A stretch of DNA of 64,000 nt, taken from the IMG/VR virus record IMGVR_UViG_2872147552_000001; one strand, given 5' to 3'. Shown here piece after piece: positions 1 through 64,000 of the stretch. Each line of letters opens with the position of its first letter. Within the stretch, counting starts at the first letter, position 1. The notes under the pieces are model-generated. The model was not told the DNA's origin, did not search any database, and was given only the letters and a program-made list of their open reading frames with translations. Both the position numbers and the translations under genes were made by a program. The DNA is from a virus (lineage: Duplodnaviria; Heunggongvirae; Uroviricota; Caudoviricetes).

Positions 1-125
1 TGCACGGCTGAGACGCTCAACCAAACGCGCCAGCTTTTCCATGTCCCGAATAAGATATCGCTTAAATGCTTTCTGGCTGTTATTGAGTCTATTCCCCGCA
101 CGTTTGAACTGATGCGCATCGTATT

Positions 126-470
126 TCAGACCCATATATTCGCCCCCACTTCAAGATGCCCAGGTCTTCCTCGTAGCCCCCAGCGGCGATGAACACTGGA
201 CACCTTTAATTTTTGACCTTCAAGGATCAGCACATCATCAAGTTGTACAGCCGCTTCTAAAGGGACAACTAACACAGCATCAAACAGCTCCAGACTCGCC
301 TTACCACGACTACCAGAGCTATCAGCACGAACTGACGATTTCTCATTACTCTGTTCGAACTTAACCACGCCGACATTCGTCTTCCTGACGAATTGTAATT
401 GCGCCTCACCGTAAACGTTCTTTGCGCCAAAGCGGTAGATCGCAATTTCTGTTTGCCATGAAATATTCAT
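126..470 (-). CDS. hypothetical virion morphogenesis protein (head-tail joining region)
   Basis: Track ORF 126..566 trimmed to internal ATG at 470 (MNISWQ...), which has a GGGAGAG Shine-Dalgarno and avoids overlap with the upstream gene; co-oriented with the capsid module. Confidence 0.4.
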   Translation of the reverse strand: MNISWQTEIAIYRFGAKNVYGEAQLQFVRKTNVGVVKFEQSNEKSSVRADSSGSRGKASLELFDAVLVVPLEAAVQLDDVLILEGQKLKVSSVHRRWGLRGRPGHLEVGANIWV

Positions 471-549
471 GCTCTCTCCCTGTTGTTGTCGGTCGCTCTC
501 ATTACTGGCCAAAAAACCTTTCGACCAAAAGTAAATAATGCGACTGGCG

Positions 550-1383
550 TTACGCACGGCGAACAATCATACGGTTGTTGATGTAACTGACCAGCAAGCG
601 CCAGGTACTACGAGCCACATGCACGTTTGCAGCTTTACCGGTACGGTACATGTTGGTTGTTTCACCGATGGACTCTGACAAAATGCCATCCTCTCGTGCT
701 GCGGCTACATCATTGCCATTTGCGATCTCACACGCTTCGTTGACAACGGCAAGCATCAACGCTTCTTTGAAGTAGTCAGGGAACTCTTCAAACTTCTCCT
801 GCGTCATCTTTTCCCAATCGACTAAATCATGCCGGTACGCTCCATCTGCTCCCCACGGAATGTCATACACATTCAGCATATTTTGAGGGCGATCGTATCG
901 GTCAAAGTCGATACGTAGAATTTTGCGGATTGAGAACGGTAAAGTTTTAATTCGTCTGGTAGCCTCAATGAGACGCTTGCGCATTAAGCCTTCACCATCC
1001 GACAGCAAAGTGTCCCCATTCAGCATATCGATCGCCTGCATTTGAGCATCAGCGACAGTTGCAAACGACTGTTCTGGTATCGACAGTTCAAAACTATTCA
1101 GCAGAACATACATTTGCCGCTCTTCATGCGTCAGACCCGATGCAACAGCCTTCACAATGACGTACCGCAGATCGCGTTCTTTCTCAGAGAGCTGGTTATA
1201 TTCAGCCGACACGACAACCGGAATCGACATTTGACCGCTGGTAATTTCTAGCGGCTCGCCATCAACGAGAATAGCCCCGGTGCTGTCCTTTACTGTGTAG
1301 GTAGCAGATTCGATATCCAGCACGTTGAAGGCAAATGAAAGGGAAACAGCTTCACCGCTACGATACGAGTCGATCTGCGCCAT
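550..1383 (-). CDS. hypothetical structural protein (head-tail connector candidate)
   Basis: 277-aa ORF, ATG overlaps stop of upstream gene; position downstream of capsid and decoration genes. Confidence 0.4.
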   Translation of the reverse strand: MAQIDSYRSGEAVSLSFAFNVLDIESATYTVKDSTGAILVDGEPLEITSGQMSIPVVVSAEYNQLSEKERDLRYVIVKAVASGLTHEERQMYVLLNSFELSIPEQSFATVADAQMQAIDMLNGDTLLSDGEGLMRKRLIEATRRIKTLPFSIRKILRIDFDRYDRPQNMLNVYDIPWGADGAYRHDLVDWEKMTQEKFEEFPDYFKEALMLAVVNEACEIANGNDVAAAREDGILSESIGETTNMYRTGKAANVHVARSTWRLLVSYINNRMIVRRA

Positions 1384-1817
1384 TACTCACCGCCTTGTGC
1401 TTTCAGGATGCCTTCAATCATCTCGACAATTCCTTTCGCTTTGACACCAACCTGATTACCAATCACACGTAGACCGGCAATGCCTTCATTGTCTGCAATT
1501 GACTCCAACTCTTCTCGTGTGAAAGTCTGGATCTGTTTGGCCGGTTCATCTGGTGTCCCACGTTTCATTGGCACAATGTCAGGTGCTGCTGGCTCGGTAA
1601 TCAGGTCTGCGGTCAACTCGCCACGATCACTGTATGCGGCAGACGGAGAAACATTTTTGCCCTCGACTGTTGATGCTCGCATTGAGGCACAAATCCTTTG
1701 CTGATCGATAAAAGGCAACTCCGCTACGGACACCCCGTTCTCGAACTGAACGCCGCACAACATTCCCGAATAACCGGAAAATTGCGGTTCTAATAAAACA
1801 ATTTTTGCTGGTTTCAT
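1383..1817 (-). CDS. hypothetical structural protein
   Basis: 144-aa ORF in the capsid operon immediately after the Ig-like protein. Confidence 0.4.
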   Translation of the reverse strand: MKPAKIVLLEPQFSGYSGMLCGVQFENGVSVAELPFIDQQRICASMRASTVEGKNVSPSAAYSDRGELTADLITEPAAPDIVPMKRGTPDEPAKQIQTFTREELESIADNEGIAGLRVIGNQVGVKAKGIVEMIEGILKAQGGE

Positions 1818-1861
1818 AACGCATTCTCTCTACATGGGCGGCTTTCGCCGCCCAATATTGA

Positions 1862-2782
1862 TTATTCCTGTGCAGCAGTGACTTCTACGGTCGCTGTCGC
1901 TTTGTGGCTACCATCTTGGGTAGTAACCTCGATTGTGGCAGTACCAGCCGCAACGCCAGTTACAACACCGGTTTCGCTATCCACCGTTGCAAATTCGGTA
2001 TTTTTGGATTCCCAAGTAACGGTTTTATTTGTTGCTCCTGCCGGCTCGACATTTGCGGTCAGCTGAACAGTTTTGTTTGCCTCAACGTTTGTGCTATTTG
2101 GGTCGATTTCGACGCCGGTAACAGCCACAACAGGCGCAGTTACTTCCACCGTTGCAGTTCCCTTTTTGCTGCCATCTTGGGAAACGATCTCAATCGTCGC
2201 AGTGCCAACTTCTACACCAGTAACGTTCCCGCTCTGGTCTACCGTTGCCTTATCTTCATTTTTGGAAGACCAGGTAACAGCCTTATTCGTCGCATTTGAC
2301 GGCTGAACATTCGCTTTCAGACTGACTGATTTCCCTTTCTCAACAGACGTTGATTCTGGCGTTACCGTTACGGATTGAACGGCTACCGGATTTACGGTGA
2401 CTTCCACTGAAGCGGAAAGCTGGGTTTCCTGATCAGTTGCAGTAATTTTTACTTTGCCTGGTGCTACGCCAGTTACTAATCCAGTGCCGTTAACGGTTGC
2501 AATTTGGTCATTGGCTGACTTCCAGGTGAATGAACTGGCACTCTTACCCATAGTAATACCTGCACTAAGTTGAACAGTTTTCCCAACCAAAACTGACGGT
2601 GAAGCCGGGGTTATGTTTACGGATTGGGAGAAGGGAACCGCCTGCAAACAAGCAGATAGCTGACTTTGTTGTCGCTCGGTTAAAGGTTCATCGGAGATAG
2701 AATTGGTAAATCCGGCACGGCACATATGCCCCGTAAAATCCGAAAATGTCTCTTCCGTAATCTTCATCTTTTGTTCTGGCAT
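1862..2782 (-). CDS. Ig-like (Big_2-type) repeat protein, probable capsid decoration or fibre protein
   Basis: Three tandem ~80-aa repeats of the pattern VTGV..G.ATI.V...DGS.K.TATVEVTA typical of bacterial Ig-like group 2 domains; located directly after the major capsid gene; AGGAG RBS. Confidence 0.6.
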   Translation of the reverse strand: MPEQKMKITEETFSDFTGHMCRAGFTNSISDEPLTERQQSQLSACLQAVPFSQSVNITPASPSVLVGKTVQLSAGITMGKSASSFTWKSANDQIATVNGTGLVTGVAPGKVKITATDQETQLSASVEVTVNPVAVQSVTVTPESTSVEKGKSVSLKANVQPSNATNKAVTWSSKNEDKATVDQSGNVTGVEVGTATIEIVSQDGSKKGTATVEVTAPVVAVTGVEIDPNSTNVEANKTVQLTANVEPAGATNKTVTWESKNTEFATVDSETGVVTGVAAGTATIEVTTQDGSHKATATVEVTAAQE

Positions 2783-2855
2783 TTCTCGCTCCTACAAAAA
2801 GGGTGGGCGTATAGCCCACCCTTTAACATAGATAATTACTTATCTACTTCACTGA

Positions 2856-3731
2856 TTAAATTTTTACATTGGTCAGTGCAGCGATAGCCTTATCGTGCTT
2901 ATTCGCCAGAGAGCAGTACCACTTCACACGGGTACGTACTGCGTCTTTGTTCTGTACAGTACCAATGTTTTCAACAACGATACCTGCGTTGTCGCCGCCA
3001 TACAGACCAGTAACGCCGTTCTCTTCTGACAGATGCAGGCAGTAGATGCTTGCTTTGCCAGAATCGGTCGGGATGAAGTCGTTGATGATGAACGGAACGC
3101 CGTTATGACACAGCATCGGACGACCGAAGTTCTCCATCATGATTTCAGACGGACCTACGTTTACTGTACGCAGCAGCGCACGGTAAGCACGCAGGTGCTC
3201 TGAACGCATCATGATGCAGTCAGCACCAAGATCTTTCACCGCATCGACCAGTTCGTCGAACATAGAGAAAGTCATAGATGCACCGGCGATATCGATCTTC
3301 TGATCTGCGTGCATCAGGCGTGGAATGCCGTCAAACGCCTTGTTGTTGGAGCTGGAGTCACCCAAAATCAGGTTGCGACGGAACGCACGAGCCAGACCTT
3401 TAACTTTCTGACGAACCTGAATAGCCAACTGGTTGTTGGTGTCGGCCATAGTGGTCGCCAGGAATTTATCAACGTCTACGTCACCAGCCAGAATACGCAG
3501 TTTCGCAACGCATTCTTCGAAGGTTGCTGCACCTTCAGGGATGGTGTCGTTAACGTCGATGAAGGTAGCTTCACTCAGCGTTTTTTCACGGTTGTACAGA
3601 TATGCCTTTGAATTAATTTTCATAAAAGGCAGGATGGCAAACAGGTCATCGCGATCGATGATAGTTTCGATCACACCCTGTTCAAGTTCGTTGTTAGACA
3701 GCTTTTCAGCTTCTTCACGCAGTAATGGCAT
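2856..3731 (-). CDS. major capsid protein (by position and size)
   Basis: 291-aa ORF between scaffold-like gene and Ig-like decoration gene in the order TerS-TerL-portal-scaffold-capsid. Confidence 0.55.
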   Translation of the reverse strand: MPLLREEAEKLSNNELEQGVIETIIDRDDLFAILPFMKINSKAYLYNREKTLSEATFIDVNDTIPEGAATFEECVAKLRILAGDVDVDKFLATTMADTNNQLAIQVRQKVKGLARAFRRNLILGDSSSNNKAFDGIPRLMHADQKIDIAGASMTFSMFDELVDAVKDLGADCIMMRSEHLRAYRALLRTVNVGPSEIMMENFGRPMLCHNGVPFIINDFIPTDSGKASIYCLHLSEENGVTGLYGGDNAGIVVENIGTVQNKDAVRTRVKWYCSLANKHDKAIAALTNVKI

Positions 3732-3756
3732 CTATCAATTCCCTTTGATTTAGATG

Positions 3757-4644
3757 TTACTTAAGTCCAATTTTCCCCAGACCGGAGGCCAACTTATCCA
3801 TAGTCGACTTGTTCTTCGGTTGGGATATTGTGTAGGTCGATTTGGAATGTGAGCCTACACCCTGCTTGGCTTCGCTACGCATCAATGCGTCAGCTTCCGG
3901 ATCTGCCCGCACAATGCGTTCAATCGCGGATTCAAACGGCAACGGCTTACCTTCACCGTCAACCAGAACAGCTCGTTCTTTGTGACCTGCCGGTTTGTCA
4001 TAACCCACTACGCTACCGTCTTCACCAACTTCAAAATGAGAACCGTAGATCACGCGGGCTTTTGCCGGGGTCATCAGAACTTTGTCACGTAGGAAGAGAG
4101 AGTTACTGAAGGAAGCGCCCACGGTCATCTCGACTAATTGAGATTTCAGTGATGCGTTTTCACTTTCCAGTGCTGCATAACGTTCGTCACGCTGTGCCAG
4201 CTCTGCCTGGTGTGCTTCGATCATCTGTTTTTTAACAGCATCGAACTCACCACGACGCTCCAGTTCAGCTTGCTCCGCCTCACGACGTGCGTTTTCTGCG
4301 GCCTGTTCAGCTTCTAAAAGCTGGCGAGCACGAGCCGGATCGATATCACCGTACTGAGCAAGCTGATCGGCCAATGTGCGCTCTTTCTCTTTGCGCTTCA
4401 TGTTCTCCTTCAGCAGTTCAGCACCAGCTTTCTTGGTTTTACGAAGTTCGGCCAGTAACTCTTCCTGAGTCATGCCAGCGTATTCGTCATCGCCCTTCGG
4501 CTGCTCTTTTTGTTCACCCTGTTTGTCAGGATCTTGTGTACTCTGCTCATTATCAGCAGCTACACCGCCAGCGCCTCCACGCTCATGCGCTTCAGCGACA
4601 TCCATCAGACCACGACGGGCCAAAAGCATTTGCCACAGATTCAT
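3757..4644 (-). CDS. scaffolding protein (coiled-coil, E/A/K/R/Q-rich)
   Basis: 295-aa highly charged helical sequence (ELLAELRKTKKAGAELLKENMKRKEKE...) between portal and capsid genes; AAGGAA RBS. Confidence 0.5.
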   Translation of the reverse strand: MNLWQMLLARRGLMDVAEAHERGGAGGVAADNEQSTQDPDKQGEQKEQPKGDDEYAGMTQEELLAELRKTKKAGAELLKENMKRKEKERTLADQLAQYGDIDPARARQLLEAEQAAENARREAEQAELERRGEFDAVKKQMIEAHQAELAQRDERYAALESENASLKSQLVEMTVGASFSNSLFLRDKVLMTPAKARVIYGSHFEVGEDGSVVGYDKPAGHKERAVLVDGEGKPLPFESAIERIVRADPEADALMRSEAKQGVGSHSKSTYTISQPKNKSTMDKLASGLGKIGLK

Positions 4645-4665
4645 AAAAATTCCTTTTGTTACTTA

Positions 4666-6240
4666 TCACTCGTTCTCTTGAGTAGATGAGTCCCCATTCC
4701 CTCGGGGTTGATCTTGCCCGCTTTCTTGGGCTGCACCACGATCATAAGTAAGTACTGACTTATTTTCAAGGGTATTTAGATCATTTTTTGGAGGAAAATT
4801 CAAGAGATCTTTATCAAATTCCTTTTTCATCGCCTCAGTAATGTTCGGGAAAATCTTCTCAATAAGCATTTCCATCTGGTGACGACGTACAGAGTCCGGT
4901 GCCTGAAGTAATGACAGTTTCTCGGCAACAGAAAATTCATCAGTAAGGCCACGAATATCGAAACTTTCTGGATACGCAATTAAAGAGTGGTCTTCGTCCA
5001 GATCTACCCCCATCCATTTCGCAACCAGTAGCATGATTTGGCGTTCAGCCCTTTCCAGACGCTCTGCTTTTGTGACAAGCAAGCTATTTACACGCTGGAA
5101 GTCATACATTTTTGCGGCACCAGATGAATTATCGATTCCCTGTGCGTTGTCCTGCTTCGTTCGCTCACCAGCTACACCAACTGAATGGTAGATTTCGTTA
5201 ATCACCGTCTTAATCGTAGTGATGATCATCTGAGCTTGTTTCGGGTCTGGTGACAGATAAAACGGCTGGTTTCCACCTTCAGAATCGTAGGTGAAGACTC
5301 GCTTTGTGCCCATTTCAAGCACTTTAGTGTGGTTTTCATCACCAGGTAAAAGCGACTGTACCGGTATAGCCAACTGGCTAAATGTCTGATCCTGAATAAT
5401 GGCATCAAGGTTTGACAGATAGTTTGCAACCGCACGATCAAGATAAGCGATATCATCGATCAACGATGGGCTGAAATACGGTGATTCACTTTCTCCAATA
5501 CAATCAACAGGAAACACAGGAACTACGCCGAGATTATGCTCACCGCTATCCTCTAAAATAACTTTTGCCTGACGGCGACCTGCTCCACCAGCGCCCTTCT
5601 TCACTTCCTCACGGAACAGATACCACTCGTTTTGTGTCCACAGACGATAACGTTGGTATTCCTGACCTGTAGAAGTAAAAGGATCTGCGTCATCACGAGC
5701 GACTTCCACAATTAACGCCCACAACATATTCCCGTCGTCGTCCCATGCCACATCCAGCATTTGCTGAGGTGAAATCCAGTAGGCGTAGGCGCGAGCATCT
5801 TTCTTTTTCTCGTCAGCTACTGACTCAACATCACCACTCATCGTGCTATCGACAACAACCCATATGCGACCGTAAATAGACGACTGCAAATCAATAGCGG
5901 CCATAAATGAGTCAATAGAGGCATTCTGGCGAGTCGCACGTTTCCAGAAATTGCGGATCTGCTCTGGTGCCTCTTCGATATTTCTATGAATGTCTTCTTT
6001 AAAGAGATATTTGTTGATGAGGTTTACCACCTCACGAGTGTGGTTGAAGCGATAAGCACGTTCAACTCGCTCCTTAAACTCCTGATCTCCCTCTTTAAAG
6101 TAACGAAAGATATTGTCTGTAAACCAACCACGCCCGCCAGCGTAAGTGCTGGCGAGGAAGTCCCAATGTTCTTTTTTCTTTTCGTATTCCGGGTGGCGTC
6201 GCGCCACCAGATCCTTAATTTGTTTGTCGTTCAATTCCAT
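4666..6240 (-). CDS. portal protein (by position and size)
   Basis: 524-aa ORF immediately downstream of the large terminase. Confidence 0.55.
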   Translation of the reverse strand: MELNDKQIKDLVARRHPEYEKKKEHWDFLASTYAGGRGWFTDNIFRYFKEGDQEFKERVERAYRFNHTREVVNLINKYLFKEDIHRNIEEAPEQIRNFWKRATRQNASIDSFMAAIDLQSSIYGRIWVVVDSTMSGDVESVADEKKKDARAYAYWISPQQMLDVAWDDDGNMLWALIVEVARDDADPFTSTGQEYQRYRLWTQNEWYLFREEVKKGAGGAGRRQAKVILEDSGEHNLGVVPVFPVDCIGESESPYFSPSLIDDIAYLDRAVANYLSNLDAIIQDQTFSQLAIPVQSLLPGDENHTKVLEMGTKRVFTYDSEGGNQPFYLSPDPKQAQMIITTIKTVINEIYHSVGVAGERTKQDNAQGIDNSSGAAKMYDFQRVNSLLVTKAERLERAERQIMLLVAKWMGVDLDEDHSLIAYPESFDIRGLTDEFSVAEKLSLLQAPDSVRRHQMEMLIEKIFPNITEAMKKEFDKDLLNFPPKNDLNTLENKSVLTYDRGAAQESGQDQPRGNGDSSTQENE

Positions 6241-6266
6241 TTGAATAACCTTAGATAATTACTTAC

Positions 6267-7523
6267 CTATCGAGAACCACCAAGAATAACACGGTTTTTG
6301 ACTGGATACCTACGATGTACTGGATAGCCCAATGCGTCTGCACTATGCTCAATGCCACCTGTCTTATCCATATCTCGTGTTCCAGGCTTGTAGATGACTT
6401 TTTCCAGTGAATCAATCAAATGCTTGCACTTCGGATCGATATACAGCCGGATATCTCCAGATGCGGTCATCAGCATTCGGTTAACAGCATTAACACGATC
6501 CGCAATTGGCGGGTGCTTTTTCGAATAATCGACACGTAAGAATCCCTTCTCTTTGAATATGTCGACGTCAGACTCCCCGCGAGCATGTTGGCGATAAGCA
6601 CCTGCCGGATCTGGAAATACCGTTATCTGTGATTTCCAGCGCCAGAAGCGTCTCTCAAGCTCATCACAAACCTCTGCCGTGTTAGAGGAAAAGAGCACCA
6701 ATTCATCAATTGCCCATAGCTCACCATTTGGCTGAGGTTGCAAAATTACTGAAGACATCGGGTCAATGTTGAAGTCCTGCCCTACCCATATAGGCAACCG
6801 AGGGTTGAACTGAAGCGGTTTTACATGCACGTTACGATCGAACGGGTAGTAAACGCGCCCGGACATGTTCTCAAAGCTCGCCAGGTACTCCTGAGCGAAC
6901 GATTTCGGGTCCATATCGTTCTTAGCAGCTTCAATTTCCGCCGTAGGTACAAACGGAGAATCGGCAGTTACAAACTGCCAGCTCTTCCACTGTCCCTTTC
7001 TTTGCAGCTCTACGTTCTGGCCTATAGTCCACAGTTTGTGAAATTCCGAGAAGCCTTTTGGCGTACCAATGATCAGTGCACCGCCGCGTGTCGATGAAAG
7101 AGTAGGTCGTAACACCTTGTACCAGGTGTCAGCCTTCATATCCTGAAATTCATCAAGCACTACAAAATGCAACGCTACGCCGCGCAGAGTGTCAGGCTTA
7201 TCAGCACCTTTGAGGGCGATCTCCGAACCGTTCTTCAACACGATTGTCATCGTGGTGTCGTTCTTTTTCCTAACCCACTTACGAGGCAGAACTTCCTGTA
7301 GATCGTCCCACAAAATCTGGCGAGCCATCTGGTAAGTAGGAGCGACATACCAGACCCTTTGCTTTTTTTCCTTTGCCGCCGCACGAATAATAGTGGAGAT
7401 CGACAACCGGGATTTTCCCCAGCGTCGACCAGCACAAACAACTTTAAATCGATGCGGAGACTGGAAGACTTTCATCTGTCCAGAATGCAGTTGCACAAGA
7501 CTGAGCGAGGACGGGATTGCCAT
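6267..7523 (-). CDS. terminase large subunit
   Basis: Walker A-like CAGRRWGKS near the N-terminus followed by nuclease-type C-terminal half; ATG overlaps TerS stop (TAATG coupling). Confidence 0.8.
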   Translation of the reverse strand: MAIPSSLSLVQLHSGQMKVFQSPHRFKVVCAGRRWGKSRLSISTIIRAAAKEKKQRVWYVAPTYQMARQILWDDLQEVLPRKWVRKKNDTTMTIVLKNGSEIALKGADKPDTLRGVALHFVVLDEFQDMKADTWYKVLRPTLSSTRGGALIIGTPKGFSEFHKLWTIGQNVELQRKGQWKSWQFVTADSPFVPTAEIEAAKNDMDPKSFAQEYLASFENMSGRVYYPFDRNVHVKPLQFNPRLPIWVGQDFNIDPMSSVILQPQPNGELWAIDELVLFSSNTAEVCDELERRFWRWKSQITVFPDPAGAYRQHARGESDVDIFKEKGFLRVDYSKKHPPIADRVNAVNRMLMTASGDIRLYIDPKCKHLIDSLEKVIYKPGTRDMDKTGGIEHSADALGYPVHRRYPVKNRVILGGSR

Positions 7524-8155
7524 TATTCGTCCTCCCCTTTACTTCCATCATCTGTCGCATCAAATTCGCTTAGAGCTTCTTCTTCTAACGTCTCAAGCAA
7601 TTCGTCATCGATGATTTCAGGCTCGTCGTCTTCCTGACGTAATTTCGCCACCTGGGAAGGCGTAAGCTCACCAAATACCAGGTTCGGAATTTCTTCCTCG
7701 TCATTTTCCGCATGATCCATGCCCAATGCTTTGGACGAAACTTCAAAGCATTTTGCAAGGGTATTACTGGCTCTCTGTAAGCTCTTGAGAGAATCCTCAA
7801 TCGCCCCTAAAGGCTTACCCTCACGTTTGGCCGTAGTGACTTCGACCATCACCATCTGCCCCAACGCATACGCCCAGCCGTCATAACGTGTACGACGTTC
7901 TTCTATCTTTTCCGCACGGGCTTTAGCGCGAAGCTCTGCGTCAGATTTAAGAGACTCACGAACCATCTTCCCAACAGAGTCCGCGCCTTTCTCTAATCCT
8001 CGCTTTTTGAAATGTCTGGAGAGTGTTTCACGACGAATGCCGTACTCTTCCTCCAGCTTTGAGAGTGTATATTCGCCTGACGTCCATTTGGCTTCAGCTT
8101 CGGCCCACTCCGCTGGTGTCAGGCGAGTTTTTACCTCGTCTTTTTCGACCGTCAT
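7523..8155 (-). CDS. terminase small subunit (HTH DNA-binding)
   Basis: 210-aa protein with N-terminal HTH-like segment and acidic C-terminal tail, translationally coupled to TerL; GAGGGA RBS. Confidence 0.6.
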   Translation of the reverse strand: MTVEKDEVKTRLTPAEWAEAEAKWTSGEYTLSKLEEEYGIRRETLSRHFKKRGLEKGADSVGKMVRESLKSDAELRAKARAEKIEERRTRYDGWAYALGQMVMVEVTTAKREGKPLGAIEDSLKSLQRASNTLAKCFEVSSKALGMDHAENDEEEIPNLVFGELTPSQVAKLRQEDDEPEIIDDELLETLEEEALSEFDATDDGSKGEDE

Positions 8156-8249
8156 AGATCCCTCTAAAACACACAGAGCGCGTCCATGCGCTCTAAAACA
8201 ACTTGTTTACTGAATCTGCTAACCAACTTGTTTTCTGGGGTGTTTAATT

Positions 8250-8349
8250 AGGTCTGGGCATGTCTTATTAAGCCTGCTTCCGTATATATTTAATAAGTTA
8301 CTTATTATTTATATATACAGAAGCAGGTCTTTAAATAAGCTCCCAGACC
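8250..8349. repeat. nested inverted-repeat element, copy 1 (outer arms AGGTCTGGG/CCCAGACC, inner arms GCCTGCTTCCGTATATA/TATATACAGAAGCAGG)
   Basis: Long AT-rich palindrome seen directly in sequence upstream of the terminase operon; near-identical copy at 38751-38850. Confidence 0.6.
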
Positions 8350-8351
8350 GG

Positions 8352-8618
8352 TTACATCACCAGTAACTTCGCTTTGGCTCGACCTAAAGTGGTTAACCCA
8401 AGAGTTCGGCGGTGATAGCGATTGTCACTGCGTTGGCGCGTATGCCCTTTCTCCACCAGCCCCTTTTTTATCAGAGCGCGAATTGAGAACTGGATACTTT
8501 GCTTGGTTGTCTTGTACGGCAAAACTTCAAGCAATTCGTCCAGATCAAGTAAATGACCTCGCTCATAACCGAGGTTGAGCGTTTTGATGATGTCCTTTTG
8601 TTTATCGGTTAACGTCAT
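8352..8618 (-). CDS. small DNA-binding protein (winged-helix-like), hypothetical
   Basis: 88-aa basic ORF, AAGGA RBS; first gene upstream of the terminase. Confidence 0.35.
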   Translation of the reverse strand: MTLTDKQKDIIKTLNLGYERGHLLDLDELLEVLPYKTTKQSIQFSIRALIKKGLVEKGHTRQRSDNRYHRRTLGLTTLGRAKAKLLVM

Positions 8619-8627
8619 GGCAAATCC

Positions 8628-9527
8628 TTATGCCGGTAAAGCAATTTCTAACGGTTTATCCAAAGGTTGTTTGTCGAATGCCAGCAGTGGCAGCGTGTCA
8701 GGCAGCCGACGACCAAAGTCAGGGTTTCGGTACACACCATACAACGGAGACGTAAAGCTCAGGTTGTGAATGTCCTTGAGCAGCTTCACAATGCTGGCCT
8801 CGTCCACCAGACTGTCGGCAATGTCCTGAATCGTCGTGCCACGATTCCGCCCAGCTTTTGCCAGGGAACTGTTCTTGTGGTAGTCCGCTACCAGATCACG
8901 CAGTGCACGGCGACGACGAGACTCGCTCATTGCGAACAACTCTTTGACGATCGCCTCGTTATCACCCGGGTCGGAACGGAAATGGCGCTGGAATACACGC
9001 AGTGCACTTTCATAGCTCTTCGGTCGCTCAGGGCGGATGAACTTAAACCCTGCTTTCATGGCGAAGGGATTGTATTTGCTCATCGAGGACTGGATCTCAA
9101 TGATTGGCCGGTCGTGCATCCTGCTAACCAGGTTAATCATTCGATAGGAGACGCCGACACCGCGGTACTGAGTGTCCACAACGGAACGGCTGATCACCGC
9201 AAAGTTGTTGTTCACGTACCGCCCCCAATACTGGTTGGCCACGGTGGTATTGGTGGTTGGCTTCAGCTTAGGAAACATGCGATGGCGAGGCGCCAGCAGC
9301 AGTTTCGGGTAAGCCATAACCACGACGCCCACCAGCCGGTCGTCCAGTTCGCAGCGATAATACGTTGGCGCAAACGGCTTACCATCCGTCTTGTAGTGCA
9401 GCGACTTCAGCGCGTGCCAGTCTTCAACCGTGCCTTTGGTAACGGTCATACGCTCCAGAAAGTCCAGATGACGCGGGAACTCTTCCGGGCGGTAGCGTTT
9501 GATGATGATGCCTGTCATGTCGATCAC
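8628..9527 (-). CDS. GNAT-like acetyltransferase-domain protein (tentative)
   Basis: Segment VISRSVVDTQYRGVGVSYRMINLV resembles the GNAT acetyl-CoA-binding motif (Q/R-x-x-G-x-G/A); track start is GTG overlapping upstream stop, alternative ATG about 10 nt downstream with AGGTGA RBS. Confidence 0.35.
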   Translation of the reverse strand: MIDMTGIIIKRYRPEEFPRHLDFLERMTVTKGTVEDWHALKSLHYKTDGKPFAPTYYRCELDDRLVGVVVMAYPKLLLAPRHRMFPKLKPTTNTTVANQYWGRYVNNNFAVISRSVVDTQYRGVGVSYRMINLVSRMHDRPIIEIQSSMSKYNPFAMKAGFKFIRPERPKSYESALRVFQRHFRSDPGDNEAIVKELFAMSESRRRRALRDLVADYHKNSSLAKAGRNRGTTIQDIADSLVDEASIVKLLKDIHNLSFTSPLYGVYRNPDFGRRLPDTLPLLAFDKQPLDKPLEIALPA

Positions 9528-9778
9528 CTACGCTCGATATTGGCATTGATGAAGTCCAGGCGAAGCGATTCCATCGCCCCAACCATGACGTATGGACGCC
9601 CACCGTTATGCCAGCAATCCAGCACACTGCCGTCGTTGTTGATCATCAGCAGTGCCAGGCTCTGGCTTTTGCCTTCTCTGGCGTACTGGAGTGCTTCTTC
9701 CAGCAGGCGGATGACTTCAACGTTGTTGTTGTCAGCCTCTTTCGATGGCTTCAGCTCTACGATCTTCAAATCAGGCAT
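9524..9778 (-). CDS. hypothetical protein
   Basis: 84-aa ORF tightly packed between the ABC ATPase and the GNAT-like gene. Confidence 0.35.
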   Translation of the reverse strand: MPDLKIVELKPSKEADNNNVEVIRLLEEALQYAREGKSQSLALLMINNDGSVLDCWHNGGRPYVMVGAMESLRLDFINANIERR

Positions 9779-10409
9779 ATTCCACCTTCACGCGTTCTTT
9801 GTAGTGCTTGGTGATCTGCATATCCGGGCGCAGCGCGTTCTTCAGGTCTTCGTGAGTCGTCGCCACCATTACCGTCGCACCAACCTTTCGAGCGGCACGC
9901 TGGAGGTTAGATGCCACAACCTGAGCGGTTACACGGTCTAGAACAGCCCCGAACTCGTCAGCAGCCCACACTTTAGCGCCTGACTCAATCAGTTTGGCAA
10001 TCTTGAGACGATATTTCTGGCCGTCTGACATTTCAGAAGGCTTGCGAACAAACAGATATGCATCGTTCAGACCAGCCATAGATAACAACCCAAGCGCATC
10101 ACTGGTCGTTTTGCCCAACTGATCGATGACGTTAACCTCATTATCGAAGGTAAAATCATCGATGGAGGCTACAGACAGCCCTTCATCCTTCATCTGTCGT
10201 TGCAACTCGCGCAGCACAACGGATTTGCCGGATCCGGATTGGCCGGTGATGTACACCACATCGCCCTGCTTCACTTCCAGCTCCAGATTGTCGTAAAGCG
10301 TCCACTCTTTTTCGTCCAGACCAAGCCCGAACGACTCAGCGATTTCCAACGTGCGCGTGGTTTTATTTACGCGTGTCTGAAACGATACGTTGATGATGTA
10401 TTTGCTCAT
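9771..10409 (-). CDS. stand-alone ABC-type ATPase (nucleotide-binding domain only)
   Basis: Walker A GQSGSGKS, ABC signature LSDGQKYRL, Walker B VWAADEFGAVLD and H-loop ATTHEDL all present in a 212-aa protein with no transmembrane partner. Confidence 0.6.
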   Translation of the reverse strand: MSKYIINVSFQTRVNKTTRTLEIAESFGLGLDEKEWTLYDNLELEVKQGDVVYITGQSGSGKSVVLRELQRQMKDEGLSVASIDDFTFDNEVNVIDQLGKTTSDALGLLSMAGLNDAYLFVRKPSEMSDGQKYRLKIAKLIESGAKVWAADEFGAVLDRVTAQVVASNLQRAARKVGATVMVATTHEDLKNALRPDMQITKHYKERVKVEYA

Positions 10410-11074
10410 GCAGCCATCTCCCCGGAAGAGATCTTCTCCGCATATGCCACAAATGCGTCTACCCCGCTTTCTCCTGTCATTTCTTCCATGTGGGCAAGCA
10501 AATCACCAACAACAATGGCAGAGCCAGCAGGGAGCGTTTTAAAGCCCAATACGTCGACAACACGTACTTCTTCCGCTGCAACTTCACGACTGATCTCGGT
10601 GTGTTCATCCTTCTGTCGTTTAGTTTCTTCGCCAAGATCGATAACTAGCGAGTCGGTGTCCATTTCTTCTGTCATACTGCCAACGAGAACATTCAACTCA
10701 CGCTCTTCAAAGCCGAAAACCTCGATATCGTCCAGAACAAGCGACTCAAGCTCTTTCTGTAGCTTAATTGCATCGTAATCAATGCTGGCTAGTCGGTTAT
10801 CTTCAAGGCGCTTCGCACGAACCTCGTCATCACTCAGATCATCGCGAACAATAACCGGCACGCGCTCAAGTCCAGCAAAAATTGCAGCCTCACGGCGGCC
10901 GTGGCCAGTAATAATTACGTCGTTCTTATCGACCGTAATTGGCTGGTCAAATCCTCGCTTTTTAATGGCTGCGGCCAGATCTCGGATCTGCTGTTCATCA
11001 TGCTTTTTGGCATTCATCTCATAGGGAATAAGATCTGCCGGGTCGCGATATACGATTTCAAACTTTTTGGTCAT
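10406..11074 (-). CDS. ParB-like nuclease-domain protein 1
   Basis: ParB/Srx N-terminal domain motif (ITGHGRREAA); start moved to ATG at 11074 with AAGGAG RBS, overlapping stop of the next gene. Confidence 0.6.
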   Translation of the reverse strand: MTKKFEIVYRDPADLIPYEMNAKKHDEQQIRDLAAAIKKRGFDQPITVDKNDVIITGHGRREAAIFAGLERVPVIVRDDLSDDEVRAKRLEDNRLASIDYDAIKLQKELESLVLDDIEVFGFEERELNVLVGSMTEEMDTDSLVIDLGEETKRQKDEHTEISREVAAEEVRVVDVLGFKTLPAGSAIVVGDLLAHMEEMTGESGVDAFVAYAEKISSGEMAA

Positions 11075-11754
11075 TACATACGCTCCTTGTAGTAGTCGAC
11101 CAGCCACACCAGAGCCTCACCAGCGTTCTCCATTTCATTACCGGTGTTAATAGCCTGCTCTTTGATGATGTTTTTTATGGTTTCTGCAACACGATCTGAC
11201 GCATCGAAAGTTACTTTGAAGCGCATGGTCTGATGTTCCGCCCCCACACGTTCGGTTTTCTCTCGTTTGTCGGTATCGACAGGCTCATCACTACCACGAG
11301 ACAACGCCTCCAGTGCTTCAAGGTCGATTGCCGCCTCTTTTGCTAAAACCATCGAGATTTCGTCGTCATACGGGGCGATTTCAGACAGTTGATAGTCAAG
11401 TTCTGACTGAATTTCTTCAATGAAGCGTTGCAATGCGATTTGGTCGTCTTCACCGTATCGCTCGTTGTCCACCAGTGACATCTGTTTAGCTACGACATCG
11501 CTAATTTTGCCCACAGAAAGCACCGGAACCGTTGAAATTCCTTGCTCAATAGCAGCACGCCAGCGATGTTCGCCGCCGAGGATTTCAAAAAATCCATCTT
11601 CAAGTTCACGAGCCAAAATTGGCTTAAAAAAGCCCAATTTTTCGATAGAACCTTTCAGTTTTTCAAAATTCTGCGCACCAACCGAATTGGTGTTCCAGGT
11701 ATTCGGGCGAAGGTTGGCAACATCAACCTGCAAAATCGTGATTTTTACATCCAT
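11074..11754 (-). CDS. ParB-like nuclease-domain protein 2
   Basis: ParB/Srx motif ILGGEHRWRAA; track start 11772 is GTG, ATG at 11754 used. Confidence 0.55.
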   Translation of the reverse strand: MDVKITILQVDVANLRPNTWNTNSVGAQNFEKLKGSIEKLGFFKPILARELEDGFFEILGGEHRWRAAIEQGISTVPVLSVGKISDVVAKQMSLVDNERYGEDDQIALQRFIEEIQSELDYQLSEIAPYDDEISMVLAKEAAIDLEALEALSRGSDEPVDTDKREKTERVGAEHQTMRFKVTFDASDRVAETIKNIIKEQAINTGNEMENAGEALVWLVDYYKERM

Positions 11755-11836
11755 TTTATTGCTACAATCCACTAAGTAATCACTTACTTATTATAATAGC
11801 CAAATAACATACAAAAGGCACTAAGGAAAGAGGTTT

Positions 11837-13396
11837 ATGACTGTTCGGATTGTATCTAACGCAGTAAATGCGCTTATTTCTGGCGCAGATGACAAGGTAA
11901 AGCAACTGGTGCAGCAAATGTTGAGCTACGAAGTCGAGACTGGCGACTGGAAGGGCACAAGCACGATGTTCAACTGGAGTAAAAACTCGTTCCCTGCTGG
12001 CTTTGCCAAGCCTGTAGCGGCGAACTTGAACAAGGCGGGCATCAAATGTGTTCATATCCGCAAAGACAAAGCCCCGGCGCTTGGTAAACCAAATCCTGCG
12101 GTTAACCCATTCCCATACAATCCTGATTATGCGTATCAGGATCAGACTGTGGAAACACTGGTTCGAGAGGGAATGATGATTGCGCAGATCGCTACTGGTG
12201 GCGGGAAATCTAACGTTGCCTGCAAAGCAGCTGCACGTATCGGTCGAATGACATTATTTTTAACAACCCGCTCTGTTCTGATGTTTCAAATGGCCGAAAA
12301 CTTCCAGAGATCCATCGACTACCGCGCCGAAAATGGTGAACCGTGGTTAAAAGACCAAAAGGTTGGAGTCATTGGCTCGGGTGAGTTCCAGGTATCACGA
12401 CATATCAACGTCGCTACAGTTCAAACTCTTGCAAGTTTCCTCGAAGAACCACCACGCGATGCAACACCAGATAAGAAAAGCTACCACCTCAAACGTCGGG
12501 AGTTGGTGAAACGCTTCCTTTCAAGTGTCTCTCTTCTTATTCTGGAAGAGGCGCATGAGTCTTCAGGCTCAAATTTCTATGACATCGCCAGATTATGTGT
12601 GAACGCAGACTATCGTCTGGCGCTTACAGCCACGCCGTTCATGAAGGATTCGACGGAAGCCAACATGCGCCTGATGGCGGTGGCCGGGCGAATTGAAATT
12701 AAAGTCACAGAAAAGTACCTGATTGATCGAGGCATTCTGGCAAAGCCGTACTTCCTTTATCATAAAGTTGCCTACAAGCCAGACGAGGCCAGAATCAAGG
12801 CCGAACTTGCCAACAAACACCTCAATTTTAGAGTTGGTATGAGCACCGCCTACCAAAAGGCTTATCAGTTGGGGATCGTGTATAATTTGGGACGTAACGA
12901 GGCCATAGTGCGCGAGGCATTGCTTTATAAGCAACATTCACTCAACTGCATGACTCTGGTTCGTCTTAAACGCCACGGGCAAATCCTGATGGAGATGATG
13001 AAGGAGTCAGGTCTTAAAGTTGATTTCATCTATGGGGAATCTAACCAGACGACAAGGCAAGCAAAGCTGAATAGTTTAGCGTCTGGTGAAATAGATGTTT
13101 TAATAGGCTCGACTATTCTGGATGTTGGTGTTGATGTGCCAAGCGTTGGTGCGGTCATTCTTGCTGGTGGTGGGAAAGCAGAAGTTGAAATGAGACAGCG
13201 TGTCGGTCGTGGCTTACGAGCCAAAAAAAATCAGGCAAACGTGTGTTTTATCACTGATTTCATTGACATTAGCAACAAATACCTGTTGTCTCACTCTTAT
13301 GAGCGAAAACACATCATCGACACCACACCTGGCTTTGCAGAAGGTGTATTGCCTATTGATGGAGCATTCGATTTTGGAGTTCTGAAACGAGATTAG
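11837..13396 (+). CDS. SF2 helicase (ResIII/DEAH-like)
   Basis: Motif I ATGGGKS, motif II LEEAHE, motif III TATP, motif VI QRVGRGLRA; AAGGAAAGAGG RBS. Confidence 0.75.
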   Translation: MTVRIVSNAVNALISGADDKVKQLVQQMLSYEVETGDWKGTSTMFNWSKNSFPAGFAKPVAANLNKAGIKCVHIRKDKAPALGKPNPAVNPFPYNPDYAYQDQTVETLVREGMMIAQIATGGGKSNVACKAAARIGRMTLFLTTRSVLMFQMAENFQRSIDYRAENGEPWLKDQKVGVIGSGEFQVSRHINVATVQTLASFLEEPPRDATPDKKSYHLKRRELVKRFLSSVSLLILEEAHESSGSNFYDIARLCVNADYRLALTATPFMKDSTEANMRLMAVAGRIEIKVTEKYLIDRGILAKPYFLYHKVAYKPDEARIKAELANKHLNFRVGMSTAYQKAYQLGIVYNLGRNEAIVREALLYKQHSLNCMTLVRLKRHGQILMEMMKESGLKVDFIYGESNQTTRQAKLNSLASGEIDVLIGSTILDVGVDVPSVGAVILAGGGKAEVEMRQRVGRGLRAKKNQANVCFITDFIDISNKYLLSHSYERKHIIDTTPGFAEGVLPIDGAFDFGVLKRD

Positions 13397-13398
13397 TT

Positions 13399-13677
13399 AT
13401 GAGTGAAAAGAAAACAACTTACTGTCAGGTAGCATTGTCTGATAAGGCCAATGACAAACTTGGAAAGTTTCAAGTGAAACTAAAAGAAAAAAATATCAAA
13501 ATGTCTAAGGCTGAAGTCATAAATACCATTCTGGAACAATTGACAATGGCCGACTTTGACAAGGTTATATCTTCTGTCGGGGCTTCCGCTAAGACTCGTG
13601 AGAAAATCATGCGTATCTATGAGAACTCTAATATGACAAAGGAAGATCTCGAAACGCTATTAAGCAGATTAAAATAA
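13399..13677 (+). CDS. small DNA-binding protein, possibly ribbon-helix-helix
   Basis: 92-aa ORF whose N-terminus (KTTYCQVALSDKANDKLGKF) has a beta-strand-then-helix pattern like RHH proteins; coupled to helicase stop. Confidence 0.35.
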   Translation: MSEKKTTYCQVALSDKANDKLGKFQVKLKEKNIKMSKAEVINTILEQLTMADFDKVISSVGASAKTREKIMRIYENSNMTKEDLETLLSRLK

Positions 13678-13703
13678 TCACGCTATCAATTAGGGAGACA
13701 AAG

Positions 13704-14168
13704 ATGAAGTCTCCCATACTGTTCACTTTCTGTTCTAAAACTATCATGAAATACTCGCTTCTCCCTCTACTAACGTTACCAGTGTTGATGCTTACCGCGT
13801 GCCAATCACGCCCAATATCAATCCATGACGCCAAACCAGCACCGCAGGCCAAAGTGTTCAAGTATCAAAGCGCAGCGCCAGCTACGTTGGTGGTAATGAG
13901 AGACACAGGTTTTGTAGGAGCTGGATGTGATGCTTCCATTTTCATCAACGGCGAAACTGTCGCAAAACTGGCTACAGGCGAAAAAGCGACTTTCCATTTA
14001 AATGCCGGAGAATTAATTGTGGGTGCATCTCTTGAAGGTGCAGGTTTATGTGCTCTAAACCCCGCTCGTCAAGAGCGAGAAACGACTCTGAAGAATGGAG
14101 ACACAAAAGCATTCAGGGTGTTCACCAGCAATTCTGGTGACATCGACATTCTGCCAACAACTCTGTGA
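13704..14168 (+). CDS. lipoprotein (lipobox LTAC), hypothetical; superinfection-exclusion candidate
   Basis: Hydrophobic signal segment ending in L-T-A-C; GGGAGA RBS at the 13704 start, alternative start at 13746. Confidence 0.5.
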   Translation: MKSPILFTFCSKTIMKYSLLPLLTLPVLMLTACQSRPISIHDAKPAPQAKVFKYQSAAPATLVVMRDTGFVGAGCDASIFINGETVAKLATGEKATFHLNAGELIVGASLEGAGLCALNPARQERETTLKNGDTKAFRVFTSNSGDIDILPTTL

Positions 14169-14172
14169 TGAC

Positions 14173-14697
14173 ATGACAACCAAAGATATTACCTACGGTA
14201 TCCAAGCTGAACTCTGGCCGCGAGATTACACTAACGTTGAAAAACTACTGATGTTCTGGCGCAGAGAACAAATTCCTGTAAGGGTCACTCTCGAAGATGG
14301 CCAGGCGTTTTGCATGTACGTTTATGGCCTCATGCCATCTCGTAACAAAGTTGACCTTTGCCCAGCCCCTTTTGACAAAGAAAATCGTATAAGGCTCCCA
14401 CTTGAACGCATTAGTACAATTGAATCAGGTGTGGTTGACAGTATCGCTCACGATTTCAAAGGTCGACTAACAGTTCACCCTGATTATGTCGATAATCGGC
14501 CATCACGCCGCGATTTTTTTGCAATTTGCAACCAAGCCTACAAAGCAAACAAATCTATAAGGGTGTACATGGCGGATGGCCGTGAAATTGAGGGGGTGTC
14601 AGCAGGCGCAGATGCTTGTCAGGTTACACTACGTGTCGAGAACGGTAGAAAAATAGTTGTTTTGTTCGATTGGGTTGAACGAATTTTGCCTTTTTGA
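14173..14697 (+). CDS. hypothetical protein with two Rof-like repeats (tentative)
   Basis: Track ORF 14095..14697 trimmed to ATG at 14173 just after the upstream stop; repeats VRVTLEDGQAF and IRVYMADGREIEGV faintly resemble the Rho-inhibitor Rof fold. Confidence 0.35.
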   Translation: MTTKDITYGIQAELWPRDYTNVEKLLMFWRREQIPVRVTLEDGQAFCMYVYGLMPSRNKVDLCPAPFDKENRIRLPLERISTIESGVVDSIAHDFKGRLTVHPDYVDNRPSRRDFFAICNQAYKANKSIRVYMADGREIEGVSAGADACQVTLRVENGRKIVVLFDWVERILPF

Positions 14698-14700
14698 GTT

Positions 14701-15009
14701 ATGAAATCGATATTGTTACCACCATTATTTTTACTTTGCTCAGTTGCGGCAAATGCAATGGACTATAAGCCTGTCATTCAATCGCTGATGAATGATGTGT
14801 GCTCAACGTCTCAGAATGTATCAGTTTGCATGTATCAATTTTCGGCAGCCGTAAAAGCAGGAAAAGCGATAGGTGAGAATGTGGAACTGTGTAAGAAAGT
14901 GGCAAATGAAGAACGGGCAATGTTGGATTGCGAATCTAGCGAGTCATCGGCACAGTTCGTTGATGCGCTATTTGACACCAATCGTAAGGCTGTAGAGTCT
15001 GTTCAATAA
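14701..15009 (+). CDS. secreted or periplasmic small protein
   Basis: N-terminal signal peptide MKSILLPPLFLLCSVAANA followed by a Cys-containing mature domain. Confidence 0.45.
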   Translation: MKSILLPPLFLLCSVAANAMDYKPVIQSLMNDVCSTSQNVSVCMYQFSAAVKAGKAIGENVELCKKVANEERAMLDCESSESSAQFVDALFDTNRKAVESVQ

Positions 15010-15199
15010 ATCTATAAGGTTAATAACCGGCTAAGTCCGGTTATTATTTTTCACATCACTTCTTTATATCTATAAATCAAATAACCTAAATATATATAAG
15101 GTCTAAAGCCGGAATCGATTATTTATTTAGGGAACACCTTCGACGATCTCGCTTTTATTTCTAGGACTTTCATCCCTGCAAAAAAATTTAAAAAAACAC

Positions 15200-15228
15200 T
15201 TGCAATCTTTTTTCGCATATCGATAATT
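15200..15228 (+). promoter_or_regulatory. sigma70-type promoter candidate (TTGCAA - 17 nt - GATAAT)
   Basis: -35 and -10 hexamers with 17-nt spacer inside an AT-rich gap about 65 nt upstream of the 15293 start. Confidence 0.45.
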
Positions 15229-15292
15229 GAACTCGTCGAAAGCGAAGACGCTAACGACAATAAATTTTAAATTTACATAAGGAAAAATTATC

Positions 15293-15943
15293 ATGGCTAA
15301 CATTATCATTTCTAAAAAATCCATCATTGAAGCTGCTTCCATTGTATCCGATGAACTGCGCGAAAAAGCAGATCTGGCAACTCAAACATATAACGAACAT
15401 TATAAAAATGGTACGCACACTAAAGCAGACAAAGCAAATATGCAAGCTGCGACCACTAAACTTGCTTACTTCATCAACAACGTTGTAAACGCTGTAGAAG
15501 ACGAAAAATTATGCTCTGTTTTCTACTATGCGATCAAAGCAAGCAAACAAGCGCCAGAAGTTTTTTTCCGTGATGCAATGACTAACAGTTATTCTCTGGA
15601 AAAACTGGTTTATCTGGTCAAATCAATTAAATCTGGTAAATGCGTTTATTCCGTCGCTGATATGTCAGGATCTCGTGTATTTGCTTTAATCGATATGATT
15701 AACGACGAGATCGACACGTTCACCAATGGCGCTGTTTTCGATTTAATGAATGAAGCTAAAAAAGCGTGCGAAATTAAATTGGACGCTGGCTATACTCAAG
15801 CCAACCAGTTGATCAATCTTTGCGAACGTCTCGGACTTGTTGAAAAAGTCAAAGGAGCTGGGAGCGCGAAAGCTGGTACTCAGCAATATCGCTTCGTTAA
15901 AAATGATTTTTATAACTATCTGGCTGATGCTTTTAAAGCGTAA
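15293..15943 (+). CDS. hypothetical protein
   Basis: 216-aa ORF with AAGGAAAAA RBS after an AT-rich promoter region. Confidence 0.45.
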   Translation: MANIIISKKSIIEAASIVSDELREKADLATQTYNEHYKNGTHTKADKANMQAATTKLAYFINNVVNAVEDEKLCSVFYYAIKASKQAPEVFFRDAMTNSYSLEKLVYLVKSIKSGKCVYSVADMSGSRVFALIDMINDEIDTFTNGAVFDLMNEAKKACEIKLDAGYTQANQLINLCERLGLVEKVKGAGSAKAGTQQYRFVKNDFYNYLADAFKA

Positions 15944-15991
15944 TTAATGGAATCAAGCGCCCACTATGGGCGCTTTAAAGGAGCTTTAAAA

Positions 15992-16195
15992 ATGGTCAGC
16001 TATGACAAGATCCGCGCGGAATATCGCGCAAAGTATCGCGCTTATAAACTGGAATTAATCGATGATTTGATCGCGCAACGCGACCAATTAAATTTTACGT
16101 TTTCTGATTTGCTCAACAGCAAGCGAGATTGCAAGCGCAAACGTGAATACTTACGTTTAAGCGCATTAATCGGAAAACTTCAAAATTCTATTTAA
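15992..16195 (+). CDS. hypothetical small protein
   Basis: Track ORF 15947..16195 trimmed to ATG at 15992 with AAAGGAG RBS; the 15947 start would lie inside a hairpin. Confidence 0.35.
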   Translation: MVSYDKIRAEYRAKYRAYKLELIDDLIAQRDQLNFTFSDLLNSKRDCKRKREYLRLSALIGKLQNSI

Positions 16196-16216
16196 TTTTT
16201 TTTAAGGAGCTTTATC

Positions 16217-16447
16217 ATGTTTGTTCTTATCGCTGGCGTTAACGTGCGCAATGAATATTTTGTTAATCGCATCGCTGGGATCGCTGGTTACGCTGGGCGC
16301 TCAGTCGAGTTTATCGATGAAACAACGCGTAAAATTGATTTATTGAGCGACCAGGAGCGAAAAAAAGCAGACGTGAACGACGCTGATATATTTTTAATGT
16401 TAAAAGCGTTTGTAGAAATGGGATTTAAAATCAGTTTACACAAATAA
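16217..16447 (+). CDS. hypothetical small protein
   Basis: 76-aa ORF with AAGGAG RBS, followed by two hairpin-plus-T-run terminators. Confidence 0.4.
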   Translation: MFVLIAGVNVRNEYFVNRIAGIAGYAGRSVEFIDETTRKIDLLSDQERKKADVNDADIFLMLKAFVEMGFKISLHK

Positions 16448-16448
16448 A

Positions 16449-16478
16449 ATCGAGCGCCCATAGTGGGCGCTTTTTTCG
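16449..16478 (+). terminator. rho-independent terminator
   Basis: GAGCGCCCATAGTGGGCGC hairpin followed by TTTTTTCG. Confidence 0.6.
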
Positions 16479-16496
16479 TTTCCAATACTCCCACCA

Positions 16497-16526
16497 TAGC
16501 GCGCCATCATTGGCGCGTTTTTTATT
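16497..16526 (+). terminator. rho-independent terminator (second of tandem pair)
   Basis: AGCGCGCCATCATTGGCGCG hairpin followed by TTTTTTATT. Confidence 0.55.
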
Positions 16527-16938
16527 GTCTTTAACTCACTCCAACAACATAAAAATAAGCGCCAAAATAACGCCATAGACGCGCTTTTATATCCTTACCA
16601 GTACATACCCATTACTTAGCACATTAACGCGCTTAAAATGCGTTATATTGCGCTATAACGTATGGCTAATCATTGGCTTTTATTCTTGCTATGTGATCCG
16701 CGTTTATTTGTCGGCGCGGATCGGCATTTTGTGTTGTTCTGTATCCGCTCGCGTATTATGTGCGCGTGATTTTTCACATAATCACACCACTTAATCACGT
16801 ATGTGATTACGCTACGAAAGAAATCTGGATGTCTCAGGCGACGAAAGTCATCATAATTTTCCCCGCTCGCCTGTCCGACAACCGCTGGTTGGATTCCACC
16901 AGCTTCCCGATGTTTTTTTCTACATAAAGGCGAATGCA

Positions 16939-17052
16939 GCCGTTTCCCGAAAAAATCCTGGCCGTTTCCCGTCGGCTCATGAATACGTTCCTCGCCGTTT
17001 CTGAAAATTTCCCTGCGGCAGCTGGTGGCTATAGAGAAAGGGCCGTTTCTGG
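16939..17052 (+). repeat. direct-repeat array A (4 copies of GCCGTTTCC-type motif)
   Basis: CCGTTTCCCGAAAA, GCCGTTTCCCGTCGG, GCCGTTTCTGAAAA, GCCGTTTCTGGCC read directly; a Chi octamer GCTGGTGG lies at 17021-17028. Confidence 0.55.
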
Positions 17053-17064
17053 CCCTCTTCTCAG

Positions 17065-17547
17065 TTACACGCCATCAAGGATGTGGATGCGGTTGCTTGC
17101 GTATACATTCAGCATAAAGTTAGCGCAAAACAGTTTCCATGTATCAACGCCAGCGGTATACGTAATGTTTTTGCATTTAATCGCATTGTTGGCGATCCGC
17201 ATCCCCTGCGATACTGCTTCATCGTCGGAAAATTTGAACGACGATTGAGTTTTAATCCAGACAGAAATCTGCGTAGCGAACTCAATCAGCTTGGACTGGC
17301 AGAATCGCCCGGAGCGCACCGGAAAGACGAACGTTCCGAATCCAGAATTTACCACATACGCTTTCTCAAATACCCGCGAGTAACGACGATTGCCAATGAT
17401 GTCGCGTGCAATAATGCATTTTTCTTGTGCTGACAGTTCTACCGTCTCATTGTCGCGCCATGCACCAAGTACTCGTTTTTCAATGTCAGAGAACGTTACA
17501 GCGATATTGCCATGTGCGGGTGCGTTTACAGTAGCGATAAAATTCAT
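17065..17547 (-). CDS. hypothetical early protein
   Basis: 160-aa ORF with AAGGAA RBS, preceded by the conserved early promoter/operator module. Confidence 0.45.
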   Translation of the reverse strand: MNFIATVNAPAHGNIAVTFSDIEKRVLGAWRDNETVELSAQEKCIIARDIIGNRRYSRVFEKAYVVNSGFGTFVFPVRSGRFCQSKLIEFATQISVWIKTQSSFKFSDDEAVSQGMRIANNAIKCKNITYTAGVDTWKLFCANFMLNVYASNRIHILDGV

Positions 17548-17565
17548 GATTAATTCCTTATCGTA

Positions 17566-17601
17566 AATAACAAATTGTTTTCTTGTTGGTGTTAATTATC
17601 G
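17566..17601 (-). promoter_or_regulatory. early promoter/operator module (GATAAT ... AGAAAACAA-N-TTGTTT palindrome)
   Basis: Conserved element about 20-40 nt upstream of the start codon; one of at least 13 copies in the window. Confidence 0.45.
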
Positions 17602-17722
17602 TTGTACGAATAAGGCGTCAAAGTGGAAAGTTGCGGTAGCCGGACGGGAACAGGTGGGTTTGTCGGTTGCCTGGAGGTAAGAGGTTGGTGTTTTTAGCCT
17701 GCGGGAAACAGGATGGTCATTT

Positions 17723-17746
17723 AAGGCCACCAGCATTGGTGGCCTT
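17723..17746. terminator. hairpin AAGGCCACCAGCATTGGTGGCCTT (intergenic stem-loop family)
   Basis: Perfect 9-bp stem; contains the reverse complement of the Chi octamer; no strong T-run. Confidence 0.4.
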
Positions 17747-17751
17747 AATCT

Positions 17752-18039
17752 TTAGTGGAGCAGACCGATGTCGATGGTATCCCCTGAATCATCCACACGG
17801 ATCATCAGCATGGCGAAGGCGTTTAGTGGATAACTGGCGTGCCATTCAGGGAAGCGGTCATCTCGCATGAAGTCGGCAATGTCGTAAACGCATCCCTCAA
17901 AGTGGAAGAATCGCGTGCTTACCTGCTCGTCATATTCCACATGATCCATTTCTTGCTGTTCTGTTTCCGGCAAGTCCAGCCATGATTCAAGGAATACATT
18001 TTGTGCTTTAGGGGTAATGGTGAAATCAGTCATGAGCAT
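17752..18039 (-). CDS. hypothetical early protein
   Basis: Track ORF 17752..18165 trimmed to ATG at 18039, because the upstream part of the track ORF runs through the conserved promoter module. Confidence 0.45.
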   Translation of the reverse strand: MLMTDFTITPKAQNVFLESWLDLPETEQQEMDHVEYDEQVSTRFFHFEGCVYDIADFMRDDRFPEWHASYPLNAFAMLMIRVDDSGDTIDIGLLH

Positions 18040-18052
18040 ATCCTCACTGCGT

Positions 18053-18086
18053 AAACATGTTGTTTTCTTGTTGGTGTAATTATCGC
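18053..18086 (-). promoter_or_regulatory. early promoter/operator module
   Basis: Same GATAAT/AAACAA-N-TTGTTT architecture as at 17566. Confidence 0.45.
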
Positions 18087-18368
18087 AGTGTAGATAAGGC
18101 ATAAAAGAAGTTAATACAGGCTGAATACACAAGAAAGGTTCTGGAAGTTGATAGCCAGGTTTCAAACTAACCTTCGGTTATTAAAAGTCATTTAAGACCA
18201 CCAATGCTGGTGGCCTTAATAATTATCGACCGATTACGCTAAGGATCTTTTCCTCAACTGATTTGTTGTTGCGACTAAACTGCCTTGCGTATCTGATGAC
18301 AGAAGAGGCGTTTTGCTTTCTGACCATCTCGGCTCTTTCCTTCAGGCGTTTCTTGAAATCGCCCATAT

Positions 18369-18743
18369 TTACCACCAGGCGCAGAAGGTCAGTCTGTTAT
18401 TGTGAAAGTCGTGGTTCTTAATCAGATCTTCCACAATCTCTTTCAACTCCCCCACATCATGCCAGTAACCTTCATCGTACTCCTGACTGCCGAAGAAAAA
18501 ACCTTCCCGGGTAGGCAAGTACTCTTCGCAATTACTTTCGTTTATGTGCATCAAATGAGCCTTCAGAAAACAAATGTCATTCATCGTTAATTCTAAAAGC
18601 TCACAATTTTCGACTTCACCTACGTTGCGCTCCATCCACCCAACGAGCGCATTGAACTTACGGAAGTAAGCAACCTGCTTTCTGGATGCCTCGTTATTCA
18701 GATCGTTTTTAGGCTGTGTCTCGATATAGATATCAAGTCCCAT
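18369..18743 (-). CDS. hypothetical early protein
   Basis: Trimmed to ATG at 18743 with AAGGAAA RBS; conserved motif copy at 18797-18817. Confidence 0.45.
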   Translation of the reverse strand: MGLDIYIETQPKNDLNNEASRKQVAYFRKFNALVGWMERNVGEVENCELLELTMNDICFLKAHLMHINESNCEEYLPTREGFFFGSQEYDEGYWHDVGELKEIVEDLIKNHDFHNNRLTFCAWW

Positions 18744-18860
18744 GATGGTTTCCTTATTAAGTTGCTTCAGTGAAATCATTTTCACAAATCAGATAAGGCA
18801 GAAAACAAATTGTTATCGGGCATAAGAAAATGGCGCGGTTTACGCGCCATTTAAAGAGGA

Positions 18861-19256
18861 TTAAGCGAATACGCTTTCAGGGATTAAGGTGTCGGCAGGA
18901 ATGCCAGAGGTAATGCGCAGGCCGTACTGACCAATCCAGGCAGTGTTGGTATTCAGGTTGGAGGCGAATACGGTGTCAACCATATTCATCATTGGTTCAA
19001 ACACCTCTTCATCAACCTGGCGGAAGTAGTTCTCGATTTTCAGCAGCAGCGGGTCAGTTGCATCGAAAATAGACTGGTATTGAATCGCGTACTCGCCGCC
19101 GGAGGCATCACCTTTACGCACGATCGTACTGGCCTGGACTTCGGCACCAGTTTCGGTGTTGTACGTAACAACGGTGATTTTTGCCACATTCTTACCTTCG
19201 GCGGTTTCAGAGGCATAGTAAACATCAACTGTCAGTTTTTCGCGTTTAACGGTCAT
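18861..19256 (-). CDS. hypothetical early protein
   Basis: Trimmed to ATG at 19256 with GGAGAG RBS. Confidence 0.45.
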   Translation of the reverse strand: MTVKREKLTVDVYYASETAEGKNVAKITVVTYNTETGAEVQASTIVRKGDASGGEYAIQYQSIFDATDPLLLKIENYFRQVDEEVFEPMMNMVDTVFASNLNTNTAWIGQYGLRITSGIPADTLIPESVFA

Positions 19257-19320
19257 TTCACTCTCCGTAGTGTATTGGTTATTTTTATATTCTATGATCG
19301 TAAGTATGTACTTACAATAC

Positions 19321-19348
19321 AAAAAAGCCCCGTAAGGATGGCGGGGCT
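19321..19348 (-). terminator. rho-independent terminator
   Basis: Minus-strand hairpin AGCCCCGCCATCCTTACGGGGCT followed by TTTTTT. Confidence 0.55.
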
Positions 19349-19382
19349 GTCGTACTGTCGACTAATTACCACTTGCACATTA

Positions 19383-19694
19383 TCAGGCTATTGCCATCAC
19401 TGATGCTCTCTGAATTTCTTGCTGGGCCACGCGGTTAACTTCCATCAAAGCCAGTTCGAGCTGATGTTCCGGCCACATTCTTTGAAATGCCATCCAGCCT
19501 TTTCCACGCTGGCGACGAACATTCATTACATAACGAGTAAAGGTGTTTTTATCGAAAGACACCGCTGTTTCACGGAACAGACGAATAGAGGTTCCATTGG
19601 CAACGATGTCCAGCAAAGTTAATTGAGCAACCAGCGCAGGCTTCTCTTTTCTCTTCTGGTCTTTGTCCAGACCAAGAACCAATGATTTTTTCAT
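19383..19694 (-). CDS. hypothetical early protein (basic)
   Basis: Trimmed to ATG at 19694; promoter module copy at 19706-19740. Confidence 0.45.
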   Translation of the reverse strand: MKKSLVLGLDKDQKRKEKPALVAQLTLLDIVANGTSIRLFRETAVSFDKNTFTRYVMNVRRQRGKGWMAFQRMWPEHQLELALMEVNRVAQQEIQRASVMAIA

Positions 19695-19848
19695 CACAAC
19701 TCCGTAAACAACTTGTTTTCTCAATGGCGTAAATAATACCAGTAAGAAAACGGCTACAAAGCATAATGATCAGGTGCATGATCGATATGCAGGTTCTTCC
19801 CTGCGGCTACATATTAAGTTAAGCCAGCAATGCTGGCTTTGGTTGGGG

Positions 19849-20178
19849 TTACTCGAATACTTCAAGAAACTCCTGAACGTCCCAATGCTGGACGAGGTGA
19901 AGATAGACCTTAGAAATCACGTCATTTTCGCTATCGCATGTGAAGTAGTACTTCTGGCTGCGGTTGTATGTGTCCACACAAAATTCGCTCATATCCATAA
20001 AGTCAGCATCTTCACCCATGTCGCAAATCATCAAAGCAGGTGCGTCATCACGAGTCATCAGCTCAAGCACCCACCGCGAATTGATCAGAGTGGAAGACCA
20101 ACCTTCTAACTCATAAAACTGATCAAACTCTTTTTGAGTTAATTTCTTGATTTGGTTGATGTCGATATTTGCAAACAT
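19849..20178 (-). CDS. hypothetical early protein (acidic)
   Basis: Trimmed to ATG at 20178 with AAGGA RBS; promoter module copy at 20191-20224. Confidence 0.45.
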   Translation of the reverse strand: MFANIDINQIKKLTQKEFDQFYELEGWSSTLINSRWVLELMTRDDAPALMICDMGEDADFMDMSEFCVDTYNRSQKYYFTCDSENDVISKVYLHLVQHWDVQEFLEVFE

Positions 20179-20540
20179 AAAGCAATCCTTAAACAACTTG
20201 TTTTCTTGATGGTGTTATTATCGCAATAACGCACAGGCGAAAAAGGATTTTATTCCGGTGAATGTGGTTTTGGCAGTGAGTTTTCAGGTTCAGTACCGAG
20301 TACACTTTTTACATTATTCTGATTTAGTGGCCGAAGGTGGCTGGTGGGCAGAATAATCATCTCCCCGAAAACCTACTGAAATCGATTGTGACCCGTTGGC
20401 TGTCTGGCACAATTACGCTGTAGCTGGGCATTCAGAGGGAGTCCAACGGTAAGTTAGTCCGCCTGCACGTGAGCGCCTCTCTTCTTCCCGCACATTACAG
20501 GTGGGTAGCCGCAACTCTCCCTCACGCTATACCGGTACGC

Positions 20541-20672
20541 CGCCGTTCCTGAACCGGCATCGAGCCTTTTCCCGAAATCCACACAGGCAACTCGACCGTT
20601 TCCCTGAAAACCTCCAGCCGTTCCCCGAAGGCAACCCAGCCGTTTCTGTAGCGGGATGCAGCTTTTTCCCTG
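20541..20672 (+). repeat. direct-repeat array B (6 copies of GCCGTTCC/CCGTTTCC-type motif)
   Basis: GCCGTTCCTGAACC, CCTTTTCCCGAAATCC, ACCGTTTCCCTGAAAA, GCCGTTCCCCGAAGG, GCCGTTTCTGTAGCG, GCTTTTTCCCTGTATGG within about 130 bp. Confidence 0.55.
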
Positions 20673-21731
20673 TATGGACCGAAGGCTGACCGTAGGGGTG
20701 TTACGGGGGATAAAATCAGGAGTTGAATAAATACGAAAAAGGAGGCGACACCCCTCCTTCCCTCCCCACTTATACATACCTGGCTTCTTCGCTATACATG
20801 TTGTGTTTTATTCGTGTTTTATCTGTCTCAACCTCTCTATGGACGTTAACACTCACTCCTTCCAGAACGTTCTATACGGCGACTAATTCTGTTGGTGAAT
20901 TGGGTGTGTTGTTCTCTCTGTCGGTGTATGTGGTTTCGTTCGTTTTGCGGTGGTTCTTCTATGGGGTGTTCTCGTCGTTTTGGTGATTGTTCTTCTCCGT
21001 GTATGGAGTAATGGCAGGTGGGCGATTCCTTTCGTTGTTGTGTTTGAGTTGTTTGTCTGGAGTGTGAAAGGCTTTTGTAGTTATTCGTGTATTGGGTAAT
21101 GGCGTTTCCCGTGATTGTTCTGTTTCGTGTCTTTTGGGATTGAGAGAAGCCTTGCGGTTACAGGCTTCGTTGGGGGTTCAGTGATTCTGGTGTTTCTTCG
21201 CTGTTTGGGTAATGGCGTGTCGTGGGTATCGCGCGTATGAATGTTTTCGGATTGCCTGTGAAAGTTAGGTTGGTTGTCCGGTAGCCTGGGGAGAAGAGGT
21301 GGGTCTTTTCGGTAGCCTGCCATAAAGAGGTTGGTTGTTTTTGGAAATGGCATATGTGTTATTTAGTTGTTTTGTTATGCCTGAAAATAAGTTGTTTATA
21401 TGGTTATGTAACGCAACGGGAACGATTTTGAGCGTGTGTTTTTGTTGGTAGTGTGTTGGGTCGTCTGTGGTGAAAATTGGACGCTGTGGCGCTGTCTGCT
21501 GCGTAGAATTACGGGTATAAGCAGTGATGTGTGAAAACGTCAATTTTTTAGACCAAATAGGGTGAAAGCGTTGATGTTTCGTTGATCTGTTATTTAGTTG
21601 TTTTCTTGTTTGTATAAACAACTATAACCTATTGATATTTAAGGATGTGATTGCGGGTATGGAAGGGGAGTAGTGGCGATCAACGGATTCTTATAGAAAA
21701 GAATCAAATTGTGACCGCCATTATCAATGTT

Positions 21732-22466
21732 TTACTTAGTTTTGTTTAGCAGAGAGAGAATTTCATCACTAATTTCACTCGCCTGTTTGATAGCCAATGC
21801 AGTTACCTCTTCTATGGTTGGTGACTGTTGATGCTCATGTTTGGTTTCAGTTATGACAATGTGTTCTTCACCTGAATTTGCGCATAGTGCCGCATTGACT
21901 ATAAGGTTTGAGTAAGAATTTAGCAGAGCACTGTTGATAAACGCTTTCACGGTATTACTGTCTGCACCAAATACATCTTTTCTGACCGCTTCAGCCTCAC
22001 AGCGAACCCCTGCAGCAACATCGTGAAGAACATGTATGGCCTTGGAGCTTGTTTGTTCACAGTACTCAATCATTATTGTCGAATTGTTCTGTTCAACAAA
22101 TGATCTGATGCCTGACGATTCACCCATAGCATCGAAGGCAGCGTGACCCGCACTAGTAGAGATATCTTCGTAGAGTTCTTCATCGCTATCTTTTTCTTCA
22201 GGTGTCGAGGTGTCTTCATCGTCGTAATAGATATTGCCTTTAATCAGTGTTTTGGATACTTGATATAAACAATAAGAGACGAGATTTAAGCATTGGATTT
22301 TAGCTGTATTGTCCTTTGTCGCCTCGCTCTTCAGTTCTTTCGCTTCTTCAGTAAGGCTGTTGATAAGACTTTGTATTTTTTCCAACGCGTTAGGTGCACA
22401 CTCCGCGTTGTCCATAAAGAATTTATAACCAGTTCCAGGGATTTCTAAACTTTTCAACTTTTTCAT
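21732..22466 (-). CDS. hypothetical protein (AT-rich, acidic)
   Basis: 244-aa ORF of lower GC content than its neighbours. Confidence 0.4.
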   Translation of the reverse strand: MKKLKSLEIPGTGYKFFMDNAECAPNALEKIQSLINSLTEEAKELKSEATKDNTAKIQCLNLVSYCLYQVSKTLIKGNIYYDDEDTSTPEEKDSDEELYEDISTSAGHAAFDAMGESSGIRSFVEQNNSTIMIEYCEQTSSKAIHVLHDVAAGVRCEAEAVRKDVFGADSNTVKAFINSALLNSYSNLIVNAALCANSGEEHIVITETKHEHQQSPTIEEVTALAIKQASEISDEILSLLNKTK

Positions 22467-22511
22467 TTCTTTGATAATCCTAAAAACAAACTACCAATGC
22501 TTTAATATCTG

Positions 22512-22811
22512 TTACCAGTTCCAGCACTCAAGCCCTTCAACGACCGGTGCACCACAATCAAAATGTACAGAGTCAAAGCCTACATCAAGTACTTTCTGAA
22601 TGTTAGCAATCGCGCCTTCGGATATACCATATCGACGCAAGTCCTCTTTCCAGACATCATCCTGTAACCCGGCGTGGACAATACAACCGCCGTCAATTTG
22701 CGAAACCCAATCCAGCTCATTGCTTGCGATCATGAATCGGCGAGCATCTTCCTCTGATGTATGAGATGAACTGATCAATGCCACCTGGTAGGCTTGGGTA
22801 ATGTTCAACAT
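22512..22811 (-). CDS. hypothetical protein
   Basis: Track start 22820 is GTG; ATG at 22811 has GGAGTGG RBS; preceded by a complete two-operator promoter module at 22821-22892. Confidence 0.45.
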   Translation of the reverse strand: MLNITQAYQVALISSSHTSEEDARRFMIASNELDWVSQIDGGCIVHAGLQDDVWKEDLRRYGISEGAIANIQKVLDVGFDSVHFDCGAPVVEGLECWNW

Positions 22812-22820
22812 TTCAACCAC

Positions 22821-22892
22821 TCCGAAACAATTTGTTTTCTTATGTGGTTTATTATCTCCATCAACAAAAGGCAGAAAACAAATTGTTTTAGG
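22821..22892 (-). promoter_or_regulatory. complete early promoter module (two AAACAA-N-TTGTTT palindromes flanking GATAAT)
   Basis: Best-preserved copy of the module; the host-like insert begins immediately upstream. Confidence 0.5.
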
Positions 22893-22972
22893 TACTGTGT
22901 AAATCAGAAGGGATTGTGTCTATATGAAAATGCCCGGCGTGTTGCCGGGCATTGCGAAGAGAGGTTGTTTAA

Positions 22973-25006
22973 TTACTTAACCTGGTGGCCAGGTTTAGCA
23001 CCAGCATCCGGGCTTAACAGGAAGATATCTTTCCCGCCGGGGCCAGCAGCCATCACCATGCCTTCAGAGATACCGAAGCGCATTTTACGTGGTGCCAGGT
23101 TAGCCACCATAATGGTGTGACGACCAATCAGTGCCTGTGGATCTGGATAAGCGGAACGGATGCCTGAGAAGACATTACGCTTTTCACCACCGAGATCCAG
23201 CGTCAGGCGAAGCAGTTTGTCAGAACCTTCTACAAACTCTGCGTTTTCAATCAGCGCCACGCGCAGGTCAACTTTGGCGAAGTCGTCAAAGGTGATAGTT
23301 TCCTGAATCGGGTCGTCAGCCAGTGGGCCAGTTACCGGTGCGGCTGTGGCTTTCACTTCTTCTTTGGATGCTTCCACCAGTGCTTCAACCTGCTTCATAT
23401 CGATGCGGTTATACAGTGCCTTGAACGGATTTACTTTATGGCCCAGCAGCGGTTGCTGGATACCATCCCAGGTCAGTTCTGTATTCAGGAATGCTTCTGC
23501 ACGTTCAGTCAGTTTCGGCAGTACCGGCTTCAGGTACGTCATCAGCACGCGGAACAGGTTAATGCCCATAGAGCAAATCGCCTGCAGATCGGCATCGCGA
23601 CCTTCCTGCTTCGCCACCACCCACGGAGCCTGTTCATCGACATAGCGGTTAGCCAGGTCAGCCAATGCCATGATTTCACGGATAGCTTTACCAAATTCGC
23701 GGCTTTCCCATGCTTCGCCAATCACTTCAGCGGCATCAGTAAAGGTTTTGTACAGTTGCGGGTCAGCCAGTTCGCTTGCCAGCACGCCGTCAAAACGCTT
23801 GTTTATAAAGCCTGCATTACGGGAGGCCAGGTTAACCACTTTGTTCACGATATCGGCATTCACGCGCTGAACGAAATCCTCCAGGTTGAGATCGATATCA
23901 TCAATGCGCGAAGAGAGTTTCGCAGTGTAGTAGTAACGCAGGCTGTCGGCGTCAAAATGATTCAGCCAGGTGCTGGCTTTAATAAAGGTGCCGCGAGACT
24001 TGGACATCTTCGCGCCGTTCACCGTCACATAGCCGTGAACAAACAGGTTGGTCGGCTTGCGGAAGTTGCTGCCTTCCAGCATGGCAGGCCAGAACAGGCT
24101 GTGGAAGTAAACAATATCTTTACCGATGAAGTGGTACAGCTCGGCGGTGGAGTCTTTCTTCCAGTATTCATCGAAGCTGGTGGTATCGCCGCGCTTGTCG
24201 CACAGATTCTTGAAGGAACCCATGTAGCCAATCGGCGCGTCCAGCCAGACGTAGAAATATTTGCCCGGCGCGTCCGGAATTTCAAAACCGAAGTAAGGCG
24301 CATCGCGGGAGATATCCCACTGTTGCAGGCCGGATTCAAACCATTCCTGCATTTTGTTCGCCACCTGCTCCTGCAACGCGCCGCTGCGGGTCCATGCCTG
24401 CAACATTTCGCTGAAAGAAGGCAGATCAAAGAAGAAGTGTTCGGAATCACGCATTACCGGGGTAGCGCCAGAAACCACCGATTTCGGCTCGATCAATTCA
24501 GTCGGGCTATATGTTGCGCCGCAGACTTCACAGTTATCGCCGTATTGATCTGGCGCTTTACATTTCGGGCAGGTGCCTTTTACAAAACGATCCGGCAGGA
24601 ACATGCCTTTTTCCGGGTCGTACAACTGAGAGATAGTGCGGTTTTTAATAAAACCGTTCTCTTTCAGGCGAGTATAGATAAGCTCAGACAACTGACGGTT
24701 CTCTTCGCTGTGCGTCGAGTGATAGTTGTCATAGCTGATGTTAAAGCCTGCGAAATCAGTCTGGTGTTCCTGACTCATTTCGCCAATCATCTGCTCCGGT
24801 GTGATACCAAGCTGCTGCGCTTTCAGCATGATCGGCGTACCGTGGGCATCGTCGGCACAGATGAAATTAACCTCGTGGCCGCGCATTCGCTGGTAACGAA
24901 CCCAGACATCAGCCTGGATGTGCTCCAGCATATGGCCGAGGTGGATTGAGCCGTTAGCGTACGGCAGCGCGCACGTCACCAGAATTTTCTTCGCGACTTG
25001 GGTCAT
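22973..25006 (-). CDS. metG: methionyl-tRNA synthetase (chromosomal-type, near-identical to E. coli MetG as recalled)
   Basis: 677-aa product from [26 protein letters not shown] with HIGH and KMSKS motifs and the C-terminal tRNA-binding domain; track ORF extends 43 codons upstream of the true ATG at 25006; own hairpin terminator at 22931-22957. Confidence 0.95.
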
Positions 25007-25163
25007 AGTAGGCATTACTTCTTTGTAGTGAAAAGGGGCTTGATAGTAACAAAATGGCCTTATGTCTGCCATGTGATAACAGCATTTCTCATAAATGATT
25101 AAATGTCGTAGCTGGAGTACACTACAAGGCGACAATTGCGCAAATTAAAATAAAGGAGACGGG

Positions 25164-26264
25164 ATGAGCGAGTCCAAATCGCCGGATGCCCTGAGAGCAA
25201 TGGTAGCCGGTACGCTGGCTAATTTTCAGCACCCAACCCTGAAACACAACCTGACTACGCTTAAAGCGTTACACCATGTTGCGTTGATGGATGACACACT
25301 GCATGTCGAACTAATCATGCCTTTCGTGTGGAATAAGCCTTTTGAAGACCTGAAAGAGCAATGTAGTGGTGATCTGCTCCGTATCACTGGCGCAAAGGCT
25401 ATTGACTGGAAGCTGTCGTACAACATTGCCACGCTTAAGCGCGTCAAAAACCAACCAGGCATTAATGGCGTTAAGAACATTATCGCCGTCAGCTCAGGCA
25501 AGGGCGGCGTGGGTAAATCCTCCACGGCGGTAAACCTGGCACTGGCGTTGGCTGCTGAAGGTGCGAAAGTTGGTATTTTGGATGCCGATATCTATGGTCC
25601 ATCAATTCCAACCATGCTGGGTGCGGAAAACCAACGTCCAACCTCACCTGACGGTACTCACATGGCACCTATCATGTCTCATGGCCTGGCAACCAACTCT
25701 ATTGGTTATCTGGTCACCGACGACAATGCAATGGTGTGGCGTGGACCGATGGCCAGCAAGGCGCTGATGCAGATGTTGCAGGAAACTCTATGGCCTGATC
25801 TGGACTATCTCGTTCTCGATATGCCGCCGGGCACTGGTGATATTCAGTTGACGCTGGCGCAGAACATTCCTGTAACTGGTGCGGTTGTGGTAACTACGCC
25901 GCAAGACATCGCGCTGATCGATGCGAAGAAAGGCATTGTGATGTTCGAAAAAGTCGAAGTGCCGGTACTGGGTATCGTCGAAAACATGAGTGTGCATATT
26001 TGCAGTAACTGCGGTCATCACGAGCCAATTTTTGGCACCGGTGGCGCACAGAAACTGGCCGAGAAATACAACACGCAGTTGTTAGGCCAAATGCCACTTC
26101 ATATCTCTCTTCGTGAAGATCTGGATAACGGAACACCAACCGTTATTAGTCGTCCAGATAGCGAATTTACGGCTATTTATCGTGACCTCGCAGATCGCGT
26201 TGCCGCCCAAATGTATTGGCAAGGTGAAGTAATACCTGGCGAAATCGCATTCCGCGCAGTGTGA
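25164..26264 (+). CDS. apbC: Fe-S cluster carrier ATPase ApbC/Mrp
   Basis: 366-aa product with deviant Walker A SSGKGGVGKSSTAVNLA and CxxC motif (ICSNCGHHEPIFG); divergent from metG exactly as in the enterobacterial chromosome; AAAGGAGA RBS. Confidence 0.95.
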   Translation: MSESKSPDALRAMVAGTLANFQHPTLKHNLTTLKALHHVALMDDTLHVELIMPFVWNKPFEDLKEQCSGDLLRITGAKAIDWKLSYNIATLKRVKNQPGINGVKNIIAVSSGKGGVGKSSTAVNLALALAAEGAKVGILDADIYGPSIPTMLGAENQRPTSPDGTHMAPIMSHGLATNSIGYLVTDDNAMVWRGPMASKALMQMLQETLWPDLDYLVLDMPPGTGDIQLTLAQNIPVTGAVVVTTPQDIALIDAKKGIVMFEKVEVPVLGIVENMSVHICSNCGHHEPIFGTGGAQKLAEKYNTQLLGQMPLHISLREDLDNGTPTVISRPDSEFTAIYRDLADRVAAQMYWQGEVIPGEIAFRAV

Positions 26265-26269
26265 TAAAA

Positions 26270-26290
26270 AGGCGGTGCATTGCACCGCCT
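26270..26290 (-). terminator. hairpin terminator shared between apbC and the UmuD'-like gene
   Basis: GGCGGTGCATTGCACCGCC stem-loop; on the minus strand it is followed by a T-run. Confidence 0.5.
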
Positions 26291-26301
26291 AATCAGTTCT
26301 C

Positions 26302-26691
26302 CTACATCACGGGACAATCATCAAACTCGCCACTTCTTGCGTCGTTGATAATGTGAGTGATCACACCAAACACGGCATTGCTGCCCGTGCATCCATCGTC
26401 ATCCTTTGGCAATGCTTCCTTCTTACCGGTTCTTAAATCCTCCAGATGCTGACGTGGGTACTTCCGGTATCTTTTTACGCGATATTCCCCATCCAGAGCG
26501 CATACAAGCAGAGAACCATCAACCGGGGTAAGCGAGGAATCGACCACCAGCAATGCACCCTGTAATATTCCCTCACGATGATGACTATCAGCTGCCCTCA
26601 TGAAGTAGGTCGCTGAAGGATGTCTAATTATCTGCTGATCAAGAGAAATACGGCTCTCAGCATAATCCGCCGCAGGAGAAGGGAAGCCCAT
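26302..26691 (-). CDS. UmuD'-like S24 peptidase-fold protein (pre-processed form, P1 HumD-like)
   Basis: Product begins MGFPSPAADY..., i.e. at the position created by RecA-mediated cleavage of UmuD; conserved Ser and Lys of the S24 dyad retained (ADSH, VKR); GAGGG RBS; strong LexA box immediately upstream. Confidence 0.65.
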   Translation of the reverse strand: MGFPSPAADYAESRISLDQQIIRHPSATYFMRAADSHHREGILQGALLVVDSSLTPVDGSLLVCALDGEYRVKRYRKYPRQHLEDLRTGKKEALPKDDDGCTGSNAVFGVITHIINDARSGEFDDCPVM

Positions 26692-26707
26692 AGCGTTTTG
26701 CCCTCAA

Positions 26708-26727
26708 TACTGTTCATTTATACAGTA
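26708..26727. promoter_or_regulatory. LexA (SOS) box TACTGTTCATTTATACAGTA
   Basis: Matches the TACTGT-N8-ACAGTA consensus; lies 17-36 nt upstream of the UmuD'-like start codon. Confidence 0.75.
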
Positions 26728-26784
26728 TACATGAAAGAAGCTCACTCAGTGCAACTGATCGGTACATAGCACCAGACAAAGGAA

Positions 26785-26847
26785 CGTTATTTTCTCGAAC
26801 AAGAAAAGGTAGAAAACAAATTGTTTAAGGCCACAACTAGTGGCCTT
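26785..26847 (-). promoter_or_regulatory. truncated early promoter module plus terminator hairpin AAGGCCACAACTAGTGGCCTT
   Basis: Near-identical to the unit at 31041-31120 down to GTTATTTTC at about 26786, where similarity stops. Confidence 0.5.
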
Positions 26848-26863
26848 AATGGAGAAGGGATGC

Positions 26864-27427
26864 TTATTGGCTATGGCTAAAAATCAAATGAGACACTTCA
26901 TTTGGTTGTAGCTCGTCAAGATCCGGGGCCACAAAACCTTTTCCAAAAGACTTCACAAGTGATTCACCAGCCGCATCATTGTCACCTATTACGCGAAAGT
27001 CATACGGCAGCATTGCCAGTTGACGACGTAATCCTGCTGAGAAAGTCGAACCTAACAGCGCCCACGAATTTCCGCCCGCGTTGTGCACTGCTGCACTTTT
27101 AAAAATCGACTCAGTTATCCATATCGGTCCATCTTTTAAAGGAAGATAGGTTCCCCATAGTAGCTGTCTGCCGTTCGCTCGTGTGAAATACCGGGCCATC
27201 TTCGGATTGCTATGCTGCTTAGGAGCGCCTGGTCTGTATGTCTGATACCCGGCCAACATCCCATCAAACCTGTATAGAGGGAACGTAACAACTCCTTCGC
27301 TTTCATCGATCCACTGTCTATATGGATGCACATCATGGCGGTAGTTACGAGTTAGCAAATGAGCTTCCAGCTTTCCATATTTGGTCATAACTTCGCATCC
27401 CTCATAACACTTCCCATTTATCACCAT
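26864..27427 (-). CDS. Toprim-domain protein (primase-like)
   Basis: Conserved glutamate segment IWITESIFKSAAV and DxD motif RVIGDNDAAGESL typical of Toprim domains. Confidence 0.45.
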   Translation of the reverse strand: MVINGKCYEGCEVMTKYGKLEAHLLTRNYRHDVHPYRQWIDESEGVVTFPLYRFDGMLAGYQTYRPGAPKQHSNPKMARYFTRANGRQLLWGTYLPLKDGPIWITESIFKSAAVHNAGGNSWALLGSTFSAGLRRQLAMLPYDFRVIGDNDAAGESLVKSFGKGFVAPDLDELQPNEVSHLIFSHSQ

Positions 27428-28217
27428 ATTTCTCCATAGCTCTTAGCCAGTAAACATGGCCACTAGGCATAGTGATGTGAGGCTCGCCAAACTCTTCTCC
27501 ATGCACATCAAAGATGTCCCCAACAGAGAATTGGGGGATTTCTACGCCGTTTTCACCTATATGCGTAATTCGTATACGTTTCGGTTGAGATTCTCCCCCT
27601 TTGAGCGAGTTGTTCACTGCTCTGGCAATCTTCTCCCGCAATTGCTGCGTTCCGTGGTACTGAACCGCAATATCCCTCAACTCATTCACCAGTTCTCGAA
27701 TCTGGTGATCTTTAAGCTCATTATTTGAGTGATGGGTAACAACTCTGGTTAATTCACCCTTGTCTTTTGCTCTTACGTATGCAGCTCTTGTGCATTCGAC
27801 CCATGTATTACCGCCTACATTAACTTCGTAGATTAGGCTGGACTTATCTGTCAATTCGGAACAAATACGGGCCGTGGTCTGGCAACTAGAGCATTCGCAG
27901 TTATCGCGGAAACCGTGATCTACCGGTCGAGAAAGAGGTTTAACTTTTTCATCCAACTTCATCACAGCATCGTGATAAGCGTTCCAGCCGTCATCTTTAC
28001 CAAGTTGATAAATCTCTGAAGGCTCCATGTAGTCTATATCGCAACCTTCTTCATCCGATCTATCTGGTCGCTTCCCTGGTAATCGCTCATAAAAACGATT
28101 TCTGTCTCGACGTTCGGCTCTCAGTGCTAACGCAAGAAGTTGCTCAAGCGAGGTATTTGCACCAGCAATAATTTCATTGAGAATATCTTCTGTGAGATCT
28201 TTCGCTACCGTGCTCAT
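27402..28217 (-). CDS. hypothetical Cys-rich protein (possible zinc-binding partner of the Toprim protein)
   Basis: 271-aa ORF with clustered cysteines (CECSSCQ ... C); overlaps downstream gene by 26 nt. Confidence 0.3.
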   Translation of the reverse strand: MSTVAKDLTEDILNEIIAGANTSLEQLLALALRAERRDRNRFYERLPGKRPDRSDEEGCDIDYMEPSEIYQLGKDDGWNAYHDAVMKLDEKVKPLSRPVDHGFRDNCECSSCQTTARICSELTDKSSLIYEVNVGGNTWVECTRAAYVRAKDKGELTRVVTHHSNNELKDHQIRELVNELRDIAVQYHGTQQLREKIARAVNNSLKGGESQPKRIRITHIGENGVEIPQFSVGDIFDVHGEEFGEPHITMPSGHVYWLRAMEKYGDKWEVL

Positions 28218-28597
28218 TTATCTCTCTCAGTATGTTGCGATGGCGTAAATTTGACGACATCAAATATTTTGGATGGCATCAACTTTATCCGCGAGCTTAG
28301 TTCGGCTCTTCTCTGTAATGCGGTTAATAATGTTTTCGTTCTGACGCCTTCGTGTATCCTCATCCCTGGCACAAGAACTACATCGCAGGGGAGATGCTCA
28401 GGTGACAAATCATTTTGGGCATCGCTAATCAGTCGTGTAATCTCTCTTTCAAGCCGACCGCCTAGCTCTGTTTTAGTGCAATGTTCTGACCAATCACCAG
28501 CCTCAAGCAGCGCGAGAATGCTTAAAATATCGTCCAATAGATCAGTGGTATTATCGACTTCCTTCTGAAGCTCACCGGCTACTGATTTATGCATCAT
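28214..28597 (-). CDS. hypothetical protein
   Basis: 127-aa ORF translationally coupled to its neighbours. Confidence 0.35.
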   Translation of the reverse strand: MMHKSVAGELQKEVDNTTDLLDDILSILALLEAGDWSEHCTKTELGGRLEREITRLISDAQNDLSPEHLPCDVVLVPGMRIHEGVRTKTLLTALQRRAELSSRIKLMPSKIFDVVKFTPSQHTERDK

Positions 28598-29247
28598 TCG
28601 TCATCCTCATCCGAGTCATCCTCATCACAGGATGAGAGTAGTGGGTTAGTCATTCGCCCTACTTGAGTGGCGTAGCCACGCCGACAGAGATTGCGCAGCA
28701 CACTGTATATTTCGAACATCTCGGTTCGTTCATCGCCAACATCAAGCTCAGATGCTATAGCGTGGCATTCAGTCGCGAGAGCCGATATTTTCTGAAATAA
28801 CTCTGCATTATTCACTGTTCGACTCCTGCGGCGTTCTGGTAGTGACATCCAGTGTGTGACATTGCTAATCAGACCATATTCATTAGTTTGAGGATGGTTG
28901 CCGTTAGCGTCTCCGTATTTAAGACTCTCCATAAAGCCATAATGCCTATCACCATTAACGCTCACAAAGCCGTAATAAGCAGGTATAACGCCGATCTCAC
29001 ACGTAACCAGTAAAGGAAAACTAGTTCTCCAATTTAGCTCGCCAATTACAGGCATTCGCTCACTACAGCTTATCCAACCATCCTTAGATGCGGCTGTATT
29101 GGCATAGGCCTTACGGTGCTTCTGTAACTCTGCTGCAATCGCTCTCACGACTTCAACTGGTGCCCTTGCAGCAAACTCAATGTTGGTGATCAGCTCATTA
29201 AGATATTTCTCGCTTGGGTAGCATTTCTTATTGTTAACGGTGGTCAT
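28594..29247 (-). CDS. hypothetical protein with acidic C-terminal tail
   Basis: 217-aa ORF ending CDEDDSDEDDE. Confidence 0.35.
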   Translation of the reverse strand: MTTVNNKKCYPSEKYLNELITNIEFAARAPVEVVRAIAAELQKHRKAYANTAASKDGWISCSERMPVIGELNWRTSFPLLVTCEIGVIPAYYGFVSVNGDRHYGFMESLKYGDANGNHPQTNEYGLISNVTHWMSLPERRRSRTVNNAELFQKISALATECHAIASELDVGDERTEMFEIYSVLRNLCRRGYATQVGRMTNPLLSSCDEDDSDEDDE

Positions 29248-29432
29248 TAGGCAGCTCTCTCAACAACAAGCAATTCGTCGTAGTCATAATCAGTTTCGGA
29301 ACCATCCGTACCGAACAGAGTCACTTTGTCATTTTCCATCCAAAAAGATTTAACCGCACATTGTTGACCTTTAGATGTTATGAGCACATCACCAGGGATT
29401 ACGTCTTCAGCGCGAACCTCTAGTGTTCTCAT
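29247..29432 (-). CDS. hypothetical small protein
   Basis: 61-aa ORF, start and stop overlap adjacent genes. Confidence 0.3.
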   Translation of the reverse strand: MRTLEVRAEDVIPGDVLITSKGQQCAVKSFWMENDKVTLFGTDGSETDYDYDELLVVERAA

Positions 29433-29851
29433 CGTGCTGCCCCCTCTTTGGTGAAAATGCCTGCTGCAATGCTGTTTATGATGCTGTCAGTGCATGGAGT
29501 AGAAAGCTGGGCATCTCCAGCAATTTTCATGACCTCAACATCCGCATATCGAATACCGAGGTGTATCAGACCGGCTATACCTGACTTAAGTCGAACATTT
29601 TCCATAAACAGATCCTTTTCCCGCTGTTTAACGGTCTCCAGCTCAACACGCAACTTCTCAATTTCGGCAGCCATGTAGTAACCAACCATAGCGAAAGTGG
29701 CGAAAGGGTAGTCCGAATCATCAGGAGATACGGAGGCCATTAGCAGACCATCGTGCATGTTCTGGCTTCCATCAGTGATAGATACCGCATAAGAATCGCT
29801 GGTTTCCCGCTTATACAATACGACGACCGGGTTCTTGATTTTCTCTCTCAT
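29429..29851 (-). CDS. hypothetical protein
   Basis: 140-aa ORF in operon context. Confidence 0.35.
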   Translation of the reverse strand: MREKIKNPVVVLYKRETSDSYAVSITDGSQNMHDGLLMASVSPDDSDYPFATFAMVGYYMAAEIEKLRVELETVKQREKDLFMENVRLKSGIAGLIHLGIRYADVEVMKIAGDAQLSTPCTDSIINSIAAGIFTKEGAAR

Positions 29852-30405
29852 TACGATGCCTCTAACTTGTCTAACTCTTTCAGCCCTTCACGTACCGCGT
29901 TCACAATGCGTTCCAGATACTGGTATTTCGGGTTTGGTACCGTTGGCCAGTCGGCATACCACGGATCATCACCAAAGAGATTCAGTAGTTTGTTACCGAC
30001 GCCGAAACAGCAGCAGCTTTCTTTTACGTCATCGGCGTTTTCCGCCTCGTCCCACATTTCGCGAGCCAGTACGGCGTCTATTTCTCTCTCTCTTCGTAAC
30101 TTTATGATTTCTGACTTCACGAAAAGCAGATTTGCATCGTTGTCATCGTCGACCGTGCTTCGCAGTTGAGGGTCGAAATAGCCGATTAGATACTCGTTGC
30201 TGACCCGCTTAATGAACGTCTGCACATCATCACCGCCCATAGCAAACCAAGCCGCAGTCCACGCTTTTCCGTAGCAGGTGATGGTGATTCTTCCCTTACC
30301 AGGTTCGTAGTTTTCAATCATCACTCGAACCGGATCGAGGCGTTCCAGATCCGTCAGCACAAAGGAAAGAACATCTATTTTTTCGATCTTCATGCAGCCT
30401 CCCAC
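29851..30405 (-). CDS. hypothetical protein
   Basis: 184-aa ORF in operon context. Confidence 0.35.
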   Translation of the reverse strand: MGGCMKIEKIDVLSFVLTDLERLDPVRVMIENYEPGKGRITITCYGKAWTAAWFAMGGDDVQTFIKRVSNEYLIGYFDPQLRSTVDDDNDANLLFVKSEIIKLRREREIDAVLAREMWDEAENADDVKESCCCFGVGNKLLNLFGDDPWYADWPTVPNPKYQYLERIVNAVREGLKELDKLEAS

Positions 30406-31031
30406 GCGCTCCAGATCAGCGATTTGTGTTTTTCATAACGTTTGATGTGTACCGGTTTCAGAAGCGCAATACCTTCAGTGACTTTCGCCATTGCGCTTAA
30501 TAACAACGGGTGTTCTATACCTATCCTCTCCATGTACTCGACAACATCAGCGTTGGCACCAATCTCCTTCCCGTTAAAAAGTACGTCCAGCATCAGCTCT
30601 TTCTCTGCAAGGTAGATAGCTGAAAACTCAGGATCGCGACTCACGATAGAAGAGGTATTGTCGAGCAGGTCAGCCAGCTTGATCATGCGCGTCTGCATGT
30701 CGAGATTTTGCTCCAGCTCCCGGACATTGATGATGAAACGCTGTATTCGATTGCCGTCTTCTGGCCTTGCAATGTTGGTCAGAGCCTGAACCATTTCAGC
30801 TACGCGCTCACCGAAGTGATCACGAACCATCTCTATGGTTACATGGGTGTCTTCGACCACATCATGCAGAAGCGCCGCGATTTGCATCTCCACGGTTCCG
30901 TCATGCAATGCAACAATCTCTCGGACAGCAACCGGGTGGTTGATGTAGTCTTCGCCGGTATATTTTCTTTTCTGACCAACGCCACCATGAGCGCCAGCGG
31001 CGAACATATGAGCTTCGGAAATACTAGACAT
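30390..31031 (-). CDS. HD-domain small alarmone hydrolase (SpoT/Mesh1-type (p)ppGpp hydrolase domain)
   Basis: Motifs HPVAV, AALLHDVVEDT, FGERVAEMVQALT and IKLADLLDN match the RelA/SpoT hydrolase domain; 213 aa with no synthetase domain. Confidence 0.75.
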   Translation of the reverse strand: MSSISEAHMFAAGAHGGVGQKRKYTGEDYINHPVAVREIVALHDGTVEMQIAALLHDVVEDTHVTIEMVRDHFGERVAEMVQALTNIARPEDGNRIQRFIINVRELEQNLDMQTRMIKLADLLDNTSSIVSRDPEFSAIYLAEKELMLDVLFNGKEIGANADVVEYMERIGIEHPLLLSAMAKVTEGIALLKPVHIKRYEKHKSLIWSAWEAA

Positions 31032-31040
31032 TCTTAACTC

Positions 31041-31120
31041 CGTTGTTTTCTAGTTGTGGTTATTTTCACAAATAAGAAAAGGTAGAAAACAATTTATTTA
31101 AGGCCACAACTTATGGCCTT
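31041..31120 (-). promoter_or_regulatory. early promoter/operator module plus terminator hairpin AAGGCCACAACTTATGGCCTT
   Basis: Hairpin, inverted TTGTTTTCT/AGAAAACAA elements and -10-like sequence upstream of the HD hydrolase start. Confidence 0.45.
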
Positions 31121-31150
31121 TATTTATTCATGCCGAAGGATTTGTAGCGT

Positions 31151-31531
31151 CTAATTGCCGGATAAAATGGGGTGAGGTGCTTGCCAGTAGGCTCCACCGG
31201 TCCATGTGAACCCCATGCGAATAAGAGTGTTTATTGCGGCTTTGGTAGACTCCGATTCGACACTGGCTTTTCGAAACTCTTGAACCTCTTTCGCCAACTT
31301 GTATGTAATTGTGCAGGGGACGATTGCAGCCCAGCCTTTCTCATGACTGTTAATGACCATCTGGATGTGACCATCCAGAATAGGTTGATTAGGCATGTTA
31401 TTGAAAATGTCTGCCTGTTTTTGAATGTGAAGAAAAAGCCTTGCCAGCTCCATTTGCTCACTACGAGACAAGGGATTATCAAGAGGGCTTTTTGCAAAAG
31501 CGGCTATACGCTGTGCGTCAATGCCAAACAT
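31151..31531 (-). CDS. hypothetical protein
   Basis: 126-aa ORF. Confidence 0.35.
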   Translation of the reverse strand: MFGIDAQRIAAFAKSPLDNPLSRSEQMELARLFLHIQKQADIFNNMPNQPILDGHIQMVINSHEKGWAAIVPCTITYKLAKEVQEFRKASVESESTKAAINTLIRMGFTWTGGAYWQAPHPILSGN

Positions 31532-32235
31532 CAGCGCACCTCACCATCTTTATGGCTGGAGTTAACTTCCGCCATTAAATGTCTGACGTAATCGACAAGA
31601 GAGCCGCCTGGTGGAATCTGGCATTCCTCAACTAACTGGAAGTAGATATCCGCTGCATTACGTGTATTGCTACCCGCGCATATTCTTTCTTCCCGAAGTG
31701 CATGAAGCTCGTTGATCAAACGGTCACACTCTCCGTTACGCTGATCCACAACGGCCTCAAGCTCTGCGACGCGTTCACCTGGCGTCTTACCTTCTTTGCG
31801 TTGGATGGTAACGACGAAATCGCCAATTGCAGGGACGTTGTAATCCAGCTCAAGGTAGTTTTTGGCACCGCTGCGGACGAACTCACCCGCGAACATGGTG
31901 GCGAACATCGCAGAGGCCACTTCGCCGTTGAAAAGTGACTCCAGATCTAACGGAGTCCCGGCATCAAGAGCCTCTTTTGCTGTATCCATTGCATCCATGA
32001 ACCGATCAAACTCATTGGCGCGCTTTTCCAGGTTTTTCCATTGCTCGCTCCAACGTTTGGCAACGAAGTCTATGAATGTTTTCGCGGATTCATCAAAATT
32101 CCCCTCAAACTTAACGATGCCTTTATCAATAATGATCTGGCCTACCGCATCCTCTGCATAACCTTTCAATGTAAACTTGAAAGGAAAATCGGAATGGCCT
32201 GTGACGTTAAAATGCTCTAACTGGAGGTTGCTCAT
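31531..32235 (-). CDS. hypothetical protein
   Basis: 234-aa ORF; palindromic motif 32277-32297 upstream. Confidence 0.4.
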   Translation of the reverse strand: MSNLQLEHFNVTGHSDFPFKFTLKGYAEDAVGQIIIDKGIVKFEGNFDESAKTFIDFVAKRWSEQWKNLEKRANEFDRFMDAMDTAKEALDAGTPLDLESLFNGEVASAMFATMFAGEFVRSGAKNYLELDYNVPAIGDFVVTIQRKEGKTPGERVAELEAVVDQRNGECDRLINELHALREERICAGSNTRNAADIYFQLVEECQIPPGGSLVDYVRHLMAEVNSSHKDGEVR

Positions 32236-32295
32236 GTGTTTTCTCTTATCGTTTAGTTACTACATTCTTACATAAACTAAGTAAGTATTTACCTA

Positions 32296-33981
32296 TCATT
32301 TAACGCGTTTGAAAACGTATACGCTGACTGTGATCCCTGTGTCTTCAAACTCGTTGGTAAACGACTTCCCTCTGGCATAAACGTAATTATCCATCGTCAT
32401 CCAGTCCAGTATTGGCGCAGTGCCCGGCAATACTGCTACAAGACGCCCGCCGACTTTCAGATGCCCCAGCGCAGCCAGCGTGTGCTCTCTATGACGACCA
32501 AGCGAGTACGGCGGGTTCATAACGATTTTGTCGAACTGATAACCTACGTTGTCCTCAGACCACTTTATGAAGTCGCAGCAAATCGTGTTCGTATACCCTT
32601 TTCCGCGCAGGATATCAGCGAAGAGAGGTGCGATTTCTATGCAGGTAACATCTTCCAGATCGGCGTTAATATAGGCCAGAAGATCCCCACGTCCGGCTTG
32701 AGGCTCCAGCAGCTTCTCACCAGGCTTCAATTCAGTGGCTCTGGCAACGTACTCAGCAATCAAGCGTGGGGTAGGGTAGAACTGGTGTGATTTTGTATCC
32801 GGTATTAAACCGGTAGCCACAATCGTATTTAGCGTATGGACGATGTCATACGGGAACTGCCAGTGCTTTTTCTCCTGCACGCCGCCAATGAAGCTCAGTG
32901 TGCGCTCAAGCTCTTCCACCTGCGACTTCTGGAGAGCTGAATCAGAGAAGTACCATACGCCTTTGTCTTTGCTCAATCGCCCGTCACGAAGCGCAGTGCG
33001 AACCGGCACGGAGATCGTCTTCTGGATTAACCCGAACTGCTTTGGTGCCCGTGTTTTTGGCGCGGTGCGACATGGCGCGGGGATTGCAGCAGGCATACTG
33101 TAAGCCAGCACCTCATTCAACTTCCAGGCCACGTCAGGATGTATTTCAAAGTGAACGTTGCCGTTCTTGAACATCTTCACGCGCATCAGATTTCCATCGA
33201 CGTTCATCCAGTCACCGGTCTGGCAGTCGTTTGCCCGATACGCAGCTGATAGCACCTCAGCAGTGCGGTTGATGGTAATAAATTCTTTGTGCGCGAAGAA
33301 ATGAAGCAAGACACGCAGATCGTCGATGTAGTCCTCTTTGCGATAGTTCACGCTAACGCTGTCCCGCCAGAAATCAGAAATGCAGTCAGCGATTATCAGC
33401 CGCTCGCTGAAACCGTTTGTCTTATTTGTCTTGTGCGCAGGACTCAGCGCCTTAAACAAGCCATACACGCGCTCAGAGAGATATTTGTGCCTGTCATTCA
33501 GCAAATTAAGCATCGTGGGTATGACCGTTTCTGCTTTGAACTCCGGTACACCAACGAACTCTTTAACCTTCATCTGGTAGCCGGTTCTGTCAGTTTTGAT
33601 GACTTCCTGTTTGCCCTCTATAAACTGCTCGCGCCACTCATCTCGACGGGAAGCTGGCATGATCAGCAAAACGTTAGTCATGTCCGTGACCTTCCTCCAG
33701 TACTCGGCCCAAATATTCTGTTTCACCCATTCCAGATCGACTTTATCCAACCAACCTCGATTTAAACGCGAGCGATCTTCATCTGGTCGATGGTTTAGTC
33801 TCAGCAGGCGATTAATCATGTTGTGGCGTTCGTCGCCATAAACGAAGTCGTGTACCTGATACATGAAGGCGATCTCTTTCTCGCACTCGGCCACAATTTC
33901 GTGGATGACGTTCATTTCCTGCCGATAGTCGATAGCAGTGTTTGAGTTGGCATCGTCGATGATGGAAAGGGCTGTATTCAT
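32296..33981 (-). CDS. DNA N6-adenine (or N4-cytosine) methyltransferase fused to a ~380-aa N-terminal domain of unknown function
   Basis: C-terminal motif I (LEPQAGRGDLL) then motif IV (NPPYS) in gamma-class order; no recognisable motifs in the N-terminal 380 aa. Confidence 0.6.
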   Translation of the reverse strand: MNTALSIIDDANSNTAIDYRQEMNVIHEIVAECEKEIAFMYQVHDFVYGDERHNMINRLLRLNHRPDEDRSRLNRGWLDKVDLEWVKQNIWAEYWRKVTDMTNVLLIMPASRRDEWREQFIEGKQEVIKTDRTGYQMKVKEFVGVPEFKAETVIPTMLNLLNDRHKYLSERVYGLFKALSPAHKTNKTNGFSERLIIADCISDFWRDSVSVNYRKEDYIDDLRVLLHFFAHKEFITINRTAEVLSAAYRANDCQTGDWMNVDGNLMRVKMFKNGNVHFEIHPDVAWKLNEVLAYSMPAAIPAPCRTAPKTRAPKQFGLIQKTISVPVRTALRDGRLSKDKGVWYFSDSALQKSQVEELERTLSFIGGVQEKKHWQFPYDIVHTLNTIVATGLIPDTKSHQFYPTPRLIAEYVARATELKPGEKLLEPQAGRGDLLAYINADLEDVTCIEIAPLFADILRGKGYTNTICCDFIKWSEDNVGYQFDKIVMNPPYSLGRHREHTLAALGHLKVGGRLVAVLPGTAPILDWMTMDNYVYARGKSFTNEFEDTGITVSVYVFKRVK

Positions 33982-34084
33982 AATTGCACCATTAAGAAGT
34001 GATTTGTTTAATGGTGCAATTATTTCAAAAATGAAAAGGTACTAAATAGAAATAAACAGGCAATCCTTCAAATAAAGGCATTGG

Positions 34085-34699
34085 CTAATCATACTTGGAG
34101 GTATTTATCACCAGAATTTTGTTTGTATAAATCTTCTTAATATCCCATGTGACATTACCGGAATACCATTGACCGTTATATACTTGGTTTCCAGTTGCAC
34201 CTGTCATTGTTACATAGACAGGTCTGTCGTAATCGGTTCGTCTATAGTTATATACTCCAACCATAGCAGGCATTACCGCACATGGATACCCCATATCTAT
34301 TGTAAATTGAGGGTCAGAAATAGTGATAAGTTTCGCATCAAGGGGCATCATCTCACCGTGATACACCATTGCGCCTGCGCTGTTATACATGGCAATGCCA
34401 TAGCCAGAATGTGGTAACACCATATCAGAAAAAGCATAAACTGTTATTGTTCCGGGGCTACCATTTACCTGATGCAATCTGAGAGCATTGTATCCGTTAC
34501 TATGCTCATGAATAAACATCATGTTCGCCTTATTACTGCTTTTTATGAAGAAAAAGCATGATTTGTTTGATGGGATTGATGTTTGAAAAACAGAACCTTT
34601 AGATGTAGACATTGTCCCTTTATTAATCAGATTTTGCGGAGTAAATTCTGGACTCATCCACAAACTTCCATCTGATTGAGTAATTGACATCCCGAACAT
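34085..34699 (-). CDS. hypothetical protein (AT-rich island)
   Basis: Track ORF 34085..34756 trimmed to ATG at 34699, which follows the upstream stop by 2 nt; G/Y/N/T/S-rich, low GC. Confidence 0.3.
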   Translation of the reverse strand: MFGMSITQSDGSLWMSPEFTPQNLINKGTMSTSKGSVFQTSIPSNKSCFFFIKSSNKANMMFIHEHSNGYNALRLHQVNGSPGTITVYAFSDMVLPHSGYGIAMYNSAGAMVYHGEMMPLDAKLITISDPQFTIDMGYPCAVMPAMVGVYNYRRTDYDRPVYVTMTGATGNQVYNGQWYSGNVTWDIKKIYTNKILVINTSKYD

Positions 34700-34701
34700 A
34701 A

Positions 34702-34983
34702 TTATCCCCAGTATGTGTATATGTAAGAACCAAGCCCCGTATATAAATTTGACCAACTAACCGTATTTCCATTAATAGTAACTGTTGGAACAGGTAAATT
34801 AATGTAGTTGTCGTTGTTAAGAGGCATCAATGACCACACGGCATGTAGCGATTTACCCGGTGGCGGATTGGAGTACGTCTTAGAGCCTGATGACGCAGTA
34901 AATCGATCAAGAAAAAAAATAGGAGTAAGGAAGCCAGTAACGTTAATTCCTTTATTGTTGTAAATCCCTGTACCGTATGCCAT
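34702..34983 (-). CDS. hypothetical protein (AT-rich island)
   Basis: 93-aa ORF, same low-GC segment. Confidence 0.3.
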   Translation of the reverse strand: MAYGTGIYNNKGINVTGFLTPIFFLDRFTASSGSKTYSNPPPGKSLHAVWSLMPLNNDNYINLPVPTVTINGNTVSWSNLYTGLGSYIYTYWG

Positions 34984-35038
34984 TTTTCATCCTTGTTTTT
35001 TATCAACACAATATGGCCGATCATGCGGCCATATCAGA

Positions 35039-35608
35039 TCAATTAGAGCTTTGAAAGGCTTTGTGTGGCTGTGTTGCGAGGTTATGTCGATGGCTTAACT
35101 CACGCATCATGTCTTCAAGCCGACTCTTTGTGTCGTCGAGTTGGTCGGCCATTGCTCCCAAAAGCTGACGAACGGCCATCGGATCATCGCTGTTTAGTGA
35201 TGGCATTTTATAACCCGCCTGAGAAGACATAAGATTGAACGCAGACATCAACATCGTTAGAGAGGATTTAAGCCCAGCAATTTCACGATCTTTGCTGGCA
35301 ATAATCGCCTCACTCTTGTTAGTGTCATCAGTTCGTTGAGTCTCGCTCACCATATCCAAAGTCGCCTGCAACTTATCAGCGCGCTCTTTTTCAGCAAGAT
35401 AATGAACACCGAAATGATGTGCTAAAGCTACAACCTGAGTTGGCTCTTCAAAGGTGGACTCAAAATTAAGTGCTGTAACCACTCTCTCAAATATGGAAAC
35501 GTCTTCTATTCCTCGAAGAATGGCTAACATTTTGACCAGTTCATTAGCATCCATTTCTTCGAATAAGGCGTTTTGTTCATCAGCTATCGCTTTGCATTTC
35601 TTGCACAT
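35039..35608 (-). CDS. hypothetical protein
   Basis: 189-aa ORF with AGGAAAAACAC-ATG context; promoter module at 35627-35661. Confidence 0.4.
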   Translation of the reverse strand: MCKKCKAIADEQNALFEEMDANELVKMLAILRGIEDVSIFERVVTALNFESTFEEPTQVVALAHHFGVHYLAEKERADKLQATLDMVSETQRTDDTNKSEAIIASKDREIAGLKSSLTMLMSAFNLMSSQAGYKMPSLNSDDPMAVRQLLGAMADQLDDTKSRLEDMMRELSHRHNLATQPHKAFQSSN

Positions 35609-35905
35609 GTGTTTTTCCTAATGCTTAAACAAGTTGTTTTCTTATTGGCTTTATTGTGATGTGGCATAAAAGGGGAGCAAGCTAAACGTAAAGGTGCAAA
35701 CTCTCTATTTCGGTCAACGAAACACAAGGGCCATTTGGCCCTTGTCATTAACACGTTGCTTTACGGACTAGCGGATAAGCGAAGTAGATCGCCAGACCAA
35801 TGAGGACGCCATCAGAAATGACAGACATCATCTTTCCCGTAAAATCCACCAACACCGCCATCACCAGAAGAGCAATGACGGTCACAAGCCGGAATCTCTC
35901 AAGCA

Positions 35906-36331
35906 TTAGAGATAAGCATCCAGTGACAACTGAAGCGCCTGTGCGATCTTTTTCAGTGCCAGCTCTTCTTGTTCGCCAATACCGTCTTGGTCGGCAATAT
36001 CAAGGCACAGACACAGTACATCTACTGCATCATTAGTCCCGGCCACATCAGCCAGCTCACGTAAAGCCTGGGCATTAGCGCGGCGCGGTGAGGCTTCGTA
36101 TTGAGCACGGATATTGGCGCTCATTTGGGCAATCTCACCAGCAAACGGAGAAAACGCAGGCAGAGCTGCAATTGTTTTCTCAAGAATGGAAATTTCCTTT
36201 GCGTCGCATGTGCCATCGGCATAGGAGATCATGTACGCGCCCCACACGGTGGCTTCAACCGCATCACGGTTCTCCATTTTTTTGACTTCAATAACAGCTT
36301 TACGAGTTTTCTTTTTGAATAAACCTAACAT
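35906..36331 (-). CDS. TerB-like (tellurite-resistance TerB fold) protein, tentative
   Basis: All-helical 141-aa protein with paired ADG...E and DQDG...EE segments resembling TerB; AAGGAAAACAC RBS. Confidence 0.4.
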   Translation of the reverse strand: MLGLFKKKTRKAVIEVKKMENRDAVEATVWGAYMISYADGTCDAKEISILEKTIAALPAFSPFAGEIAQMSANIRAQYEASPRRANAQALRELADVAGTNDAVDVLCLCLDIADQDGIGEQEELALKKIAQALQLSLDAYL

Positions 36332-36423
36332 GTGTTTTCCTTTTATTATTTGTCAAAACAAGTTGTTTTCTAGTTTCATAAATGCTTGCGCAAAGATGGT
36401 CAATGCATATGCACTAACAACCG

Positions 36424-36612
36424 TCAGAAATAACCAAGTACCGAACCAACTGGAAAAACAAAAATCCCAACTACACGAGCCAAGGTCATGCCAGCCTGAA
36501 ACTGGAGATCACCAGAGCAAACAAGTTTTATAATGTTCGATACCCAACCGGCGGCCATGAGGGCCAGAATTGCCAGCCAAATTTTTCCAAAGTGATTTGA
36601 AAACCAGTTCAT
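36424..36612 (-). CDS. small membrane protein
   Basis: 62-aa ORF with two predicted hydrophobic helices. Confidence 0.35.
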   Translation of the reverse strand: MNWFSNHFGKIWLAILALMAAGWVSNIIKLVCSGDLQFQAGMTLARVVGIFVFPVGSVLGYF

Positions 36613-36621
36613 ACAACCGCC

Positions 36622-37116
36622 TTAGTCACAACATGATCCTGAGTAACTGGATGAACTTGAGGTATCGCATCCACCGTCATCCCATCCAGAGTGACAGGAC
36701 GCTCTACTGGAGTGGTGGTAATTGTCGTCGACGGAGGTGTGGTGATGGATGAACCCGGCATCAAAAGGCTCTGGCCGGCTGGAACGGCTATCGTCGCCAG
36801 TGAAACTATAATGAGAACGTAGGCCATTGGTTTCAGCCTCTTTCTTTGAAAATTTTCCATTCGAACTGTCCTTGTTGTTTTTCTCCTTCACTAAAGGCCG
36901 TGCATTTTTCGCTTGGTGTGAAGAACCAGAGGTAACAATCGCCCCCACGTTCGCAACAACTGACGCTTGCTTATCTAAACGTTCATTCAGCAACCGAACG
37001 GTAGTCTCCAGTTCATCAAGACGTGACAGAACACGACCGCTAAATAATTCGGCCAAAATTTGACGTAGTGAACGAGGACGTTTAGTTGCAGAAGTGAAAT
37101 AGGTTTGACGTGCCAT
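36622..37116 (-). CDS. hypothetical protein (frame ambiguous; overlaps an alternative-frame ORF 36609..36860)
   Basis: 164-aa ORF with basic helical N-terminus and Ser/Cys-rich C-terminus; alternative frame encodes a hydrophobic segment plus Pro/Thr-rich tail. Confidence 0.3.
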   Translation of the reverse strand: MARQTYFTSATKRPRSLRQILAELFSGRVLSRLDELETTVRLLNERLDKQASVVANVGAIVTSGSSHQAKNARPLVKEKNNKDSSNGKFSKKEAETNGLRSHYSFTGDDSRSSRPEPFDAGFIHHHTSVDDNYHHSSRASCHSGWDDGGCDTSSSSSYSGSCCD

Positions 37117-37261
37117 GTGGACTCCATCCAGTGTCAGAAAGAGTTGCGGCTGGCGATTGCCAGCCGCCTTTCTCGTTCCATCCTGGAACTGTGTCTTACC
37201 GACACATTGTCATCCTGACGCTGATAAGATACATGATTTAAAATGATAGGTAAACACTTAC

Positions 37262-37855
37262 TTACTGCTTGTTGTAAACAAAACCAATATCTTTCTTGTG
37301 AGGCATATCTGCTGCGGAAAAAGCTGCGATCTTCGCGAGTCGATCACATATTTCATTTTCACGATGCCCGGCGTGACCTTTAACCCACTTCCAGCGAACA
37401 TTATGTCGACTTGCAGCCTCATCCAGACGCTTCCACAGATCAACATTCTTTACCGGTTTTTTGTCAGAAGTCACCCATCCATTGCGTTTCCACCATTTCA
37501 TCCACTGTGTCATGCCGTTTTTCAGATACTGGCTATCAGAGTACAAAATAACGTTGCATGGATATTTCAAACGCTCCAGCCCGATAAGTGCGCCCATCAT
37601 CTCCATGCGGTTATTGGTGGTGCTATGAAAACCATCTGAGAACTCGCGTTCCTCACCACGATACTGGAGAACGATACCGTAACCACCCGGGCCACCCGGA
37701 TTTTTAAGGCAAGAGCCATCACTAAAGATTTTCACGGTTTTGAGCTGGGGATTGAACTCTACGACAGGCGTTGTGGGATTGGTGCGGGGAGAATTTTTGT
37801 TTTTGGCTTTTTTGCGAGTTTTTGCTTGCGATCGGGCTGGTGTCTTCGTCGTCAT
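37262..37855 (-). CDS. ribonuclease HI
   Basis: RNase H fold motifs ([41 protein letters not shown]); track GTG start 37906 replaced by ATG at 37855 with AGGAG RBS. Confidence 0.8.
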
Positions 37856-38439
37856 ATAAACTCCTGAATCAAGCGCCGCGCCGATTTTTTCCTCGCGCGT
37901 GCGCACACGCGTGCGTGTTAATAATTATTAAAATAAACAAATTACTTCCCAGAACAGGTTTTTATAAACCTGAACTGAACGAACGAAGTGAGTGAAGTTC
38001 ACCTCGAACGAAGTGAGAGGTTGTCTTTTCAGGTAATACTCTCCCAGGGAGGTGAGTATAAAAATCCCTCACCAACCTGGTCGTTTCATAACCTGAAAAG
38101 TTATGGCCTAAGTCTACTGCCAGCTTAGACTTGGGAAGTTATGGATGACAGCACCCCAGAACCGAGATCTTCCCACACTTTATGAAGGGGAGTACTGGAT
38201 TCAACCTCTCGAAACACCCCAGACTCGACAATCATAAAGTGACCCTTGTCTCCGCTCACTTTGGTTCCCCCTTCCCCGACACCTAAACGGCACCGGTTCT
38301 ACGCTGGTAGTGAGCTTTTTTTAAACCTGACGCCAGTGACGCTTACCCCCACCCATCAGGTCGAGTCTCCAGTCTACGACTGGAAACTAGCAGATCTTAG
38401 CACTTACAATTCACTTTATGAATAGTTTGTACTTATCTA

Positions 38440-38694
38440 TCATTTCGATTGATTATTTTCTCGACCATGTAGTTGAACATTCAAGGCAAACACCTCATTG
38501 ATCAACTCACCTAAAAGCTGTTCAACAAGTTCGCGATGCTCGCCAAGATGCAAGCACTTAATTGCCCATTCGTACAAGTTGAAAGCCTGCTCGCGATCTT
38601 TCATCATTTCACGGGCCTGGGCCAGAAAATCGCTCTCTACGAGCGCAACGACATTAGTCGGGTATGACATGTTGGTTTCCTTAAAGTGGTTCAT
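38440..38694 (-). CDS. hypothetical small protein
   Basis: 84-aa ORF downstream of nested hairpin element copy 2. Confidence 0.4.
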   Translation of the reverse strand: MNHFKETNMSYPTNVVALVESDFLAQAREMMKDREQAFNLYEWAIKCLHLGEHRELVEQLLGELINEVFALNVQLHGRENNQSK

Positions 38695-38750
38695 AAAATC
38701 GATTTTAAAGCGTCTGGGAAGGGGTTCTAGTGGATTCTGTAGTGGTGTTC

Positions 38751-38850
38751 AGGTCTGGGAGTCTCTGATATAAAACAGCCTGCTTCCGTATATTAATAAT
38801 TAATATGTAGTTATTTATATATACAGAAGCAGGCTAATTACAGACGCCAG
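38751..38850. repeat. nested inverted-repeat element, copy 2
   Basis: Shares AGGTCTGGG and the GCCTGCTTCCGTATAT / TATATACAGAAGCAGG arms with the copy at 8250-8349. Confidence 0.6.
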
Positions 38851-38856
38851 AACAAA

Positions 38857-39450
38857 CTAAGCAGCCTTCTTTGATGGTCTTTTTTTCCTGATCACATTCG
38901 CAGGATCATACCCTCCCAGACTTTTCATGACATCCAAAGGGATCTTGCTTATAGAGTGCCCAGCGTCCTGACAGAATCCTCGAAAAACAACGAGCATACT
39001 GCCACCGGGGTTGATGTTTACTTCTACCTGACCCAGATTGACGTCAGGCTCGACAAACGCTACGCGGCCACCAGACAGAATAATCGTCTCATTCGCACAC
39101 TCTGTTGCACGCTCATACCACTTTGTATCGAGGGATTGAGGAATTAGCATCACTGTTGTAACTCCGCGAGCCTGCTCACGTATAGCCGCATCAATCCAGG
39201 GGGAGATTTTGGAGTAGGGTGGATTGAGGAAGGCAATTGTACCTGGCTGCCCCCATTCAGATTTCAAAGCATCACGCTCAACGCCTATGAAATTAGGCAG
39301 CTTCGCATTATCCTTGTTGCAGGCAACGTCAACATCAAATGTCACTCCAAGATAACGTTGAATGGCAGAAAACAGCCAGTCAGGTGTTCTCCAGAGGTCA
39401 CGAAGAGAGTTGTCGCGCTTTCGCTGTTTGATTTTTTCGGCTGCAATCAT
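38857..39450 (-). CDS. phage-type DNA N6-adenine methyltransferase (Dam-like)
   Basis: IAFLNPPYS catalytic motif and overall size (197 aa) typical of phage Dam-family enzymes; palindromic motif 39461-39481 immediately upstream. Confidence 0.7.
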   Translation of the reverse strand: MIAAEKIKQRKRDNSLRDLWRTPDWLFSAIQRYLGVTFDVDVACNKDNAKLPNFIGVERDALKSEWGQPGTIAFLNPPYSKISPWIDAAIREQARGVTTVMLIPQSLDTKWYERATECANETIILSGGRVAFVEPDVNLGQVEVNINPGGSMLVVFRGFCQDAGHSISKIPLDVMKSLGGYDPANVIRKKRPSKKAA

Positions 39451-39633
39451 CTTCTTTCTCGATAGGTAAGTGATTACCTATTTTTGCATTTGATTTTATG
39501 TCTGGCAATCAAATAAAACGCGACAGAAATGCAAACGAGAAGCTCTCTGGCGCGTTTTTGTGGTGCTGGATATGTGATTGGCTTACCCAGCACTATAAAG
39601 CTCTCTATGGGCTTTATTTTCAGTAGGGGGACG

Positions 39634-40443
39634 TCATCCAATAGTGTACTCCGCGACAAACTTCTTAACGATCGGTGATTCTTCGTTCAATGTTAGATTT
39701 CCACCGTCTCTAACAGCAATTCCTGTAGCTGGAAATACAGCCATCATTTGCCCAGCCTGAGTTGACGCAGTGTTAAGCGGATACGGTTTTTCTGGATTGC
39801 TCATTAAAGCAATCTTAATACTATTACTTGTAGCCTTCTTTTCTGTGAGAAGGTGTCTCATGGAAATTACCGTGTAAACACTAATATCTGGACCTCCGCT
39901 AAACCAATTAAGAAGGTTTAATATCTTATCCTTTGCTTTGACAGGCGCGTTTTCGTAAGCGTCTAAGAAAATATCTTTTTCTAAGCCTGCTTTATTGAAA
40001 AACAAATCATCTTTATCACTTAAAGTAAAACGAGGACCTCTTGCAGTACGAGCTTTTTTATTTGTATTGCTATCATTTGACTGTTGAACTTTTAATTCAT
40101 CATTAACCTCAACACACTCTTCAACCTCAATAAACCCCAATTGTTCTGGCTCGTTTTCGGCAGATTCAACACTTTCAGCCTTAATTACGTTTATAGGCTC
40201 ATGAGCTAACTCCAACTCATTTAAAGCGGAGCTGAAATCACCTGCTTTTCCTTCATTGAACAGTTCTTCGGCAACATCATCAGAACTCATGGCTACGCCA
40301 GCATCGAGGCCGAGAAGCAGATCGTCAATATCATCAGTATTTTCAACCTGTGCAGCTTTTTTTACTGGTTCATCAAGTGATTGCAACATGGCTGTCAGCT
40401 CATCCAGATCATCATTTGTCATTACATTTTCAACCGAACTCAT
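39634..40443 (-). CDS. highly acidic protein, hypothetical (DNA-mimic-type anti-restriction candidate)
   Basis: N-terminal 130 aa about 30 percent D/E (DDLDELTAMLQSLDEP..., ESVESAENEPEQ); lower-GC segment. Confidence 0.4.
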   Translation of the reverse strand: MSSVENVMTNDDLDELTAMLQSLDEPVKKAAQVENTDDIDDLLLGLDAGVAMSSDDVAEELFNEGKAGDFSSALNELELAHEPINVIKAESVESAENEPEQLGFIEVEECVEVNDELKVQQSNDSNTNKKARTARGPRFTLSDKDDLFFNKAGLEKDIFLDAYENAPVKAKDKILNLLNWFSGGPDISVYTVISMRHLLTEKKATSNSIKIALMSNPEKPYPLNTASTQAGQMMAVFPATGIAVRDGGNLTLNEESPIVKKFVAEYTIG

Positions 40444-40601
40444 GTAAGTCTCCTTCTGTTTGGTTACATTTGCGTTTCGATGGCTACATTTTGACTAAAC
40501 CTATCAGGCGGAAAAGTATTAAATACAGGCAGGAAATGATTGAAAGGCGACTGTTCTTTAAAAGAAAGCCTACTTTAAACTTTTTAAAGTAGGCTTTTGT
40601 T

Positions 40602-41159
40602 TTACACAATTTCAGAGGGTAATTTAAAAAATCCGTACTTATTACGTGCCTTAAAGAAGCATTGCATCATTAAGTTTGTGTCATATAAGGCACTATGTGC
40701 TTTGGCATGATCGTATATAAAGCCAAGAGAGAAGGCCAACTCTTCAAGGCGGGGACGTTTACCGTCTTCTGTGGCCCACAATCCCGATAACATAGTATCT
40801 ATAACAGGAACTTCTGGCAGTCTTACTCCATACCCTGAAAACTCGTGTCGAATAAATGGTATATCAAATGCTTCGCCGTTATGAGCAACCCACACACTAC
40901 ATGCCCCCATATAAGCGCCAATTTCGCTGGCATGATTTGACAACAAAGGTTCAGCTGCGAGCTGTTCCAATGAAATGCCATGAACGGCTTGAGCTTTCGG
41001 ATCTATGTTTCTGCGAGGGTTAAAACGCATCTCCAGACTATCAATATGTCTCTGTGTCTCCAGTTCATAGCGGGTAATTGCGATTTCAATAATTTTATGA
41101 CCAGCAAGGAAATCCAGTCCCGTAGACTCGATATCGATGCCTGCAACAATCGTTGTCAT
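40602..41159 (-). CDS. DnaQ-like 3'-5' exonuclease (DEDDh)
   Basis: Exo I DIESTG, Exo II HNGEAFDIPF, Exo III HSALYD. Confidence 0.75.
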   Translation of the reverse strand: MTTIVAGIDIESTGLDFLAGHKIIEIAITRYELETQRHIDSLEMRFNPRRNIDPKAQAVHGISLEQLAAEPLLSNHASEIGAYMGACSVWVAHNGEAFDIPFIRHEFSGYGVRLPEVPVIDTMLSGLWATEDGKRPRLEELAFSLGFIYDHAKAHSALYDTNLMMQCFFKARNKYGFFKLPSEIV

Positions 41160-41168
41160 CAGAACTCC

Positions 41169-41588
41169 TTACAACTTCTTAGCGCCCTTAAGTAGTGCGC
41201 TACGTACAAATTGAGCCGCTTTTTTCAAAGTTTCTTCACTGGTTTCACAGACAATCGGATCTTTCCACTTACCTGACACAGTGTTGAGAATATTGATTTG
41301 GTTGCTATCCAGACAAACAGAGATATAAAGCACCGTGCCACCAGCCAGCATCAAATGCATAGGAAACAGAGGCTTTTTACTGCCTTCACTGAACTGAGAC
41401 ATGGCGATGTTAATGGCTTCACCCACTTGTGTACCAACAAGCCCCTGCGCAGTTTCGAATATGGCACGAATAGCCAGACGAGCCTCTCGATCGCTCATAA
41501 GCGACCGGGAATGTTCGTCCGCTACACGAATCAAAGCCTCTGTTGTTTTCCGATCCAGTTCATCTTCAAGCAACATTTCACTAAACAT
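41169..41588 (-). CDS. hypothetical protein
   Basis: 139-aa ORF. Confidence 0.35.
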   Translation of the reverse strand: MFSEMLLEDELDRKTTEALIRVADEHSRSLMSDREARLAIRAIFETAQGLVGTQVGEAINIAMSQFSEGSKKPLFPMHLMLAGGTVLYISVCLDSNQINILNTVSGKWKDPIVCETSEETLKKAAQFVRSALLKGAKKL

Positions 41589-41649
41589 TTTTTATCCTTA
41601 ACCCATTTTGAGAGTTTTATTGTCGCAATGTCGAAGAGGCGAACAATTT

Positions 41650-42294
41650 CTAATGAACGGTCACTCGGCCACAGAACCGGTTTTCTATCTTTTCTACAGC
41701 GTTATCTAGCATTCTCATCACTGATCTGGCTCTTGCTTCAACCGTGCGATATCGGTTGGAAACGACGAAGGTTTGCAGATCCCCCCTTTGCGGATGCAGG
41801 TGAATTTTTGTCAGTTCCCCGCACATCAACGCATCAATACGAGCGACATACAGACGGTCTAATGATGCTCGTTGTGATCGCAAGTAATCTCGCTCTGAGA
41901 GAGCGACTCCCGGGCGTAGGCCAGCAATGGCGTTAAAGTTTGAAATAGCAGTTTTGTGGCAAAACTTTTCGATATCGAGGGCTAACTCAATACACCGATC
42001 TTCATTTGTATGGCCGACCAAATCCAACGTGTAGGCCATAACATCAGCAGGTGTGCGATCGATAACAAAGCCTTCAACACCACGTGTAAGTAGCTCTATA
42101 TGCTTTGCTATTTCCATTTGAATCTGAAGCCGCTCATATAGAGGCATAGACTCACCTACTCGAACACCGAGGCGGCTCATCAAACTTCCGACACCAGCAT
42201 CCACGTAAGGGATTCCGTAATGTTTGTCGATATATTTAGCCAGGGTTGTTTTCCCACTGCCCTGAGCACCAGTGATCCCAATCCGGTAATCCAT
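41650..42294 (-). CDS. P-loop nucleotide kinase (possible dNMP/thymidylate-type kinase)
   Basis: Walker A GITGAQGSGKTTLAKYI at N-terminus, DRT segment resembling the kinase DRY/DRX motif; embedded among nucleotide-metabolism genes. Confidence 0.5.
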   Translation of the reverse strand: MDYRIGITGAQGSGKTTLAKYIDKHYGIPYVDAGVGSLMSRLGVRVGESMPLYERLQIQMEIAKHIELLTRGVEGFVIDRTPADVMAYTLDLVGHTNEDRCIELALDIEKFCHKTAISNFNAIAGLRPGVALSERDYLRSQRASLDRLYVARIDALMCGELTKIHLHPQRGDLQTFVVSNRYRTVEARARSVMRMLDNAVEKIENRFCGRVTVH

Positions 42295-42770
42295 TACGAC
42301 CTTCTGTATACGATCTGCGAAAAGCCAGGCTCTTCCTCGCTGGCTCGTTGGGTAAAAACTGTTTCAACAGGCACAAAGCCTAAATTACGCATCATGCTTG
42401 CCGGGAAGAATGCATCGGCGTTTGGCACATCAACGCCGATGTGGGAGAGCCAAATCTCTTCAACATGCGGCATGAATAGCGAGTAAATTTGTTCCCCGCC
42501 AATCACCCACACAGGCTCTGGTAATCGCAACACATCATCCACACCAGCAGGGTAGAATCCATTTGGTACAAAGCCATGAGAGCGCGTCAAAACGAGGTTA
42601 TGACGCTCTGGAAGAGGGCGTTTGAGACTTTCCATCGTTTTACGCCCCATAACGACAGTGGCGTTTTTGGTGAGTCTCTTAAATAGCTTCAGATCGGTAG
42701 AACAACGCCAGGGGAGTTCATTCGCTATGCCGATCTCATAGTTACGGCCAACAGCAGCGATCATCTTCAT
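42294..42770 (-). CDS. dihydrofolate reductase
   Basis: MKMIAAVGRNYEIGIANELPW... with the DHFR-type N-terminal M-I-A-A and GRKT motifs; 158 aa. Confidence 0.8.
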   Translation of the reverse strand: MKMIAAVGRNYEIGIANELPWRCSTDLKLFKRLTKNATVVMGRKTMESLKRPLPERHNLVLTRSHGFVPNGFYPAGVDDVLRLPEPVWVIGGEQIYSLFMPHVEEIWLSHIGVDVPNADAFFPASMMRNLGFVPVETVFTQRASEEEPGFSQIVYRRS

Positions 42771-43180
42771 TTGCTCACCTCATAGATGACCGGTCGATGG
42801 TGAGAGTCGGCTAAAGCGGCACGGAGTCGAGGATCGTGCACCAGCGCAGCGATAAGCAGATCGCCTTTATGCTCCGCTAATGTGCGCTTAATATGCTTCT
42901 CATAACTGGTGCCATTCGGTACGAGATGAAGCCAGTCATAATCAACGCCAAAATCTTTCAGCCATCGTTTAGTTGGCGCTTCAAGAGTTTCAGAGCGGCT
43001 ACTGATAAGCACCACTTCAGCCCCTGAGCGAGCAAAACCACGCAACATACGGCTGGTGGGGAAAATGAGTTCATCACCGGCAATGAGCTGGCCTGCATCC
43101 GCGTCAGATACTGATTTACGATGGCTGGCATTTGCCAGCACACCTTCAATTTCGCATAAGACATACATACCTCTTGCCAT
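42767..43180 (-). CDS. hypothetical protein (possible degenerate HAD-type phosphatase)
   Basis: Track ORF trimmed to internal ATG at 43180 to avoid a 110-nt overlap with the thymidylate synthase gene. Confidence 0.3.
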   Translation of the reverse strand: MARGMYVLCEIEGVLANASHRKSVSDADAGQLIAGDELIFPTSRMLRGFARSGAEVVLISSRSETLEAPTKRWLKDFGVDYDWLHLVPNGTSYEKHIKRTLAEHKGDLLIAALVHDPRLRAALADSHHRPVIYEVSK

Positions 43181-43181
43181 A

Positions 43182-44285
43182 TCACACCGCCACTGGAACC
43201 TTGATCCACGGAAGAGTGCTGTAGCCGCACACCTGCACACCTTCCCATTTGAAGTCGTCCAGTTCGGCCCATTCATGCGGGAAGATGACAACCGGGTCGG
43301 ACTCTTTGGGCGGCTCGCGCTTCATCAGTTCCTCAACGCCTTCCATGTGGTTGTTGTACAAATGCACGTCAAAGCCAAAATGCACGAATGCGCCAGCCAT
43401 GTGGCCGGTGATCTTCGCGAGGAAGTGGGTGAGAATGCCGTAACCGGCGATGTTGAACGGCATACCAACAAAGGTATCGACACTGCGTTGAACCAGGCAT
43501 GAGTTCAGAATGCGTTTCGGGATGCCCAGCTCGTCCAGCATGTTCTCAGTAATGCCGCCATCTCTTTCCAGAAGACACAGCATCTGGGTGTAAATGGACT
43601 CGTGGCCGTGGCGGTTGTGCTGTATACCAATGTCAGTTGCCATCGTTAAACGGGTTTCAAAATCCAGCTCACGACTCCACAAAGAGAAGACAAAGTGGCA
43701 AGGTGGCAGTTTCATATCCTCAAGCTCGCCTACGTTCCATGCGTTAAGCATGATGCGACGATCGGTAGGGTTCGTGCGCAGTGTATCGACAATACGCTGT
43801 AGCTGATCGATTTCACGGGACAGCACTACGCGATCTTCACTGATACCCAGGTATCCCTCGACTCTGTACCCGCGTTCACGGAAAGTAGCGATCTTGCTCA
43901 GATATTCACTATGGCTCACGATGCGGGTATCTTCCCATCGACGCCACTGCTTACCGTAAACCGGCCCCAAATCGCCATTCTCATCGGCCCATGCATCCCA
44001 AATCTTAACGCCGTTATCCTTGAGAAATTGGATGTTGCCCGTGCCTTTCAGATACCACTCAAGTTCGACAAGCAGTGGCTTAAGATTTACCGCCTTTCCA
44101 GAAATAAGCGGCACAGTCCCACCAGTAAGCATGTAATAAGAGGGAACGTAGCAGGTGCTTAAAGTACCAGTGCCTGTGCGATCATCAGCCTGCACGCCGC
44201 TTTTAAGCACCGTCTCAATAACTTTTGCATACGATGCGTTTGTTACCTGACCGTTCGTATGCTCTCGATTCAAAAGGAGTGACAC
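43182..44285 (-). CDS. thymidylate synthase family enzyme with ~100-aa internal insertion
   Basis: DDRTGTGT, LGPVYGKQWR, RRIMLNAW...LPPCHFVF and QRSVD...MPFNIAGY match ThyA active-site motifs; 367 aa versus about 264-290 for typical enzymes; GTG start. Confidence 0.7.
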   Translation of the reverse strand: MSLLLNREHTNGQVTNASYAKVIETVLKSGVQADDRTGTGTLSTCYVPSYYMLTGGTVPLISGKAVNLKPLLVELEWYLKGTGNIQFLKDNGVKIWDAWADENGDLGPVYGKQWRRWEDTRIVSHSEYLSKIATFRERGYRVEGYLGISEDRVVLSREIDQLQRIVDTLRTNPTDRRIMLNAWNVGELEDMKLPPCHFVFSLWSRELDFETRLTMATDIGIQHNRHGHESIYTQMLCLLERDGGITENMLDELGIPKRILNSCLVQRSVDTFVGMPFNIAGYGILTHFLAKITGHMAGAFVHFGFDVHLYNNHMEGVEELMKREPPKESDPVVIFPHEWAELDDFKWEGVQVCGYSTLPWIKVPVAV

Positions 44286-44455
44286 AAAAACCTCACAAAG
44301 ATAAGTAATTACTTATTCATCATGTGAGTTTACATTCATTGAGAGAACAAGACCAGACAGATAAAAAAATGGTGGCCATAGGCCACCAAAACGAATAGTC
44401 ATTCCAGAGTTTTATTACGCATGTTAAATATACATAGATAGATAACTACCTACAA

Positions 44456-45325
44456 TTATTTTTTGATCATTCCGTACATTGCTGAGGCTTTAGCTTGCTC
44501 AACAAAGGAGGATAAATCGACATCACTATAGGTTGGAGACTTCAGAATCTTTCCATCGGAAATTCGAAAACCGATCATCTTATCGGTGCCATCAGCATGG
44601 CGGAATCCCAGATCTGAAGAGTCGTATTTGCAGTTGGCCACAGCCTGGCGACGTTCCTCAACATCAGCAGGCCATAATTTTGTCATGTTAGACCGATGAA
44701 TTTCGCCAACCAGCTCGACGACATTGATACCGAGGAAATCAGCCAGTCGATAAGTCATCATGCACGCCACATAGATTTTGTTCATTACACGGCGCAGTTC
44801 CTGAATCAGCTCAGAATCCTTAACAGCCTTCTTCTCAAGTTTATCTGCCAGCTCTTCGAGCATACATGACGCCTCACGAGCTTCCTGAAATGGCATTGCC
44901 ATATCATCGAAAACAGTGTTACCAGGCACAAAAATTGTCTGCATAAAGCGATCAATGCTCTGTTCCTGCGTGTAATAGGTCATGCCGGTAGAAATACCAC
45001 CTTTGATGGCGACCATCGTACCAACACCAACGTATAAAAAGTCGGCCATTGCATCCAGCAGTTGCTCAATATCCCCATTCATTGCAGCTGGAATACCTTC
45101 CACTACAGCTTCTTCATGAATCAGGCTTGCACGGAGACGAAGCAGCTCTGGTGTCGGCATAACGCGTCTCGGATGCTGGAAGAGTTCATGAAACTGATCG
45201 ACCATCTTGTAAATACTTTCAGTGGCTACACCATGGCCTTCATGCAACTCATATGGTTCTGGCTTAAATCCAATGAGTCGATCGGTGGCAAGTTTCAGGT
45301 GGTCAGTCAGTTTGGTAAAGTTCAT
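44456..45325 (-). CDS. hypothetical protein (possible all-alpha NTP pyrophosphohydrolase)
   Basis: 289-aa helical protein with E/D-rich segments between thyA-like and nrdB; assignment weak. Confidence 0.3.
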   Translation of the reverse strand: MNFTKLTDHLKLATDRLIGFKPEPYELHEGHGVATESIYKMVDQFHELFQHPRRVMPTPELLRLRASLIHEEAVVEGIPAAMNGDIEQLLDAMADFLYVGVGTMVAIKGGISTGMTYYTQEQSIDRFMQTIFVPGNTVFDDMAMPFQEAREASCMLEELADKLEKKAVKDSELIQELRRVMNKIYVACMMTYRLADFLGINVVELVGEIHRSNMTKLWPADVEERRQAVANCKYDSSDLGFRHADGTDKMIGFRISDGKILKSPTYSDVDLSSFVEQAKASAMYGMIKK

Positions 45326-45402
45326 GCTAGTTTTGTTCCTTCTTAATTCTTGTGATCCATTGTGGCCCAGCGTTGCCAGGCCACATAATGCTTTGTATCG
45401 GT

Positions 45403-46545
45403 TTACAGGTCTGCAAACTGGCTTAGAGAAGCCTTATCCACGGTAGAATCGATCTGACCTACCAGATATGTGCTTTGCTCTGCCTCTTGTGGTGCAATTT
45501 GCAGTGTGTCGGTTAACAACCACTTGTTCATCCAGACCAGCGGATCGGTGGTAACCTCTGGAAATAAAGCCTTCAGGCCAAGACGATTCATAGCCAGATT
45601 GGTGCGGTATTTTACATAGGTTTTGAGAATATCCGCGTTTAAACCAATCATCGAACCGTCTTTGAAGAGATAGTCTGCCCAGTTCATTTCTTGTTCGGCG
45701 ACTGATTTCATGGTGTCGTAAATGACGTTTTCTTCATCAGCAGCAATCTCTTTCCACAATAAACCTTCGCGACCGGTACGCATGAAGCGGATCATGCGTT
45801 CAGTTCCTTCGCAATGCAGAGCTTCATCACGGGCAATAAAGCGCATAATTTTGGTGTTACCCTCAAGCAACTTCCGTTCGCCAAAGGCAAACGTACATGC
45901 AAAACTTACATAGAAACGGATCGCCTCAAGCGCATTAATGGACACCAACGTGCGGAAAAGCTGACGGTGCAAAGGGTATGGCTCCCAGCCATATTCATTT
46001 ACGTACAGACGTTCAAACTCTTTCTCACCTAACGACTGGCGCTCGCAGGTCATCCCATAAAGCCTGTCATATTCAGCAGAGATACTGATCGCTCGGTTGA
46101 TGATTTCTTCATCCGTAACAATACCGTCAAAAACAATACTCGGATCGTCCACCATGCCACGAATAATGTGGGTGTAGCTGCGGCTATGGATAGTCTCAGA
46201 GAAAGACCACGTTTCAACCCACGTTTCCAGTTCAGGAATAGAGATAAGCGGCAGCAGAGTTGCGTTTGGGCTACGTCCCTGAACTGAATCGAGCAACGTT
46301 TGATAACGGAGATTACTCAGGAAAATGTGGCGTTCGTGGTCCCGCAGCTTCGTATTGAAGTCGATGCGATCGCTCGAAATATCAACTTCTTCCGGCCGCC
46401 AGAAGAAAGACAATTGACGTTCAATCAACTTTTCAAAATCACGGTATTTTTGTTGATCGTAACGTGCCACGTTGACAGATTGTCCGAGGAACATAGGCTC
46501 TTTGGTTGCATCATTAGCACCCAAACGGAACGTTGAATATGACAT
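45403..46545 (-). CDS. nrdB: ribonucleotide reductase class Ia beta subunit
   Basis: 380 aa with the di-iron/tyrosyl-radical region ([23 protein letters not shown]...) and C-terminal tail; AAAGGAAAAACAC RBS. Confidence 0.85.
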
Positions 46546-46645
46546 GTGTTTTTCCTTTTTTGATGTGTTTAAACAAGTTGTTATCTTATGTGTTTAAACA
46601 AGGCTTACAAATCAAAGATAAGGTGGGGATATACCCCACCATATG

Positions 46646-48961
46646 TCAGATTTTGCAGGCTCCGTCGCACTCATCTTCTGGCTCGACGGCTACAGCTTGC
46701 GTCAGTGGATTCTGCGCTTCGTCGTCATCACGCTTTCCTGCCCCATCTCTGGTGTTGTGGTAGTAAAGCGTTTTAACTCCCATCTTGTAGGCGAGAAGCA
46801 AATCTGACAGTAGCGTCATCATTGGGACTTTATCGCCTTCAAAGCGAGAAGGGTCATAGTTGGTATTGGCTGAAATAGCCTGGTCAAAGAACTTCTGGAT
46901 GATCGCCACCTTTGTCAGATAGCCGCGGTTGTCCGGCATATCCCACAGGTATTCATACTGTTCCTTCAGTTTTTCAAACTCAGGCACGACCATCTTAACG
47001 ATGCCGTCCTTAGAAGATTTCACCGACACCGGTCCACGAGGCGGTTCGATGCCGTTGGTGGAATTAGTGATCTGGCTGGAAGTCTCGCATGGCATTTGTG
47101 CCGTCAGTGTGGAGTTGCGAAGGCCGTATTTTGCAATACGTTCACGCAGTTCTTCCCACGGCATCTTTAACTCAAAGTTGGTTTCGCCGCTTTCGTCTAA
47201 TGAAGAACGGTAATGGTCGATCGGCAACTGACCAATTGCGTACTTGGTCTGCTCAAACCAGTCACACTCACCTTTTGCTTCAGCAAGTCGGCAGCTGGCA
47301 TCAAGAAGGTAATACTGGATAGCTTCGAACGTTTCATGCACCAGTTTATTGCCAGCGGTATCAGAATAACGAACGCCATTCTTTGCCAGGTAATAAGCAA
47401 AGTTGGTTACACCAATTCCCAAGCTACGACGAGCTTTGGCAGGCACTTCGGCTGCCTCCATCGGATAGTCTTGATAATCCAGTAACGAATCCAGTGCAGC
47501 AACGGCATAGAACGCCACCTCTTTAAGAGACTCCAGTGAACGGATGGCTCCGAGGTTAAAAGCGGATAAAGTGCATAGCGCGATCTCACCGTTCGGGTCG
47601 TCGGTAAATGCCAGTGGACGAGTGGGTAGAGTGATCTCCATGCACAGGTTTGACTGGCGGACAGGTGCAAGAGCAGGAATGAAAGCGCCATGCTCATTAA
47701 TATGATCGACGTTCGCAATATAAATTCGGCCCGTGGACGCTCGTTCCTGCATCAGAGATGAGAACAGCTCAATGGCAGGTACTGACTTCTTGCGAATTGA
47801 ATCATCGGCTTCGTATTTATGGTACAGCTTTTCAAACAGATCCTGGTCTGTGAAGAAGGCTTCGTACATATCAGGCACATCATGCGGGCTGAACAGAGTG
47901 ATGTTCTCGCTTCTGACGAGTCGACGGTACATTAGACGGTTACTCATGACGCCGTAATCAAGATGGCGAACGCGGTTTTCATCAATACCACGGTTATTTT
48001 TCACCACCAGCAGACTTTCAACTTCAAGATGCCAGATCGGGTAAAACGCTGTTGCTGCGCCACCACGAACACCACCTTGCGAACAAGATTTAACAGCCGT
48101 CTGGAAATGCTTCAGGAATGGAATAACTCCGGTATGGGTGGCTTCACCATTGCGGATCTCGCTGCCCAGCGCACGGATACGGCCAAAACCAATACCAATT
48201 CCAGCACGACGTGAAACGTAGTCGATAATTGCGGCTGAAGCTGCACTAATCCCTTTCAGACTATCGCCAGACTCAATCAGCACACAACTGGAGAACTGAC
48301 GGGTTGGAGTACGGACGCCAGCCATGATTGGTGTGGGCAGAGACAGTTTGAACGTACTTGTAACGTCATAGAAACCTTTGACCATCTCCATACGTGTTTT
48401 GCCCGCGCAGTCGTCTTCCCAATTCTGGAACAGACACATGCCCACCAGCATATAGATATGTTGCGGGCCTTCGTGAATCTCACCAGTAACACGGTTTTGA
48501 ACGAGGTATTTGCTTTGCAACTGCACCGTAGCTGCATAGCCAAAAAGATCGTCACGTTTAGGCTTAATGTAATTGCCGAGTTCTTCGATCTCTTCAAATG
48601 AATAATGTGTCAGCAAATCCTTGTCATAAACGCCCTTGTTAACGTTCTTGACAATGTGTTGGTAGAAGTTCGGATAGTCGTAACGACCGAAGGCATCTTT
48701 GCGGATTTTAAAAATGTTCAGGCGGGCAGCCACCTGCGAGTAATTTGGTGCATCTGGTGAGATCAAATCAGCGGCAGATTTAACCAAAGCCTCATGCAAC
48801 TGGCTGGTGGTAATCCCATCAAAAATGCTGGCCGCAGCTCCCATTGCTACAGCGGATGCGCTTACGCCACGAATGCCTTCTACGCCATACATTACGACGC
48901 GGTTGTATTTTTCTTCGGATAACGGCTCTGTTTGGCCGTTACGTTTTACGATGCTTATCAT
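46646..48961 (-). CDS. nrdA: ribonucleotide reductase class Ia alpha subunit
   Basis: 771 aa, N-terminal ATP-cone, catalytic core, C-terminal redox cysteines CDGACKI; no intein. Confidence 0.9.
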   Translation of the reverse strand: MISIVKRNGQTEPLSEEKYNRVVMYGVEGIRGVSASAVAMGAAASIFDGITTSQLHEALVKSAADLISPDAPNYSQVAARLNIFKIRKDAFGRYDYPNFYQHIVKNVNKGVYDKDLLTHYSFEEIEELGNYIKPKRDDLFGYAATVQLQSKYLVQNRVTGEIHEGPQHIYMLVGMCLFQNWEDDCAGKTRMEMVKGFYDVTSTFKLSLPTPIMAGVRTPTRQFSSCVLIESGDSLKGISAASAAIIDYVSRRAGIGIGFGRIRALGSEIRNGEATHTGVIPFLKHFQTAVKSCSQGGVRGGAATAFYPIWHLEVESLLVVKNNRGIDENRVRHLDYGVMSNRLMYRRLVRSENITLFSPHDVPDMYEAFFTDQDLFEKLYHKYEADDSIRKKSVPAIELFSSLMQERASTGRIYIANVDHINEHGAFIPALAPVRQSNLCMEITLPTRPLAFTDDPNGEIALCTLSAFNLGAIRSLESLKEVAFYAVAALDSLLDYQDYPMEAAEVPAKARRSLGIGVTNFAYYLAKNGVRYSDTAGNKLVHETFEAIQYYLLDASCRLAEAKGECDWFEQTKYAIGQLPIDHYRSSLDESGETNFELKMPWEELRERIAKYGLRNSTLTAQMPCETSSQITNSTNGIEPPRGPVSVKSSKDGIVKMVVPEFEKLKEQYEYLWDMPDNRGYLTKVAIIQKFFDQAISANTNYDPSRFEGDKVPMMTLLSDLLLAYKMGVKTLYYHNTRDGAGKRDDDEAQNPLTQAVAVEPEDECDGACKI

Positions 48962-49034
48962 GTATCACCAAATAAAGAGGGCCACTATATTTAGTGGCCC
49001 ATGTTAATAGATAAGCACTTACCTATCAATGAGA

Positions 49035-49604
49035 TCAAATGAGAGACTTGAGAACATCGCGCACCTGGCGAAACTGATCTGTTTGCATACCGGTATGGAT
49101 GGCAGCCACCGCATCAGCCAAATGTTCGTTTTTGTTCACGAGAACATCCTGTCCAGATTGCTTACGACGCAGCCACGGTGCTTTAGGGTGTTTTTTCGTA
49201 GCCCACTGGATAATCTCTTCTTTCGATGTAGTAAGTTTATTGCCGACAAAATGTTTAATTTCGTTTGGAGTAACCTGGATCAATGGCTTATCTACGCACG
49301 CAAGTACACCGATGCAAATACCGTAAGACGTCTGCGAACGAGAGTTTTGGCTCCCAACCGGTAGCTCACAAAAAACCATATTTGCCTTATCAATGATTGG
49401 CTTCGCAACACGCCATATTTCACTGGCACGGCGCAGATCGTCACTGTTCACACGAACGGTCTTTTTGTTACTCCCCGCTTTAGTCTCAACAAGAGTAAGG
49501 CCGTGAATCTCAAGTTCGTCCGTTTCAAGGTCTAAAGTGCCCACAGCAAGCCCAAAGTTGCTCATAGAGGGATCAACACCAACTACGCTGATTTTTTTAC
49601 TCAT
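49035..49604 (-). CDS. RuvC-like Holliday junction resolvase
   Basis: N-terminal VGVDPSMSNFGLAV matches the RuvC/RNase H-fold first catalytic Asp motif; 189 aa. Confidence 0.55.
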   Translation of the reverse strand: MSKKISVVGVDPSMSNFGLAVGTLDLETDELEIHGLTLVETKAGSNKKTVRVNSDDLRRASEIWRVAKPIIDKANMVFCELPVGSQNSRSQTSYGICIGVLACVDKPLIQVTPNEIKHFVGNKLTTSKEEIIQWATKKHPKAPWLRRKQSGQDVLVNKNEHLADAVAAIHTGMQTDQFRQVRDVLKSLI

Positions 49605-49613
49605 ATAGTCTCC

Positions 49614-50357
49614 TTACCATGTTCCCCATATAGGGTTTTCCAATAATCTCGCCTCCAACGAATTGGCTACTATTGCCGTTTGCAACGTTGGTTGGGGATA
49701 GTTTGCAAAGTCTGAATACTCATTTTCCTGCGTGACACGTTTATCTGCGGCATGTTTAACACCACTTGCTATGAAATGACGCATGATGCCCAATAGCCTC
49801 CGACTGTCTGCACTATCGTTTGCTAAAACATGAGGGAGCTGAAGTTCGATTTCTACCATTTCTCCATACTTACCAACAAACTGTAGTTTGTCCGCACTGT
49901 ACTTTTTATCCCTCCTTTGGATAAGGAAACCAGTAAAAGCATCACCTGGCGATGCCAAACTATCCACCCGCTTATTGGCAAGTCGAATAAGGTTCGTGAA
50001 AGCCATACAGTGATGCGCACCCATTCCCCCAAAGAACCCTTCGCTATTAATGTTAAGATCTTCAGTTTCATGGGATGCAATAAACCCAGGCCCGACGTTG
50101 GGAAGATATCCCCCCTCAACAAAAGGATTAATCAGGATCGGCGCAATACATCCAGGTGGTAGTGATTTCAAACTTTGCATCAATGGCGTCTCGGATATTA
50201 GACCAAGCAACGCGGCGAATTGTACTCCGTCAATATTGTTGCTGCCCCACAGAATACGTGGAGCCGCACCATTGGAGGTATGCCCATTGATCAGTTTTAT
50301 CGACTGCATCACTGCAAATACCTGCAAAAACTGTGAGCGGCTTAATTTAAACGACAT
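49614..50357 (-). CDS. hypothetical protein
   Basis: 247-aa ORF coupled to the SbcC-like gene. Confidence 0.35.
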   Translation of the reverse strand: MSFKLSRSQFLQVFAVMQSIKLINGHTSNGAAPRILWGSNNIDGVQFAALLGLISETPLMQSLKSLPPGCIAPILINPFVEGGYLPNVGPGFIASHETEDLNINSEGFFGGMGAHHCMAFTNLIRLANKRVDSLASPGDAFTGFLIQRRDKKYSADKLQFVGKYGEMVEIELQLPHVLANDSADSRRLLGIMRHFIASGVKHAADKRVTQENEYSDFANYPQPTLQTAIVANSLEARLLENPIWGTW

Positions 50358-52263
50358 AGCTGCGCCCCTCTTTAACTTCCAGCGTAATAGTTTCCCGGAA
50401 CCACGACTTCATCTCTTTATGGGAGATAATCAGCACAGTACCTCGCTCGCGAGCTTTGGACTCCAGAATACCCATGAGGCGTTCAAGACCGGCTGTATCG
50501 AGTGCATCGTCAATTTCGTCGCCGATAAACAAATCGATGTTTTTACTCGCCCGGTTACTAACCAGATCCTGCAATGCCAAAGAACACGCAATGCGAACCT
50601 TCCGCTTCTCACCACCAGAGAGGGTTTGGAACGACTTACTTGAACCTTTCTTCTGCACACTAATGTTGAATTTGTCGCGATACTCACCTTTTTTAGTGAC
50701 ATCCATCGTCGACCACTCAGCAGTAATATTCCCGTCAGACAACGTATTGAGATACTCGGCAGTGCGTGTATTCAGGAAAGGCGTAACAGACGTCAAAATA
50801 TGAGAACGCACCCCGGCAGGAGAGTAGACCTGACGAGCTTTTTCCAATAGCAACGTTTGTTCCTGAATAGCCTTCAACTCATCTTTTAAGGACTTGAAGG
50901 TAGACTTACTGGATACCAGGTTATCTTCGTGTCTGGCGATAAGAGCAATAAACGGATTAATCTCTTTTGATATACGATCGACCTCAGTACGAGCACGAGT
51001 CACAAGAGACTCAATAGCAACAACCTCCTTCTCACGATGACGCAAAGATGAGAGTTGTTTCGTAAGCTCTTCAATCCGGGCAATGATAGCCGTTACATCA
51101 GGTGTCGTTTTAACAAGGGCAGACTCAATGCTTAACGCTTTCTCAAGATTCGTTTTGTGTTTAGCCATTGCCTCTGCAAGTGTCTTCGCCTGACCAATTT
51201 CCTGACGTGCTTGTTCAATGAAACTCTCCTTCACCGTTGATAGATCTTCTTCGCAGTAGGCTTTGCCACAAGTAGGGCATGGTGATCCCACTTTAGTACC
51301 AACCTCTTCTGCTTTGGTCTTAAAATTACGCGCGCGGTTCATTGCATCAGCCTGACTATTTTCTGTAGCTTTGATGCTTGCCCGAATATCAGTTATCGCA
51401 CCACGAACTTTGAGCAACTTGGCGTCATGTTCTTCTTTTGAGGCTAACTTTTTGCGCTCACTTTCGATTGCCTTCTCGGTATCACGTATCTGTTCGGGAA
51501 GAGTGCGGATCTCAAGTTCAACTTCCGTTAACTCAACTTCGGCACTGGCCAGCCCAGCCAGGGCATCGTCATAACGTTTAGAACGCTCTTGCTCCCATGA
51601 TTCAGAGGAGGCTTTCGCTGACTCAATTTCTGACTGTGTTGCCTCAATGGTCGAGATTGTCGACTCCAATTTGGTTTTAACCACATCCATACGTGCGGCA
51701 GCTGCATTAGCTCGCTCACGAGCAATAGCGTAGGCGCGTGTCAGTCTGTCAACGCCAGCGGCTTCTTCTACGATGGTTTTGAGGTTTTTGTCGGACATTC
51801 CAGGTAAATCTGGCATAGCTTCTTGGCTCGCATAGATGGAAGCCATGAAAACCTCTTTAGATGCACCGATCAGACGCTCGACGAACTCCTGCGTCAGCGC
51901 ATCTTTGCCTTTCGTCATATCGCCATCTTCACCACGAACGATAAGACGATTTTTGAACTCTTTGTGTTTACGGTGACGAATGATTGCGTATCTCTTGCCT
52001 TCATCCTCGATGGTTACTGCAACACGACAGTTCTTTTCATGGTCGGTAGACAACACATCGTCACCCTTCACACCATGAGCTGTTTCGCCATAAAGACACC
52101 ACATCAGACTATTCATTAGAGTTGACTTTCCAGAGCCATTACTTGATGCGGAACTATCATCACTATTAACACCCTGAATAAGCACTAAACCACGCTGATC
52201 TAACTCGACCTCCGCGCTGGCGATAGCCATAAAATTCTCAACCTGGAGCTTTAAAAACTTCAT
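50347..52263 (-). CDS. SbcC/Rad50-like recombination ATPase (T4 gp46-type)
   Basis: Walker A GVNSDDSSASSNGSGKST, long coiled-coil with central CPTC zinc-hook, signature LSGGEKRKV, Walker B LFIGDEIDDALD. Confidence 0.8.
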   Translation of the reverse strand: MKFLKLQVENFMAIASAEVELDQRGLVLIQGVNSDDSSASSNGSGKSTLMNSLMWCLYGETAHGVKGDDVLSTDHEKNCRVAVTIEDEGKRYAIIRHRKHKEFKNRLIVRGEDGDMTKGKDALTQEFVERLIGASKEVFMASIYASQEAMPDLPGMSDKNLKTIVEEAAGVDRLTRAYAIARERANAAAARMDVVKTKLESTISTIEATQSEIESAKASSESWEQERSKRYDDALAGLASAEVELTEVELEIRTLPEQIRDTEKAIESERKKLASKEEHDAKLLKVRGAITDIRASIKATENSQADAMNRARNFKTKAEEVGTKVGSPCPTCGKAYCEEDLSTVKESFIEQARQEIGQAKTLAEAMAKHKTNLEKALSIESALVKTTPDVTAIIARIEELTKQLSSLRHREKEVVAIESLVTRARTEVDRISKEINPFIALIARHEDNLVSSKSTFKSLKDELKAIQEQTLLLEKARQVYSPAGVRSHILTSVTPFLNTRTAEYLNTLSDGNITAEWSTMDVTKKGEYRDKFNISVQKKGSSKSFQTLSGGEKRKVRIACSLALQDLVSNRASKNIDLFIGDEIDDALDTAGLERLMGILESKARERGTVLIISHKEMKSWFRETITLEVKEGRSYVV

Positions 52264-52492
52264 ATAACACCTCTGATACCGCGTGTTAGCTTTTGGCCTT
52301 CTTTCAATCTGAACTCCGTATGCGCCGGGAAGGATCTGCGCCTCAATACGCCTTTTCTTGTTAACCTTCCAAGATAAAACGCTACGGGATTTCCTTGTGG
52401 CGGGTAGGGCTTGTGAAACATCACCGTCTGGCCTCGTTCAAGTCTTTTCATCGTGATGGCAAAGTCTCGAAAGCTCCCATAACGACTTTGCT

Positions 52493-53578
52493 TCACACAG
52501 CCTCCGAACTCTCCGCTTCGGTGAGGATTTCCTGACACAAAATATCCAATTTGCTCAGATCAAATCCGCCGTCAGTATCGTGGACAATCTTGCAATAAGC
52601 AGATACCGACTCTCCCAGGCTATCGATTTTGCTGGTTTCAGTTGTGCTGGCTGTACCTTCCATCATTGATGACTTACGGATGAAGTTGCACACGACACCT
52701 TTTGCACCCATTGTTTTGAGGATGTTCTGGTACTTAATGCCTTCTTCATCGTTCTCAATTACGGCGCGGAAACGCACGTAGTTGCCGCGAATTTGGTCAT
52801 CAGCAACATCATCTTCCAGGTTAATGAATTTAGGCGCACTGGTTTCGTAGTGACTGAAACTGCCGTCCGGGTTTACGATCATGTAGCCAGCCAGAGATCC
52901 AACATCTCCCCAATTTTGATGAGTCAGTGCACCGACACTGATAACTCCAGGAATGACCTCTTTGTGGTTGTGGTAATGCCCACTAAGCACGAGACGAAAG
53001 CCGATATCCTTTAACTCCTGCGCATCGATACCGACGTCAGGCATTGTTGGAATGGCTTTGTTAATGGATGTATGGATAACAACGTCATGATTATCACCTT
53101 CTACGCTCTTACGTAATGCTTTCAGATCGCTGATAAGCTCCGCATGATTGTTACGCCAGCTAATCAGGTGGACAGTCACATCACCAATTTTTATTGAGTG
53201 TGGGCGCTTGCCACATACGATTACCACGCCGATAGAACTCAGCGATGCTGCTGCGTTGGCGCTATATACTGAATCGTTGGTTTCAAGATCGTGATTACCG
53301 GCCAGCATTACTACTGTCAGATCAAGCTCGTTGATAATCCACTTGTACGTTTCAGTTACGTAATGCAAAACAGAAGGGGACACAGTTCCTCGGACGTGAA
53401 ATGTATCACCGGCAACCAACATGTACTTACAACCGGCCTTCTTCATGGCGATGGCTGCTTCTTTCGTTGCTTCCAACTGTATTTCAAGTCTGGAGTTAAG
53501 CCCCTCAGCGTTCGTCGTGGAGAACGCATCCCATTTGTGGTAGTGGCAGTCAGAAATGACGCCGTATGGCAAAGTCAT
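52493..53578 (-). CDS. SbcD/Mre11-like nuclease (T4 gp47-type)
   Basis: Calcineurin-like phosphoesterase motifs (DCHYH, GDTFH, GNHD, GHYH). Confidence 0.8.
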   Translation of the reverse strand: MTLPYGVISDCHYHKWDAFSTTNAEGLNSRLEIQLEATKEAAIAMKKAGCKYMLVAGDTFHVRGTVSPSVLHYVTETYKWIINELDLTVVMLAGNHDLETNDSVYSANAAASLSSIGVVIVCGKRPHSIKIGDVTVHLISWRNNHAELISDLKALRKSVEGDNHDVVIHTSINKAIPTMPDVGIDAQELKDIGFRLVLSGHYHNHKEVIPGVISVGALTHQNWGDVGSLAGYMIVNPDGSFSHYETSAPKFINLEDDVADDQIRGNYVRFRAVIENDEEGIKYQNILKTMGAKGVVCNFIRKSSMMEGTASTTETSKIDSLGESVSAYCKIVHDTDGGFDLSKLDILCQEILTEAESSEAV

Positions 53579-53832
53579 GTGTTTTTCCTTTGTGGTTATT
53601 TTGATACAAATTCTAAGAGCAATGAGGAGGTAAACAACTATGCATAACGGTATGTTAGGAATGAAACTAGCGCCTTAATATACAAAATTTATAAGTAAGT
53701 ATATACCTATTTATCGTGGCGCAACTTTGCTTGTCTGTATGACTAAAAATAAGACAGGATCACTGTAGAACGCTATGAGAGCTATTTTGAGGGGGCGTAG
53801 ATTCTATCTACGCCAATATACGATCTGGAGGG

Positions 53833-54477
53833 TTACAGCGCGTCAGTTGGCTTTTTACGCGCTGCATTTATGCTTATGACGCCAGCTTTAGGACGTGGAT
53901 CGACAAGGTTCAGTTCTTCTTCGCTATGGTATTCAAGGTCGAACTCACGTTTTACATGTCTGATGTAGATTGCAGTGAGCAGGCTATCTTTGGTCAGGAA
54001 GTGTCCGTAGGATTTGCGGATCACTTCTTCAACCTTCTCGATTTTCTCACCACCCATGCAGAGGTGATTAAACCGGCTGTGTTTCCGCAACATCTCGTCA
54101 ACTGGGCCTGAGTAAACCTTGTCTACTTTCCCAAAACGAATGATTTTTCCTGTATCTGCGGATACAAGGCAAATCAGTTTGTCTGGTGATAAACGATCTC
54201 GCCACGTTACTCCTGAACGGAGTGTGTTGAAGTAGGGCGCATCCAATCCGATGATCGGTTTACGAAATGCGAGCAATGGAACGTACCTGATACAACTATT
54301 CAAATGAAAGTTCACACCAGCCTTATCAAGTTTAATTCTGGTTTCGTAGATCGGGCACTTCGCCGCTATACCGCAGATATCACAAAGTAACTTCTGCTTA
54401 TTCAGGTTGGAATTTGATTCGATAGTGTAGGAGCCGTCCTCAAGACGACGAACCCAGCGCGTGCGTTTTAGATCCAT
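53833..54477 (-). CDS. hypothetical protein
   Basis: 214-aa ORF abutting the iteron/origin region. Confidence 0.35.
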   Translation of the reverse strand: MDLKRTRWVRRLEDGSYTIESNSNLNKQKLLCDICGIAAKCPIYETRIKLDKAGVNFHLNSCIRYVPLLAFRKPIIGLDAPYFNTLRSGVTWRDRLSPDKLICLVSADTGKIIRFGKVDKVYSGPVDEMLRKHSRFNHLCMGGEKIEKVEEVIRKSYGHFLTKDSLLTAIYIRHVKREFDLEYHSEEELNLVDPRPKAGVISINAARKKPTDAL

Positions 54478-54676
54478 AATCGTTTTTTCAGTAGTTATTG
54501 GCCGATGCTACGATAACTCATTAGGCATACCTTAATCTGCATTTGCCTGTTTTACTTATCCCAGTTATCCACTGGATAGATCCAAATAAGAGATCCCAAG
54601 TAAGATCAAATAGAAGATCCAAAGAGATCCCAGATCGCCTCTAGCCGTTGCGGTTACTGGTCTGAAAGGGTGTTGC

Positions 54677-54779
54677 CATCCACTATGGAGAGCAAAGAAA
54701 CCTCTGTAGAGAGCTGAATAACCGCTATGAAGAGTAAAACAACCACTCTGGAGAGCTGTATATATCCACTGTAGAGAGT
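54677..54779 (+). repeat. iteron array 1 (5 direct repeats, consensus A-A/T-CCACT-A/G-T-A/G-GAGAG-C/T, about 21-22 bp spacing)
   Basis: ATCCACTATGGAGAGC, ACCTCTGTAGAGAGC, AACCGCTATGAAGAGT, AACCACTCTGGAGAGC, ATCCACTGTAGAGAGT. Confidence 0.7.
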
Positions 54780-54890
54780 AGAGCACATTGTCTTTTATGG
54801 ATAACTTAATGACTTAATTCTTCATTAACATACTGATATACATAGATATATTTTAAACTCTACTCTTAGTCATGATTCTTATGTCCTTAA

Positions 54891-54946
54891 ATATCCACAG
54901 AAGAGTAGAGTTACCTGTTCTTGAAATCCTCTGATTTTTATCCACA
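54891..54946 (+). promoter_or_regulatory. DnaA boxes (ATATCCACA 8/9 at 54891-54899; TTATCCACA 9/9 at 54938-54946) in an AT-rich spacer
   Basis: Perfect match to the TTATCCACA consensus, located between iteron arrays 1 and 2 next to a 110-bp AT-rich stretch. Confidence 0.6.
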
Positions 54947-55057
54947 GGCCCGATCCAGTAATTCAGATCACAAAGAGAACCAAAGAGACCCATAAAGACC
55001 CAATAAGATCCCCGCCCACCTCAAACCGTTGTGCCATCTGCCTTCAGACATGATCGA

Positions 55058-55180
55058 TATCCACTATAGAGAGCGAATAATCCACTATAGGGAGCAAAGC
55101 AACCACTATAGAGAGGAGAAAAACCACTATAGACGGTAGGATAACCGCTGTGATGAGTGCTACTATCCACTGTAATCAGC
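55058..55180 (+). repeat. iteron array 2 (6 direct repeats)
   Basis: ATCCACTATAGAGAGC, ATCCACTATAGGGAGC, AACCACTATAGAGAGG, AACCACTATAGACGGT, AACCGCTGTGATGAGT, ATCCACTGTAATCAGC immediately upstream of the rep gene. Confidence 0.7.
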
Positions 55181-55220
55181 AAAGGCCACCAAAGCCGTCG
55201 AATAACAAGAGACATTTGGA

Positions 55221-56276
55221 ATGAGCGAAAACGGCAATAAAAACATAGCGATCGTTGAAGCATTTTCAGAAACAGATAAAAAGACAGGCGAAGTTGTTAC
55301 GTTGGTTCCTAACACTAATAACACTGTTCAGCCTGTTGCTTTGATGCGTCTGGGCCTCTTCGTTCCGACGCTGAAATCGACATCCAGAGGAAGAAAGGGG
55401 CAAATGGTCTCTATGGATGCCTCTGCTGAACTCAAACAGCTGTCTCTGGCAAAAGCCGAAGGGTACGAAGACATAAGGATCTCTGGCCTTCGGCTTGATA
55501 TGGATAACGACTTTAAAACGTGGGTGGGAATAATCCACGCGTTTGCCAAACACAAGGTCGTTGGCGATACTGTCACGTTGCCGTTCGTTGAGTTTGTAAG
55601 GCTGTGTGGCATTCCGACCGCCAGGTCATCAGCGAAGTTACGCAAACGCCTGGACAGTTCGCTAAGCCGTATTGCCACAAATACCATCTCGTTCCGTAGT
55701 AAAGGCTCTGATGAGTTTTACGTAACGCATCTTGTGCAAACGGCAAAATATAGTGTCAAGCACGATACGGTCGAACTGAAAGCAGATCCCAAGATTTTCG
55801 AACTCTACCAGTTCGACAAAAAGGTTCTTCTGCAACTCCGGGCTATAAACGAACTCTCAAGAAAAGAATCCGCTCAGGCGCTTTATACTTTTATTGAAAG
55901 TTTGCCGCCTGATCCGGCACCAATATCACTAGCCCGTTTACGCGCCAGACTTAATCTGACAAGTCGCACTATTACTCAGAATGCGACGGTAAGAAAGGCT
56001 ATGGAACAGCTGCGAGAGATAGGATATCTCGATTACACGGAAGTTAAGCGCGGAAACTCGGTCTACTTCGTCATCCACTATAGGCGGCCAAAGTTACGCC
56101 AGGCACAAATATCAACAAAAATCGATAATGATGAGACGGAATATAGCCTCCCAGATGAGAATCAAGATGACATTATCGACGTTGTGCCTGACGAAAAAGA
56201 AGGCAAAATGGTCATGTTGAGTAAAGAAGAACTGGCGCTTCTCGAAGAGTTGCGCAAGGCAAAGACTCGCAAATAG
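55221..56276 (+). CDS. replication initiator protein (iteron-binding Rep candidate)
   Basis: 351-aa plus-strand ORF flanked on both sides by iteron arrays, DnaA boxes and an AT-rich region; assignment by context. Confidence 0.55.
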
Positions 56277-56278
56277 CC

Positions 56279-56395
56279 CAACCACTGTAGTTAGTAGTAA
56301 GGCTCACTATCCACTGTAGTGAGCCTTACTTATATCTGTAATTCGCTATCCACTATAGTGAGTATCGTTATCTGTTGATAACCACTGTAGGCAGT
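56279..56395 (+). repeat. iteron array 3 (4 direct repeats downstream of rep)
   Basis: AACCACTGTAGTTAGT, ATCCACTGTAGTGAGC, ATCCACTATAGTGAGT, AACCACTGTAGGCAGT. Confidence 0.65.
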
Positions 56396-56494
56396 AGAAT
56401 GCAAATACTGAATTAAATGTTAGTGATCACTAACACTGATGAAACAAGGGCTGCGAGGTTAGTGGTCACTGGGTATCTTGGAAAATTTACTGTC

Positions 56495-56760
56495 TATAGT
56501 GGTTGTTGTCGCCCTCATCTTTGAGCGTATCCACTGTGGCGAGTGGATATCCACTGAAAACAGCAAAGGCTTACTCACCATAGTGTATACCCGCTGGACA
56601 TCTCACTCCAATACTCACCATAGTGGTTGTTTGATGCGAATGAAAGGCTGTCTACTCGCTACAGTGGTTAGCAGATATGTAGGAAGAGAGGACTGCAGAC
56701 CACAGTGGATAATGAGCTGATACGAATGCGGTGAGCTGGCTACTCACCGCAGTGGTTGGT
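56495..56760 (-). repeat. iteron array 4 (about 6 copies, mostly inverted orientation)
   Basis: CTATAGTGGTTG, CACCATAGTG, CACCATAGTGGTTG, CTACAGTGGTT, CCACAGTGGATAAT, CACCGCAGTGGTTGG are reverse complements of the iteron core. Confidence 0.55.
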
Positions 56761-56764
56761 GCTA

Positions 56765-56977
56765 TTAGTGTATTTTCTTCAACAGACCCCAAAGTGTTCC
56801 GGCTTTTGTAGTCAGTTTTCCTGTTTCTGGATCGTACATACGCCATTCACGCCGCTGGTGGACGATATACCCATCTTCACGTTCCAGACGCTCAAGAATG
56901 CCAGGCTGCTTGAAACCCTTAGCGCGCCAGTATCCGCTTGTTTTCTCGATTTCCAGACCTGCCAGTGTTAATGCCAT
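56765..56977 (-). CDS. hypothetical small protein
   Basis: 70-aa ORF. Confidence 0.3.
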   Translation of the reverse strand: MALTLAGLEIEKTSGYWRAKGFKQPGILERLEREDGYIVHQRREWRMYDPETGKLTTKAGTLWGLLKKIH

Positions 56978-57312
56978 TATCCAACCTCCTTGCAGTCATC
57001 GAAAAGGTAGCTTTGCTGAGAAGCGTGAACGCCATAGAAGCCCTTGTATTTGTTGTATACGAAGTGGTCTTCTCCGACGCCGGTTAATTTGCCATTACGA
57101 TTTGTGAGATATGGGGATGACAATACTCGATCGTCACGCACAACATAGAACTGGTCGCCGCTGTCTACGACCATCGCTCCATATGGTGCTTTTATGACGT
57201 CGGTAAGAGCACCATTCTTAACGTCGGCTACAGACATTTCACACTGATAAACAGTGGTGTCGGCCACAACGATCGAAGAAAGGAACAACAGCGCGAATGG
57301 GATGGCCTTCAT
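56977..57312 (-). CDS. secreted small protein
   Basis: Signal peptide MKAIPFALLFLSSIVVA followed by a Cys-containing domain. Confidence 0.4.
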   Translation of the reverse strand: MKAIPFALLFLSSIVVADTTVYQCEMSVADVKNGALTDVIKAPYGAMVVDSGDQFYVVRDDRVLSSPYLTNRNGKLTGVGEDHFVYNKYKGFYGVHASQQSYLFDDCKEVG

Positions 57313-57488
57313 GCTGCCACCTCTTTGATTACATCAAATGCTGAATTAAATACGAGCACGATAGCCAAAGCGTTTATGACTACGTCGTGCACCGGGGAAA
57401 AGACTTTACGAATGACACCAGTGAAAATGCAGTCGATGACAAAAGCTATTGAAACGATGAGTAACAAGTATTCAATAAAAATCTTCAT
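57309..57488 (-). CDS. small membrane protein (59 aa, not in ORF track)
   Basis: ATG at 57488, two hydrophobic helices (MKIFIEYLLLIVSIAFVIDCIF...), stop overlaps next ATG (ATGA). Confidence 0.3.
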   Translation of the reverse strand: MKIFIEYLLLIVSIAFVIDCIFTGVIRKVFSPVHDVVINALAIVLVFNSAFDVIKEVAA

Positions 57489-57527
57489 GATAGGTAGATA
57501 CTAACTTATATAAATTTTACTGTAAAC

Positions 57528-57803
57528 TCACTCAAAAGTGCTGATGCTTAAAATACGCTCAAGATGTTCGGCATCTTCATCACTGATTTGTTGAGTCTCT
57601 TCTACGTACCAACAGTTGCCGTTATGCCAACAAACACCATCATCATCAACCATCACTGAATCAGCGTCATGACCTGTATATTCAACGAGAATACGCTGGA
57701 TCAGCGCGTCAGTTTCTTCGTCGTTAAGGCCATCGGCTTTGACCATAAAAAGCGGAAACACGTCATAGACAGTGCTGGTAACGATTCGAACTAAAACTCT
57801 CAT
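57528..57803 (-). CDS. hypothetical small protein
   Basis: 91-aa ORF with AAGGAAAAACAC RBS. Confidence 0.35.
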   Translation of the reverse strand: MRVLVRIVTSTVYDVFPLFMVKADGLNDEETDALIQRILVEYTGHDADSVMVDDDGVCWHNGNCWYVEETQQISDEDAEHLERILSISTFE

Positions 57804-57858
57804 GTGTTTTTCCTTTTGTGGTTAGTGTTTACTTATTTTGTTAGTTATGAATAGGCGA

Positions 57859-58284
57859 TCAATCTTCTTGTTTAGGGAAAAACTGTTCAATAACTCTGTC
57901 AACGGCTGTGTCTATATGGAGTAGATGCCACACAACCATATCTTTGCTTCCCATGCCTTGTGTGAATATCACGTCATACTTACGCCATGCGCAGTGGAAC
58001 CAATATGCTGAGTCATCAATTGGTAAATCCTCTCCCGCCTCTTTGAAGTATTTCAGCAGCATTGCCTGCTCTGCCGTTGGCGTTGGACCTATTTCCTGAG
58101 CGTACATACGGATGAATCGCTGCCAGTCTGTCTCGTCGGGGGTTGGATCTGGTGGGGTCATTTCTGCGATAGCGTTTCGTAGCTGATGCGCCCAATCAGG
58201 TTCAGGAAAGCCTTTTGCTACTTCATCATCAATAACATCCAGAGCCACGTTTGCGGCATCGTAGAGTTTCTTAATAACTGTCAT
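57859..58284 (-). CDS. hypothetical protein
   Basis: 141-aa ORF behind promoter module copy at 58301-58332. Confidence 0.4.
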   Translation of the reverse strand: MTVIKKLYDAANVALDVIDDEVAKGFPEPDWAHQLRNAIAEMTPPDPTPDETDWQRFIRMYAQEIGPTPTAEQAMLLKYFKEAGEDLPIDDSAYWFHCAWRKYDVIFTQGMGSKDMVVWHLLHIDTAVDRVIEQFFPKQED

Positions 58285-58332
58285 GTTTTCTTATCCTTTT
58301 AAACAAATTGTTTTCTTAATAAGATAATTGCG

Positions 58333-58359
58333 ATAAAAAAGGCGTCCAACTGGACGCCT
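58333..58359 (-). terminator. rho-independent terminator
   Basis: Minus-strand hairpin AGGCGTCCAGTTGGACGCCT followed by TTTTTTAT. Confidence 0.6.
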
Positions 58360-58375
58360 GAACTTTTTAGGGGAG

Positions 58376-59206
58376 TTATTTCACTGTAATGAAAGGAGTG
58401 TTAGCCCCTTGAGTCATGTACTGCGGTAACTGGCCATTCCATTTATTGATGGCTTCCAGTTCCATAACGTTCGGGTTTTGACGCAGAGCTTCACCGCGCA
58501 GACGAATGGCGTCTGCTTCTGCTTGCGCACGAGCACGGATAGCATCAGCTTCACCATTAGCCTGTTCACGTAGCATATTCGCCTCAGCTTTACGTTGTTC
58601 AACTTCCTGCTGACGTTGCAGAGTACGCTGGTTAGCCGTTACTTTGGCGTTGATAGATTCTATGACGGTTTTTGGGTAATCAGGCTTTCCAACCCATGAC
58701 AGGCTCAGTACCTCAATACCAACCGGAGACATCTCTTTCTGAATATCTTTCAGTGCGTTGTCCAGCAATTGCGCCTTACCACCGTCGATAAATGAGTCAG
58801 TGGTCATACGGCTGGCCAAACGGTTTAGAGAGTCGGCAATTTTCTGACGCAGATCTGATTCGGTGATATCGTCTACGCCTTTGCGATAGGTCTGGAACAC
58901 CGTCGTTACCTTGTCACGATTAACCAGATACGCAACGCCAATTTTGTGACCAATAGCAGTACCGTCACTCATCTGGAATGTGAATGGCTCGTCGTAGGTC
59001 TTCATTTGTTTGAAGGTCGGGAATACGTAAAGTTCGGTGTTAAGACCTGTCCATTGGCGACCAACGCCAACCACTTCACCAATCCCTTTGTCTTCACCTA
59101 ATTTGTTTACTTTGATGCCAACGTATCCAGGCTCCACGCGATCGCAGCCAGTAAGACCCATTGTGCAAATAGCCGCCAGAGCAACTGCAAGTAAACCTTT
59201 CTTCAT
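58376..59206 (-). CDS. SPFH/band-7 (prohibitin-like) domain lipoprotein
   Basis: Lipobox LTGC after signal peptide; SPFH-type core and Ala/Glu/Arg/Gln-rich coiled-coil C-terminus (QRKAEANMLREQANGEADAIRARAQAEADAIRLRGEA). Confidence 0.65.
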   Translation of the reverse strand: MKKGLLAVALAAICTMGLTGCDRVEPGYVGIKVNKLGEDKGIGEVVGVGRQWTGLNTELYVFPTFKQMKTYDEPFTFQMSDGTAIGHKIGVAYLVNRDKVTTVFQTYRKGVDDITESDLRQKIADSLNRLASRMTTDSFIDGGKAQLLDNALKDIQKEMSPVGIEVLSLSWVGKPDYPKTVIESINAKVTANQRTLQRQQEVEQRKAEANMLREQANGEADAIRARAQAEADAIRLRGEALRQNPNVMELEAINKWNGQLPQYMTQGANTPFITVK

Positions 59207-59209
59207 TAC

Positions 59210-59410
59210 TTATTTCCCCTTTGCTTTGATTAATGAGTTGATAAACTTACGACCAGCAATAAGACCGATTACAGGAGCACCAAAACCAACGATAACTCCA
59301 AACATGACGGCTAAATCACTCTTGGTAGAAATCAGCGACGGAACCAGTAAACCGTAGATGAGAGCCACTGAAAGGCCTGTGGCTACTGCCAATAGATAGA
59401 TTTTGATCAT
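59210..59410 (-). CDS. small two-helix membrane protein (NfeD-like partner candidate)
   Basis: 66-aa hydrophobic ORF 3 nt upstream of the SPFH gene; AGGAAAACAC RBS. Confidence 0.45.
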   Translation of the reverse strand: MIKIYLLAVATGLSVALIYGLLVPSLISTKSDLAVMFGVIVGFGAPVIGLIAGRKFINSLIKAKGK

Positions 59411-59472
59411 GTGTTTTCCTATGTGGTTGTTATGCGAAAATAATAAGTAAGTGCTTATATATTTTCAAGAGA

Positions 59473-59499
59473 TAAAAAAGGCGTCCTGTGGACGCCTTG
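59473..59499 (-). terminator. rho-independent terminator
   Basis: Minus-strand hairpin AAGGCGTCCACAGGACGCCTT followed by TTTTTATCTC. Confidence 0.6.
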
Positions 59500-59502
59500 T
59501 GT

Positions 59503-61842
59503 TTACTCTTCTACTGACTCGGTGGGGTTGTCTTTTGCTCTTCGGTCGTCGATTGCCTGCAAAGCCGCAATGATTTCAGCCAGTGGCTTCTCCCGATACA
59601 TCTCGACGATCTGCGATTTGGTGTATTTCTTGTCACCAATTTCAACTCGCCCGCTGGCGTTCTTTGGCAGGTATCCTTCTTCCAGCATGTACTCGACGAG
59701 CGATTCGATAACGTCGAGGCCACGAGTAGGATCGAAGTAGAATTTCCAGGTGCATTTGCCATACGGTGGTGCAACTTTGTTTTTGATGCATTCTGCGCCT
59801 ACGTCCTGGCCGATCTTCTCTTTACCATCCTTCATCACCGATGCACCAAGACGGATACGTACAGAAGCGTAGAACTTCGGTGAATCTCCACCTGGCGACG
59901 TAGTAGGGTCGCCAAACATTACACCGATTTTTGTGCGAACCTGATTCAAGAAGATGATGCAGGCGTTGTATTTGCGTGCCCACAAAGCCAGAGTAGGGAA
60001 GTTCGCACTCGTCGCACGAGCCAGTGCCGTATTGTCGTTCATGTTTAGCTGATCTTTGTCTTTGGCAGTGCCTTCAGCCATCTTTTCGAACTTCTCGGCT
60101 TTGGAGTTCGGAACCATAGACGCAAGAGAGTCAGCCACGATACAGATTGGTGCTGATTCGGGGATAAGCTCTTCATCACGAACCAATTTAAGTATTGTGC
60201 CGATCAACTCTACAGAGTCTTCGAAGGTATCTGGCTGCTTGTATACCCACTGACCGTCATCCTCATCTGCGTTCAGGCCATTGGCGACAGCCAGGCCAAC
60301 GTCAAAACTGTTTTCATGATCGAGGAATACCGCCAGACCATCCTGTTTTTGTGCTGACACCATCGCAGCCGTCGCGAGGAATGTGTTGTGGCTGATAATC
60401 CCGTTAGACCAGAAAGAGTGTGTTTCCGGCATCGCTACGTCGAACGTTGGTGCTTCACCTTCCTCAATAGCCACGACTTCGTCGTAGAACAAGTTAGAGC
60501 CAATTACCGCTGCCAGTTGTGCAAACAGATGCTCGTTAAAACGATTCTTTCTGCCAATGAAGGAGACATAGATTTCTCGCAGTTTGTCTATTCCGACACG
60601 ATCGCCGCGGCCAATAACGTGGTCTACCAGAGCGTAGTCTTCACGGGTGGTCTTGGTGAGCGACTCGTAGAGTGATTTCACTAAGCCGCTGATGTGCGGA
60701 ACATAGCCTGAGTAAGTGCGGTCAAAACCAATGTCCCGTTTGGTTGCCACTGATAAACGTGCCGGAGATTCGAAACCAATCGTTGACAGAAAAAGGTCGT
60801 AATTAGAGCCACTGAATGACAGCCGGTAATATGTATTTTCATAACCCGCGACGTGTTTTTCAGAGATAGTTGACGTAATCCCCAGATTCAGGAGCATGAG
60901 GCGAATTTGCTGTAGCAGCAGCCCACTCGCGCTCACAACCTCAATGCAGCGACCATCATTGACGTGGCATTCCAGCTCAAAGTAGCCGCGAAGGAATGCA
61001 ATTTGAGCCTCGCTATTGGCGCGACGCACACTCAACGGAACCTGCTTGCCAGCAGCTTTCTCATACTCCAGACCATATTCTTTAAAAAGCAGCGAACGCA
61101 CCTCTTTGCTAAACAGCACATGGTCTTCCGAGCCGTTATGTTTTCTCGTAACTGGCATCTTGTCTGATACCAGCGAAATGAGGCGGTAGTACTCATCCTT
61201 GATGAATGGATCTGTGTTAGAAAAATGCACAGAATTTTCAGAGGCCACGTATCCGTCAGCAATTAAATAGCCCATCAGTTTTGCGATATTGGCATCCAGG
61301 TGCTGATCGCCGAATTGATGTGTGCCAACCATTGAAGGAATCGTGTCGCCTACACTGATTTTTTCAGCATACCGCCAGACGATATTGCCTAAGTCGTCAA
61401 CCACACGGATTGGGTGACGGAACGTAGCCTCGATGTAACCCCCTGATGCCAGCTTAATGCGCTTGAATTTGCGACGGTTGTTCCATGTCAGGTGTGAGGT
61501 CTTCTCTATCACGCCATTTTCATTGATGAGTCCAACGTTATGCTCTACATCGCGAGTAGTGCATGTCGCTTTGTACCCTTCAATCTCAAACAACTCTTTC
61601 ACTGTTACCATTCCACGCTCCGTCAGCAGCATGGTGTCTGCGGTAACACATTTCCCCGCACTTGGTGGCCCGAATACTTCTACGATACGACCACATGGGA
61701 AACCGCCATCGTAACGACCGGAAATAGCTTTGTTTAACGGAGGAAAGCCTGTGTCAATCCAATGAGTTACTTTCTGAATTTCGTCGTTGCTACCGATTTT
61801 CTTTTTCAGAGCAAGTGCCAGTGCGGATTTTCCTTTTGCCAT
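59503..61842 (-). CDS. RecA/UvsX-family recombinase interrupted by an intein
   Basis: Extein reads GRIVEVFGPPSAGK-[intein]-TFLATAAMVSAQKQDGLAVFLDHENSF..., colinear with RecA GRIVEIYGPESSGKTT...; 779-aa precursor. Confidence 0.8.
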   Translation of the reverse strand: MAKGKSALALALKKKIGSNDEIQKVTHWIDTGFPPLNKAISGRYDGGFPCGRIVEVFGPPSAGKCVTADTMLLTERGMVTVKELFEIEGYKATCTTRDVEHNVGLINENGVIEKTSHLTWNNRRKFKRIKLASGGYIEATFRHPIRVVDDLGNIVWRYAEKISVGDTIPSMVGTHQFGDQHLDANIAKLMGYLIADGYVASENSVHFSNTDPFIKDEYYRLISLVSDKMPVTRKHNGSEDHVLFSKEVRSLLFKEYGLEYEKAAGKQVPLSVRRANSEAQIAFLRGYFELECHVNDGRCIEVVSASGLLLQQIRLMLLNLGITSTISEKHVAGYENTYYRLSFSGSNYDLFLSTIGFESPARLSVATKRDIGFDRTYSGYVPHISGLVKSLYESLTKTTREDYALVDHVIGRGDRVGIDKLREIYVSFIGRKNRFNEHLFAQLAAVIGSNLFYDEVVAIEEGEAPTFDVAMPETHSFWSNGIISHNTFLATAAMVSAQKQDGLAVFLDHENSFDVGLAVANGLNADEDDGQWVYKQPDTFEDSVELIGTILKLVRDEELIPESAPICIVADSLASMVPNSKAEKFEKMAEGTAKDKDQLNMNDNTALARATSANFPTLALWARKYNACIIFLNQVRTKIGVMFGDPTTSPGGDSPKFYASVRIRLGASVMKDGKEKIGQDVGAECIKNKVAPPYGKCTWKFYFDPTRGLDVIESLVEYMLEEGYLPKNASGRVEIGDKKYTKSQIVEMYREKPLAEIIAALQAIDDRRAKDNPTESVEE
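60385..61650 (-). mobile_element. intein (422 aa) with LAGLIDADG homing-endonuclease domain, inserted in the recombinase Walker A motif
   Basis: Starts with Cys (CVTADTMLLTERG), ends His-Asn followed by Thr (+1); internal LMGYLIADGYV and FLRGYFELECHVN LAGLIDADG-like motifs. Confidence 0.75.
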
Positions 61843-61844
61843 GA

Positions 61845-62117
61845 TCAGGCTCCTTTTGTTTCGTTGATTCGTTTTAAAGCGGCGGATTCATCGAATACAA
61901 TCGCATCGTGGTTAAGGAGTCTGGATACACGAGCGAGGATTTTTACGACCTGCTCGCTGACTAATCCAAACTCGCGATCTGTCGCTTTCATTCCGGCAGC
62001 GCCTAGAATTGACGGCAGTGCGATGACAGCGTACTCACCGTGATAAAAGACAATCTCTTTTGCCAGTTGGGCAGGGGTGGTTGTAGCGCCATTGATAATC
62101 GATTTAAGCATTAGCAA
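61845..62117 (-). CDS. hypothetical small protein
   Basis: 90-aa ORF between the flap endonuclease and recombinase genes. Confidence 0.35.
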   Translation of the reverse strand: MLMLKSIINGATTTPAQLAKEIVFYHGEYAVIALPSILGAAGMKATDREFGLVSEQVVKILARVSRLLNHDAIVFDESAALKRINETKGA

Positions 62118-63106
62118 TACCTTTCGAATGGAAGAACAAACACTTCAAGGTCTTCAAGGAACGAACGGAAATTCAGCTCGTAGCACAGTTGCTCGAATGC
62201 TTTCACGTCACGATTGCCTTTGATTGTTTCGATTTCGGTAGGCGGAAACTTCGTCTCAATCAGGTTCATTAGCGTGATGTTTCTCTTGAACGCTTCGAGC
62301 ATTCGACAGCCTGTTTTCTCGTTGAAGGCATTCTTCGCTAGTTTGTTGAAGGCGGTCTTATGACGCCCTTTATTAACCACGATTGAGCCGTCGTTGATGC
62401 CGCGTACCATCGTTGCGACACTTCCCCATTCATGCAGCAGCTCTTTCGCACCGCCAGCACCAATGCCACCAACACCGCTAATGTTGTCCGAGTTATCGCC
62501 TTGTAATGCTTTTGCTTCCAAAAATGCGCGAGGCGTGGCGAATCCTGTCAGCTCCGCAAATTGCTCAAAATTAACCTGCTTGTTTTTGGCGTCTTCACGC
62601 AGGCTTACCCAGCTTACGTTTTCGCGAACTAACTGAAGCCAGTCGCTATCGCCTGTTAACAGATAGATGTGTTCAACGGTTGGCTGCGGTGCCATGCGGG
62701 ATACCAGCAGCCCGGCCAGATCATCCGCTTCTGCATCTTTTGCAATGATTTGGTTAACACCAAGCGCGGTCATCATTTTGAGGATGTATGGCTTCTGGAT
62801 AGCAAAGCCTTCCTTCATCTTTTTCATATCAGGATCGTCGTCGCGATTTGCTTTGTAGTCCGGGTAAAAGTCGCGACGCTTGTCACTAAATCCATCCCAA
62901 AGAATCATAGGTCGGGCATGGAGGATGGAGGCATAACGACGGACGTTCTTAACAAAGCCGAAAGCAGCCTGTACTTCCATTTCGCCGTTGTGCAATTTGT
63001 CAGATTGTTGGTGGTAATAACCCAGGCTATTGCCATCTACGAAGAGATAATTCACCGGTACATTCCTTCCAAAAAGTAAGGCGTCCGTAGACGCCTTACT
63101 GGTCAC
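62111..63106 (-). CDS. 5'-3' exonuclease / flap endonuclease (FEN, T5 D15-like)
   Basis: Motifs LFVDGNSLGY, DAEADDLAG, LLTGDSDWLQL and GDNSDNISGVGGIG match the PIN-like 5' nuclease and H3TH regions; GTG start. Confidence 0.8.
   Translation of the reverse strand: MTSKASTDALLFGRNVPVNYLFVDGNSLGYYHQQSDKLHNGEMEVQAAFGFVKNVRRYASILHARPMILWDGFSDKRRDFYPDYKANRDDDPDMKKMKEGFAIQKPYILKMMTALGVNQIIAKDAEADDLAGLLVSRMAPQPTVEHIYLLTGDSDWLQLVRENVSWVSLREDAKNKQVNFEQFAELTGFATPRAFLEAKALQGDNSDNISGVGGIGAGGAKELLHEWGSVATMVRGINDGSIVVNKGRHKTAFNKLAKNAFNEKTGCRMLEAFKRNITLMNLIETKFPPTEIETIKGNRDVKAFEQLCYELNFRSFLEDLEVFVLPFERYC
63070..63101 (-). terminator. rho-independent terminator
   Basis: Minus-strand hairpin AGTAAGGCGTCTACGGACGCCTTACT followed by TTTTTGG. 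Confidence 0.5.
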
Positions 63107-63115
63107 GTAATGGGA

Positions 63116-63982
63116 TTACAGAGAGTCCAGCTCTCTCAGTAGGTCATCCAGACCTTCATCTTCCGTCGCAGATGCGGTTGCTACAGATGTCGCTGCGACT
63201 GCTTCAGACTCTTTGACTGATACAGCAACGGCAGCGGAACTTGCCTCTGGTTTAAATTCAGTTTCAACGGCACGGAGGATTTCTTCATCAACCAGACTGG
63301 TTGGTTCAGAAGCCGGTGTGTGCGCGGTTGCTACAGCCGTCGCTCCTTCTGTATGACCAGTGACAGAGCCAAATCCAGGTAGTGCCGCAGCCGATGTTTT
63401 CGCGGTTGAGGAAATTGCTGGTGCAGATGCTGCGGCAGTTGGTGCAGCGATGCCAATCAGACGACCCATAGTGCGAACTGTCGACAGAAGACGAGTTTCA
63501 TCAGCCTGATTTGCGTATGCGATCAGATCATGCTGGGTGTTCCAGAATTTATCTTCGATATCGCCTTTGTAGACTTTACGCTTAGGCGAGACGTCATATT
63601 TGGTATCGCGACCAGAGCCAGTACGTTTAATCAGGAATGCGTAGCCTTCCTCTTTGCTCAGTGGATTGCCGATATCATCAGCGATGTCTTCGGTGATTGC
63701 TTTGCAGATATCATCGAATACAGTAGACGGCAGCTCGATTAACTGGCATTTCTCAGCATCTGCGAAATCCTCACGAGCAGAAAGAATGCCGTTGACCAGG
63801 TAGCGAGGAGTGGCACGCATTTGACCGATGCGTTCTTCCATTGCTTTGTTACCCTTGTGACGAGCGCGACCTTCCATCACCATTTCGCATAGCTGACAAG
63901 CGCGACCGTGAGTATGTTGCTCACAAATATAAGCGTTGGTTGCTTCTTTACCTTCCTCGTTCTGATACTTAACGTAGTGCAT
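63116..63982 (-). CDS. single-stranded DNA-binding protein candidate (acidic C-terminal tail); N-terminus may continue beyond the window
   Basis: N-terminal Cys/His cluster (CEQHTHGRACQLCE), Ala/Thr/Ser-rich linker and acidic tail DEGLDDLLRELDSL; no stop codon between the ATG at 63982 and the window edge. Confidence 0.4.
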   Translation of the reverse strand: MHYVKYQNEEGKEATNAYICEQHTHGRACQLCEMVMEGRARHKGNKAMEERIGQMRATPRYLVNGILSAREDFADAEKCQLIELPSTVFDDICKAITEDIADDIGNPLSKEEGYAFLIKRTGSGRDTKYDVSPKRKVYKGDIEDKFWNTQHDLIAYANQADETRLLSTVRTMGRLIGIAAPTAAASAPAISSTAKTSAAALPGFGSVTGHTEGATAVATAHTPASEPTSLVDEEILRAVETEFKPEASSAAVAVSVKESEAVAATSVATASATEDEGLDDLLRELDSL

Positions 63983-64000
63983 ACCGAAAGTCTGGAAGAA

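Follow-up and report, generated by a model that had tools for sequence, protein, structure and literature searches.

A displaced two-gene cassette in an SSU5-like E. coli phage-plasmid probably encodes an exchangeable tail-tip receptor-binding module

We analyzed a 64,000-nucleotide stretch of viral DNA (the window) and found that its AT-rich two-gene island is probably a displaced, exchangeable tail-tip receptor-binding module, encoded away from the tail operon. Both island proteins belong to a family of tail-tip proteins, the fold modeled for the larger one resembles that of a solved receptor-binding protein (RBP), neither protein carries an export signal and both genes are under purifying selection. 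The window derives from an SSU5-like E. coli phage-plasmid that is 99.7% identical to CMS-2020a and 98.6% identical to Cyrano/pLF82. Both ORFs were confirmed on the minus strand at the positions given in the first-pass annotation of this DNA (Table 1).

Table 1 Coordinates of the island, its two genes and its hairpins within the window.
Feature	Position	Strand	Basis
Whole inserted/replaced segment	~34040..~35058	n/a	Three-way alignment of window, pEC881_2 and SSU5
ORF2, 204 aa, predicted monomeric tail-tip receptor-binding protein ("hand-like", PHROG 425)	34085..34699	minus	phrog_425 and model
ORF1, 93 aa, small beta-sandwich partner of ORF2 (PHROG 557)	34702..34983	minus	phrog_557
Stable hairpin, extended stem (core ATATGGCCGATCATGCGGCCATAT, 35011-35034)	~35002..35043	minus	RNA fold
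Weak AU-rich hairpin followed by U-rich tract, 3' of ORF2	34036..34090	minus	Fold of 33975-34090

The island is a real, horizontally acquired segment. Aligned with SSU5 and with pEC881_2, an E. coli plasmid whose site is empty, the window diverges from both empty sites at a left junction near 34040, and the insert stands in place of approximately 100 bp in which these two relatives have a GC-rich terminator (GGGGGCTTTCGCCCCC). A presence/absence comparison, as the first-pass annotation had proposed, revealed patchy occurrence: about 117 of the 544 PLSDB plasmids matching the methyltransferase flank cover the island, while SSU5, Klebsiella and Enterobacter relatives and some E. coli relatives are without it. 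The DNA is 76-80% identical to the cassette of the virulent Nonagvirus phages JenP1, JenP2 and BRET, with homology to JenP1 restricted to 34085-34989, precisely the two coding sequences. This identity and the absence from SSU5 and others bear out the horizontal origin suggested earlier. Between the window and the phage-plasmid PhiR41_1 the coding sequences are 84-86% identical and the flanks 97-98%, a signature of cassette exchange that is typical for RBP loci. The genes surrounding the island look early or accessory (methyltransferase, Ea22/Eaa-like, RNase H) and not like a late tail operon, a setting that counts against the receptor-binding reading.

Sliding-window analysis confirmed the AT-rich composition. 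The GC content of 33982-35038 is 0.378 compared with 0.464 for the window (z = -2.76 relative to every equally long window), and as low a value is found in just 0.95% of these windows; one other region, starting at approximately 14.5-15.2 kb, is equally AT-rich. Both island genes have a GC3 of 0.37, whereas 59 window genes average 0.473 (sd 0.063). The percentages for ORF1 (G 10.8, Y 8.6, N 11.8, T 10.8 and S 9.7%) agree with the description of the proteins as G/Y/N/T/S-rich. Given the patchy presence and deviant GC, the uniform presence and normal GC that the first-pass annotation had named as contrary evidence are not what is seen. Of its phrase "recently acquired", however, only the second word holds. 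Cassette GC lies below that of the resident genome in 9/9 phages examined, pointing to low GC as a characteristic of the gene family, and two island alleles within the phage-plasmid clade are dS 0.65-0.84 apart, which makes recency doubtful.

Full-length HMM searches matched ORF2 to phrog_425 (E = 2.2e-72 over residues 1-204) and ORF1 to phrog_557 (E = 4.7e-29 over 1-93), and both proteins are homologous to products of the RBP locus distal to the central tail fibre gene J (E = 7e-71 for ORF2, 7e-46 for ORF1). We placed the ORF2 start at the ATG at 34699 because all homologs open with M[FY]G[ML]SI; the mechanical ORF list holds a longer version of 223 aa from a TTG start. ORF2 shares 83% identity with JenP1 gp21, 61% with Stx-phage gp47 and with the phi24B homolog (located by tblastn in HM208303), 39-42% with the BtuB-linked Warwickvirus protein (39% for Bas04_0023), 27% with SSU5_024 and 24% with T1 ST31. 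The corresponding values for ORF1 are 76% for JenP1 gp22, 63% for Stx gp48 and 30% for SSU5_023, and in every case the ORF1 homolog lies directly upstream of the ORF2 homolog. Strong purifying selection acts on both genes (dN/dS 0.06-0.13 for ORF2 and ~0.07 for ORF1). A pseudogene or junk reading is ruled out by intact ORFs in the 117 plasmids together with dN/dS of ~0.1.

PHROG 425 is labeled "membrane associated protein" or "moron" and PHROG 557 "outer membrane protein" in the database. As judged from the proteins themselves, the two membrane labels are not supported: we detected no signal peptide, lipobox or transmembrane segment in ORF1 or ORF2, while the same test was positive for the lipobox/signal controls T1 Cor, SSU5 Cor, tonijn gp18 and Oekolampad gp26. 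Neither protein had an above-threshold match in Pfam or NCBIfam; the partial hit of DUF6453 to ORF2 residues 77-138 (15.4 bits, E = 0.012) stays below the gathering threshold of 25 bits. A sequence search of the PDB returned chance matches only (E > 1), PADLOC holds no family for the island proteins at E up to 1, and we found them to resemble neither Caudo_TAP nor any other known fibre chaperone.

Structure comparison extends the link to a characterized RBP. The AlphaFold2 model of ORF2 is all-beta (pLDDT 89.7, pTM 0.85) and matches the solved Oekolampad RBP chain (PDB 9rpt chain C) with a Foldseek probability of 0.94, by which ORF2 is predicted to share the fold of an experimentally validated RBP of the J-distal class. 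An hhalign comparison of the ORF2 family with the Oekolampad RBP sequence was non-significant (probability 1.2%), so the link is structural only. Natural single-chain fusions of an ORF1-like and an ORF2-like domain (hhalign probability 92.5%, E = 5e-7) are 315-323 aa long, the size of the 321-aa Oekolampad RBP, and one fusion gene has a J-like C-terminus ahead of it and a tail fibre and Tfa behind it. The existence of such fusions speaks for the small and large proteins working as one unit.

In JenP1, tonijn, FritzSarasin, T1 (with Cor) and Stx phages the gene pair follows directly after gpJ or the needle gene. This J-distal hypervariable "bona fide RBP locus" tracks receptor specificity (PMC8594841; bioRxiv 10.64898/2026.04.02.716166). 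The pair of the window does not adjoin J, as no J is encoded in the window (largest ORF 779 aa); in Cyrano, J lies at 17.7-22.4 kb and the pair at 81.9-82.8 kb. SSU5 and pEC881_2 carry one copy of each family after the tail fibre, beside Cor in SSU5, and none at the methyltransferase site. HMM searches of six-frame ORFs found the island in Cyrano and PhiR41_1 and zero copies in their tail modules; in the island-bearing NZ_CP014490.1 and NZ_AP025215.1 merely 77 nt of the canonical pair region were matched, and NZ_CP103696.1 has a pair-less junction. Island and canonical pair are thus mutually exclusive in the genomes examined, in a cross-tabulation that covers only a handful of genomes plus aggregate counts.

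Since J lies outside the window, we assessed its tip on the near-identical Cyrano and PhiR41_1. The final ~120-190 residues of J in Cyrano, PhiR41_1, SSU5 and pEC881_2 share homology that extends to the last residue with the J tips of JenP1, T1, tonijn and Oekolampad as well as with the Stx needle. Between Cyrano (island) and pEC881_2 (canonical pair) the J tip is 99% identical, although their RBP alleles share only ~27-30% identity. Because the tip is near-constant despite such divergent alleles, there is, bar one penultimate residue, no co-variation that would prove docking.

The first-pass annotation had also noted a hairpin bounding the island near 35000, which RNA folding confirmed (-17.5 kcal/mol; z = -3.3 against shuffles). 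Within the insert it separates the ORF1 ribosome-binding site from the stop codon that ends the preceding gene (35039-35041). Lacking a U-tract or T-run and not scored by a consensus scan, it does not qualify as a canonical terminator. The hairpin is missing from the empty-site relatives and from JenP1 and is 96% conserved between the window and PhiR41_1, even though both coding sequences have diverged far more. The AU-rich hairpin 3' of ORF2 may be a weak terminator and was not picked by the consensus terminator scan. Likewise, we found no sigma-70 consensus promoter near the island, in a scan that weak or phage-specific signals may escape. The orthologs CYRAN_88/89 are outside the 13 Cyrano genes expressed, at ≥5-fold above background, in the LF82 lysogen, whose element is 98.6% identical to the source of the window (PMC9928086).

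Comparison with known systems places the island closest to gp21-gp22 of JenP1/JenP2/BRET, which share its gene order and, like it, have no adjoining exclusion lipoprotein. There, in a virulent phage, the pair is immediately next to gpJ, encoded on the other strand, and has its own AT-rich upstream region, whereas the island belongs to a phage-plasmid, lies 55-60 kb from J and 55 nt behind another gene, and has none of the JenP1 flanks. Next come gp54/gp55 of phi24B and ORF73/ORF72 of Sp5, from short-tailed, BamA-dependent phages, with 61% (ORF2) and 63% (ORF1) full-length identity. In this Stx group the ORF2 C-terminal subdomain (residues ~137-170) is the best conserved part, while it is the most divergent against the BtuB-linked allele. 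The Stx phages differ in being podoviruses, with the pair placed after the needle gene and before lom. The Warwickvirus proteins (FritzSarasin Bas04, tonijn) are 39-42% (ORF2) and 49-52% (ORF1) identical over their full length, and the receptor of FritzSarasin has been experimentally determined as BtuB. Over its C-terminal third, however, the large Warwickvirus protein bears no sequence relationship to ORF2 (26-29% identity for windows in that part), and the third gene of the locus, a lipoprotein with lipobox LTGC, is absent from the island.

More distant kin (24-30% identity, profile E 1e-17 to 1e-88) are T1 ST32/ST31, N15 gp22/gp23 and SSU5_023/024, each with Cor. They form a different allele class at the canonical site after the tail genes and are coupled to Cor; T1 uses FhuA. 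The copy in SSU5 itself indicates that a module of this type was in use on the ancestral backbone, and the lineage of the window has lost both the SSU5-type copy and Cor. The Oekolampad (Bas18) RBP, Rtp44, follows the same genomic logic, being encoded after gpJ and capping J non-covalently, a capping that for the island pair is our proposal. It is a single chain of 321 aa instead of 93 + 204 aa, shares 12% identity, recognizes LptD (solved complex PDB 9rpt) and is accompanied by the exclusion lipoprotein Rtp45. The insert holds no third ORF or lipobox protein, so that a cognate exclusion lipoprotein is absent, as in JenP1. T5 pb5/Llp offers a functional analogy only: pb5 is a dedicated monomeric RBP on a trimeric central fibre tip, of ~640 aa and paired with the lipoprotein Llp, and we found no sequence or fold match to the island proteins.

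In the mechanism we propose, ORF2 would act during lytic growth, probably as a monomer, by capping the trimeric central tail fibre J at its C-terminal tip; J is encoded outside the window, ~55-60 kb away on the element. Docking would occur via the conserved N-terminal arm of ORF2, with ORF1 as a small beta-sandwich partner, probably at 1:1, and both proteins would be present in the virion. The distal face of ORF2 would then bind an E. coli outer-membrane protein, leading to irreversible adsorption and DNA ejection. The allele probably arrived by horizontal exchange from a pool common to Nonagvirus and short-tailed Stx phages, and the island would have functionally replaced an ancestral SSU5-type pair and Cor located after the tail-fibre genes. 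As the nearest characterized relatives are found in BamA-dependent Stx phages, BamA is our best guess for the receptor, with BtuB or a different porin as possible alternatives. No assignments for JenP1, Cyrano or SSU5 appear in the supplements of the 2026 receptor-prediction preprint, and we found no publication on PhiR41_1.

Work on Stx phages bears on this proposal from two sides. The 204-aa phi24B gp54 was detected in the virion proteome at low abundance, with extra density on the needle tip, and was proposed as a BamA binder, while gp55, the counterpart of ORF1, was undetected in virions (bioRxiv 10.64898/2026.04.10.717836). Independent AlphaFold-Multimer work has suggested that the missing RBP of the tip is this pair (PMC12309495). 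The exact orthologs in Stx2 phage Sp5, ORF72 (92 aa) and ORF73 (205 aa), were deleted individually, and neither belongs to the nine genes that plaque formation or lysogenization on K-12 requires (PMC5155283 and its supplement). The pair is therefore dispensable in that podovirus, which is the main caveat to the RBP reading.

The Sp5 deletions would also fit a non-essential tail-tip accessory, with J or a lateral (P1 S-like) fibre making the primary receptor contact and the pair, for example, widening host range, helping to penetrate surface glycans or stabilizing the tip. The constancy of the J tip between carriers of very different alleles and the scarcity of gp54 in the phi24B virion agree with such a role. 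We nevertheless regard it as unlikely: in small siphoviruses the terminal receptor can be predicted without exception from the allele found at this locus, the structurally related Oekolampad protein binds LptDE directly, exactly one pair is kept per genome examined, and purifying selection is strong. It is highly improbable that the two proteins are assembly chaperones for the J tip or a lateral fibre that are not kept in the virion. For ORF1, the likelier candidate, the generic fold and the missing gp55 would suit this role, and "structural or chaperone-like roles" have been raised (PMC12309495). Against it stand the presence of gp54 in the virion, the match of ORF2 to a receptor-bound RBP and the dissimilarity to known fibre chaperones; moreover, the natural fusions would hold the small domain attached.

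The first-pass annotation had instead proposed a lysogenic-conversion moron, in which the pair would serve the lysogen in superinfection exclusion, as a lectin-like surface protein or in anti-defence. Deviant GC, patchy distribution, accessory-gene surroundings, the database labels and the position ahead of lom in Stx phages are all compatible with this. Yet the export signals found in Cor, the Warwickvirus lipoprotein and Oekolampad gp26 are lacking here, as is the exclusion lipoprotein that goes with the pair elsewhere. The orthologs are silent in the LF82 lysogen, neither a promoter consensus nor a PADLOC match was found, and the proteins belong to a tail-tip family in which ORF2 has a virion-RBP fold and the phi24B homolog is present in virions. 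These data argue against the moron function and its candidate activities, and we give this explanation very little weight.

Returning to the receptor-binding module, a more far-reaching joint reading, which we put forward tentatively as possible though doubtful in its entirety, would unite BamA use by E. coli SSU5-like elements and JenP1/JenP2, a portable, exchangeable cassette and a split RBP. If true, the essential protein BamA would serve these phages as terminal receptor through a tip protein of the phi24B gp54 type. The two-gene module would be functional from any genome position, since it would attach non-covalently to a universal J tip. For exchange among virulent siphoviruses, Stx podoviruses and phage-plasmids, conserved flanks, the hairpin among them, would act as homology arms, and the two chains would represent a split version of the ~320-aa single-chain RBPs seen in the natural fusions and Oekolampad.

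Overall, our analysis suggests that a host-range determinant can lie beyond the tail operon, mislabeled as "outer membrane protein" or "moron", where pipelines and receptor predictors that scan only beside gpJ would miss it. It also ties the "hand-like" PHROG 425 family to the sole solved RBP of its class, the Oekolampad-LptDE complex. Should the BamA prediction be true, PhiR41_1, which plates on K-12, would be a tractable siphovirus system for BamA recognition. SSU5-like phage-plasmids are widespread in clinical Enterobacteriaceae, often with resistance genes, and knowing their host-range genes would allow better forecasts of how these elements and the resistance genes they carry spread.

The 2.1 kb around the island are 99.7% identical to 'Escherichia phage CMS-2020a' (CP053388) and 98.6% identical to phage Cyrano, which is the pLF82 phage-plasmid of E. 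coli LF82; several E. coli plasmids of ~110 kb match them at 100% identity. By this near-identity the element is classed as an SSU5-like siphovirus living as a plasmid. Head genes occupy the left end of the window, which also holds a long series of minus-strand early or accessory genes; the tail genes, including the central tail fibre gene J, lie outside it. Strand asymmetry is marked at 21001-22000 (GC skew +0.33, AT skew -0.27); nowhere else does the window come near these values. At 54578-55133 there are iteron-like clusters of tandem repeats with 21/42-bp and 24-bp units (consensus CCACTATAGAGAGC...), possibly part of the plasmid replication origin.

The first-pass annotation described the island as a pair of genes low in GC and bounded by a hairpin, which quantification bore out. 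Both genes are present on the minus strand, and 33982-35038 has a GC content of 37.8% compared with 46.4% for the window (z -2.76; <1% of equal-length windows are this low). The codon-usage check agreed, with a GC3 of 0.37 in the island genes against a mean of 0.47. The hairpin maps to 35011-35034 and is stable (-17.5 kcal/mol, z -3.3), with no U-tract at this site. Alignment to the empty-site E. coli plasmid pEC881_2 (NZ_CP019027.1) and to SSU5 sets the limits of the insert at ~34040-35058, where it stands in place of ~100 bp holding a strong GC-rich terminator in both. As the insertion removed this terminator, transcription may now run through into the island and beyond. The inverted repeat overlapping the methyltransferase start belongs to the backbone, outside the insert, and is retained in pEC881_2, where a G-to-A substitution in one arm is compensated by C to T in its partner; a role as an operator or as a hairpin controlling translation is possible.

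Coordinates of the island genes and of related features in the window and its relatives.
Feature	Location	Detail
ORF1	34702-34983 (-)	93 aa
ORF2	34085-34699 (-)	204 aa
Shared N-terminal motif	ORF1 34983-34920, ORF2 34699-34630 (-)	
Perfect 16-bp inverted repeat	33981-34024	ATAATTGCACCATTAA ... TTAATGGTGCAATTAT; overlaps start codon and ribosome-binding site of the DUF4942 methyltransferase
Empty-site intrinsic terminator	L012 ~3020-3120, L003 ~4520-4620	GGGGGCTTTCGCCCCC + T-run, coding strand; between phrog_5508 gene and methyltransferase
ORF in AT-rich ~13700-16200 region	13704-14168	possible lipobox (LTAC)
ORF in AT-rich ~13700-16200 region	14701-15009	signal-peptide-like N-terminus
J penultimate residue R (...RIGRL)	Cyrano L009 22378-22417, PhiR41_1 L016 11960-11999	island carriers
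J penultimate residue L (...RIGLL)	SSU5 L010 7868-7907, pEC881_2 L013 14191-14230	canonical-pair carriers
Natural single-chain ORF1-like + ORF2-like fusions	P0164, P0166, P0171, P0174	315-323 aa

Searches of Pfam, NCBIfam and PDB sequences gave no match for ORF1 or ORF2, which PHROGs assigns to phrog_557 and phrog_425, respectively. The pair shares 76-80% DNA identity, confined to the two coding sequences, with gp22-gp21 of the virulent Nonagvirus phages JenP1, JenP2 and BRET, where it lies directly 3' of J. The same pair follows J in the same order in Warwickvirus, with a lipoprotein gene alongside, e.g. in FritzSarasin/Bas04, whose receptor was determined to be BtuB. In T1 the genes after J are ST32/ST31 and then the superinfection-exclusion lipoprotein gene cor; the T1 record mentions similarity of ST32/ST31 to N15 gp22/gp23 and HK022. 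Short-tailed Stx phages carry the pair between the needle gene upstream and lom downstream. The position after J is known as a hypervariable 'bona fide RBP locus'; in small siphoviruses, the terminal receptor can be predicted from the allele of the receptor-binding protein (RBP) found there (PMC8594841; bioRxiv 10.64898/2026.04.02.716166). Annotation of these genes is uneven: the reading frame of SSU5_024 (L010 12572-13219) is open ~80 nt 5' of the annotated start, the annotated CYRAN_89 (L001 4586-5191) falls 9 nt short of its homologues, and in Pectobacterium phage Taid the annotation omits an ORF1-family gene (L006 4684-4995) ahead of a 'membrane-associated protein'. Nothing in the sequences supports the public labels 'outer membrane protein' and 'membrane associated protein'.

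An AlphaFold2 model of ORF2 from a 95-sequence alignment is all-beta and confident (pLDDT 89.7, pTM 0.85), uncertain over the first ~20 residues only. It resembles the fold of the Oekolampad (Bas18) RBP, whose gene follows gpJ and which makes direct contact with its receptor (bioRxiv 10.1101/2025.07.07.663478). Since sequence-profile comparison of the ORF2 family with this RBP was not significant, the relation is one of fold only. ORF1 was modeled as a small beta-sandwich (pLDDT 83.5), for which a structural-neighbour search returned nothing significant. An exhaustive phmmer search yielded 72 cluster representatives, four of which are longer proteins that align to ORF2 from residue 102-111 on and whose first ~100 residues correspond to the ORF1 family (hhalign probability 92.5%, E 5e-7). 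The Oekolampad RBP, a single chain of 321 aa, has the same length. P0171 (locus L017 276-1226) follows a J-like C-terminus and is itself followed by an 85-aa gene on the opposite strand, a 597-aa fibre and a Caudo_TAP (Tfa) gene. The existence of natural fusions argues for ORF1 and ORF2 working together, probably 1:1. Both begin with the motif M-x-[YF]-G-x-x-I-x3-G-x5-TP and align over their first 50 columns (hhalign E 0.0018); the motif is the low-confidence and most conserved part of ORF2. The N-terminus of the Oekolampad RBP is similar (MGAGILIDYNDGRP...). This region would form an arm docking on J that may be common to both proteins.

The island had been proposed to be a moron, i.e. an autonomously expressed prophage gene, with an exclusion, lectin-like or anti-defence role. 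Signal peptide, lipobox and hydrophobic segments are absent from both island proteins; the same export-signal test was positive for Cor and for the exclusion lipoproteins of Warwickvirus and Oekolampad. Thirteen Cyrano genes are transcribed in the LF82 lysogen, and the orthologues CYRAN_88/89 are not among them (PMC9928086), a scan for promoter consensus at the island found none, and a PADLOC search with the island proteins gave no match. These results lend no support to a moron, superinfection exclusion or anti-defence. Both genes are under purifying selection (dN/dS 0.06-0.13). The sole other region matching the island in AT-richness, ~13700-16200 (GC 0.365 in 15001-16000), encodes small proteins with predicted export signals, and its genes are better candidates than the island for true morons or exclusion factors.

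Evidence from relatives bears on both function and receptor. The phi24B homologue (HM208303) is 61% identical to ORF2. In a cryo-EM preprint, phi24B gp54 (204 aa) was found in the virion proteome, extra density was seen at the needle tip, and gp54, with or without gp55, was proposed to bind BamA (bioRxiv 10.64898/2026.04.10.717836). Independent modelling led to the same RBP idea for the pair in Dhillonvirus, phi24B and a Pseudomonas podovirus (PMC12309495), and purified BamA neutralises EHEC podophages bearing the 61% ORF2 homologue (PMC12502783). ORF2 residues ~137-170 are the best-conserved stretch compared with JenP1 (94%) and Stx phages (74%) but the most divergent compared with the BtuB-linked Warwickvirus allele (26%), and on this pattern our guess for the receptor is BamA. 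The main result against an RBP comes from Stx2 phage Sp5, in which ORF72 (92 aa) and ORF73 (205 aa) were deleted singly and neither is one of the nine genes on which plaque formation or lysogeny on K-12 depends (PMC5155283). The pair is thus dispensable in this podovirus under the conditions tested, as expected of a non-essential tail-tip accessory, which we consider an unlikely role for the island; we favor receptor binding.

Presence across relatives is patchy. The island occurs in 117 of 544 plasmids matching the methyltransferase flank and is absent, among the matches listed, from Salmonella, Klebsiella, Enterobacter and Citrobacter relatives and some from E. coli. In SSU5 the gene order is J, tail fibre, adhesin, distant copies of both families (SSU5_023, SSU5_024), Cor and holin, and pEC881_2 has the same arrangement. 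In the island carriers Cyrano and PhiR41_1 the tail-fibre genes are followed by the holin, without a pair between. An HMM search of all six-frame ORFs found each family exactly once in every genome region examined, at one site or the other. Two more island-bearing plasmids match the canonical pair region over just 77 nt, and a third, with a 100% identical island, has a pair-less junction; in aggregate, 117 plasmids carry the island and 122 the canonical pair region. Such an either-or distribution favors the pair being the phage's own RBP module over a moron. Some SSU5-like relatives solve host recognition in other ways: Klebsiella pJN2-26 (L011) encodes a 4046-aa J, then fibre and holin with no pair, and some E. 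coli and Enterobacter plasmids (H308-H312) have a 'receptor-recognizing protein' gene beside the holin.

Over its C-terminal 120 residues, J shows 93-99% identity across Cyrano, PhiR41_1, pEC881_2 and SSU5. Alignment of this tip with the Stx needle and with J of JenP1, T1, tonijn and Oekolampad extends through its last residue, and all have the motif D-x-x-G-x-L-R-V-x-I-G in common. The RBP allele differs and the J tip is unchanged, which fits a universal socket and gives no co-variation proof of docking. The only tip difference going with the allele is the penultimate residue: the two island carriers have R, which JenP1, T1, tonijn and the Stx needle also have when aligned, and the two canonical-pair carriers have L. 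This split could be chance (n=4). Between the window and PhiR41_1 (34085-34983 vs L014 2086-2987) the island coding sequences are 84-86% identical (dS 0.65-0.84), whereas the flanking genes and hairpin are 96-98% identical. Such divergent coding sequences between near-identical flanks point to exchange of alleles at a fixed site within the phage-plasmid clade. Cassette GC is below that of the resident genome in nine of nine phages examined, hence AT-richness is inherent to the module and does not date its arrival; of the proposed recent acquisition, the horizontal transfer stands and the compositional argument for its age does not. Overall, the island is real and horizontally acquired, and it is likely a displaced, exchangeable tail-tip receptor-binding module of a known type.

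Follow-up and report, generated by a model that had tools for sequence, protein, structure and literature searches.

A conserved structured element, probably a non-coding RNA gene expressed in lysogeny, upstream of the RNase HI gene in SSU5/pHCM2-like phage-plasmids

The 585-bp gap between the RNase HI gene and a 76-aa gene of an SSU5/pHCM2-like phage-plasmid, analysed here within a window of 64 kb, houses a non-coding unit, and this non-protein-coding sequence is the best-conserved part of the 1.7-kb span examined around it. We conclude that the unit is probably an autonomous, lysogeny-expressed gene for a structured non-coding RNA of ~450 nt, read from the minus strand and co-directional with the flanking genes. 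The gene is previously undescribed, and neither the element nor its 12-13-mer sequences are mentioned in any paper found in the literature. A preliminary description of this DNA had listed a structured RNA among its candidates without giving a strand; that suggestion gains support from the sequence itself, which is better conserved than its coding flanks, shows compensatory base changes and carries a conserved promoter, and from published RNA-seq; the evidence points to the minus strand.

We propose that transcription starts near 38387 and yields an RNA that adopts a multi-domain fold and ends ahead of RNase H, at ~37930-37950, where a branched 3' domain built from two 13-mers would be followed by a U-rich tract. 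The product would be a lysogeny-expressed ('moron') RNA that accumulates as a stable molecule and could serve as a regulator or protein-binding scaffold, whether as a trans-acting RNA, as a leader halting transcription ahead of the early genes, or as both. In this scheme the downstream early genes, from RNase H onward, would be kept silent in the plasmid state because transcription stops at the end of the RNA.

Genomic setting and conservation

The RNase HI gene (37262-37855, minus strand) encodes a 197-aa product whose residues 40-178 match the Pfam RNase_H family (PF00075, E = 2e-45). Its start had previously been corrected to the ATG at 37855, a choice upheld by an AGGAG 7 nt upstream and by the same start in both PGAP and the PhiR41_1 record. 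The 76-aa gene (PHROG 5343; 38440-38670, minus strand) is the constant upstream neighbour. In most lineages the element lies within a DNA-metabolism module, beside RNase HI; in L448-type contigs RNase H is replaced by other genes and the element is retained. Next to the RNase HI start, a T-run and a 24-nt alternating pyrimidine-purine palindromic tract (37885-37917) are conserved among lineages, are kept where RNase H is replaced and may serve the downstream genes as an operator; the GC-rich palindrome noticed earlier is real and sits within this tract, in which the alternation is perfect (37894-37917).

Across lineages the core of the element (~37942-38366) retains 93-100% identity, as opposed to only 75-85% in the flanking genes, and purifying selection on it is much stronger than on the neighbouring proteins. 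Together with folding better than that of shuffled sequence (z-scores of -3.2 and -3.8 for the two strands), this conservation sets the gap apart from chance sequence. The element sequence is non-coding: ORFs of 30-59 aa do occur in what had been described as an ORF-free region, but the description is true where it matters, as frame-breaking indels or stops interrupt every candidate in some lineage. The breaks are 1-2-nt indels in all but one ORF, CYRAN_81, annotated in phage Cyrano, which is frameshifted, truncated or start-less in 15 of 70 distinct versions whose DNA is still highly conserved.

Database comparison assigned the element to no established family. ARAGORN detected no tRNA or tmRNA in the whole 64-kb window, none of the 4227 models of Rfam 15 matched the window at its gathering score, and at E <= 10 the region 37200-39000 gave just weak unrelated matches, mostly to eukaryotic miRNAs and snoRNAs and far under gathering scores. 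The preliminary description had held that negative Rfam and tRNA results, combined with a lack of transcription and conservation, would speak against a functional element; the former were indeed obtained, but conservation and transcription are both strong.

A conserved promoter and expression in the lysogen

Upstream of the core, in a stretch otherwise just 52-65% identical, lies what the sequence identifies as a sigma-70-type promoter with an extended -10 element and fixed spacing in each lineage, immediately upstream of a covarying 5' hairpin. The predicted -35 hexamer, TTCATA (38417-38422, minus strand), conforms to TTnnnn and keeps a spacing of exactly 17 nt to the -10 in 60/60 distinct versions, and the extended -10, TG-c-TAAGAT (38394-38402, minus strand), carries its hexamer proper at 38399-38394 as TAnnAT in all 60 (variants TAAGAT, TAAAAT, TAGAAT, TACAAT and TAGGAT), with the TG at -15/-14 present in 50/60. 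The predicted transcription start would accordingly fall at 38386-38389 on the minus strand, near 38387, 6-8 nt past the -10 and 2-5 nt ahead of the 5' hairpin. No comparable promoter was found on the plus strand, where the best scores were 5-7 of 12 and both hexamers and spacing were inconsistent.

Published RNA-seq of an Escherichia coli LF82 lysogen bears directly on expression, as the element of its plasmid Cyrano is 97% identical to ours and CYRAN_81 lies inside it. CYRAN_81 is reported at 12x background and listed as an expressed 'moron' (PMC9928086 Table 1), with log2(fpkm+5) values of 6.8-10.35, compared to 3.1-5.8 for CYRAN_80 and 2.6-5.0 for RNase H (PMC9928086, S1 Table). Under five growth or infection conditions the centre of the element thus exceeds both neighbours 12- to 37-fold, the signal falling by that factor from the element to RNase H, and the RNA rises inside macrophages. 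These data alone leave the strand unfixed because the study is silent on strand-specific read counting (PMC9928086).

Secondary structure and the choice of strand

Local folding indicates that the 5' and 3' domains both fold well, and at least six helices keep their pairing through compensatory changes. All positions that follow are for the RNA read from the minus strand. The 5'-terminal hairpin (38369-38383) varies in sequence among lineages and always keeps its pairing, with stems CCAGTC/GACTGG, CCGGA/TCCGG, CTGGCAGAT/ATCTGCCAG, TTCCGGA/TCCGGAA and GATTTCGA/TCGAAATC, and is supported by the predicted fold; the hairpin previously written CCAGTC-TACGA-CTGG is present here, better drawn as CCAGTC-TAC-GACTGG with a 6-bp stem. 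Hairpin P1 (38325-38361), closed by ACCTGA/TCAGGT, has three pairs with double compensatory changes (AT to GC, CG to TA and AT to GC), the single-step intermediates being A-C on the plus strand and, equivalently, G-U on the minus strand. An A7 linker (38316-38322) follows, its run length being 5-8 among lineages; read on the plus strand, it is a T-run after helix P2 and looks terminator-like. Domain P2 (38254-38315) is closed by GCTCAC (38254-38259) and GTGAGC (38310-38315), in which the pair 38256/38313 is TA in 39, CG in 15 and CA in 16 versions and therefore passes through a U-G intermediate on the minus strand only. Its inner helix (38277-38280/38292-38295) occurs in the minus-strand states GC, GU and AU.

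Further along, a long helix between CACTTTATGA (38176-38185) and TCATAAAGTG (38232-38241), a 10-bp perfect inverted repeat, encloses a sub-domain and contains one CG-to-UA double change and two positions paired solely as minus-strand G-U. In the next hairpin, GCCTAAG/CTTAGAC (38106-38130), three adjacent pairs each occur as two Watson-Crick types joined via minus-strand G-U. The AAGTCTA/TAGACTT stem-loop reported before is an alternative register of this hairpin (38110-38116/38126-38132), present as claimed but with a loop of 9 rather than 8 nt; the plus-strand register exhibits Watson-Crick to G-U changes only. A 10-bp helix, CTTTTCAGGT/ACCTGAAAAG (38025-38100), is predicted for both strands and near-invariant, and encloses a hairpin (38044-38080; CCAGG-GA-GGTGAG ... 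CTCACC-AA-CCTGG) with fixed stems and a variable loop (38057-38067).

The two 13-mers (37980-37992 and 38005-38017, together 37980-38017) would form the RNA's 3' domain. The direct repeat had been noted as a 12-mer; it is exact and extends to 13 nt (CGAACGAAGTGAG), and by our own estimate two exact 13-mers in 585 nt have a chance expectation of ~0.003. Both copies are 100% identical in all 53-70 versions, and as RNA (CUCACUUCGUUCG) they are predicted to fold into a Y-shaped domain. Beyond them, a 3' hairpin (37950-37977; CAG..CAGGT ... ACCTG..CTG) covaries in its upper stem, with TA to GC in eight versions.

The consensus fold of the minus strand comprises 126 pairs, 10-11 of them with double-sided changes, a number reached in 3/500 shuffles, and that of the plus strand 112 pairs, 5-7 with double-sided changes, reached in 26/500, although close relatedness among the sequences makes these controls overstate significance. 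The majority of helices do not vary and so carry no information on covariation. Within helices common to both strands, plus-strand A-C, equivalent to minus-strand G-U, occurs in 25 sequences at eight pairs, and the reverse asymmetry in just three sequences at two pairs. The distribution of G-U and A-C intermediates thus speaks for the minus strand, which is also sense for the flanking genes, as the one that is probably transcribed; in one clade of ten versions, a G-U in the 3' hairpin is compatible with the plus strand only.

The probable 3' end and the proposed silencing of the early genes

The probable 3' end or terminator (37930-37952, minus strand) consists of an invariant CUGGGAAGUAA followed by a U-rich tract. 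TTACTTCCCAG is invariant and the adjoining AT-rich spacer is otherwise variable, opening with a minus-strand U-rich run in most lineages examined, where the branched 3' domain is followed by the U-rich tract 2-6 nt further on; both the run and this arrangement are weaker in the L059/L062 group (AUUUAUUG). A consensus scan of the minus strand found no canonical hairpin-plus-U terminator.

The element might act mainly in cis, as a leader or attenuator with a constitutive promoter in lysogens and termination before RNase H, and we regard such a role as possible, if rather unlikely, in place of a trans-acting RNA. An induction signal would then switch alternative pairings and let polymerase enter the early genes, in the manner of P4/P1 immI. 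The element immediately precedes, in the same orientation, early genes whose expression is low in lysogens, the cassette keeps its position when the downstream genes are swapped, and competing pairings are available: GUGAG (38259-38255) has three CUCAC partners, one at 38315-38310 and one in each 13-mer, and two GGGAAG copies compete for a single CUUCCC. Conservation, however, extends well beyond the usual need of an attenuator, no regulator or ligand is evident, and when the RNA increases between conditions, its neighbours do not exceed the general trend. The attenuator is compatible with an autonomous RNA gene and does not exclude it.

The closest parallel in logic is with the leader-encoded immunity RNAs of P4 (CI) and P1 (c4), which the element appears to resemble by analogy; homology is not indicated. 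Like the P4 CI and P1/P7 c4 RNAs, it is non-coding, is associated with a constitutive promoter and the lysogenic or plasmid state, lies upstream of and co-directional with silent lytic genes, and contains internal repeated and complementary segments. The P4 CI and P1/P7 c4 RNAs are 69-77 nt once processed and pair with defined target repeats, whereas the element is ~450 nt long with at least 10 helices, and its complementary repeats lie within the RNA itself. No Rfam match to C4/P4-type RNAs was obtained, a point that also counts against the attenuator, and the window holds no target repeats of at least 13 nt complementarity. Indeed, a search of the 64-kb window for antisense targets yielded no complementarity of at least 13 nt to the RNA outside the element, and two 12-mers, as by chance. 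GOLLD, ROOL and other large bacterial non-coding RNAs are likewise large, ornate and conserved, and GOLLD and ROOL are, like the element, borne by mobile DNA, in their case phages or prophages, but the element is smaller than GOLLD or ROOL and shares no sequence or structure similarity with any of these RNAs at Rfam thresholds or at E <= 10.

The hairpin cap and the question of an origin

Read on the plus strand, the 13-mers follow the pattern C-GA-A-C-GAA-G-T-GA-G and cap two hairpins with a widespread GA-tandem/GAA tip, in which a GAA triloop is closed by C-G, next to a paired A-T (G-C elsewhere) and flanked by tandem G-A/A-G. This architecture is common to the mini-hairpin DNA d(GCGAAGC) and tandem sheared G-A motifs, but it is apparently the complementary strand of the element, rich in pyrimidines, that is transcribed. 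Such an arrangement has been described for mini-hairpins of extraordinary stability at phage origins and in N4 promoters (PMC13037366). The 12-mer repeat of the preliminary description belongs to this cap, which is found in many unrelated phages, bacteria and archaea; a stretch of 13-21 nt is letter-for-letter identical in phages, bacteria and haloarchaea, and the cap occurs in hundreds of unrelated contexts with no common function. A reading of the cap as a primase or origin signal was not sustained, because it also lies near haloarchaeal tRNAs, in REP-like palindromes and in either gene orientation.

We deem it improbable that the element is a lytic replication origin, at which a G-run-rich RNA would form an R-loop and RNase HI would trim the primer in the style of ColE1, T4 or mitochondria, with the stable plus-strand mini-hairpins as single-strand initiation signals. 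RNase HI adjoins the element in most lineages but is dispensable as a neighbour, and minus-strand G4-5 runs are mildly enriched (5 observed vs 1.8 expected, P ~0.02), yet published criteria for R-loop-forming sequences call for ~40% G and the strand has only 28%. An AT-rich spacer does lie beside a GC-rich tract, but there is no GC-skew inflection, there are no DnaA boxes, and no iterons or iteron arrays occur beyond the two 13-mers, themselves parts of hairpins. GAA-triloop mini-hairpins are known from the G4 origin, RSF1010 ssiA and N4 promoters (PMC13037366), but the cap recurs in many non-origin contexts. Furthermore, the element is transcribed in non-induced lysogens, and multi-helix covariation is rare in origins. 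Neither the lytic origin nor the packaging site proposed earlier found positive support, and the annotated neighbourhood contains no terminase genes.

The ColE1 RNA II/RNA I system likewise involves a conserved structured plasmid transcript of 400-550 nt linked functionally to RNase H, and near 38300-38322 a hairpin with a U-run is reminiscent of the RNA I terminator, but the plasmid of the element uses a RepB initiator ~17 kb away and RNase H is not always adjacent. The 9-mer CGCTGGTAG is presumably common to the element and ColE1. A ColE1-type RNA-primed origin was rejected, as Rfam gave no RNAI match and the string behind the likeness is that of the RNA I terminator and not of the origin.

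Remaining alternatives

We consider it very unlikely that the functional RNA is instead encoded on the plus strand, antisense to the operon, starting at ~37945 and ending at GCUCAC/GUGAGC plus U7 (38316-38322). A covarying helix followed by a T-run does resemble a terminator, the GA-tandem/GAA caps are stable on the plus strand only and several Watson-Crick to G-U changes suit plus-strand registers; the supposed terminator stem, however, carries C-A in 16 versions, two covarying hairpins lie past the T-run, compensatory pairs are fewer and there is no conserved promoter (best 5-7 of 12). A plus-strand RNA ending at the T-run was dropped on the symmetric two-strand test, the A-C/G-U asymmetry and the promoter survey. 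That the product is a small protein, the 44-aa CYRAN_81 (38125-38259, minus strand), is barely credible: the Cyrano record annotates the ORF, which is listed among expressed 'morons' and intact in 55/70 versions, but it opens with GTG, lacks an evident ribosome-binding site, is broken or start-less in the other 15 with nucleotides still conserved, covers 135 nt of a conserved span of ~420 and is crossed by covarying helices.

A CsrA/RsmA sponge was discarded for want of enrichment (8 minus-strand GGA vs 8.3 expected), as were a CRISPR-repeat mimic (I-E/I-F) and a Xer/cer site, by-eye likenesses in which the needed hairpin or spacing is absent and positions vary among lineages.

Significance and distribution

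As an RNA expressed in lysogens and raised in macrophages, the product of the proposed gene is a candidate for governing the choice between plasmid and phage lifestyles or for influencing the host. More tentatively, and with no great expectation that it will hold, a new class of large structured RNAs might begin with this element, its members determining maintenance or immunity in SSU5/pHCM2-type phage-plasmids; the invariant 3' domain is built on the widespread cap. If that is so, the RNA might work, for example, as a protein-sequestering scaffold or as a conformational switch deciding whether the early lytic operon is read, and the cap might represent a mini-module able to move into hairpin loops or, alternatively, an undescribed universal structural signal. 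The structured RNA gene favoured here would add a new family to RNA databases and annotation pipelines, under which the gap is at present left blank or filled with small ORFs that are spurious or with an RNase H gene annotated too long.

The element was absent from the other RNase H-bearing phages examined. In a Moellerella phage-plasmid, a homologue of the 76-aa gene with 45% identity is followed by an ordinary terminator, with no element behind it, and chromosomal rnhA loci that a genome scan had raised as distant homologues proved irrelevant. The host range of the element is that of Enterobacteriaceae phage-plasmids; those of the SSU5/pHCM2 type are frequent in clinical Enterobacteriaceae and able to bear resistance genes, and the element is present in 686 of the 72,556 plasmids of PLSDB and, among complete E. 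coli genomes, in 232 of 5,426.

Genomic context and conservation of the element

The window shares 96-99% identity with E. coli SSU5/pHCM2-type phage-plasmids (such as phages CMS-2020a, PhiR41_1, and Cyrano) and ~80-83% with Salmonella phage SSU5 and Klebsiella relatives. The gap at 37856-38440, devoid of any PGAP annotation, sits within a long minus-strand run of DNA- and nucleotide-metabolism genes encoding SbcCD-like proteins, NrdAB, ThyA, DHFR, a DnaQ-like exonuclease, a methylase, and a 76-aa protein of unknown function, with RNase HI on its far side. The corrected RNase H start at 37855 holds: it has an AGGAG 7 nt upstream, is also used by PGAP and the PhiR41_1 record, and places the Pfam RNase_H domain at residues 40-178 of a 197-aa product. 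The reported absence of a credible ORF in the gap likewise stands: small ORFs exist, but none is conserved and one- and two-base indels hit every one. In some plasmid records 'hypothetical protein' ORFs are annotated within the element, and in the SSU5 RefSeq record (NC_018843.1, comparison locus L002) the RNase H CDS SSU5_090 (3560-4324, 765 nt) is ~170 nt too long and overlaps it. The phage-plasmid RNase HI itself has an N-terminal extension of ~39 residues (residues 1-39; window 37856-37265), basic and poorly conserved, that is missing from chromosomal RnhA, matches to which begin at residue 38-41.

In an alignment of ten lineages differing by more than 3%, mean pairwise column identity is 0.93-1.00 across 37960-38360 versus 0.75-0.85 in the flanking genes, and drops to 0.35-0.65 at the element edges (37920-37950 and 38370-38420); the noncoding core therefore changes several times more slowly than the surrounding proteins. 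In PLSDB, 686 plasmids carry the element (Klebsiella, Escherichia, Enterobacter, Salmonella, Citrobacter, Cronobacter, and Shigella), as do 232 of 5,426 complete E. coli genomes, where it is nearly always plasmid-borne, 12 phage records, and many IMG/VR and metagenome contigs. It was not found in other phages with related RNase H genes, and a Moellerella phage-plasmid keeps the 76-aa gene, followed by an ordinary terminator, without the element. In several metagenomic contigs unrelated genes replace RNase H while the element still adjoins the 76-aa gene, and it is therefore an independent module rather than an RNase H leader.

In these contigs the homology break falls at ~37882-37930, and a T-run and alternating tract travel with the element. 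The two form a conserved stretch at 37885-37917, between the RNA 3' end and the RNase H ribosome-binding site, in which the T-run is followed by 24 nt of perfectly alternating pyrimidine-purine sequence (CGCGCGTGCGCACACGCGTGCGTG) with overlapping palindromes. The GC-rich palindrome of the preliminary description lies inside this 24-nt tract (37894-37917), which may serve as an operator or be prone to Z-DNA formation.

Covarying helices and the sense strand

ARAGORN detected no tRNA or tmRNA, and no Rfam 15 family matched the window at gathering score. At E <= 10 the element region returned only weak, unrelated families far below threshold, mostly eukaryotic miRNAs and snoRNAs; the microRNA-like noise is due to a 17-bp inverted repeat with a 25-nt AT-rich loop (AGCCTGCTTCCGTATAT / ATATACAGAAGCAGGCT, 38777-38835) between the methylase and 76-aa genes. 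Compared with shuffled sequence, each strand has the more stable fold (z = -3.2 and -3.8). The stem-loops noted earlier are present with slightly different loops, as AAGTCTA-N9-TAGACTT at 38110-38132 (formerly N8) and as CCAGTC-TAC-GACTGG at 38369-38383 (formerly CCAGTC-TACGA-CTGG).

Across 53 and then 70 distinct versions of the element from related phage-plasmids, several helices stay paired through changes on both sides. These include the closing stem ACCTGA/TCAGGT (38325-38330 / 38356-38361), in which three pairs have changed, the GCTCAC/GTGAGC helix (38254-38259 / 38310-38315), and the 3' hairpin (37955-37972). A fourth is the 38369-38383 hairpin, which differs wholly in sequence between lineages, with pairing always kept. 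A first reading took the plus strand as the folded one, since many single changes gave G-U pairs there, and was dropped as biased because predictions pick G-U-compatible registers on their own strand. A symmetric two-strand comparison favors the minus strand, with a consensus energy of -143 versus -115 kcal/mol, 126 versus 112 predicted pairs, 10-11 versus 5-7 pairs with double-sided changes, and 3 versus 26 of 500 shuffles reaching the observed double-sided count. Helices identical on both strands provide a cleaner test: A-C mismatches on the plus strand, equivalent to G-U on the minus strand, occur in 25 sequences at 8 pairs, versus 3 sequences and 2 pairs for the opposite type. At the pair 38256/38313, for example, 39 versions have TA, 15 have CG, and 16 have CA. 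Three further helices show real compensation in minus-strand registers only (38106-38112 / 38124-38130, 38277-38280 / 38292-38295, and the 10-bp CACTTTATGA/TCATAAAGTG); in one clade of 10 versions the 3' hairpin has a G-U compatible with the plus strand only. With sequences this closely related and most pairs invariant, covariation alone makes the strand call a preference, not proof.

The last 100 nt of the RNA are predicted to form a Y-shaped domain (z = -3.3), in which part of one 13-mer copy (ACUUC) pairs with GGAAGU directly before the U-rich tract. Competing pairings exist, namely one GUGAG with three CUCAC partners and two GGGAAG copies for one CUUCCC, and such alternatives would permit a switch.

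A conserved promoter precedes the element

Conservation is generally low between the 76-aa gene and the element, yet all 60 distinct versions carry a minus-strand TTnnnn, exactly 17 nt, and TAnnAT, with TG at -15/-14 in 50. In the window these are the -35 TTCATA (38422-38417), the extended -10 TG (38402-38401), and the -10 TAAGAT (38399-38394). The hexamers vary by lineage (TAAGAT, TAAAAT, TAGAAT, TACAAT) within a constant geometry, and the site scores 8-9 of 12, near the cut-off of a generic promoter scan, which therefore missed it. By the same scoring, the plus strand upstream of the core reaches 5-7 of 12, and its hexamers, spacing, and position are inconsistent. Since the promoter ends 8-10 nt ahead of a covarying hairpin, the RNA would start with a 5' stem-loop. 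An internal stretch of the RNA gene (AGATCTTCCCAC-ACTTTATGAA, 38165-38186) recurs in the promoter region of the E. coli lineage (AGATCTTAGCAC...CACTTTATGAA, 38392-38422), which looks like a lineage-specific partial duplication or a shared binding site.

At the opposite end, a U-rich run opening an otherwise variable AT-rich spacer comes after the invariant CUGGGAAGUAA (37952-37942) in most lineages examined; the run is weaker in the L059/L062 group of comparison loci (AUUUAUUG). A scan detected no canonical terminator at the minus-strand 3' end; we infer this end from the fall in RNA-seq signal ahead of RNase H, and the exact RNA ends are putative.

The element is transcribed in lysogeny

Misson et al. 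(PLoS Pathog 2023; PMC9928086) re-analyzed RNA-seq of E. coli LF82, which carries phage-plasmid Cyrano, whose element is 97.4% identical to that of the window. CYRAN_81, a 135-nt ORF call (Cyrano 78657-78791; window 38125-38259, minus strand) wholly inside the element, is listed there as autonomously expressed during lysogeny, with a level 12-fold above the median of the prophage (PMC9928086). As log2(fpkm+5) in two replicates per condition (S1 Table of PMC9928086), CYRAN_81, the 76-aa gene CYRAN_80, and the RNase H gene CYRAN_82 reach, respectively, 6.82/6.92, 3.36/3.13, and 2.59/3.44 in LB stationary phase; 9.34/9.02, 4.62/4.20, and 3.87/3.83 in B1; 6.94/6.89, 4.10/4.07, and 4.42/4.27 in B6; 8.97/8.23, 5.81/5.14, and 4.70/4.01 after 1 h in macrophages; and 10.35/10.30, 5.22/5.01, and 5.02/4.78 after 6 h. 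The element signal thus exceeds both neighbors 12- to 37-fold and peaks inside macrophages, revealing a discrete transcript over the element, and its drop points to an RNA 3' end before RNase H. The libraries are stranded, as profiles are given for both strands; the text is silent on strand-specific counting, so that the RNA-seq fixes transcription and not by itself the strand, which we infer to be minus. By far the strongest lysogeny-expressed Cyrano gene in that study is CYRAN_43, a 185-aa hypothetical protein (OV696614.1, 40268-40822), at 723-fold over the prophage background in LF82 (PMC9928086, Table 1).

A candidate regulatory RNA and its alternatives

The preliminary description had guessed at a structured RNA, a lytic origin, or a packaging site and had proposed Rfam and tRNA scans, covariation analysis, and RNA-seq. 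The scans were negative. Covarying helices were found, and the element is transcribed in LF82 (PMC9928086); together with the conserved promoter, these two results support the RNA in a more specific form than envisaged. The element is noncoding, under strong selection, and transcribed as a discrete unit, and we consider it probable that it is an autonomous minus-strand gene for a ~450-nt structured noncoding RNA expressed in the plasmid (lysogenic) state. Its most likely function would be that of a stable regulatory or scaffold RNA. Ending ahead of RNase H, it would insulate downstream early genes in lysogens, by the same logic as the P4 CI and P1 c4 leader RNAs, to which it shows no homology. 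It is a family of expressed, structured RNAs not described before, carried by a group of phage-plasmids that is widespread in the clinic.

A purely cis-acting attenuator fits much of the evidence and is compatible with an autonomous RNA gene rather than exclusive of it; as the whole explanation we regard it as unlikely. A lytic origin with R-loop priming draws circumstantial appeal from the G-runs on the RNA, the AT-rich spacer, mini-hairpins of a kind known from phage origins, and the RNase H neighbor; yet this neighbor is dispensable, there is no skew inflection, and the element is expressed in uninduced cells, making an origin quite improbable. A plus-strand RNA terminating at the T-run lacks a promoter and has C-A mismatches in its supposed terminator stem, and is very improbable. 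The 44-aa CYRAN_81 ORF is frameshifted, truncated, or without a start in 15 of the 70 versions, frame breaks that leave a small protein practically excluded, and nothing favors a packaging site.

A recurrent hairpin cap

The direct repeat noted earlier is an exact 13-mer, CGAACGAAGTGAG, at 37980-37992 and 38005-38017, and is invariant within this RNA gene. On the plus strand (37973-38023) each copy is a hairpin tip reading variable stem, C, GA, A, C, GAA triloop, G, T, GA, G, and complementary stem. Unrelated viral contigs carry the same tip. In 96 non-SSU5 loci, the two variable positions hold G and C in 186 cases and A and T in 35, with hardly any other combination; of 221 copies, 194 lie between genes, and 86% have a further flanking pair. 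The consensus is a 13-nt CGA-R-CGAAG-Y-GAG with R/Y always complementary, alongside a 21-nt two-tier form. The exact 21-mer GAACGAACGAAGTGAGTGAAG occurs in at least 89 distinct non-SSU5 contexts among metagenome contigs; among the matches listed are sites immediately 3' of tRNA genes in haloarchaeal chromosomes, REP-like palindromes in proteobacteria, tandem arrays, and T4-like phages. Cap and 21-nt form recur letter-identical in hundreds of unrelated places, including T4-like phage intergenic regions and CRESS-like contigs. Examples among our comparison loci are L172 (9033-9244), L223, L214 (1104-1138), L335 (11257-11277), L348 (4906-4926), L383, L395, and L372. Orientation relative to co-directional genes is mixed (51 antisense, 29 sense).

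In two distantly related T4-like contigs, a second conserved noncoding stretch of ~200 nt (L172 9290-9520; L223 9200-9400, reverse strand) lies beside a convergent double-hairpin motif pair, upstream of the gp55 late sigma gene; it has no Rfam match and may be another unannotated RNA.

We found no mention of the cap sequence in the papers searched; its architecture agrees with that of d(GCGAAGC), an 'extraordinarily stable mini-hairpin' with tandem sheared G-A pairs (PMC13037366). The cap, which a variable inverted repeat flanks in all cases, may be either a mini-insertion that moves or a super-stable tip that arose by convergence.

Follow-up and report, generated by a model that had tools for sequence, protein, structure and literature searches.

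A putative P1/RepFIB-type iteron replicon with a tandemly duplicated origin core in an SSU5-like phage-plasmid

The segment 54478-56764 of the window (by which we mean the whole stretch of viral DNA analysed, 64 kb in length) contains the plus-strand gene repA, preceded by DnaA boxes, GATC sites and short repeats (iterons), and followed by further iterons (Table 1). The limits given to the gene in the initial annotation are exact and delimit an ORF of 351 aa. A profile search with its product, which that annotation had suggested, found both Pfam domains of the Rep_3 family (PF01051 / PF21205), the family of iteron-binding plasmid initiators, above their cutoffs: Rep3_N, corresponding to WH1 (42.2 bits vs a cutoff of 22.4, E 1.3e-10, aa 115-225), and Rep3_C, corresponding to WH2 (22.6 bits vs 21.1, E 1.3e-4, aa 236-281). 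The narrow margin of Rep3_C is offset by the 49% identity to P1 RepA (130/267 identical in BLASTP, E 5e-93; tblastn E 1e-71), which spans both domains. With respect to P1 RepA, the protein carries an extra C-terminal tail of ~58 aa. A scan against NCBIfam returned no family at E<=0.01, and a sequence search of the PDB no match at E<=1.

The order of ASCH-like gene, replicon and cra-like gene is kept within SSU5-like genomes, and here the cra-like gene (56765-56977) is encoded on the opposite strand, directly past the downstream iterons. The locus as a whole lies among genes of DNA metabolism (SbcCD, RecA, nrdAB and dnaE). An Rfam scan of 54300-57100 gave no match at E<=1, so that this interval shows none of the described RNAs, antisense RNAs for copy control included; a scan for intrinsic terminators found none in the replicon region.

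Table 1. Coordinates and properties of the features in the replicon region
Feature	Position	Strand	Properties and basis
Module 1, tandem DnaA-box position	54556-54573	+	TTATCCCAG (6/9, degenerate), then TTATCCACT (8/9); alignments
Module 1, GATC heptamer cluster	54579-54636	.	GATC at 54579, 54592, 54604, 54616, 54626, 54633
Module 1, GC-rich spacer	54638-54675	.	55% GC; aligns with the P1 oriR GC-rich spacer
Upstream iteron array 1	54676-54780	+	five direct 19-bp iterons, spacing 21,21,21,23 bp; scans
Inter-module spacer	54781-54929	.	GC 30% here vs 43% in pHCM2; AT-rich only in this lineage
Module 2, DnaA box	54938-54946	+	perfect TTATCCACA; box scan
Module 2, heptamer region and spacer	54949-55056	.	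GATC at 54952, 54966, 55007, 55052
Upstream iteron array 2	55057-55181	+	six direct iterons, spacing 21,21,21,21,22 bp; ends 39 bp before the repA ATG
repA	55221-56276	+	Rep_3-family initiator (WH1 + WH2), 351 aa; Pfam, BLASTP
Iteron-like site inside repA	56071-56089	+	TCATCCACTATAGGCGGCC; 13.7 bits; kept in all relatives
Downstream sub-array A	56278-56396	+	four direct iterons, spacing 29,39,32 bp; starts 2 nt past the stop codon
Spacer between sub-arrays	56397-56487	.	conserved; two half-iteron-like motifs
Downstream sub-array B	56488-56759	.	eight iterons, orientations -,+,+,-,-,-,-,-; spacing 39,20,25,40,41,41,47 bp

With up to 3 mismatches allowed, the motif AWCCACTRTRGAGAGY has 29 matches in the 64 kb, compared with 3.45 +/- 1.85 expected, a number reached by none of 100 shuffles, and 25 of the 29 fall inside 54567-56757. 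A position-weight scan (circular in part, since its matrix derives from the same sites) scored 23 sites at 18 bits or more; they all lie in 54676-56759, and the best site elsewhere in the window scores 15.0. The four arrays that had been described at the locus are thus real, but they comprise 5, 6, 4 and 8 iterons, i.e. 23 copies instead of about 21, and the spacing of 21-22 bp ascribed to them is found in the two upstream arrays and not among the downstream copies, which are irregularly spaced and six of which lie on the minus strand. Their division into four is also better replaced by two duplicated origin modules upstream and one incA-like region downstream, split by a conserved spacer. The lower-scoring site within repA may, with some uncertainty, be counted as part of the iteron system.

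Each of the upstream arrays sits in a complete module that resembles P1 oriR and consists of one or more DnaA boxes, GATC heptamers, a GC-rich spacer and 5-6 iterons, which recur at intervals of roughly two turns of the helix; therefore, the origin core is tandemly duplicated. Neither the modules nor the GATC cluster featured in the first description of the locus. The left end of module 1 can be aligned with P1 oriR at nearly every base (CTTATCCCAGTTATCCACTGGATAGATCCAA vs CTTATCCACATTATCCACTGGATAGATCCAA in P1), and its DnaA-box position is homologous to the P1 oriR DnaA site TTATCCACATTATCCACT, according to the alignments and to the P1 features annotated in AF234172; in 6 relatives this position is found at -658 from the repA ATG. 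The six GATC sites within 58 bp form the densest such cluster in the 64 kb, the next densest containing 3 (Poisson probability ~4e-7 per 58-bp stretch), and all six are kept in the 6 relatives, as are the offsets of the iterons in array 1. In SSU5, pHCM2, P1 and PhiR41_1 no 40-mer is less stable than that of the heptamer region; here it ranks as the second least stable. These heptamers correspond to the five Dam sites in oriR of P1, and are a candidate region for unwinding and for sequestration by SeqA.

Module 2 is headed by the sole perfect DnaA box in the 64 kb, at a position which in the relatives lies at -283 and reads TTATACACA. Its heptamers are partly decayed (GATCC, GATCA, GAACC, GACCC, GACCC, GATCC): three retain GATC, and the loss of GATC in the other three (GAACC, GACCC, GACCC) is fixed in 7/7 elements of the SSU5/pHCM2/pMT1 lineage. 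By analogy with P1 incC, array 2 presumably serves as the promoter/operator of repA. A consensus promoter scan detected one weak plus-strand match near the gene (55054-55081), with no strong sigma-70 match over the last upstream iterons and no convincing repA promoter; the 39-nt leader of repA is 93% conserved. The perfect box and the 8/9 box ATATCCACA (54891-54899) that had been reported are both present, and further 8/9 boxes were found at 54565-54573 (+) and 54796-54804 (-).

Both modules evolve under purifying selection. The neutral baseline, taken from the four-fold sites of repA, is 63% identity, compared with 86% for the iterons of module 1 and 88% for those of module 2. The heptamer region of module 2 (54949-55016) is 91% conserved and its spacer (55017-55056) 76%; the module 1 heptamers show 76% identity, with all six GATC retained. 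The offsets of the features are constant across the 6 relatives. The spacer between the modules, which holds the 8/9 DnaA-like boxes at 54796-54804 and 54891-54899 as well as a promoter-like TTAACA-16-TATATT at 54825-54852 (+), had been described as a 110-bp AT-rich region; it is indeed AT-rich (GC 25-31% over ~54785-54930), but about 150 bp long. We rejected it as a conserved unwinding element: its 62% identity equals the neutral rate, its GC content rises to 43% in pHCM2, and the least stable DNA in the relatives is the DnaA/GATC-heptamer region. Without conservation across the replicon type, the AT-rich spacer is a doubtful unwinding element.

The downstream field consists of 12 iterons at irregular distances of 20-47 bp, 6 of them inverted. 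Its central spacer contains two half-iteron-like motifs, GTTAGTGATCACTAAC (56419-56434), which in this lineage is a perfect 16-bp palindrome, and GTTAGTGGTCAC (56458-56469). Among the seven elements compared, the number of downstream iterons ranges from 12 to 17, the fewest (12) being found in this window and 13-17 in the others, and the differences fall in sub-array B, in units of 40-41 bp. The role of P1 incA in copy-number control is established, and by homology the downstream arrays would have the same function, as had been proposed. In FIB replicons, the downstream iteron block has been shown to exert incompatibility and a handcuffing effect, and alone displaces FIB plasmids (PMC11983097).

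At the nucleotide level, the segment 54478-56764 shares 99.3% identity with the region around repA in Escherichia phage Cyrano (pLF82), 99.8% with the E. coli IncFIB plasmid NZ_CP017847, ~83.7% with SSU5 and ~83% with pHCM2 and Y. pestis pMT1; plasmids with 99.8% identity across the region are typed as IncFIB in PLSDB. Over its full length, repA shares 85.3% nt and 91.8% aa identity with repA of pHCM2, and positions 1-25000 of the window are 95-98% identical to SSU5-like phage-plasmids of E. coli. The same replicon is found throughout the IncFIB(pHCM2) group (pHCM2 of S. Typhi, pMT1/pFra of Y. pestis, SSU5 and Cyrano/pLF82), with 5 + 6 upstream iterons, DnaA boxes and GATC sites at identical offsets. 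The version in this window is distinguished from pHCM2 by the lower GC content of the inter-module spacer, and from the group by the perfect DnaA box of module 2 and the perfect palindrome in the downstream spacer.

Comparison with better characterized replicons agrees with the initial view of the locus as a P1-like iteron theta replicon, which is borne out by the Rep_3 domains, the 49% identity of the initiator, the alignment of module 1 and the incA-like layout. P1 oriR likewise comprises tandem DnaA boxes, GATC heptamers, a GC spacer and five iterons 21 bp apart, and the heptamers and GC spacer are common to P1, SJ46, PhiR41_1, pJN2-26 and both modules described here. In P1 incA, as here, the first iteron lies at the stop codon, and direct copies are followed by inverted ones at a spacing of 30-41 bp. 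However, the iteron sequences are unrelated (ATAACCACTGTAGAGAGTA here vs GATGTGTGCTGGAGGGAAA in P1), there are 11 upstream iterons here, where the core is duplicated, vs 5 in P1, and 12 vs 9 downstream, and the downstream array is followed in P1 by the parAB operon and here by the cra-like gene. The ParB-like genes of Cyrano are located elsewhere in its genome; the presence of parAB-parS next to incA is a feature of the P1 genome and not of the replicon type. The RepFIB replicons of F, P307 and pO157 follow the same plan (DnaA site, ori, upstream iterons BCDD'D'', rep and downstream iterons E-K) and share with this replicon the assignment to 'IncFIB' by plasmid typing tools; according to their published description, FIB of F and pO157 has a single upstream iteron set, in contrast to the two found here (PMC11983097).

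A related replicon was identified in pPagL15_2 of Pantoea agglomerans (MOB-suite rep_cluster_807), a 180-kb plasmid that is not typed as IncFIB, of which the 5.2-kb stretch analysed contains rep and two flanking non-phage genes. Its Rep is 69% identical to RepA, the C-terminal tail included, and its iterons have the same consensus. They are arranged in twin upstream modules (5 + 5 iterons), each headed by one or more DnaA boxes and GATC heptamers, and in a downstream set of 14, mostly inverted; the heptamers of its module 2 are less decayed, with four GATC sites. The idea that the duplication of the module is specific to SSU5-type phage-plasmids is thus ruled out by the same layout in a Pantoea plasmid. 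Both modules were found in 334 plasmid records, and there was no single-module record among the 40 matches listed.

From these similarities we conclude, with a probability of about 0.9, that 54478-56764 serves an SSU5/pHCM2/pMT1-type phage-plasmid of E. coli as its plasmid-prophage replicon, an iteron-controlled theta replicon of the P1/RepFIB type. The earlier suggestion that the element is a phage-plasmid agrees with the 99.3% identity to Cyrano and with the distribution of the replicon in 5,426 complete E. coli genomes, in which 226/226 occurrences are plasmid-borne and 0 chromosomal. Cyrano forms virions and is kept at ~5.5 copies per cell (PMC9928086), virions as well as plasmid replication have been reported for SSU5 (PMC7969092), and SSU5-like elements have been described as exclusively extrachromosomal (PMC9600943). 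Replicons of this kind are not new: they are a textbook type in a known phage-plasmid family and are assigned to IncFIB in routine typing; the one less familiar trait is that the origin core occurs twice in tandem.

By analogy with P1 and FIB, RepA monomers would fill the origin iterons and, with the help of host DnaA and of Dam methylation at the GATC heptamers, promote opening of the heptamers and recruitment of DnaB, after which the hemimethylated GATC sites would be sequestered by SeqA. RepA bound to the gene-adjacent array of module 2 would repress the repA promoter, and RepA bound to the downstream iterons would handcuff them to those of the origin, pairing in cis or in trans, and titrate the initiator. 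Handcuffing and titration together would keep the copy number low; that of the 99.3%-identical Cyrano was measured at ~5.5 per cell.

Which of the two modules fires is a matter on which we offer a working guess, put at somewhat less than even odds: in this lineage module 1 would be the main origin of unwinding, given that the tandem DnaA-box position and the six GATC sites are retained there, and module 2, because of its perfect DnaA box, decayed heptamers and gene-adjacent position, would act mainly as an operator and as an auxiliary or second origin. This assignment is weakened by the stronger conservation of module 2 and by the canonical form of both Pantoea modules, and the degenerate first DnaA box of module 1 also counts against it.

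A reversal of the roles, with module 2 (54930-55181) as the functional origin and module 1 (54555-54780) as a control or incompatibility array handcuffing with it, appears rather unlikely. The only perfect DnaA box lies in module 2, no other non-coding segment is as well conserved (box and heptamers 91%, iterons 88%), and the module occupies the oriR position of P1, SJ46, PhiR41_1 and pJN2-26; its Pantoea counterpart retains a DnaA box and four GATC heptamers. However, the P1 origin depends on methylated GATC heptamers for its function, and three heptamers of module 2 are devoid of GATC in all seven elements of the SSU5/pHCM2/pMT1 lineage, whereas the six GATC sites, the tandem-box arrangement and the low-stability region conserved in the relatives all belong to module 1.

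It is also conceivable, albeit at poor odds, that both modules are active origins, used alternatively or cooperatively, and provide redundancy or a different dependence on host factors across enterobacterial hosts. Purifying selection acts on both, both have been kept from Pantoea plasmids to SSU5-type phage-plasmids in spite of 31% divergence of Rep, and the database records cited above point in the same direction. On the other hand, the decay of GATC in module 2 suggests that the modules have diverged in function, and a promoter/operator function alone would suffice to account for the conservation of module 2.

A separate proposal, to which we likewise give a low probability, combines the layout with copy-number tuning: the twin arrangement, with two complete cores per rep, may represent a functional variant of the P1/RepFIB replicon that is as yet undescribed, in which one core would fire and the other, as a decayed 'decoy' origin and operator, would handcuff with it in cis, while gain and loss of the 40-41-bp downstream units (12-17 copies) would set the copy number of each lineage.

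That the RepA/iteron region is the origin of lytic replication, or serves as one in addition, is very improbable. The element is a phage and the locus is placed among the DNA-metabolism genes mentioned above, but the homologous oriR/repA of P1 is a plasmid-prophage replicon and P1 uses a separate replicon, oriL/repL, in its lytic cycle. Moreover, the same replicon drives non-phage plasmids, such as the 180-kb Pantoea plasmid (as judged from its 5.2-kb stretch) and a 188-kb plasmid of E. coli, and handcuffing iterons restrict the copy number, whereas lytic growth needs the reverse. As to readings in which no origin exists and the repeats instead bind a transcription factor as its operators or form a partition centromere, winged-helix Rep proteins do act also as repressors and gene-flanking repeat arrays can be centromeres (sopC, parS), but the chance of either is minute and both are ruled out on homology, given a RepA 49% identical to an experimentally established initiator, a core homologous to P1 oriR with DnaA boxes and Dam sites included, the location of the ParB-like genes elsewhere in Cyrano, and the typing of plasmids as IncFIB by this very region.

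The replicon alone brings no new biology, yet it rightly identifies the element as a prophage carried as a plasmid. Annotation profits from this, since phage-plasmids of the SSU5 type occur commonly in E. coli, Salmonella, Enterobacter and Y. pestis and are able to carry resistance genes. Two modest points may interest specialists, namely the duplicated core kept over a long evolutionary distance and the polymorphic number of control iterons, which together constitute a natural system for relating the geometry of handcuffing to the copy number of phage-plasmids. The twin layout has been preserved in Pantoea megaplasmids as well as in SSU5-type phage-plasmids, and the lineage with the fewest control iterons is that of the window, whose close relative Cyrano is maintained at a comparatively high 5.5 copies.

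The replicon belongs to the IncFIB(pHCM2)/pMT1/SSU5 type, which is itself a variant within the P1/RepFIB family, and annotated examples of the type are nearly identical to it. The 2.3-kb segment is 99.3% identical over its full length to Escherichia phage Cyrano, 99.8% to E. coli plasmid pEcoFMU073332c, ~84% to Salmonella phage SSU5 and ~83% to pHCM2 (S. Typhi), pMT (Y. pestis) and many Enterobacter plasmids. It matches 381 plasmid records, and all those inspected in detail are IncFIB-typed and carry the annotation 'replication protein RepA'. Among 5,426 complete E. coli genomes the replicon was found in 183, at 226 places, all of them on plasmids and none in a chromosome, in agreement with reports that SSU5-type elements are exclusively extrachromosomal (PMC9600943); these elements form the largest phage-plasmid supergroup and are mostly IncFIB-typed (PMC7969092). 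Cyrano corresponds to pLF82, a plasmid found in E. coli LF82; this SSU5-like phage-plasmid is maintained at ~5.5 copies per cell, can be induced with ciprofloxacin and releases virions (PMC9928086). The identity to Cyrano and the 226 plasmid locations thus bear out the initial annotation, made from sequence alone, which had regarded the element as a phage-plasmid. Given the nearly identical annotated examples, and as the 1998 pMT1 sequence papers reportedly already remarked on a RepFIB/P1-like RepA, we rate the replicon as already known. Its duplicated origin core, conserved as far as Pantoea, and its iteron-number polymorphism may be under-described, and it is rather doubtful that they are new and at the same time functionally meaningful.

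The repA gene was found with exactly the predicted limits, within a 2.3-kb block flanked by two minus-strand genes (see the table). A profile search, proposed earlier for its product, matched Pfam Rep3_N and Rep3_C, each above the gathering threshold, and the protein shares 49% identity with P1 RepA across 267 residues (E 5e-93); an NCBIfam scan of RepA returned no family and a PDB sequence search no match. The C-terminal tail (~58 aa) consists of an acidic stretch and then a basic helix; it is missing from RepA of P1 and of the P1-like phage SJ46, and is shared with Rep of pHCM2, pMT1, PhiR41_1 and Pantoea; its sole family match, to Pfam T4_y05I_C, is below threshold.

Features of the replicon and of two other loci of the same element
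Feature	Window position	Strand	Details
Dam-family N6-adenine methyltransferase	38857-39450	-	Pfam PF05869, E 2.5e-38
ASCH-like gene	53833-54477	-	one flank of the repA block
8/9 DnaA box	54565-54573
Module 1 DnaA box with flank	54567-54582		ATCCACTGGATAGATC; scores as a weak iteron
Module 1 GATC cluster	54579-54636		six sites in 58 bp, densest of the 64 kb
Upstream array 1	54676-54780		5 direct iterons, spacing 21,21,21,23 bp
AT-rich stretch	~54785-54930		25-31% GC
8/9 DnaA box	54796-54804
Sigma-70-like match	54825-54852	+	TTAACA-16-TATATT, 10/12
8/9 DnaA box	54891-54899
Perfect DnaA box	54938-54946		only perfect one in the window
Upstream array 2	55057-55181		6 direct iterons, spacing 21,21,21,21,22 bp
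repA	55221-56276	+	351 aa
Intragenic iteron-like site	56071-56089	+	TCATCCACTATAGGCGGCC, 13.7 bits
RepA tail (aa 294-351)	56100-56273	+
Downstream array A	56278-56396		4 direct iterons, spacing 29,39,32 bp
Palindrome	56419-56434		GTTAGTGATCACTAAC, perfect, 16 bp
Palindrome-related site	56458-56469		GTTAGTGGTCAC
Downstream array B	56488-56759		8 iterons, orientation -,+,+,-,-,-,-,-; spacing 39,20,25,40,41,41,47 bp
P1 cra homologue	56765-56977	-	other flank of the repA block
RecA-like gene	59503-61842	-	779 aa

With up to 3 mismatches allowed, the 16-bp motif of the iterons (the repeated sites of the RepA-binding type) has 29 matches in the 64 kb, as compared to 3.45 +/- 1.85 in shuffled sequences, and 25 of them fall within 54567-56757. 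This count is the independent test, as the weight matrix that locates 23 iterons at 18-28 bits (best site elsewhere in the window: 15.0) was derived from these same 23 sites; their consensus is ATAACCACTGTAGAGAGTA. The motif is thus strongly over-represented. The initial annotation had listed about 21 copies in four arrays at 21-22 bp spacing; the arrays stand, the number is 23 and the spacing is valid only upstream of repA. The AT-rich region and the perfect and 8/9 DnaA boxes it had noted are also present. Ten of the 23 iterons (e.g. 54762-54780, 55057-55075, 56547-56565) start with ATCCAC, the core of the DnaA box, and most of these read TATCCAC, matching 7/9 positions of TTATCCACA; it is conceivable that DnaA and RepA sites are cross-recognized in this replicon.

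The organization was compared with that of P1, whose feature order was taken from the annotated record and whose incA orientations were read from the sequence. P1 comprises a double DnaA site, five Dam sites, five incC iterons containing PrepA, repA, and nine incA iterons. In the alignment with P1 oriR, upstream array 1 terminates a complete oriR-like core (module 1), in which a DnaA region (CTTATCCCAGTTATCCACTGGATAGATCCAA, vs CTTATCCACATTATCCACTGGATAGATCCAA in P1) is followed by GATC-containing heptamers, a GC-rich spacer and the iterons. Upstream array 2 is preceded by a second copy (module 2), with the perfect DnaA box first, then heptamers (GATCC, GATCA, GAACC, GACCC, GACCC, GATCC), spacer and iterons. 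Thus, the upstream arrays, and the DnaA boxes previously described in an AT-rich spacer, are real, but since each array belongs to a copy of the same core, their arrangement is a tandem duplication of the origin core, of whose second copy the perfect DnaA box is the first element. Both modules share derived characters missing in single-copy replicons (GCCGTTG vs GCCG-CG), which indicates that the duplication arose within the present replicon lineage. The iteron is unrelated in sequence to that of P1, as expected for initiators and sites that co-evolve as pairs. The downstream field follows the P1 incA plan of direct, then mostly inverted copies: in P1 three direct and six inverted iterons lie 30-41 bp apart and the first ends at the repA stop codon, and in the window the first begins 2 nt after the stop codon and spacings amount to three to four helical turns. 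Initiator, origin core and control field are homologous to those of P1, and the earlier assignment to P1-type iteron replicons holds.

A single core is present in P1, SJ46, PhiR41_1 and Klebsiella pJN2-26. The latter two are members of the SSU5 supergroup that retain the ASCH-like and cra-like flanks (36 bp are 100% identical at the cra end) around a different rep cassette (1048-2955 and 1049-2896 of the fetched sequences; 49-51% Rep identity) with the iteron GTATGCTGTCAGCGGT, unlike that of the window. As the flanks are kept while rep, iteron and core number differ, this looks like cassette exchange within the supergroup. In the pJN2-26 record (MZ779062), 20-bp sites at 1246-1265 and 2516-2535 of the fetched stretch, annotated attR and attL, coincide with two iterons, the first of the upstream set and one of the downstream set, and so have probably been misread as att repeats. 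The twin core is not an invention of phage-plasmids, as it is also found on the 180-kb Pantoea agglomerans plasmid pPagL15_2, whose Rep is 69% identical to the window RepA. In pPagL15_2 the iteron is that of the window, each of the two complete upstream cores combines five iterons with DnaA box(es) and 4-5 GATC heptamers, and 14 further iterons lie downstream. The upstream region is matched by 751 plasmid records, 334 of which cover at least 80% of it. Retention of both cores from SSU5-type elements to Pantoea argues that both are functional in some way. Module 2 of E. fergusonii pRHB41-C15_2 (809-912 of the fetched sequence) has lost one 21-bp unit and holds five iterons vs six, so the origin-proximal iteron number is not strictly fixed.

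Six relatives were compared with the window: SSU5, pHCM2, pMT1, an E. hormaechei plasmid and two more plasmids from E. coli. In all of them the upstream iterons (5 + 6) lie at the same distance from the repA start codon, give or take 2 bp, and positions are likewise conserved for all six GATC sites in module 1, all four in module 2 and the boxes for DnaA at -658, -330 and -283. Mean identity of the window to these six relatives is 75, 76 and 86% for DnaA boxes, heptamers and iterons of module 1, 91, 91 and 88% for the DnaA box, heptamers and iterons of module 2, 93% for the repA leader and 62% for the inter-module spacer. Judged against a neutral yardstick of 63% (repA four-fold degenerate sites, window vs pHCM2), both modules are constrained and the spacer is not. 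We therefore rejected the AT-rich spacer as a conserved unwinding element: its GC content is 30% in the window and 43% in pHCM2, and in nearest-neighbour stability profiles the least stable 40-mer lies in the spacer only for the window and pMT1, and in the DnaA/GATC-heptamer region for SSU5, pHCM2, the Enterobacter plasmid, P1 and PhiR41_1. Its AT-richness is a lineage peculiarity. The spacer also holds the highest-scoring sigma-70-like match found in the region; this match is directed at module 2 and repA and may be a mere by-product of AT-richness. Scans of the replicon region revealed no terminator and no convincing repA promoter, and an Rfam search over 54300-57100 found nothing.

The mechanism of P1 replication is known from the work of Chattoraj, Abeles, Austin and Wickner. 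By analogy with P1 and FIB replicons (PMC11983097), RepA monomers activated by DnaK/DnaJ would bind the origin iterons and, jointly with DnaA on the flanking box(es), melt the region of methylated GATC heptamers; once fired, the hemimethylated origin would be sequestered by SeqA. RepA sitting on the gene-proximal iterons would repress repA, and copy number would be limited by RepA-mediated pairing of downstream with origin iterons (handcuffing), plus titration. As to which core fires, we favour, with a probability of only about 40-45%, opening at module 1, with module 2 serving as operator and as an auxiliary origin, in view of the intact heptamer set, tandem-box position and conserved low-stability region of module 1. 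Firing from module 2 is an alternative, favoured by its perfect DnaA box, highest conservation and canonical position adjoining rep.

The number of downstream iterons is polymorphic (12 in the window, 13 in pHCM2, 14 in the E. hormaechei plasmid, 15 in SSU5, pMT1 and E. coli XYEH, 17 in E. coli AH02), and these elements differ from one another by complete 40-41-bp units in the inverted sub-array. In FIB replicons, the plasmid was displaced by the downstream block on its own but not by the upstream block on its own (PMC11983097), which, by analogy, is the best available experimental support for the copy-control role suggested initially for the downstream arrays. In a Y. pestis pMT-type plasmid (NZ_CP045159), the stretch matched immediately after repA includes the gene for the IS200/IS605-like IS1541A transposase, which places this gene in or next to the control-iteron field, where it could alter copy control in that strain. 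The annotated 46-aa 'hypothetical protein' of pHCM2 (NC_003385; 2547-2687 of the fetched sequence) is wholly contained in the downstream iteron field, where repeat DNA was probably miscalled as a gene.

The conserved 91-bp spacer separating the downstream sub-arrays contains the palindrome and a related site, both resembling the conserved iteron half AACCACTAAC in inverted orientation, and hence could be sites for RepA dimers. Only the lineage of the window has the palindrome in perfect form; relatives read GTTAGTGGTTACAAAC. The intragenic iteron-like site has the same sequence in SSU5, pHCM2, pMT1 and the E. hormaechei plasmid, in which iteron 4 of module 2 equals the core of the site, CCACTATAGGCGG; conservation of the site may be due to coding constraint. 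A comparable intragenic site occurs in SJ46 (2091-2106 of the fetched sequence) and matches 15/16 positions of that phage's iteron, which is a different one.

The predicted Dam-family methyltransferase of the element is possibly relevant to the origin GATC heptamers, as P1 too encodes a Dam-type enzyme. The product of the RecA-like gene, annotated as RecA in Cyrano and as a LAGLIDADG family homing endonuclease by PGAP, has its RecA-like sequence interrupted by a large insert, and on these grounds is probably an intein-containing RecA; the RecA-like gene at the matching position in SSU5 is far shorter.
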